Positions 1 to 64,000 of a DNA stretch of 64,000 nucleotides are shown piece after piece. The stretch comes from Euprymna scolopes. Its lineage: Eukaryota. The DNA lies in the NCBI GenBank assembly GCA_053919585.1, contig CM132786.1; one strand, 5' to 3'. The position numbers were made by a program, and so were the translations under genes. The notes beneath the pieces were generated by a model, which did no database searches, was not told the DNA's origin, and worked only from the letters and a program-made list of their open reading frames with translations. Position 1 is the stretch's first letter. Each line of letters begins with the position of its first letter.

Positions 1-13676: not shown

Positions 13677-14122
13677 AGAGCGAAGTATCCCCATGCCAGG
13701 ATAGCGTGACAAAGCTTTATACAGAGAAAGCGAAGACACTTGAGGATAGTGTCTAGCTGGGATTCAAACTCTCTTTATTTGAATGCATAACAATCTGTCC
13801 TACTCGAAACTGTCATAGAAAGAATTGAATAAAGATTCTTATAGTTATATCATTATGTTATCTCCATCCGTAATCACCAAAACGTGATTGTTAATCCTGC
13901 CGTTTGTCACACGTACAATATTGATTTGAGGAGGAGAGAATCCAAGATGGCGTGCGATGTGACTTAATATTTATGAAACGTTCCACCGATGGGCTGCTAG
14001 TAAGCAATGGTCTCTAAAAGTTGTCGAAAGTGAATTATTATAGTATCAACATGAACGATTTCGCTGCCACGATTTTTAAATACTATCCTAAAATGCAGGT
14101 ACTCGTAAAATTAACAACAATG

Positions 14123-14539
14123 TATATATATATAAAGTAGTAGTGTTCGTGGACAACTCCCCATGGTCAAAGAAATTTTCAACTTTTCAAGCTATGATCT
14201 GTTTTCAATTAAGTTTTAAGTATTGAACGTGTTAGATACAATTTAAGCAGTGAGTTCAAATGTATTTCCATGAAAAAATTACTATGTGATATCATAAATT
14301 AACTTTCATCTTTGGTAAAAAATGTGATATTAAACAAATTTTAACCATTGAGTTTCTTTGTAATTGTTTCGATATTTATATGTAACAATATCAGTGGCAA
14401 CTTCGATATAACCTATTTGCTTTAAAGTTCATGGTTGAATTTCAGTCACTTCAAGAGCAGTTAAAATTTTTTAAATATCTTACGCAATAGTTGCTCTTAA
14501 AACATCAACTTACTTACAGAGTGCGGGTATGTTTGCTAG
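14123..14539 (+). mobile_element. Non-autonomous Helitron (degenerate)
   Basis: TATA-rich head; ends GTGCGGGTATGTTTGCTAG|T; start approximate. Confidence 0.4.
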
Positions 14540-14964
14540 TTACAAATAAAACAGTAGCTGTATGTGTGTGAAAATATTTAACCGATCATCTCTGAAACTA
14601 CTTGTCACATAACACCAGAATTAACAGAAAATAGTAATCATACACCAAGAATGGTTTATAACGAGTAAAATCTTTGCTTGGATGGATGAAAATATGTGTA
14701 CAGAAAAATGTGTACAGAAAAATGTGTACAGAAAAATGTGTATTGAAAAATGTGGGCAATTTGAAATGCAAAATGTTTATTTCAGTTTGTCGACATATTT
14801 GTATTAGTTTTGCACATGTGCAAATTCATTCATAGCTTGTAGTGCTTTAATTTTAAATCTTTTTCAATCTATTTGTCGATAGCTCAAACGGTAGGGAACG
14901 CGGATGGGGCACCAAATGTGTTGGTTTCAAGTCTAGCTGATAATACTCGTCATTTTTTTTTTAT
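14540..14964 (+). mobile_element. Helitron 5' region with tRNA-like core, cut by gap
   Basis: Matches reverse complement of 37290-37667; contains 14-bp TGTGTACAGAAAAA tandem and a tRNA-like stretch at ~14874-14948. Confidence 0.5.
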
Positions 14965-15111
14965 NNNNNNNNNNNNNNNNNNNNNNNNNNNNNNNNNNNN
15001 NNNNNNNNNNNNNNNNNNNNNNNNNNNNNNNNNNNNNNNNNNNNNNNNNNNNNNNNNNNNNNNNNNNNNNNNNNNNNNNNNNNNNNNNNNNNNNNNNNNN
15101 NNNNNNNNACA

Positions 15112-15416
15112 CTATATATACATATTTCAAAGGCGTACCATTGGTTTCATTACGTTGAATCAACCATAAGAGGTCGGAAGGAGTTAGCGCAAATCCAACA
15201 GCGACTGTGAAAAAGTGAAAGTGTCGGTTACTAAGTTCTGTTTTAAAATTTGAAACTGAGTTAAAACGCTCGTTTTAACGTTTTTTTTTCTCTGTTTACT
15301 TTGCATTATTTCACTTTTTCAAAGTCGCTGATGAATTTGCGCTGACTCCATCGAACCTCTTATGGTGGATTCAAGGCAATGAAACCACTGGTACGCCTTT
15401 AAATATGGATATATAA
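15112..15416. mobile_element. MITE / foldback element with ~110-bp inverted arms
   Basis: 15112-15220 is the diverged reverse complement of 15309-15416. Confidence 0.6.
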
Positions 15417-15497
15417 TATTGAAATAAATATTGTATCTTCATCTCTCACATCCACGATCGATCACTTTATTAGATTTTTTCATCGCCTCCTGACACG

Positions 15498-15554
<57 letters not shown>

Positions 15555-16364
15555 AGAGAAGAATTGGCTCCGTAATAATAAATAGCTAATTTGCATGAAT
15601 TAAAATATATTTAAGATTATTTTACGACCGGACAACACCGAACGCTCCTCGTTAGTTCATAAATATACATTTTATTGTTTTACGTTATTTTCAATATAAA
15701 CTTCTGGGGATTTTAATGAATGAATGGTTTGTATTTATATAAGTAAAATTAGCAGAATTTCCGTTGAAATACAATAAAAATGAATTCCTCTTTGTGAGCT
15801 GTTTTGTAATTATTTTATACTACATTTCCAAGTCTAAAATGAACATAAAATGCAGCTGAACTTTATGTCTAGAACCCTTATTCCAATATCGATAAAAATC
15901 GACTACATATGTTTTATCCTAGAAAATGTTTGAAATTTAATGCAAACGCTTAATGGATTTTAACAAAAAAACTAAAATTCTGAGGATATTGCTGAACTAG
16001 GAGTGAGAAATATATTTAAACAACAAAAATGTTTTGATAAAGGTGATATTTTTGGGATACCACAAACATTAGTCCTTAGCAGGCCAAAAAATAATGACAT
16101 GTGGCAAATATGAGTTTATTTACATTTCTATGAAAATATTATCCACTGCATTTTAAATATAGAACAGATCCAAATGAGATAAATAAGTTCTAATAAATAC
16201 TCAGTAAGTAATATTGTACTACATAGTCCAATACAAATATAAAATAAAATCATATTGGAAAAGATATTCTTACTTTTCTCTTTCAGCCCAGCACCTCTAA
16301 GCAGACAATGCTCTCCTTTTCCGCCCTGTTTCTTTCGAATGTTCCCCTTTTTACGTAACGTTTC

Positions 16365-16633
16365 CAAGGAACCTATATCTAAAATTTCAAGTGTTTAGAC
16401 CTAAAATTGTCGGAGGAGTTTAGTAGAGTTCTCAAAAGTCAAATCGTTGAACTTTGATCCCTTAACAGCCGAATTTCTGGCCGAAAATCGATTTCCCCAA
16501 ATCTCAGTACCCTGTATATCAAACTTCGAGTCTGTAGACTAAAAATTCTCAGAGTTATTGCGTAAGGAATGTACACAGACACATTCACACACATACACAC
16601 ACATACACACTTTCACTTTTATAGATATATAGA
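16365..16633 (-). mobile_element. Helitron family C, 5' part
   Basis: Minus-strand start TCTATATATCTATAAAAGTGAAA plus (TG)n; matches 17300-17560, 60720-61140 and 63611-64000. Confidence 0.65.
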
Positions 16634-17553
16634 CTAGCAGTTTGCTTTGCTCGGGTTCTATGTACTGTTCATAGCTGCATGTGTATATGTATATATTAAA
16701 AAGTGTGAATATGTATGGTAATGTCTTTCTATATAATAGGCTTCCTTAACTACCATAGAAAAAAGATGGTAGAGACCGCTTTGATCCCAATTTTGACTTC
16801 TTAACATTTATTATTTGGGGCTCGAATCAAATTAAAATATTTGACCCATGTCCAAGTAACGTACATCTAAAATTTCAAGTGTTTAGACGCAAAATTGGCG
16901 GAGGAGTTTGGTAGAGTGTGTAAATGTCAACTCTGTAAACTTTGACCTCTTGCCAGCCAAAGTTTTGCCAAAAAAACTGATTTAAAAGCTTGCTGGATGC
17001 TTGAATACGCTTTATGTAAAATTTCAAATGGTTAGACCCAAAATTGGAGTAATAGTTTGCTAGAGACCGCAAAGGTAAAATCTTTTGAACTTTGACCCGT
17101 TGGAAGCAAATTTTTTAGCAAAACAAACGATTAAAAAGCTTGCCTTATGTCTGAATAGACGTAATGTAAAATTTCAAAGAGACCAAAAATTGGCTGAATT
17201 ATTTGTTAGAGAACGCAGAGATCGATTTTTTTTTTAATTTTGACCACTTAACATTTACTGTTTTGAGCTCAAATAAAATTATAAAGTTAGATCCATGAAT
17301 CCATGTAACCTATATCTAAAATTTCAAGCGTTTAGTCTAAAATTGGCGGAGTAGTTTGGTAGTGTCCTCAAAAGTCAAATCGTTGAACTTTGACTCCTTA
17401 ACCGCAAAATTTCCTGCCGAAAAGCGATTAAAAAGATTTTCCCAAATCTCAATACACCGTATGTCAAATATCGAGTCTGTAGACCGAAAGTTGACAGAGT
17501 TATTTGGTAGGGAAATGTACACAGACCGACAGACAGACAGATATACATTTTCA

Positions 17554-17560
<7 letters not shown>
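16634..17560 (-). mobile_element. Helitron family C with internal subrepeats
   Basis: CTAG at 16634-16637 abuts the TC of the neighbour; repeated AAAATTTCAA(G/A)TGTTTAGAC modules; (CAGA)n near the 5' end. Confidence 0.65.
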
Positions 17561-17603
<43 letters not shown>

Positions 17604-17942
17604 AAGTCTGTTGACCGTCTGGGCAATCTTGCTTGCTTGCTTGAATCCTATGATAAGTATTAGGTTGATGCAAAAATAATGATTTTATATACATAGTTGA
17701 ACGTCGAAAATGACACTTTTTTGCACTAACCTAATAATTTTACCAAGAATCTTTCATAAATTTTGGTTTCGGTTTCGATTCGAATTGATGGCATTCAAAT
17801 CATTTTTCTTTTTTTCACTTTTGAAATCACTACTATATATTGGGTACAATATAATGCATAATAATCGATAGAGAATTAAGTCTATAATAAAATATATGAA
17901 ATCTACTTAAATTAAAATATTTCTTGTGTGTTTTTATCTGAA

Positions 17943-17990
<48 letters not shown>

Positions 17991-18853
17991 TTCAGATAAA
18001 ATTATTCCCCTTTATTTTATTTTAGTTTGTTTTATTTTAGCTTATCTTCTCTTATACGCGCTATTTTATTACGCGTAAGCGATTTCTTTTCTTTTCTTTC
18101 TTTTACTTTATTTTATTATTTTATTTTATTATTTATTTTTATCAATTTTTATCCTTTTCATTTTTNNNNNNNNNNNNNNNNNNNNNNNNNNNNNNNNNNN
18201 NNNNNNNNNNNNNNNNNNNNNNNNNNNNNNNNNNNNNNNNNNNNNNNNNNNNNNNNNNNNNNNNNNNNNNNNNNNNNNNNNNNNNNNNNNNNNNNNNNNN
18301 NNNNNNNNNNNNNNNNNNNNNNNNNNNNNNNNNNNNNNNCATTTGCATTTTTCTTATCAGTTCAGTTTCTCTTAATTTGCGTGGCCTGTCTACTTAAATC
18401 GGTTTTATTTATATAATTTTATTTTATTAACAATTTGAAGTTATTTTGGAGTGGAATTTGAAGCTCATGTTCTATAATTATAAAACAAAATATTAAATAT
18501 GTTAAATTATATGTTTATTAATAAACAGATCTACTGGACCTATATAAAAAAAAAAAATTACCGGACGCATTATATAGACAAAGAAAATTGTTCCAGGAAA
18601 ATGCCTACTTGGGCCATTACCTTGTGATGTGAATTACTCACAATACAGTTTGGATCATTTTACCACACTGCTATGCAAGACATTCTCTTCGGAATTTACC
18701 ATGCAATTTGGATATAAATTTTTATAACATTTTCATTAACTTCCCTTACTCTATGACATTTAAATACTTAAACAACTTTTAATTGTGATGTTCCATGTCT
18801 CGCTGACTTTAGCAAATAAGGTGTAAACCATTATAACTATTTGCTAATATTAT

Positions 18854-18897
18854 CTCCTGAAGAGATGGAAGACATCGAAATCCTATAGAATAAGGAG
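18854..18897 (+). ncRNA. Hammerhead-like motif
   Basis: CTGAAGA-GATG(GAAGA)CATC-GAAA-TCCTATAGAA-TA; near-palindromic stem III; stem I register imperfect. Confidence 0.5.
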
Positions 18898-19006
18898 TTA
18901 GAATATTTCAAATGTATTCTTTGATCTTACATAGAATTATAAAAATCTTTTGTTTTGAAATTTAACCATTTCACGTCATAAATTTTTAAATTTATTGAAT
19001 TACTAA

Positions 19007-19069
<63 letters not shown>

Positions 19070-19345
19070 TCACTTTGTGTAGGTTCCGAAACGGCTGAGC
19101 CTATCCTTGCATATTTTACACAAAGGTAATTTATATGCCCAGCAGGGTTCTTAGATATGTTTCGTACAGAAATTCATCCGAAAAGTATCGAAAATCGAAA
19201 ACAATCCAATCCTAAAAGTAGTCTTTCTTTCTTACAGATGGAAAAAAAATTATAGAAGAATATTTTAGGATGGAACAGCAAGAGAGGGAATAAAATCTCA
19301 ACAAATAATTATATCTTATGAAAAAGACTTGTTTGTTGACATTTT

Positions 19346-19417
19346 GAAATATAGCTCAATGGTAGAGCATTCGGCTATAAATCGAATGATCCCGTGTTCA
19401 AATCTGGATTTACTTCA
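19346..19417 (+). pseudogene. tRNA-like sequence inside a probable Helitron (~19066-19540)
   Basis: D arm GCTC(AATGGTA)GAGC, anticodon arm TTCGG(CTATAAA)TCGAA, GTTCAAATC B-box; T and acceptor stems broken. Confidence 0.55.
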
Positions 19418-19739
19418 TATTATATTCTAATTTTTCTCATTAATGAGTTCAATTTATGATTAATGAAGAGGTGCCATTTAAAATCGTCGGAAATCATTCA
19501 TTTGATAGCATATTTAAAAGTAAACATTACCCAGGGCATTCATCGTCAAGTCCAAATATCAGCTGACGTGATATTGTAAACAAACATAGAGGAATTTGAT
19601 GAACAACATTATCATTATTATTTATTATTTTTTATTTTGTTTTGCGCAATTAGTCCACCGGGTATTTTTTTTTTTTTTTTTACTGCAAACAGATCCAAAA
19701 TATGAAAGACCATACTGTATACATTCTAAGAACTTTTGT

Positions 19740-20110
19740 GACTCCTAGCTACTATAGAAGATGTTCCTTTTCCTCTTTCCGTATAAATGACCTTCTATCA
19801 ACAAAAGGGTATTTCTTAATTTATGTTGTTTGTGGATCAAAATACTACGAAGCTGTTTCTCATAGGACTACAACATGGTTGATTTAAGTCTAATGTAAAT
19901 AAAGAAATACTTGCTGATTCTTCCTCTTGGATTCGTCTTAAGAAATCTTCTGCCGATTCCACGATTATTTCTGACCCTTTCGTTATGGCACTCAACCCTT
20001 ATTATTGAGCGTGTTGCGGATGTTGATACTTGGTGATCCATTACTAAAAGAAATTTGCTTGTTTGTATTTTGACGTAGCCAATATGTGGAGTACGTTTGG
20101 TCTTTTTTTT
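19740..20110 (-). pseudogene. Possible Penelope-like RT remnant
   Basis: Manual translation GSPSINIRNTL...SEIIVESAEDFLRRIQ...LFTLDL and NTLLLIEGHLY resembles PLE RT; heavily decayed. Confidence 0.35.
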
Positions 20111-20721
20111 TCCTTTTTATTTTTGTATTATTTTCTTCCCAATAAGATAATCTGTGTATTCGCTTTCATAAACATCGCTATTTAATGTTTCAGCGTGGGA
20201 TTGTCGACTTGCTGATTCGTACGATTATGGACATCCATACAAATTTAGTCAAGCAAGATAAATGAATAAAAAGGGGAAACTATGTGTTTTTTGTTTGTTT
20301 TGTTTTGTTTTCCTTTGTTTGTTATTTTTATGGGTAGGGAGATTGTTAGTTATTCCGGTTTGTTGTTATTATAGTTCTGTTTATTGGAGTTGAAATAGAA
20401 ACATATTTTTTAAAAACGATCATAACAATTCGAATAACAAAATGGAGAATGCACTTTCTTAGGCTGCCATCAATGAGTATATNNNNNNNNNNNNNNNNNN
20501 NNNNNNNNNNNNNNNNNNNNNNNNNNNNNNNNNNNNNNNNNNNNNNNNNNNNNNNNNNNNNNNNNNNNNNNNNNNNNNNNNNNNNNNNNNNNNNNNNNNN
20601 NNNNNNNNNNNNNNNNNNNNNAAAGTATGACCTATTTGATTGAACGAGGTTGTTTGATAGTGCTCAATAACAAGAGCAAAATATTTTTTGATATTTATTC
20701 GAAACTAAACAGTTACATTTT

Positions 20722-20771
20722 GTTGCTACAAACAGCTATCTGTTTCAGTCAATGAGACTTCGTCAGGCAAC
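20722..20771 (-). ncRNA. Type-I hammerhead ribozyme
   Basis: GTTGC-CTGACGA-AGTC(TCATT)GACT-GAAA-CAGATAGCTGTTTG-TA-GCAAC: all three stems pair, GUA triplet. Confidence 0.85.
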
Positions 20772-21026
20772 CCTGAACAATTCGACGCTATAGAAAAAAA
20801 AGAAAAAGTGAGCTCTTCAAAAAAGACTATGAAAGTTGCGAGCTCTCTAAAAAAGAAGGATAAAAATAAAGATGCTGTATTTCAACCTTTTTGAAAAATT
20901 GTCCGAATATTACCGTAACTCACATAACATCGATATATCGACAATATAAGTTTGAAATTATTAAAGTTAGGCGTATTTTACCCGAAGAGTAGGTTGTGTT
21001 AGTGGGTGAAGGTGATTTAAACTGAA

Positions 21027-21092
<66 letters not shown>

Positions 21093-21097
<5 letters not shown>

Positions 21098-21363
21098 CGA
21101 TTGCATTTATAATATTGTTGATCAAGCTTTGAAGCTGGATATTAATACAGAATATTTTATGTGCATTTTAGGTGAGGAAGCTGATATATTCAAACTGCTT
21201 GAGATAGTAGCAGCTTTCAAACTAGTATATATATATGTATATATATATATATACTAGTTTGCTAGCTGCTATCAGCTTCCTCACCTAAAATGCACATAAA
21301 ATATTGTGTATTAATATCCAGCTTCAAAGCTTGATCAACCATATTATAAATGCAATCGTATTA
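21093..21363. repeat. Near-perfect inverted duplication centred on a (TA)n tract
   Basis: 21093-21186 vs 21270-21363 (94 bp, 2 mismatches) plus inner arms CAAACTAGTATATA/TATATACTAGTTTG. Confidence 0.85.
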
Positions 21364-22130
21364 ATACTACTGCATTCTTCGTAAAATTTGTATAGAAAAG
21401 TTGTGTTTGATCTTGATATAAGTCTTTGTTTTTAATTGCATACCTGTTTAGCGATGAAAAGAAATCGATAAGCATGTCATAAGATTTATTGCAAATATTA
21501 CTCATTAAACTCTTTTGAACTTTCTGTCTGTAACATATCAGTTTCTATTAAAACCAAATACATTTTCTGCTTTTTACGATATACTTTCGGCTTGTTTTAT
21601 TTTTAAAAAATAGAGGTCTACTCTCGAAATTATCAAATACGTTATACCATTATACCGGCCCGGTTATATTAAATGGTAAATTCATATTTACTGAGTTATA
21701 TGTGGCAGATCTTTTGAAAAATGAATAAACGTACGAAGATTTGTAATTTAATTGCTGCCTTCGAGTATCTGTTTTTGTTCATACGTCAGGCCAAATCACT
21801 ATCCCGGCATTCTATATTGCTATCAGCCTTATTAAACACTCACATTTCAGTTTTATATATAACCGAGACGATCTATTGATCTCAATCTCTGAAAGTAATG
21901 TTTTATTTTTGTATTTTTAGCCATTTATTTATTGCATACTTTCTCATATATATTCATACATATATACCAGGATATTTTAAGAGGCGGCAAAATTAAATTT
22001 TTAGAAAAATCGTAAAACAGATTGCTATTAGACAAATATGGACTTCATATTATTTGATTAATTGGAATTTTTATTGACATCAGTAATTTGTAATATTCAT
22101 CCATTTATTTGTTGCGGACTATTATCCTTC

Positions 22131-22400
22131 GGGGCCCGTGGCGCAGTGGATAGAGACGTTGAATCTCTGCGGTTCCAAGTAAGTATTGTCTGAAGATAGC
22201 CGTTTCAATCCTACCCAAAGCCGGTCAGAGGCTTAGTTGGGCAAAACGTAGTGAAACAGCAACAACAACTATGAAAGCAGTAATTGCCGAGGATGCAATT
22301 AGGAGATTCGAAGTTCCTATTCTGTCGTGGTCAACCACATGACGACGGCCAGGGGAATAGTTAGCCGAAACATCGTGAAACAATAACTAATAATCAGGAT
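22131..22400 (+). mobile_element. tRNA-headed, hammerhead-tailed SINE-like element
   Basis: Starts GGGGCCCGTGGCGCAGTGG (A box); B-box-like GTTTCAATCC; decayed HHR at 22336-22377; inverted copy of the family tail at ~22025-22130; homologues at 48720-49330. Confidence 0.6.
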
Positions 22401-22459
22401 AATACTCCTGAAATGAATAAGAAAATATCTACTTCATTCCAAGATTAAGTTTTGGCATA

Positions 22460-22790
22460 CATAATTTAAATACAATTTAGAGCATATGGCACCGCGGTTA
22501 GCGCGTATATAGCCTGGTGTAGCGGTCGAATTTTCACAAACTTTACGCACTAAATCAGGTTGTATTTTGGCAATAACGTGTGTAACGTTGTCTTACAAGT
22601 TATCTATTGTATCTGGTATATCAGCGTAGACATGGGACTTTACATATCCTTAAAGAAAATTATCTAATGGGTTTAAATCGTATGAACGGGACCAGTAGTT
22701 GAGAGATCTATTTTGTAAAATTTTTCGTTCCTCAAATATGTCTCTCGGTAAATTGATCGTATCATTTTCAATCATTTGACGATGAATTGC
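22460..22790 (-). pseudogene. DD41D (rosa-like) transposase C-terminal remnant
   Basis: Manual translation RSYDLNPLDNFL*GYVKSHVYADIPDTIDNL*DNVTHVIAKIQPDLVRKVCEN; bounds approximate. Confidence 0.65.
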
Positions 22791-22902
22791 CAAACTAATA
22801 TATACACATATTAAATAAAAAGTAAGAAGTACACGTCACATAGAACTTTATTATATCATCAGATCAATAAGAAAAGAAGGGGATAGAAGAAAGAAAAACA
22901 GC

Positions 22903-22948
22903 TCTTTATACTATACTATTTCGAGGCTAAATGATTCTCATCAGAAAG
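22903..22948 (-). ncRNA. Degenerate hammerhead-like motif
   Basis: TTT-CTGATGA-GA...TC-GAAA-TAGTATAGTA-TA-AAG; weak stem II. Confidence 0.35.
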
Positions 22949-22954
22949 GGAGAA

Positions 22955-23663
22955 TCTCTAATTTATATAAATGCAACTTTGTCTCAGTATGTGTGAGTTC
23001 GTTCCTTATAGACTCCGAAACAGCTGAACAGATTTTCTTTAAAATTTACAGAACTTTAGTGCATGAGTCTGAGAGTGATCTAAGTTAAGTTTCATCTCAA
23101 AATATTCCCGATAATTACCGATAATCGATAATCGAAACCGTTATTTTCATTTATCTATCATCGGTAAAGCCATTTTTCTATGTCGTCGCTTAGCAAAAAT
23201 GATAGAAGAACGAGCCCAAAAAAATCTACCGTGAGTAAGTTGATAGCGTGTTTTTAGGGGGAGGGGCGTGACGTGGTCTGTAGGTGCAAAGAATTTTATA
23301 AGACTTGAAAATTTACGTGTTTTTTTTGTTTTTTGTTTTTTGTTTTTTTGCATGACGTGGTCTGTAGGTTCAAACCCCGCACGTAAATTTCTTAATGCTT
23401 TTTTTTTTCGTTAACTGGAAAGAAGTTTATATAAAATAATTGTACTGGAAAGAAGTTTATATGAAAATAATTTCATAAAAGAAACAGTAGGTTATCTAGA
23501 GTGCAATGTAGAATAACATATATTTTGGACTAAGTTACTGCGTGGAGGCATATGAAATTTCCTCCTATGCAATTTCACAGATTTCGATGACAATAAAAAT
23601 ATAGGAGTGTGAAATATTCGTTGGTCATCATTCAATCCCGGGCAATGTCGGGCTTCTTGCTAG
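22955..23663 (+). mobile_element. Non-autonomous Helitron, family D
   Basis: A|TC start; CCCGGGCAATGTCGGG hairpin and CTAG|T end; inverted copy at 31739-32328. Confidence 0.75.
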
Positions 23664-25320
23664 TTTAATATACACGTCATTCTTACAATTTATTGTGAAT
23701 TTGGATAGAATTCGGAACAATCCGGGTTTTATTTATTTATTTATTTATTTTATCTAATTTATGAAAAAAAAGTTGTTGTTTTTTGGGGTTTTTTTGCTGC
23801 ATCTGATTTTTTCAGTTTTTTTTACTGTGTGTATTTTGTTAATCACTGCATTTTCTTTTGCATGCTAATCATCTGGACATGCATATGTGTCCTGTCACAA
23901 TGGGATATCATCAACACGTGGAATTTTGTTGGGGACTTTTCTACTTAGGAACATCGCATTGGATTCTGCTTGTTCCTTATTTAGTTTGTCCGTGCGTTAC
24001 ACTTTGATATGACCAAATATTATTTTTGAACCCCAAACTGCGTCAACATGGTTCAAATTCGCGAAATCTGGTTTTAAAAGAGCCAATCTGGTAACCCTGG
24101 ATAAGAATATGAGAGTATGTTCCCTTTGATGTTGCCTCGTTCTTTAGTCTTATTATATAATATATGATCATTTTTTTCTAATGGCAAGGGAATGGAACTC
24201 GTAACAATTTCGACGTGCAATGGTTCGCCACTGAAGAAGTGTAAAAAAGAGAACATTCGAAAGAAACAGGGGGGGGGAAATAAGGACATTACCTGCTAAA
24301 AGGTGTTGGACTGAAGGAGTAAATTTGATATGTGATTTTATTTTTTGTATGTAGTACAGTATTACTTTCTGAGTATTTATTAGTACTTATTAATTTTACA
24401 GTACCTCTGCCGGTTGCTCCCAGATTAGACACACAAATCTCCCCGATTTGTGCACAAAAGTCTCATTGATCATATCCATTAAGACTGATAAAATGCAACG
24501 TCGGATTTCTTGTCGTTCGTTGCAAGCACTTGTAGGCATCCGCTTTGTACCCGACTTAAGTGGGCCGTCCTGTAAATGTTGTTACTTGGCGTCGGTATTG
24601 AAATGAAGCCATTTTTTCTCCTCATCGATTTCAAATAGACCTATTCCTTTTATGTCTACAGTCTTTCATACAGATATATATATACACATATATACACATA
24701 TATGTACACACATAGATACATATATATATATATACATAGAGAGAAAGAAGAATAAGTATATATATATATCAATATATATATATATATAAAATATATACAT
24801 ATAAATATATATATATACGGTTGTTCTGTTTTATCAGTAAACTGAGCTTTTCCCCTCTCGTTTTCAAGGAGTTTTACTAATGTTGCTTTTAGCTCTTTTA
24901 TATTGTGTTTCTTTTTATCGTGTTTTTTCCTCGTTCCTTCAAGTTTGTCTCTTCAGGTCGTATTTAAATGTGAAATTCTATTCCTGTTTTCTTTCCTTTT
25001 CAGTTTTAGATATACACTCACATATCTTTTAGTGGTTTCGTCGGTCGGTCCGTCATGCTAAAATGGAAGACTTCTTTATATTCTTTAAAATATTAACTGA
25101 ACTCAAGAAATTATACGGGCATTGTGTTTTAGTCGGTTTGTCACACTTGGAGTAGCATTGGGAATAAATTTCAATGTGAAAACATACGAAGCGGTGATTC
25201 AGCAGGAAAATTATTGCAAAGTTAGCGAATGCTTTGTTTGCATAATAATGCATTCTCGAAGCATTCAGTTTATTATTTAAATATTCTGTAACAACGAATA
25301 CAAATATAGACTTACATGTA

Positions 25321-25590
25321 TACTGGAGAGAACTGGAATGCCTATTAGTGAGAACTTGAGTGCCTACAAGAGAAAGCATGAATGCCTACTCGGGAGAACT
25401 AAAGTGCGTACAAGAGAGAACTTGTAAAAAATACTGGAGAGAACTTGAATGCCTACTGGAGAGAATTTAAGTCCTACTGAAAAGAATAAGAATACCAAAA
25501 TGGAGAGAACTTGAATGCCTACGGGAGAGAACTTAGATGCTTTCTGGCGAAAACTGGAATGCCTAATAACGAGAACTTAAATTCCGAATG
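25321..25590. repeat. Degenerate 22-bp minisatellite
   Basis: Consensus near GAGAGAACTTGAATGCCTACTG, about 12 units. Confidence 0.75.
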
Positions 25591-25926
25591 GAGCAATCTT
25601 TAACGATTACTGCTTGAATGCTTGTTGGGGTTTTCCGAAATACGAAATACGTCTATATTTTGGGCCATCTTCGAATTACGCGATTCCGTTGGATTTTGCT
25701 TGTGCGAATGGAAATTTAACTAACTTTCTTGGATTTGCATTTTTGAATTTTACCGTCATTGGATACTTTACCTTTCACCAGACTATCCATTCATGTGAAA
25801 TCACTTTTTCTTCACCACATTCCCTCTACTTCACTTTTTGTTATCAAGTAAGATCTTTGACTTACTTGCAGTTTCATCAAATACTTTTGCAAACAAAATC
25901 CGATCCCTCATTTTGCTAATTCCTAC

Positions 25927-25973
25927 CCTCTGATGAGAAGGAAAGTATTTCTTCGAAACTCCGTGGATTAAGG
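25927..25973 (+). ncRNA. Type-I hammerhead-like motif (second copy of 1803-1849)
   Basis: CCT-CTGATGA-GAAGGAA(AGTA)TTTCTTC-GAAA-CTCCGTGGAT-TA-AGG within repeat ~25730-26049. Confidence 0.5.
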
Positions 25974-26221
25974 ACTATCCACTTATTTAGTGTTCCCTTT
26001 TCAAATTAAATAGGTTTTAACTCTTTTTGAAAGTGTTTTTAATATGTTTNNNNNNNNNNNNNNNNNNNNNNNNNNNNNNNNNNNNNNNNNNNNNNNNNNN
26101 NNNNNNNNNNNNNNNNNNNNNNNNNNNNNNNNNNNNNNNNNNNNNNNNNNNNNNNNNNNNNNNNNNNNNNNNNNNNNNNNNNNNNNNNNNNNNNNNNNNN
26201 NNNNNNNNNNNNNNNNNNNNN

Positions 26222-39933: not shown

Positions 39934-40899
39934 ATAAAAGTCCATGTATTATACTTTCTTCTCATTTGTATTAATTGTATAAATAATATTTCAAAAATAA
40001 GTTATATGCGTTTTCAAATAAGGAGATATATTTCAATCGCACTGTAGATTAGATTTATCATTATTGAAAGAAACTTTGTGGAAATTATAAGTTGCTATCT
40101 ACACAACTTTTGTAATTTACTGATCATAATCAGTTCATTCATTTCCTTCATTGGTTATTCCGATATCTTTTTAGTTAACAGTTCTTTTGATAAAGACAGT
40201 GGATAATTATAGGACGAACGATATTAAGGTTACCAGCATCTTAAGTGAACGTTTTTCTGTTGAACGACCTGGAATCGAGCGCGACGTATTAAACATAATC
40301 GACCCATTCAGCCATGGCTACACTTTCCAGAGAATTGTATTTTGTTTGAAATAATAACTTTCCATCGGGGTCAGTTCTATCAAGAAAAATTAATTTTTCT
40401 TCTGGTAAAAATAACTGTTATTGCCAGCAAAATAATGGTAAATAAATATTCTTTAAATAAAGCAACAAATGTTATTTATTTACTTACATTTGGACCAATT
40501 AAAATCTTTTTTATAACAATAAAAATATACTGCCGTTTAACCGTAAAAATAATTGCAGCTAAATATTTTTTTTTCAAATCAACAAAACGAATGTTGCTTT
40601 TTAAAACATATTTATTTGAAATTTTACTGTTATATTCGACGGGATGGCGGAATTTAATTTAGGAAAATTTCATTTTAAAAGTATTGGTTGTCAGAAATGT
40701 TACCTTAACGTCATCAATTTTCTCTTTTGGATTTTCAAATTTCTTATTTGTAAATATTTTTTCACATCAATAAAACGAATGTCACTTTAAAAAGCGTATA
40801 TATTTAAAATTGTACTGTTTTATTCGATGTGAGAACAATTCATTTTAAAACAGTGGATTTTGGAATTTTACATCCAATTTATATGCATTTTAAATGATT

Positions 40900-41325
40900 A
40901 CAGAAGAAATGTTGCGAGTTTGTCTCTGCTGTATAGTTATTTTCATGGAAAGTGTTCGACTGAGCTTCAATCTATGATCCCCCCTCGCCAAACTTTAACA
41001 AGAAACAATGAAAACACTATCAATAATCCCCCACTCTTTATCTGTGCCTAAACCTAAACGTAGATTCCATGAACAAAGCGTCTTTCTTAGAACTGCATAC
41101 CTGTGGAATTGTCTTCCATTTTCCTGCTTTCCAGCTGACTACAATATGGTTGTTTTCAACTCTTACGTAAACAAGTTCTTGATGAGCCGTTCCACTTGTT
41201 AACAAATTTATCGAATTTCCGTTACTAACGATTACTATATTGTCCAATTTCTACTGTACACTCTGTAACTCTTATCCTCGAGTGGCCTCTTAGCCTTGAT
41301 AAGTGGTGATACCTATGTAAAAAAA
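40900..41325 (+). mobile_element. CR1-group LINE 3' fragment
   Basis: RRNVASLSLLYSYFHGKCSTELQS, homologous to 11617-11940; A-rich tail. Confidence 0.8.
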
Positions 41326-41344
41326 ATGTATTTTAAATGATTAC

Positions 41345-41525
41345 TAGGGCTATGACAACAGCATATCGTTTTCATTGTTTTGGTTTTCGAGTATATACCC
41401 CACACAGTTAGACACAGTTAATCAACCAAGAACCACATCACTCTATATAAAAGCATATAAGATATCAACGGATACACGCTCGGGAGTCAAAACAATGAAA
41501 AGAATATGCTGTTGTCATAGCCCTA
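41345..41525. mobile_element. hAT-type MITE (copy 3)
   Basis: TAGGG...CCCTA termini; 8-bp TSD ATGATTAC/ATGATGAC. Confidence 0.8.
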
Positions 41526-41819
41526 ATGATGACCAACGTAAGATTATGAATGGCTTAGCGTATAGATATTCTGTTAAAAATGTCGAATATATAAAAGGTT
41601 TGTCTAACACACTCTTATATAGAATGTTGGGAAAACCGATGGAATAACCACGGGATTATATAAAGGAGCTCGTTTGTGTGAGGCTCACTTTTGAAATAAC
41701 ACCATCGTTATTCGACTTTCCATTTCTTTCTGAATCGAATATTTTTTATTCGAGATTCCCCACTTATAAAGATAAAGAAAACTATGGGAGTGCGTTTCGT
41801 TTACGTTGATGAATGGTAT

Positions 41820-42110
41820 GGTTGGTTGGTTGGTTGGTTGGTTGGTTGTTTTTGTTTTACGGCATATCAACCCTTTTTAGGTTATTTAATGCCGAATCCA
41901 AAGATTTTGAAGAAAGATTTTTTAATAGAATATATTTGTTGTTTTCAAGTCGGTTTCTATTTAACCCATAGTTGAGACCCTAACAGGCACTACCACTCCG
42001 GGTCAGAGTGGACCTGGGAGCAATGGCAATTAAAGGGTGGCTCCACACTCCCCAAACCCCGCAATCTGGAGCCTCACCATTGGATAAAGTTTAAAGTCAT
42101 ATCCAGGACC
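41820..42110 (-). mobile_element. 5'-truncated SINE-like retroposon with (AACC)n tail
   Basis: GC-richer core followed by GGCATTAAATAACC...GGTTGATATGCCGTAAAAC stem-loop tail and (CCAA)n; family not assigned. Confidence 0.45.
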
Positions 42111-42512
42111 GATGAATAGTATGAACTCGATATTATTGATTTGATGGCCTTAAAAATGATTGACATTTGATTTGGCGACGTTGTAATGAACAGGAAAGCA
42201 GTTCAGTGGTTATGTGTTCTACAGATGGGAGGTTCTTGCAAAAAATCTCCGTGCATAGAAATCTCGCTTGACTCTAGACACGTGAAGTGAAAACGGAAAG
42301 TAACATTGATGTGGTAGACAACGCGAGTTCTTGCTGTGAATGCCCTAACTTAAAAACCTGGGATTCGAGCTCAGTCGATAACTTTACTTTGAAGTAATAA
42401 TAGAATAGACAGAGACTAGCAACGTCTCTTCTGTGAAAATGTCGTTGTAGGGAAGAGATTTAATTAGATCACCATTCAATAATTGAAATACAAACAGTAA
42501 AACTCTTTTCTA

Positions 42513-43064
42513 CGAAGGTCGTTCGGCAAGTAAGGTCTTCTGCTTTTTAACTCAAAGACTAAAACGTTGAAGAGCTACGAAGATGACAGTTGTACCATTT
42601 AAACGAGTGGCCTTTTCTGTTTCTAGAACTAATTTTTTTTTCTACATAGTAACCACCAACTCAATACAGTTTTGCCAGATTTCTTTGATGTTTCGGTCAT
42701 AAATGTTCGGAGCGCATTTTATCATTCACATCTCTGTTGCCACTCTGAAATCGAAGACCTCATCTCCTAACTTTGTTGACATCAACTGCATCGACTTCGT
42801 AAACGTTCAGCAGATGCCGGTGAATGTTCATTGGTTCAATTTTTGTGCATGGGAGAATACAATGACGCAGCTCTGCTCTTGACACAAGCCCATGACAGAG
42901 TTGCTTTCTTGGAGTCTCACACCGTCAATATCTACAATAGAGACAGGAAACTTTTAGAACATAAATGAAGAAGTTCAGCCATCATAACAATGTAATTTCC
43001 AATCTTATTTGTTCCATTCGGTCGGAACAAAAAATAGGAGACATTACTTTTGAAACGTCCTTCC
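42513..43064 (-). mobile_element. Internally deleted irritans-type mariner (552 bp)
   Basis: TA flanks, degenerate CGAAGG..AAGTAA.GTCT TIRs; N-terminal HTH remnant EQSCVIVFSHAQKIEPMNIHRHLLNVY...VRR*. Confidence 0.65.
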
Positions 43065-44156
43065 TACATCAATGAATATATGGCCTTTATTCAATTCATA
43101 TTGTGTATTCACTCTAAAACTATTCCTTTTTTTATTAAATGTCATTATATTAAATGATGTTATTTTGTGAGTCCTGGAAATGTCCGCTTGTTTCAAAGTT
43201 ATAAAGTTATATTAAAAAAAAAACAGTCAATCACTCAGCTTTGATGGATTGGTCAGGAGACATCCACCTCTTTCCTCGCGTCTTCTTGCCTGCTTCTTAG
43301 TCTGAGAGTTTAACCTTTTTCAATATCTACTGCGGATCGATATATTGCTCTTATGGTTTGTATTGTTTTTCAAACCGTCTCAAAACGAACGACTACCTTC
43401 GGGACTCTGAAAGGAAATTTTAATCCATTCGTGTTTTCTTTTTAAAATCATTCCTTTCAAACGGGATTATATTTGTGTCCACTCCTTCTTTGTAGTCTAC
43501 TAAATTCGCTTTTACCGACGGAAACTGACTCAGAGGAACGATGCGGCTTACTCTTTCATCTACCGATACGTATGGCTCCTCTTGTAATCTTACCTTCACT
43601 CGTATTGATCTACTTGTATTGTATTCTTCCGTATCGTTCTTCTGTTGAATGCTTCGTCTTTTTGTTTCGATATGTTTCTTTTCTTATTTTAAATATTCAG
43701 TTATGATCACTTAAAATGATGCTATTAGTCGTCAATTTCTTCTTTAGTCCGACTTTTAATACCAATAAGAAGCTTCACGTTTCTCTCATGTTAAGAATTG
43801 TTTTTTGTGCATCTCTATACTTTCGTTGTTTGAGGAAGTAAACCTTCCTAAGCGTTATCTCCTCTCTTTTAGATGCCTCTATTGGAAATACGGATAAAGC
43901 TACTCAGATATTTTAGGTGATCAGTGTGCACTATTTCTAGTTCGCTGGCTTTTCAAACCTCGCTTGACCTTGTGTATAACCTCCTAGAGGTGACGTTTAT
44001 AAANNNNNNNNNNNNNNNNNNNNNNNNNNNNNNNNNNNNNNNNNNNNNNNNNNNNNNNNNNNNNNNNNNNNNNNNNNNNNNNNNNNNNNNNNNNNNNNNN
44101 NNNNNNNNNNNNNNNNNNNNNNNNNNNNNNNNNNNNNNNNNNNNNNNNNNNNNNNN

Positions 44157-44190
44157 GAGGAAGTCTCGAAATAAAGACGAAACGTTGATG
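44157..44190 (+). ncRNA. Hammerhead motif cut by assembly gap
   Basis: [gap]GAGGA-A-GTCT(CGAAATAA)AGAC-GAAA-CG-TT; the first two core bases would lie in the N run. Confidence 0.5.
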
Positions 44191-44267
44191 AACACATAAT
44201 ACGGTTTGTTCCTTTTTATTTTCTGTATTTTGTCGGAATACTATTTCCATCATTTTCATCATATATA

Positions 44268-45928
<1,661 letters not shown>

Positions 45929-45930
<2 letters not shown>

Positions 45931-46669
45931 AGCAGGCCGCCTGGCGTTGCCCAGTCATAAAATACGCATACATATTTTATTTTAATTAATACAGAAACGG
46001 AGACATATTCATGCGAGTATTATGTTTTTCTAAACAGTTCACTTCTTGTAAGAAGTGAACTAAATTTCAAGTCTGTAGATCAATAATTCGTTGAGTATAT
46101 AGCTGCTAAGTGTCCNNNNNNNNNNNNNNNNNNNNNNNNNNNNNNNNNNNNNNNNNNNNNNNNNNNNNNNNNNNNNNNNNNNNNNNNNNNNNNNNNNNNN
46201 NNNNNNNNNNNNNNNNNNNNNNNNNNNNNNNNNNNNNNNNNNNNNNNNNNNNNNNNNNNNNNNNNNNNNNNNNNNNNNNNNNNNNTTGAAAGAGTTATAT
46301 GCTAAATTGATAATTGAATAAAGTTACATTTGTGTTCACTTTTGTATTAAATACTAATCCGTATTTATCCCTAACTGTGCATCGAATGAATACTAAACCT
46401 TTAGTTCGTTGCATATTATTATAATAAAAGTCTATACAATATTTTATCCAGATCGGTATAGTAGATTTCGAGAAAGAAGTTAGATTAAATGCTATATTCT
46501 GGTGACTAATCTCTATTAATCCGTAACTATAAATTGAACGGATACCATAATGCTTAGTAGGCATCTATTTATTAAAACTAAAATTCATACAAAATTTCGA
46601 CCAAATCGGCGCTGTAATTTCTGAAGATAGGTGGAACACACAGACATAAAATATGAAATATAATGTAGA
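45929..46669 (-). mobile_element. Non-autonomous Helitron, family E (spans gap)
   Basis: A|TCTAC start; CTGGGCAACGCCAGG hairpin and CTTG (mutated CTAG) end. Confidence 0.55.
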
Positions 46670-46681
46670 TCTCTCTCTCTT

Positions 46682-46712
<31 letters not shown>

Positions 46713-47519
46713 TTAGTCTAACACTATTTTTGTGGTTGCAAAGGACATTAAAGAGAATTCAAGAATTGTTTTACATATTTCCTCATATAAAAGATTAACA
46801 ATTTCCCCAGACTTCCTCTTAATTGTAACATTTAAAAAGATGTACCACTGAACACTTAAGTCGGTTTATTTATTCACAGATAAAAACTGTTACATAGCGA
46901 ATCCGGTTAATGTAATTGAAAAGCAACTTTAGTTAACAGAAGTTTGACTGACATCAATAAGAAAATAATTTTCTTATTTTGGCTGACAACTGAAGCAAGC
47001 GGAGAACTGACGCTTCCCCGAATAACTTCCTTTAGGGATGAGGCGCACATGGTATTTAACCTATCAATCTGCTTATCAATGTGAATATCTCTCTTCCCTT
47101 CGTTTCATGCATGCAAGTAACCCGTCAGTGTAAAATGTTAATTTCTCCCTCTGTGTGCCTTTTTGTCTCTGATTGATCCTAAGCATAGTCCACATTTCTT
47201 AAACTCTGAATGGACCTCACGCTGTTTGTAAATGTTGCAATGTGTCTGTGGTAATAAAGCTGCTCTAAAAACTAAATAAGATGGTACGAGAGACAGTATC
47301 CACGGAAGTCCTCGACTTTAACAGAGGTTGTATAATTGTTTATACACGCTACAGACAGTTAAAACTGTTTGAAAAATTGCAATTACGTATTTTTGCTTAG
47401 AAAAGGATCACTTAATATTAAGGGACGGAGGCCACTCGATGATAAGGGTTAATGTGTGTACGGTAGTCATTGGGACAATAGCGTAGTAATCGTTTGTTGT
47501 GGAAATTTGGTATAATTAG

Positions 47520-47700
47520 ATTATTTAATGTGGCTGTTCATTAAGAACTTGTTTCGTTAGACTAGTAGATGACAATAGTGCAGTCAACTGAGATGCTGAC
47601 CAGCGTAACACAGTTCCACAAGCGGGCAGTTTTAGGAAAAAAGCTTCGTTCGTGGAATCCACGTTTAGGTTTAAGCACTGATAGAAACTGGAGGCATTGA
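47520..47700 (-). mobile_element. CR1-group LINE 3' fragment (old)
   Basis: Homologous to 11620-11800. Confidence 0.6.
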
Positions 47701-47856
47701 GAAATTTTAATGAATTGGAATATTTGGAAGAATACATTAATTTAAATTTAGATAAGAAAATTAAAAATAAGGAAGAAAAAAATGAATGTCGCTGAAGTAA
47801 AAATTTCGACATCAACTATTTTAAAATGAATTGTTCCAAAAAATAAAACAGTACAA

Positions 47857-48323
47857 TCTATATTATAAACCTTATACTTATGTATGTATGTATGTATGTA
47901 TGTATGTATATCTGCTTAAAAATTTCGACAGACGCGGCGGATTTTCACGAGATTGGTATCTTCTTGAAGCTTGACCACTCGGACGACAAACATCAAACAA
48001 TTGGCTAAAGACATTCATTTCTTCACCCTTAACTGGGCACTTTCTACAGGGAGGGGTTGCTCTTTTTCGCCCATATTTTCGAAAGTCATCCCATCTTTTC
48101 GATTGTCTAGCCTTAATTTAAACATACATCACTTTTTGTTTTGCGATGGGCGCAACAGCAAAGACGTCACGTTTTTTATGTTCTTTTCCTCCTTTGCGGT
48201 ATAGGTTCAAGCATGCCTGCCTGCCTACTATCACATTTTTTTTTGCTCAACACACACCTAAAACAGCCGGGCAACGCCGGGCAACGCCGGGCAACGCCGG
48301 GCAACGCCGGGCACCCAGGCTAG
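47857..48323 (+). mobile_element. Non-autonomous Helitron, family B
   Basis: A|TC start, CTAG|T end, no TSD; joined flanks restore a sequence seen uninterrupted (inverted) at ~40795-40821. Confidence 0.88.
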
Positions 48324-48625
48324 TTTAAAATAAATACGTTGTAAAAAGCGACATTCGTTTTATTGATTTGAAAAACTACTTAGCTGTAATTATATTTAAG
48401 GTTAGAAAACGGTGTATATTTATTGTTATAAAATTATTTAAATTGCAACCATTTTGAATAAATGAATAAATAAGATATATTTGTTGTATTATTTAAAGAA
48501 TATTTATTTACGGATTATTTTGCGTGCAATAACAGTTATTTTTAAAGAATAAATATGTCCTTTTAATCGTATTGAACCCGATAAAAATTTATAATTTCAA
48601 AAAGAGTATTATTATTATTAACAAG

Positions 48626-48670
<45 letters not shown>

Positions 48671-48719
48671 GTTATTGTTATTGTTATTGTTATTAACAAG
48701 ACAGTAACTGAGGTTCAAT

Positions 48720-49330
48720 GTTTAACAACATGGATCTATATTATATATGATTGTTTTTTTTTTGTTTTTGTTTTTTGGAATTCATTGAGATGAGTAATTT
48801 GTATATTTATTTATTTATTTTGCGGACTGTTAAATTCGTCTTCATATTTGTTGTTCTTTCTTCCACCACGTTTCGACCAAATATTCCTTTCGCCTTCTTC
48901 AGGTGGTTAACCGTGACGAGATAAGGGTGCTGAGACGCTTAACTGTATCCTCGGTAATTACTGCCTTCCATAATTGTTGTCTTACCACGTTTTGGCCAAC
49001 GAATCATCTAGCCTGTTTTCGGTAGGATTGAAACCGCCATCTTCAGACAATGCTCACCTGGAACCGTAGACATTCAACGCCTCCATCTAGGTGAGCATTG
49101 TCTGAAGATAGCGGGTTCAATCCTACCTAAAGCAGGCCAGATGATTAGTTGACCAAAATATTTTGAGGCAGCAATAACTATAGAAGGCAGTAATTACTGA
49201 AGATACAGTTAAGAGACTCAGCATTCCTCTCTTGAAGAAGGCCAGAGGTTGTGTTGGCCGAAACGTGGTGAAACAACAACAACGATTAAGATAACACTTC
49301 GCAAAACAAATAGACAAATAAACATAGATC
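48720..49330. mobile_element. Head-to-head pair of the tRNA/HHR SINE-like element
   Basis: Minus copy ~48720-49087 and plus copy 49089-~49330, both homologous to 22131-22400; HHR-like motifs at ~48864-48906 (-) and ~49229-49270 (+). Confidence 0.65.
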
Positions 49331-49497
49331 GATAATGTTTAATTCGTCAAGTTCGATCTCAGGTTATTCAACTTAAACACTTTCACTTAAGATAATGGCA
49401 ACCTTTCCATGGTTTGTTCTATAAGTATCCGGCCGTTTTAACGAAATAATTCTAACTAGAAAACATCGTGACAACCAATTATTTGATTCATGCCAAA

Positions 49498-49922
49498 CTA
49501 GCGTGGGTGGTTGGCGGTGTCTGGATGTTTGGAGGTGTGTGTTAAGCACAAAAAACAGTGGTAGGAGGCAGGTAGACTAAACCCCGAACCGCGAAGGAGG
49601 AAAAGAACGTGAAAAAAAACGTGACGTTATTGCAGTTGCGTCCATTGCCAAACCGGAAGTGATGAGGGTTAAAATTAATCAATCGAAAAGAGTGGGTGAT
49701 TTTCGAAAATATCGGCGGAAAAAGCCACCTCTCCTTGTAGAAAAGTGCCCAGTTGAGGGCGAAGGAATTAATGTTTTTGGTCATTTTTTATATTTGTGGT
49801 CCTAAGGCTGGTGCATCAAAATGATACCAATCCCGTAAAAATCAGTCGCCTCTATGGAAAGTTTTAGGTAGACCTGCATACATACATACATTTATGCAGA
49901 CAGGTGAAATTTATATTATAGA
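49498..49922 (-). mobile_element. Non-autonomous Helitron, family B
   Basis: TCTATAATATAAAT start, CTAG|T end; homologous to 30748-31188. Confidence 0.8.
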
Positions 49923-50019
49923 AGAATAGATGAATTATTAATAGCAAATTACAAAGATTCATTAGAATCCAATCTGGAATTTACTGAAGATTTTGTTTAA
50001 TAATAAAATGTTTAATAAT

Positions 50020-51090
50020 AAATATAATTTATGCATGTATGTATGTACTTCTCTTAGTCTCTCTGTCTGACCGTCTGTCTGCTAGTTTCACCTTTTCTCG
50101 TATACTATTGGACTGATCCGTTTGAAATATTACATGGCACTTTGGTATACGATGCAGTGAAGTATTATGGTAACTATTTGGTGCGCAATTAGGGTTAATT
50201 TACTAAAGATATTTATTAGAAGTATGTGCACAGAATTAAGTATTATGGTATCCGTTCAATGTACAGTCAGGGATTAATATGGATTAGTATTAAATTAAAA
50301 ATTTAGTTCAAATTTAAACATATTAAACTATCAATTACGCATGAAGCATTCACTCTAATTCCACAGGCTATAAAATTTGCATTTTAAAAACACGCAAAAA
50401 GTCTAGCTATATTTATATAATGACATCTGATTTATTTATTCCTGACGGTAAAAACAACTCATTTAATTTACCATTTAAAAATAAAAATCTACACTAGAAA
50501 AAAAAAACTGCAGAAATTAAATTATACATCGTAAAGAGTTGTGAAAACGCTTCAAGATTTAGATCGATGCTCCGGGGTGACACCGGGTTACTTCTGTAGA
50601 TATTAAGAAGAATGTCTCACAAAACTTTACACTCTCAGTTATTTGACATTATTAAACTTTAAACGTTTATATTTTAATGTTTTCGTAGTGAATATTTCTT
50701 TATTCATCGCACGGACGACTAAAGCTCTTCGAAAAATTACATTCGGTTGACTGAGAAATGTTATCGCTTCCTTTTTAATCATCGAATTGAAATATTAGAA
50801 GAAAAGTATTAAATTATAAAAACAAATCCATTATTAAATTTAAAATACAAAGAAATATTGTGAGACTTGACATAGTAATATGAGACAATAGAGTGAAAGA
50901 GAGTAAAAACCTTAGTAGCAGTCAGTGTCCCCCAATAATTCCAGCATAAACTGACCTGGTAACAAGTAAATGCCGAGGCATTATGAACAACATGAAAAGA
51001 AACTGGAATTTTTGGTAGATTTTAACAATTTCAGTGATCATAGAAACTTGTTCGTGCATGTGGTGCAATATATTTAGAAAGAGTAGTATT
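50020..51090 (+). mobile_element. Helitron family E copy (ends not resolved)
   Basis: Reverse-complement homology to 38502-39477, e.g. GCTCCGGGGTG(A/G)CACCG. Confidence 0.45.
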
Positions 51091-51289
51091 AATTCTATGT
51101 TTCTTTAAATGTTTATGTTTCTTTAAACTAGACATTCTTTACAAAGTAATAAAAGCAACTTCTGATTTTCATGAGTCAAACACACATAACCACAAAGTCT
51201 AAAGGCAGCAGATCACCCATGACAATACAATACGTTAAGTATTCGTACACATGCACACATATCACTATCCATAAACTGTCAATTTCTCT

Positions 51290-52540
51290 GATATTATCCT
51301 ATATACCATACGTTATCCTATATGCATACCTTATCCGGTATGTCATATATGTGTACCATATATTATCCTATATACCACACATTTATCCTATACAACCATA
51401 CATTTATCTTATATACCATATATTATCCTATATGCCATACATTTATCCTATATACCATACATTTATCTTATATACTATACATTTATCCTATATGCCATAC
51501 ATTTATCCTATATACCACACATTTATCCTATATACCATATATTATCCTATATGACATGCATTATCCTATATACAATACATTTATCCTATATACCATACAT
51601 TTATTCTGTATACCATACATTTATCCTATATGCCATATATTATTCTATATGACATGCATTTATCCTGTATACGATACATTCATCCTATATACCATATATT
51701 ATCCAATATGACATACATTTATCCTATATACCATATATTATCCTATATACCACACATTTATCATATATACCATACATTTATTCTATATACCATACATTAA
51801 TCCTATATACCATACATTATCCTTTATACCATAATTTATCCTATATACCATACATTATATTATGTGCCATACATTACCCTATATACCATACATTATCCTA
51901 TATGCCATACATTAATCTATATACATACATTTATCCTATATATCATACATTATCTTATATGCCATACATTATCCTATATGATATATTATCCTATATGTCA
52001 TACATTATTCTGTATACCATATATTTATTCTATATACCATACATTTATCCTATATACTATGCATTATCCTTTATACCATACATTATCCTACATGCCATAC
52101 ATTATCCTACATACCATATATTTATGGTATACATTACTATATATACCATAGATTATCATATATACCACACATTATCCTCTATGTCATACATTATCCTATA
52201 TACTATATATTTATCCTATATGCCATACATTATCCTTTATACCATACATTATCCTATATGCCATATATTACCTTATATACCATACATTATCCTATATACA
52301 ATAGATTATCCTATATACCATGTATTTATCCTATATACCATACATTTAATCTGTATGCCATACATAATCATTATATTATATGCTGTACATTATCCTATAT
52401 ACTATACATTATCCTATATACCATACATTATCCTATATACCATGAATTATTATATATGCCATACATTATCCTATATGTCATATATTATCCTATATACCAT
52501 ACATTATCCTATATACCATACATTATTCTATATACCATTC
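51290..52540. repeat. 19-20-bp tandem satellite, ~1.25 kb
   Basis: Roughly 60 units of TATCCTATATACCATACAT(T) with variants. Confidence 0.92.
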
Positions 52541-53103
52541 ATGCAACTCTGATGAGTTTTAAAGCATCTGAAATTGCTAAGTAAGATCTACTATATAATC
52601 TTCGTTTTTATAACGACCACCGTTTTGTCGACTAATATAGTCGGGACATGCCAAAATTTAGAAGACTCTCGAAAAAAGTGTCTTATACATATATTTTTTT
52701 AACATATTTACAATTAAATATACGGCACACTTAGAGAGCAGTCACAAAAAGATTGTTTTCTACTTAGGATTTTATATATTGGGCTTTAAATTTCATTTAA
52801 ATAATGTATATTTCAAATTTTAATAAAGGTTTAGGTATCATAGCTCTATTGTGAAGTGGGATGTTTACAGATTCGAAATCATTTCTAATGTCTTGTCCCA
52901 AACATTTTATACTTGTGATTTAACTTTGTTTAAAAGTGGGTTGATTGAAGTCTTAACGAAAGTTTGACTTCACAGCTTCCTTTCATTGTCGCCCTCAGAA
53001 CATTTTACACATAAATACCTTTTTACACATGAATAGATTTTTCGTTTTGTGTAGATTCTCTAACCTTTTCTTTATTAGGAATCACTCAAAAAATTTGCAA
53101 GTA

Positions 53104-53309
53104 CAGGGTGGGCCAAAATAAGGGTCCTATCTTTAAATTTGAATAACTTAAAATAAAAGTTAAACTCACCAAACTTTATGTGTGTGTAGACTGACCATTC
53201 CGAGATTTTTTTGAAATAAACAAAACAAATTTTGGCCGATAAACACTTCTTAAAACTTACATGAATTTATGAATTTTTAAAAATAGGACCCTTATTTTGG
53301 CCCACCCCG
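53104..53309. mobile_element. Tc1/mariner MITE (206 bp)
   Basis: 27-bp TIRs CAGGGTGGGCCAAAATAAGGGTCCTAT (1 mismatch); TA on left, TG on right. Confidence 0.85.
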
Positions 53310-53311
53310 TG

Positions 53312-53362
<51 letters not shown>

Positions 53363-53699
53363 CATTGGACTGTTGTTGTTCGTCGATTCGTACGTTGAGT
53401 TATTTAGAAAATTATGTGTGAATTTGTCAACATCATCATTATCATGTACTGGATATGTGTGAGTCTTAAACAAACTCTTTATTTAAAAAAAAATCTAAAC
53501 GTCTGTAAATCATATCAATTGGACTGTTGTTTGTCGTCGATTCGTACGTTGAGTTATTTGGAAAATTATGTGTGTGTTTGTCAACATCATCATAATCATT
53601 ATCATGTACTAGGAAGAAAAAGATCAGGATGGAAAAGGGACAAAAACAGTCCAACCGCTGATGACTTACTATGTATGAGTTGGAATTTTCCTTTATGTG

Positions 53700-54808
53700 T
53701 ATTTTACATGTACGTGTGTGTACGTATGTATATGCATATGTATGTATGTGCGTATTTGTGTGCCTCTACGTGATTATGGTTGCATGTGTATGCACATGCA
53801 TACGTGTGTTGGCATACATCTGTATGGACGCATGTGTTTATTGTCATATGTATGTGGGGTGGAGAGGATTCCCGTAAGCCGTGGTGAAGTCAACCCCTCT
53901 AGGAGAAACAAATCTTAGATTTTAAAAAAAAAACATAAAGCTGGAGACCAGTACCCGCATTAAGCTGGTCTGCAGTTTTACGTGTTGCTGGGTATCTTGC
54001 TCTTGCTTGTTGCTGGATGTCAACATTTTGAACCGAGAGAGAGATTTAGCTGTCGTACAAAGCTAAAACTCTGGAACATCATCTGTGTATAGATACTCCC
54101 TCAGCCATGGAAATGTTGTGATGCCTGTAGCCCTGAAATGCTGGAAGCATGTAGTAATTAATCTGCCATCATTATATGTATATATGTATGTATAGGTGTA
54201 TGCATGNNNNNNNNNNNNNNNNNNNNNNNNNNNNNNNNNNNNNNNNNNNNNNNNNNNNNNNNNNNNNNNNNNNNNNNNNNNNNNNNNNNNNNNNNNNNNN
54301 NNNNNNNNNNNNNNNNNNNNNNNNNNNNNNNNNNNNNNNNNNNNNNNNNNNNNNNNNNNNNNNNNCGTGTATGTGTATATATGCATGTGTGTATGTATGT
54401 ATATGCATGCATGTATATGTGTATGTATGTACATATTTGTGTATGACTGCATATTCATGTATGTGTATNNNNNNNNNNNNNNNNNNNNNNNNNNNNNNNN
54501 NNNNNNNNNNNNNNNNNNNNNNNNNNNNNNNNNNNNNNNNNNNNNNNNNNNNNNNNNNNNNNNNNNNNNNNNNNNNNNNNNNNNNNNNNNNNNNNNNNNN
54601 NNNNNNNNNNNNNNNCATTATGCATTGTGTATGTATATATGTATATATGTGTGTATGTTTACAAATGTGTATATGTATGTATATGTGAGTATGTATTTGT
54701 ATATGTGTGTGTATTTATATGTATGTACATGTGTATGTATTGCGTGTGTGTATGTATATAAATGTATGTGCATTATGCATTGTGTATGTGTATATCTATA
54801 TATGTGTG

Positions 54809-54862
<54 letters not shown>
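53700..54862. repeat. Interrupted (TG/TA/TATG)n low-complexity region with two gaps
   Basis: Alternating purine-pyrimidine degenerate microsatellite at ~53700-53855 and ~54170-54862. Confidence 0.75.
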
Positions 54863-54864
<2 letters not shown>

Positions 54865-55391
54865 AGAGAGAAAGGGAATAAAAAGGGAGATTATACTTTT
54901 ACTAAACAAGAAATATTGATATTTATTAGTTTTCTTTTAGATTGTATTTTTACAATAAACAACAAATTGATGAAGCAATTGTTGAACAAACATTTTGGAA
55001 AAATCTCTTAACTTGTTACTGTGATGCGACGCGTTGTGTATTAACCTATCGTAATAACTAATCACACTACCGTGAACCTTCTTATGCGCGGTGAAATGCA
55101 CAAAATTACCTGACAATAGTTCAGAATATCCGGCACCGTTGTTAATATCATCAATTTTCCCTTGAGTGGTAGGTCACGGCTTCAACAATAAAAAAAACTA
55201 CATTTCACAACAACGTTCGTTGGTTAGTAATCGCATGTCGTTAGTACGAAACCTACAGAGAGAGAACAAGTAATAAGAACGCCATTATCCAAAATTTAGA
55301 ATACGTCAAACAATGGATAAGTCTTGTGCGTGATACGCATGAAAATATTTATCTACTGTTTTAATTTGCGGTACATTTCATCTTTTCTTAA

Positions 55392-56576
55392 TCTATAAAT
55401 ATAAAAGCGAAAATGTATGTATGTATGTGTGTTCGCCTTTTCTGTGTGTCTACAAAAGGCTTCTTTCAGAGAAGCGGTCGCTCGGTTCACAACTTTTTAA
55501 AACTTTTTATATCACATACAAATCTTAATATCTCACACTTAACAACGAAGCTCGCCTGTCTATTTAATTTGGTCGATTTTGGGAAGATAAATATCCAATA
55601 TTTGTCGCTCGCTGCATGTGGGTTAGTCTTCTTCCTATAACATCTGGGGGGGGGCGAGGAAAAAAGCGTTCAGCAGTAAATGAAATCCAGCAGTCAAACT
55701 GACCTCATTAACTCATTAAAACGAGCACCTGCTAAATCCAACTAATTAAATAAATTCAAACATTCTTCCGTAAGCATGTCGTTGTGGGTCAATCGTTAGC
55801 GTCGCACTTTTTTTTTCACAACTTTGCCTCAACGGTTCGGGTTCGATCCTCATACTTACATTTTTTAAACCCCCCCCAACCACCACCACCAAACACCCGG
55901 GCAACGCCGGAGTCTTTTTCCTATAACATCTTGGGGGTGGAAAAAAAGCGTTCAGCAATAAATGAATACTATCCCGCAGTTGACCTCATTGTCTCATTAG
56001 AACGGGCACCTGCTAAATCCAACTAATTAAATAAATTCAAACGTGTTTCCGTTAGCATCTCGCGGTGGAGCAATGGTTAACATCGCACTTTTTTTTCACA
56101 CTTTAATTTACAACTTTGCCTCAACGGTTCGGGTTCAATCCTCATACTTACTTTTTTTTTTAATCCCCCGTCACACCTCCAAACACCCGGGCAACGCCGG
56201 GTACCCCTCGCTAGTTTATAAATATAAAAGCGAAAATGTAAAAAGATAAATATTCAATATTTGTCGCTCGCTGCATGTGGGTTAGTCTTCTTCCTATAAC
56301 ATCTGGGGGGGGGGCGAGGAAAAAAGCGTTCAGCAGTAAATGAAATCCAGCAGTCAAACTGGCCTCATTAACTCATTAAAACGAGCACCTGCTAAATCCA
56401 ACTAATTAAATAAATTCAGACGCTTTTCCGTAATCCTGTCGTTCTGGGCCAATCGTTAACGTCGCACGTCCTTTTTTTTTTCACATCTTTGCCTCAACGG
56501 TTCGGGTTCGATCCTCATACTTACTTTTTTTTAATCCCCCCCAAACATCCGGGCAACGCCGGGTACCCCTCGCTAG
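55392..56576 (+). mobile_element. Helitron family F tandem array with tRNA-like cores
   Basis: A|TC start; three ~290-bp modules each ending in CCGGGCAACGCCGG; CTAG at 56211-56214 and 56573-56576; second head TTTATAAATATAAAAGCG at 56215. Confidence 0.8.
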
Positions 56577-56648
56577 TACTTTCATAAATCAGAGTCCATT
56601 TTTTGTTGGCTGTTTTTGAACCCAATCAACAACGGGTACTTTTGCTAG

Positions 56649-57081
56649 TCTAATTTATAAAACTCATATTGTCTGTCTGTTTGTCTTTCTGTCTTTCTTT
56701 CTTCATATTTTCAACATCTATTTCGACTTAAACTAAAAATTGCAGAGTGATTGGACTTTTATGTGCCGTTCTTTTATTGGTCTTTTAGCCGGTTAAAATA
56801 GTTTTTGAGGGGTGGGGTCAAAACAGGTCAAAATTGAAAAAAAAAACGTTATTCATTTTGTACATTCATCTTATGATTATTTTAATTAGTTCGAATGCGT
56901 GTCACGTTGGTAGAATTAAAACGTCATCAGGTTTGTATGCTACAATTTTGTTTTCGGTTTCAATTCTAGCTAATGGCACACACATCTTTTTTTTTAAAAT
57001 CATGACGATAATAATATATACAAAATCTGGACGAATTCAAATATCATATTTAAGCGTATTTTACGCCTGGGCAAAGCCTGG
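56649..57081 (+). mobile_element. Non-autonomous Helitron, family A (3' tip in gap)
   Basis: TC start directly after a CTAG; (TGTC)n; CCTGGGCAAAGCCTGG just before the gap. Confidence 0.7.
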
Positions 57082-58430
57082 NNNNNNNNNNNNNNNNNNN
57101 NNNNNNNNNNNNNNNNNNNNNNNNNNNNNNNNNNNNNNNNNNNNNNNNNNNNNNNNNNNNNNNNNNNNNNNNNNNNNNNNNNNNNNNNNNNNNNNNNNNN
57201 NNNNNNNNNNATAATGCAAAAGACTGATTTTCGATTGATACTACATTAGTTTCATCTTTCATCGATATATTCTGTTCTCAGGAAATCAGCCGGCAGGGCT
57301 AAAGATATCAAATATACCCGATCTATATTTTGAGAGTGTGACACGCTATAGTATTTCTCAGGAAATCTTATTTTGTTTTATATTTTTTCTACTTTACAAG
57401 AACTAATCTTTGCCAAACTTTTCCGATGTCATCATTTGTATTGTTAACAAATTTTGTTTCGTTTTTATGTGTCACCTGAAAATCGCCAACGAAATCCGTT
57501 TCATAACCGCGTAAAAAGTTATAGATTTAGATTCGAAATGCAGAGTTTGAAAGATATTCAATTTGGGTTAAATCCCTGAAATTCAGTATCCAAAGTTGAG
57601 ACGTCGGAAGTGAACTCGGCTTTGTTAAATATTGAACGGAATCAGTAAACATGAAATGAAATACAAACCCACATGAAACTTTTTTCATAGAAACGTTTTA
57701 TGAAAAAAATTTTAAAGTAACTTTTTGGTGTGATAACGCCGAAATCACTGATAAAAACTTCCACGCATTTTTATGACAAAATTCTGTGAAACAGTCTCGT
57801 GATAGACTTATTCTAAGAACTTAAAAAATGCAAGTTTATTTTTATTGTTTATCTGTTTTAAATATCTATCTAGTATTTAATATATTATTTCAAAAAGAAA
57901 TTTATATAAATGTAAATAATAAAAATTCTCATGAGATTTTTTTGCTTCGTGATAACGCACGTAACTAATGAAATTATCACTCTTTATTTATTGTTTTGTG
58001 ATAACACAATTGTCAAAACAAAAACATAATAGAAATGTAAACATTAAAAGTTGACATTTTTATTGATTTATGATAACACAAGAAGAAGGGTTTAAACTAG
58101 AATACACTTTGAAGTAAACTATGTGTTCGTATTTCGTTTCATATTAGTGACTTTCGTTCCGTTCCATATTTAAGCTAACTCTGTCCCTTTCTTACGTCTT
58201 TACTTTATATACTGAAATTTTTTAATTTGACCTCAATTTAATCCTCTGTAGAAGTTAATTTCCGTTTATCTTTCCAGTACTCCATTCCAATCCCCTAATT
58301 ATCTACCGCAGGCTCCACAACTATCCACATAATGTTATTGGAAATTCAGTAAATAATCAATTCGAGATGATTGGTTCACAAATATGAACATTCTAATTTT
58401 GTACAGTTTTATGTATCTTATTATTTAATA

Positions 58431-58999
58431 CTAGCGGCTGCACCGCGTCAGTACACACAACGCAGAGTCAAACACAAAATCGAGTACACTCAACATCAAG
58501 TACACTCAACATCGTCTTATCACCAACGCTTAACTTGTGAACTCGGAGTATGCACAAATCAAAATCACTGAAAAAAACAAAAATACCTTAACTAAGGGTA
58601 AGGATAATGAGTAAACGTTAGATAAAATGATGGTGAAAATTATTACGAACTTGCCAGGATTCGAACCTGGAATCTTCTGATCCGTAGTCAGACGCGTTAT
58701 CCATTGCGCCACAAATCCCGTATACAGTAAGTGTCAAATTCCGTTGACATGGGTAGGTAACTTTTTCGACTTGCACGAAGCGGCCCATAAAACTCTAATT
58801 TCGGGCTTTTGTGTGACTCGGCGTTGTTTGTTACCAACCATACATAGATAAGGACAATCTAGGGACTCACACCTTTCAAGGAAATAAAAAAAATTTTAAT
58901 TCGGTGCATCCGTTCGAAAGTTTTATTAGTAGATATATACTCACATGAATAAATAAATAAATAAATAAACATTTAGAATTTTATTATTAATAGTATAGA
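58431..58999 (-). mobile_element. 569-bp non-autonomous Helitron containing a tRNA gene
   Basis: Minus strand A|TCTATACTATTAATAATAAAA + (TTTA)n start; CTGCGT...ACGCGG hairpin 8 nt before CTAG|T; single copy in window. Confidence 0.65.
58646..58718 (-). tRNA. tRNA-Arg(ACG)
   Basis: 73 nt GGATTTGTGGCGCAATGGATAACGCGTCTGACTACGGATCAGAAGATTCCAGGTTCGAATCCTGGCAAGTTCG; full cloverleaf, anticodon at 58683-58685, acceptor stem pairs with two G-U, TTTT 6 nt downstream. Confidence 0.93.
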
Positions 59000-59167
59000 T
59001 GCCCTTATATCATATCTGTAGTAATATATTTTTCTACATAGTTACCAGAATTCGCAATGCACCGTTGCCAGCGATGGAGGAGGTAACACTGCGTGGACGT
59101 ACAGAGGGCGGTCTGTTACTTCAACTCAGTAATAACATATGTAATATTAAAGAATATTAATAATAAA

Positions 59168-59770
59168 CTACCGGGATTGGGGCGCCGGCTTTGCCCGGTA
59201 GTAAAATACGCTTAAATATGATATTTCTATTTGTCCGGAGTTCGTATACATTATTATAGTGTCGGGATTTAAAAAGAAGGGGGGGATTTGGGTATCATCA
59301 GCTAGAATCGAAACCGAAACCGTAACATTTAAAGTTATATTAAAAAAACTATTTTAACCGGCTAAACACTCATAAAAGAACAATAGTGAGTTTAATGAAT
59401 ACCATATATAAACGGCTATATGTCTGTCTGTCGGTTTGTCTGCCTGTCTCCATATTTTAAAACTCTATCTCCCTCTGAAACTAAAATCGTATACCGGTGC
59501 TAGCGGCCTCAAATAGTTGGATTTTTTTACGGGCTGTTTTTTTATGGGTCTTTAGCCAGTTAAAATTCTTATTAGAGGTCAAAAATGGGTTATAATTGAA
59601 AAAATCGTTAAACGTTCCGTACATTTATCTTATGACATTTTTTTTTTAATTTTTAATCAGCCTATGTGTATCACGTTGGTACAGTGTGAACGTAACCAGA
59701 TTTCAATGCTGAAGTTTCGCTTTCGATTCACGCTGATGACACCTAAATACGGTTTTTTTTTCACTTTTGA
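59168..59770. mobile_element. Two oppositely oriented Helitron family A fragments
   Basis: ~59168-59385 (minus, 3' part) and ~59405-59770 (plus, 5' part). Confidence 0.55.
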
Positions 59771-59942
59771 AAAATTTCCCCATGATAACGCCTTTGTAGA
59801 GTAGATATTGCTCCGCATATTACACGGAAAGATTCCTATGATAAAATTTTAAAAAATAATAATATATAAGAAAAATAAATGAATAAAAATAAATAATGGA
59901 TAATTAATTATATAAGAAAACGTTATATATATATATATATAT

Positions 59943-59981
<39 letters not shown>

Positions 59982-60268
59982 TAAACGAGATCATCAGATT
60001 TAATAGCAAACACAGACAACATCTTAATAGAAAGATCGAAATAAATTTCATATTAATTTTGAACAAAACAATATTTCTTTCTTAGCGCGGTTTCCATGAC
60101 AACACATACGCGTGTTTAACAAGCTCTGTTGCCCACTGTTAATTCCGGTTCAAATAAATTACCAGCTGATTTTCTCGTTCGGAAAAATACATGAAATAAT
60201 GAATTAATAAATAAACAAAGAAAATAAGAGTGAAGATGATGATAAATAAATAATTGAACTTGAGTAAT

Positions 60269-60324
<56 letters not shown>

Positions 60325-60335
60325 ATATATATACA

Positions 60336-60717
60336 CTAGCATTTCAGCCTGGTGTTGCCTGGGTGTTTGGATGTGTGTGTTGAGAAAAAGAAAGTGGTAG
60401 TAGGAAGGCAGGCTCGAACCCGTACCGCGAAGGAGGAAAATAACGGTTACGACCACCGCCAAATCTGAAGTGATTCATGCTTAAATTAAGGATAGACAAT
60501 CGAAAAGAGAGGATAACTTTCAAAAATATCGGGAAAAAAGCGACCCACCCCCTGTAGAAAAGTGTCTAGTTGAAGGTGGAGAAATAAATGTTTTTTGCCA
60601 ATTTTTCGATATTTGTCGTCTGAATGGTCGAACTTTAAAACGATACTGATCTTTGAAAATCCGTCGTCTCCGTCGAAAGTTTTAGGCAGACATACATACA
60701 TACATACATACATACAT
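60336..60717 (-). mobile_element. Helitron family B, 5'-truncated
   Basis: CTAG at 60336-60339, hairpin, body homologous to 30748-31188. Confidence 0.75.
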
Positions 60718-60719
60718 TG

Positions 60720-61140
60720 GTAACTAAAAATTTTCGACCCAAACCGCCCAAAAAGCTTGCCCTATATCTGAAAAGCCTTTATGTAAAATTTCAAATGTTT
60801 AGACCAGAAATTGTCTGAGTAATTTGGTAAAGAGCGCAGAGGTAAAACATTTTTTTAACTTTGCCCCCTATTATGACCCCTTAACATTTATTTTTTGGGC
60901 TAAAAGCAAGTTATTAAGTTGATCCATGTCCAAGGAACCTATATCTAAAATTTCAAGTGTTTAGACCCAACATTGTCGGAAGAGTTTGATAGAGTTCTCA
61001 AGGTCAAATCGTTGAGTTTTGACCCCTTAGCCAAATTTCTGGCCGAAAACCAGTCATATATATTTTCCCAAATCTCAGTACCCTGTCTATCAAATTTCGA
61101 GTCTGTAGACTAAAAATTGAGTTATTTCTTTTTCCTTTAT
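60720..61140 (-). mobile_element. Helitron family C fragment
   Basis: Homologous to ~17100-17560. Confidence 0.6.
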
Positions 61141-61544
61141 ATATATATACATATTTCTATCACGTTCACGTGGTAGCTTATTATGATATAATTCCCTCAA
61201 ACAAAAAGATATTCTTTAATAAATTAAAAAATTAAAAACAAGTTTTAGTCAATAACCTCTTGTAGATATCTTGTAGATAAACAAATAAAACTAGCGATCA
61301 GCAACTTGAATCAAACTAGTAGTAACGAACAAGAATACTCCCAAACTATTCAAATATATTAAGGTAATCAGCAACATAAGAACTCTAAAACTGCTGAAAG
61401 TGTTCTACAAAATATACTCCGTCGATACGTGACTCATAATGATAACAAAAAAATAAAATTTATTACCTATTGTAAAAAATCGCAGAAAACTAATCTTGTA
61501 ATCAAAAACAACATTTCGCACACAAATAATTTGTTAGAAAAAAA

Positions 61545-61850
61545 AACAATGTAGTTTACCAATTCAACTGCCCATGACGAGAATGTGTCTCTAATAATAC
61601 TAACTACATAGGCTATACTACAAACATATTGTCGCGAAGATTAACTCTCCACCTCTCTGACTCTAGTTCGATATCGCAACATTTGGGAAAACATGGCTGC
61701 CATCATTCGGAATTCATAAAATCATGGTAGAAAACACTAAGGTTTTGCAAGGCGGGAAAAAGTTTAATAAACTAAAAATACTTGAAAACATAAAACCTCA
61801 GATCAATAATATCAATTACGAAAAATGCTTATGCAGATTTTAATTTTTAA
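61545..61850 (+). pseudogene. PLE GIY-YIG endonuclease remnant
   Basis: NNVVYQFNCP*RECVSNNTNYIGYTTNILSRRLTLHLSDSSSISQHL...KLKILE. Confidence 0.8.
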
Positions 61851-61906
<56 letters not shown>

Positions 61907-61920
61907 TAATATACTCTATA

Positions 61921-63210
61921 CGAGGGGCGCGCAATAAGTAATGCGCCTGACCCACTTCCCATAGCAGTAGAGCAACGAAACTTGGTACAGTTATCAGTCT
62001 TTCTCTACATAGGAACCATCCAGGGTTATGCATTTCTCCCATCGTTTGATGCAGCTCTGGTGACCGTTTTTGTAGAACACCCCAGGTTGGTCCTCTAACC
62101 ACGACGTGACTTCAGAAATAAAGGCTGCATTATCTGGGAAACGCTTTCCTTTCAAAAACAACTTCATGGCTGGGAAGAGGTGAAAGTCAGAGGATGCAAG
62201 GTCAGAAGAGTAGGGAGGATGAGGAGGATTTCATAACTACACGCCCGTGCTTCTGATCTGGAGACATGCGAGTTGTGGACCGGAGCGTTGTCCTGCAAGA
62301 GGAGGTACCTTTGCTGATCTTGCCCCGCCTCTTGATTTTTATAGCTTCCCTTAATCTCCTCAAAAGTGAAGCGTAATAGGCTCCAGTAATTGTGGTACCC
62401 TTTGCCAGGAAATCTGTCATCACTACTCCGTCCTGGTCCCAGAAGACTGTGAGCATAACCTTGCTAGCGGAGGGCTGCAGTCTTGTCTACTTTGGAGGTG
62501 GTGAGTCCAAGTGCTTCCACTGCATTGATTGGTCTCTGGATCATAGTGATGGACCCAGGTTTCATCCTGTGTAATCAGTCTTTTGAAAAACTTTGACTCA
62601 TCTTCTTGGCACATCTCCAAATTCATCCTCGAGCACTCGACGTGTTCTCGCTTCTGGAATGGTGTGAGCAACCTGGGAAGCCATCTGGCAGACACCTTAT
62701 GCATATGCAAATGGTCATGGTCATGAATGATAGTTTCCATAGACTTTTTTCTAATCTTGACATCTTGGGCTATTTGGCGAATAGTAATGCGCCGATCTTC
62801 CAAAATGGTAGCCTCAACTTGACGGAGAGATGCCTCATAAATCGCAGAATGGGGGCGACCAGATCTGGGAGCTGTTTCCACAGACTTCCAGCCATGTTTG
62901 AAATCACGAGGCCAGCGTTTTACAAGGTCATATGACGGGGCATTATCACCATAAGTTTCTTTCATTTCATCAAAAGTCTCCTGTGATGTGTGTCCTTTCA
63001 AATACAAAAACCGGATCATTGCTCGACATTCAACAGGCTCCATTTCACACCTGACTCAGTTCAAACACCTGTAAAACAGAAACCACAATTAGTTCAGAGC
63101 TGTAGTTTGCCACATAACCCGTAGACATATAAATCATTGCACATGCAAAATTTCAGCGAGATCAGACAACTGGAAGTGGGTCAGGGGCATTACTTATTGC
63201 ACACCCCTCG
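61921..63210 (-). mobile_element. Full-length mariner (irritans-type), 1290 bp
   Basis: 39-bp TIRs CGAGGGG(C/T)G(C/T)GCAATAAGTAATGC(G/C)CCTGACCCACTTCC with 3 mismatches; TA on both sides. Confidence 0.95.
61994..63043 (-). pseudogene. Mariner DD34D transposase, frameshifted
   Basis: PRSGRP, WLPRLL, TQDETWVHHYDPE, QDNAPVH...HPPYSSDLASSD (34 spacing after restoring one base), C-terminus GSYVEKD*; several frameshifts. Confidence 0.92.
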
Positions 63211-63265
63211 TAAAAAAATTTTTTTAAGTTCGCCCACCTAATCCATAAGCCACCACGTGATCGTG

Positions 63266-63327
<62 letters not shown>

Positions 63328-63353
63328 AAAATAATATAAGTTCTACAACACAG

Positions 63354-63400
63354 CATGCCTGAGGATGATAGAAGTATCTCTGTCGAAATCGGTCGCTATG
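63354..63400 (+). ncRNA. Type-I minimal hammerhead ribozyme
   Basis: GC-CTGAGGA-T-GATAGA(AGTATC)TCTGTC-GAAA-TCGG-TC-GC; extra base after A9, GUC triplet, short stems I and III. Confidence 0.7.
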
Positions 63401-63541
63401 GATCTAACCGATACAATTTTGAAAAAAAGAACACAAAGAAAACTATTCGGAGATTGAAGAAGATAAAAAGGAAGACAATAAAAGTGAATTCCGTGCTCTT
63501 CAATAACATTTGTTGAACGAGAAGATGCTGCCTAAATATAC

Positions 63542-63610
<69 letters not shown>

Positions 63611-63615
<5 letters not shown>

Positions 63616-64000
63616 TGTAATTGTCTGTGTGTTTGTCTGTCTGTGTACATTTCCCTACCATATTACTCTGTCAATTTTCAGTCTACAGACTTGATATTTG
63701 AGACAAGGGGCATTGAGATTTGGGACGAATCCTTTTAATCGATTTTCGGCCAAAAAATTGATCTTTGAAAACTCTACCAGACTCCTCCGCCAATTTTTAG
63801 TCTAAACACTTGATATTTTAGATGTAGATTACTTAGAGATTGATCAATCTTTTTAACTTGATTTGAGTCAAATAATAAATGTTAAGGGGTCCAAATTGGT
63901 TTCAAATTTTAAAAAAATGACCTTTCAGCCAATTTTTAGTCTAAACATTGAAAGTGTACATAAAGTGTATTCAGATAAAGGGCGAGCTATTTAATCGTTT
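63611..64000 (+). mobile_element. Helitron family C (runs off window)
   Basis: Reverse complement of ~17140-17560. Confidence 0.65.

What the first reader, a model, noticed from the sequence alone, without database searches (positions are those of the whole stretch)
58431..58999. An apparently intact tRNA-Arg(ACG) sits inside a compact Helitron
Seen: the only well-formed tRNA in the window lies mid-way in, and co-oriented with, a 569-bp unit that has Helitron ends (A|TCTATACTATTAAT..., subterminal hairpin, CTAG|T, no TSD). The tRNA keeps all stems, A and B boxes and a T4 tract; its acceptor stem (GGATTTG/CAAGTTC) is AU/GU-rich but still pairs. Known: Helitrons capture host sequence, and tRNA genes carry internal Pol III promoters. 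Inference: a rolling-circle element may be dispersing a tRNA gene, either changing Arg(ACG) dosage or using the Pol III unit for its own benefit.
Basis: partly seen in the sequence, partly recalled or inferred. Interest (0 to 1): 0.78.

Follow-up and report, generated by a model that had tools for sequence, protein, structure and literature searches.

The report
tRNA-Arg gene inside a Helitron-like unit
A complete arginine tRNA gene lies inside a 569-base unit whose front end is a real rolling-circle transposon (Helitron) end, so the transposon probably picked up the gene, but nothing here could show that it has spread.

Summary
A full-length tRNA-Arg(ACG) lies on the minus strand at 58646-58718 (ARAGORN; Rfam tRNA, 60.3 bits). 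It sits at positions 282-354 of a co-oriented unit, 58431-58999, that reads A|TCTATACTATTAAT ... GCGGTGCAGCCGCTAG|T with no target duplication.

New here: the first ~115 nt of the unit run in the same order as the 5' region of a multi-copy Helitron family in the same window (for example 47857-48323). The shared features are the TCTATAYTAT terminus, a tetranucleotide microsatellite and the block TAAAAMTTTCGAM. The 5' end is therefore a real Helitron left end.

The rest of the body and the 3' end are unrelated to that family. The 3' hairpin is weak (4 GC pairs, no more stable than shuffles). Still, CTAG|T next to an all-GC hairpin is rare in this AT-rich DNA: about 0.01-0.05 by chance per 570 nt.

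Best reading (0.5): a chimeric non-autonomous Helitron that carried off a host tRNA gene by running past its own 3' end.

Dispersal is untested. The neighbouring Helitron family has no real tRNA. Moderate interest.

The parts
58431..58999 (-). Whole candidate unit (569 bp): A|TC ... CTAG|T, no target-site duplication
   Evidence: Read directly. No second copy in the window (blastn).
58885..58999 (-). Helitron left terminal region (unit positions 1-115), similar to the window's multi-copy family
   Evidence: Global and local alignment to 47857-, 30746- and 60745rc copies: z 4.0-6.8 against shuffles for positions 1-115, and none for 116-281.
58990..58999 (-). 5' terminus TCTATACTAT (family copy 47857: TCTATATTAT)
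58948..58969 (-). (TTTA)n microsatellite, at the position where the family carries (ATGT)n
58913..58925 (-). Conserved post-microsatellite block TAAAACTTTCGAA
   Evidence: The 13-mer TAAAAMTTTCGAM has 5 exact matches in the window. Four follow a tetranucleotide microsatellite in Helitron 5' regions. Nine matches at <=1 mismatch against 1.7 expected.
58646..58718 (-). tRNA-Arg(ACG) gene, complete cloverleaf, A and B boxes
   Evidence: ARAGORN. Rfam RF00005 at 60.3 bits, model positions 1-71 of 71.
58636..58639 (-). T4 tract 7 nt after the tRNA, a Pol III terminator-like site. Further T runs at 58624-58627, 58571-58577 and 58580-58584.
   Evidence: Read directly. Terminator function is inferred.
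58434..58446 (-). 3' subterminal palindrome GCGG-TGCAG-CCGC, overlapping CTAG by one base
   Evidence: Weak by DNA folding.
58431..58434 (-). 3' terminal CTAG, followed by T at 58430
47857..48323 (+). Reference copy of the window's multi-copy Helitron family: A|TCTATATTAT..(ATGT)n..TAAAAATTTCGAC ... (CCGGGCAACG)n CCGGGCACCCAGGCTAG|T
   Evidence: Its 3' terminus is shared with >=120 metagenome contigs.

Best explanation
The unit is a chimeric non-autonomous Helitron. Its left end (about 115 nt) comes from a Helitron lineage that is abundant in this mollusc genome. The remaining ~450 nt are former host DNA that includes a complete, probably functional tRNA-Arg(ACG) gene with its own Pol III terminator.

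The most likely origin is 3' transduction. A parent element sat upstream of a host tRNA gene. The transposase ran past or lacked the normal 3' terminator and stopped at a fortuitous GC hairpin plus CTAG further on. That created a new element with a de novo 3' end and the tRNA gene as cargo.

Shown: the tRNA, the end motifs and the left-end similarity. Inferred: the capture route, whether this locus is a transposed copy rather than the donor site, and any activity. Copy number is unknown and probably low.
For: The tRNA is complete.

The left end runs in the same order as the family copies at 47857, 30746 and 60745rc: terminus, tetranucleotide microsatellite, 13-mer block. Similarity stops after about position 115, and the 3' end differs from the family's conserved terminus. 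This is the pattern expected for a de novo 3' end.

CTAGT with an all-GC hairpin is rare outside known Helitron ends. It is the only such site on this strand between 57.2 and 59.0 kb.

The flanks are A and T with no duplication.

Experiments with Helraiser show that the left end is essential, the right end is dispensable, and bypass of the 3' end transduces flanking DNA and creates new 3' ends (PMC4778049).
Against: There is only one copy in 64 kb, and no copy was found elsewhere. Those outside blanks are uninformative, because the species itself is not in the collections (best hit to the window's RT ORF is 86%).

The 3' hairpin is only 4 bp, abuts CTAG instead of lying ~10 nt upstream, and folds no better than shuffles.

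No empty site was available. In a scan of hundreds of windows of a Helitron-rich genome, a host tRNA gene lying behind a truncated left end with a chance CTAGT is not negligible (my rough estimate: 0.15-0.5 such cases expected).
Confidence: 0.5

Rival explanations
1. This is the native host tRNA-Arg(ACG) gene. A 3'-truncated Helitron fragment (left end only) happens to lie about 170-280 bp upstream, and the hairpin plus CTAG|T downstream is a coincidence. The 569-bp span was never a mobile unit.
For: The unit is single-copy in the window. The 3' hairpin is thermodynamically insignificant. The body from 116 on shows no similarity to any Helitron. The region is crowded with Helitron pieces, including fragments. 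The tRNA looks like a well-kept gene with its own terminator.
Against: CTAGT plus an all-GC hairpin on the right strand within 570 nt has a chance of about 0.01-0.05. A and T flank the unit exactly as a Helitron insertion requires.
Confidence: 0.3
2. One reading: a multi-copy Helitron family in which the tRNA gene is an integral, maintained module. The family spreads functional tRNA-Arg genes and/or exploits Pol III/TFIIIC binding for its own benefit.
For: Helitron identity as above. The tRNA shows no decay in the cloverleaf, boxes or terminator. First-stage notes on other windows of this genome repeatedly mention tRNA-like cassettes in Helitron-like units; these notes are unchecked.
Against: No second copy was seen anywhere. 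The neighbouring Helitron family's 'tRNA-like' modules do not match the tRNA covariance model even at E<=10. About 480 kb of Helitron-bearing contigs from another host hold no tRNA gene except one dubious call. The low-coverage runs hold only 0.13-0.16 of the words of 58000-59400. The tRNA plus the known repeat at 59187-59334 could account for that share, which argues against a young high-copy family. This last point is an inference, because word positions are not given.
Confidence: 0.12
3. The tRNA arrived secondarily in an existing Helitron, either as the head of a tRNA-derived SINE, as a retro-copy, or inside a small inverted-repeat element (arms 58807-58831 and 58453-58479).
For: tRNA-Arg-headed SINEs are reported in this genome. 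A 25-27-nt imperfect inverted repeat brackets the tRNA.
Against: A T4 terminator 7 nt after the tRNA would stop a SINE transcript. There is no CCA, poly(A) or target duplication. The unit shows no similarity to the tRNA-headed elements of the window at 10103-10528 and 22025-22400. The inverted repeat is not significant against shuffles (score 33 against 24 +/- 4.3, maximum 38) and has no flanking duplication.
Confidence: 0.05

Closest known systems
Helitron gene capture by 3'-end bypass (Helraiser / HelibatN families; PMC4778049)
   Same: A family-type left end, an unrelated captured body, a de novo 3' end ending in CTAG, and insertion between A and T without duplication.
   Different: The cargo here is a complete Pol III tRNA gene rather than a Pol II promoter or exon fragment. 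Amplification of the chimera is not shown.
Arabidopsis thaliana chromosome 5 tRNA-Cys cluster overlapping ATREP5/HELITRONY1D annotations (PMC10701932)
   Same: A tRNA gene, co-oriented, inside ~0.4-kb units annotated as Helitron-derived, with CTAG motifs. [quoted passage not shown]
   Different: That case is a local tandem array for which Helitron-finding programs gave no reliable prediction. Here there is a single unit with an identifiable left end and both canonical junctions, in an animal.
HINE / DINE-1-like non-autonomous Helentrons of molluscs and insects (PMC4067079, PMC7492417)
   Same: A short non-coding unit with a tetranucleotide microsatellite shortly after the 5' end and a 3' palindrome. 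These are abundant in molluscs.
   Different: HINEs insert at TT and carry 11-15-bp subterminal inverted repeats. This unit and its window relatives have TC...CTAG ends between A and T, and I found no subterminal inverted repeats.
tRNA-derived SINEs
   Same: An internal Pol III promoter (A and B boxes) inside a short repeat-like unit.
   Different: A full tRNA with a terminator directly behind it, no LINE-type tail, no target duplication, and rolling-circle-type ends.

Membership tests
Canonical Helitron (non-autonomous) | 5' end TC and 3' end CTRR | tested here: met
   TC at 58999-58998 and CTAG at 58434-58431, minus strand.
Canonical Helitron (non-autonomous) | Insertion between A and T without target-site duplication | tested here: inconclusive
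   The flanks are A (59000) and T (58430) with no repeat. No empty site could be obtained to prove an insertion.
Canonical Helitron (non-autonomous) | 16-20-nt palindrome about 10-12 nt from the 3' end | tested here: inconclusive
   A 13-nt palindrome (4 GC pairs, 5-nt loop) abuts CTAG. The DNA fold is -4.4 kcal/mol, z +0.3. Such a site is nevertheless rare next to CTAGT.
Canonical Helitron (non-autonomous) | Terminal sequence shared with other members of a Helitron family | tested here: met
   This holds for the left end only. Positions 1-115 run in the same order as copies at 47857, 30746 and 60745rc. The right end is not shared.
Canonical Helitron (non-autonomous) | Several copies in the genome that share both ends, with homology stopping at the ends | not testable with these tools
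No eukaryote genome collection was on hand. Other look-ups were blank.
Functional cytosolic tRNA gene | Complete cloverleaf, A and B boxes, anticodon loop, downstream T-run terminator | tested here: met
   (60.3 bits, full model). Boxes and T4 read.
Functional cytosolic tRNA gene | Expression, CCA addition, aminoacylation | not testable with these tools
The runs found are kept as contigs only.
HINE / Helentron-associated element | Insertion at TT; 11-15-bp subterminal inverted repeats near both ends | tested here: not met
   The flanks are A and T. The best internal inverted repeat starts at unit position 169, far from the 5' end, and is not significant.
HINE / Helentron-associated element | Microsatellite in the left flank and a 3' palindrome | tested here: met
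   (TTTA)n at 58969-58948; palindrome at 58446-58434.
tRNA-derived SINE | tRNA-like head without terminator, LINE-related tail, target-site duplication | tested here: not met
   T4 lies 7 nt after the tRNA, and there is no tail repeat and no duplication. No similarity to the window's tRNA-headed elements.

The most novel reading that the evidence does not exclude
A Helitron lineage in this mollusc keeps an intact tRNA-Arg(ACG) gene as a standing module and has copied it to many sites. Part of the host's tRNA-Arg supply would then be transposon-borne. The element could also gain from TFIIIC/Pol III occupancy, for example through open, silencing-resistant chromatin.
Probability: 0.12. Interest if true: 0.7.

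Novelty: new variant of a known kind. Interest (0 to 1): 0.38.

Why it matters
Helitrons are known to pick up Pol II promoters and exon fragments. Capture of a complete Pol III gene has barely been documented. [quoted passage not shown]

If this unit has copies, it would be a clean animal example of a rolling-circle transposon moving a working tRNA gene. That would bear on how tRNA gene families expand in molluscs and on whether transposons exploit Pol III factors. As it stands, it is one locus with good structural but no population evidence.

Tried and rejected
- Later queries used 58431-58652 and 58714/58719-58999.
- The BLAST database had the stretch masked.
- Rfam searches stopped short of it.
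- The self-alignment of the element in a script was a local computation, not a search.

**2. Getting copies through spurious ORFs.**
- Exact look-ups of six ORFs were blank.
- The word search with the 53-aa open frame at 58737-58895 was blank.
- Exact look-ups of the window's transposase and RT ORFs were also blank.
- These blanks are uninformative, because the species itself is not in the collection. The best hit to the window's RT ORF is 86%, on a contig of a related mollusc that holds no copy of the unit.

**3. Exact-pattern scans.**
- The 3' terminus gave nothing in metagenome contigs.
- In viral contigs it gave one hit, inside GC-rich phage DNA, which I judge to be chance.
- The left-end block gave nothing in genome or viral contigs.

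**4. Inverted repeat 58807-58831 / 58453-58479 as MITE or subTIR.** It is not significant and has no target duplication.

**5. 'tRNA-like modules' of the neighbouring family as support for an integral tRNA.** The tRNA covariance model finds nothing there.

**6. Similarity of the body (116-281) or the 3' part to the window family.** None found.

**7. Findings index by sequence.** Blank.

Full report
**Observation**

On the minus strand ARAGORN calls one tRNA in the window, tRNA-Arg with anticodon ACG, at 58646-58718. The Rfam tRNA model matches the same span end to end at 60.3 bits against a gathering score of 29. All seven acceptor pairs are standard or G-U. The only flagged pair is the innermost D-stem pair.

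Read directly, the gene has:
- an A box, TGGCGCAATGG;
- a perfect B box, GGTTCGAATCC;
- a T4 tract 7 nt after the discriminator base (58639-58636), with more T runs further on.

The acceptor stem GGATTTG/CAAGTTC has 2 G-C, 3 A-U and 2 G-U pairs. From my memory of the vertebrate tRNA-Arg(ACG), which no tool checked here, the body is of the conserved metazoan type. By the same recollection, the acceptor differences are mostly paired changes. That is the pattern of a maintained gene, not of a decaying copy.

GCGG-TGCAG-CCGC overlapping CTAG (58434-58431)|T(58430), with no flanking duplication. The tRNA is co-oriented at unit positions 282-354.

Two corrections apply. Rfam also reports a weak tRNA-like match at 19346-19417 (33.4 bits). 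The 3' hairpin is only a 4-bp stem whose DNA fold is no better than shuffles.

**Context**

Earlier notes of this scan place the window in a large, Helitron-rich mollusc genome. The window itself confirms the Helitron richness.

A scan for CTRR+T preceded by a GC hairpin gives 10 sites against about 0.9 in shuffles. Six of them (23663, 31188, 31626, 48323, 56214, 56576) share the terminus CCCGGGCAACGCCGGG-(8-10 nt)-CTAG|T.

A complete copy lies at 47857-48323. It reads A|TCTATATTATAAACC..(ATGT)n..TATATCTGCTTAAAAATTTCGAC ... CCGGGCACCCAGGCTAG|T. Three window copies of this family are 80-83% identical over about 280 nt.

The family's last 28-30 nt recur almost letter for letter at the ends of at least 120 metagenome contigs of about 40% GC. 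Those contigs have unrelated bodies. This confirms the sequence as a true, transposase-recognised terminus.

**The 5' end of the candidate is a Helitron left end**

The candidate has no second copy in the window. Its first ~115 nt nevertheless run in the same order as the family's 5' region:
- the terminus TCTATA[C/T]TAT;
- a tetranucleotide microsatellite 25-30 nt in, (TTTA)n against (ATGT)n;
- the block TAAAA[A/C]TTTCGA[A/C], followed by a similar GC-rich stretch.

That 13-mer has five exact matches in 64 kb. Four of them follow a tetranucleotide microsatellite in Helitron 5' regions. At one mismatch or fewer there are nine matches against 1.7 expected.

Alignment scores for positions 1-115 exceed shuffles at z 4.0-6.8. 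For the part after the microsatellite alone, z is 3.3-3.9 for two of the three copies. Positions 116-281 and the whole 3' part show no similarity to the family.

**The 3' end**

It is unlike the family terminus. The palindrome abuts CTAG instead of lying ~10 nt upstream, and it is weak.

CTAGT sites are still sparse, at one per ~1,700 nt per strand. Only 12 of 73 carry a hairpin scoring as well as this one. Seven of those 12 are recognised Helitron ends, two lie in a TA microsatellite, two are other sites and one is the candidate.

The chance of such a site on the right strand within 570 nt of the left end is therefore about 0.01-0.02, or about 0.05 with looser criteria. Those criteria were chosen after seeing the site. 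The scan has also looked at hundreds of windows of this genome. I therefore treat the 3' end as probable, not proven.

**Mechanism**

A family-type left end, an unrelated body and a novel 3' end are what 3'-end bypass produces. With Helraiser the left end is essential and the right end is dispensable. Read-through transduces flanking DNA and creates de novo 3' ends, and natural Helibat copies show the same (PMC4778049).

I therefore read the unit as a chimeric non-autonomous Helitron. Its cargo is a stretch of former host DNA containing a tRNA-Arg(ACG) gene with its own terminator.

The terminator directly behind the tRNA argues against a SINE head or retro-copy. So do the absence of CCA, poly(A) and target duplication, and the lack of similarity to the window's tRNA-headed elements. 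The internal inverted repeat around the tRNA is not significant.

**What could not be shown**

The key test is copy number and whether copies share both ends and the tRNA. I could not run it.
From then on I worked beside those places and sent none of their letters to any search tool.
- Exact ORF look-ups were blank.
- A protein word search with an open frame of the unit was blank.
- Pattern scans of metagenome, viral and prokaryote collections were blank or gave a chance hit.

These blanks say little, because the species is not in those collections. The best relative of the window's RT ORF is 86% identical and sits on a contig of a related mollusc that holds no copy of the unit.

One indirect hint comes from the runs. 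Low-coverage DNA runs of the likely source species hold only 0.13-0.16 of the words of 58000-59400. The tRNA plus the known repeat at 59187-59334 could account for that share. This argues against a young high-copy family, but word positions are not reported, so it remains an inference.

**Is a tRNA a regular part of Helitrons here?**

First-stage notes on this genome say so repeatedly. For the family next door the claim fails a direct test. The tRNA covariance model finds nothing in 55650-56600 even at E<=10, and nothing elsewhere in 1-58600 apart from 19346-19417.

About 480 kb of Helitron-bearing contigs from another host hold no tRNA gene apart from one dubious call. The intact tRNA in this unit is thus an exception, not a family trait.

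**Comparison with the known**

- The unit works like a Helitron gene capture.
- By its junctions and left end it fits a canonical Helitron. The palindrome criterion is inconclusive and the multi-copy criterion is untested.
- It is not a HINE/Helentron. The flanks are A and T, not TT, and there are no subterminal inverted repeats (PMC4067079, PMC7492417). It does share the microsatellite trait.
- The nearest published parallel for the cargo is the Arabidopsis tRNA-Cys cluster in Helitron-annotated repeats. Its authors say a Helitron origin would be the first captured non-coding RNA (PMC10701932).

**Verdict**

| Item | Result |
|---|---|
| Observation | confirmed |
| Best explanation: chimeric Helitron with a transduced tRNA gene | 0.5 |
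| Rival: native tRNA gene behind a truncated Helitron fragment | 0.3 |
| Rival: multi-copy tRNA-dispersing family | 0.12 |
| Rival: secondary arrival of the tRNA | 0.05 |
| Novelty | new variant of a known kind |
| Interest | 0.38 |

Noticed in passing
window 56185-56214, 56547-56576, 48294-48323, 31159-31188, 31597-31626; loci L002-L121: The last 28-30 nt of the window's abundant Helitron family (CCCGGGCAACGCCGGGTACCCC..GCTAG|T) recur at about 96% identity at the 3' ends of at least 120 JGI metagenome contigs. Most are from Ga0268261; others are from Ga0209423, Ga0209738, JGI20169J29049 and JGI20171J29575. These contigs have about 40% GC, so they are host DNA of some other animal, and their bodies are unrelated. 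This points to either very deep conservation of the terminus or horizontal transfer.
   Followed up: partly
window 48258-48310: In the copy at 47857-48323 the 10-mer CCGGGCAACG, which forms the hairpin arm plus loop, is repeated in tandem about four times just before the 3' end. This looks like a small seed of the terminus-derived satellites noted elsewhere in this genome.
   Followed up: no
window 55650-56600: Two to three head-to-tail Helitron units carry A-box-like and B-box-like motifs (for example GGTTCGGGTTCGATCC). They do not match the Rfam tRNA model even at E<=10, so the 'tRNA-like cassette' noted by first readers is at best a badly decayed remnant here.
   Followed up: yes
window 19346-19417 (+): A second, weak tRNA-like match (Rfam 33.4 bits, just above the gathering score of 29; not called by ARAGORN). 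It lies downstream of a (TA)n tract, and I saw no Helitron end nearby.
   Followed up: partly
window 59164-59334 (-), also 187-363 and 56952-57082: Another repeat family has a Helitron-style 3' hairpin, CCGGGCAAAGCCGG. Its end at 59164 reads GGTAG|T and the copy ending at 363 reads CTAG|T. It lies only 164 bp beyond the candidate's 5' end, so minus-strand Helitron-type elements are stacked here.
   Followed up: no
window 36320-36670: A roughly 350-bp tandem array of a 22-nt unit, TTTGAAAACTTTGGAATTTTAG.
   Followed up: no
L122 (ENA ERZ22157276 contig ctg7733l, 21 kb): A metagenome-assembly contig with 34% GC shares several repeat families with the window at 70-84% identity, including the RT element at 11.6-13.2 kb (84% over 1.56 kb). 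It is evidently host DNA of a related mollusc.
   Followed up: partly
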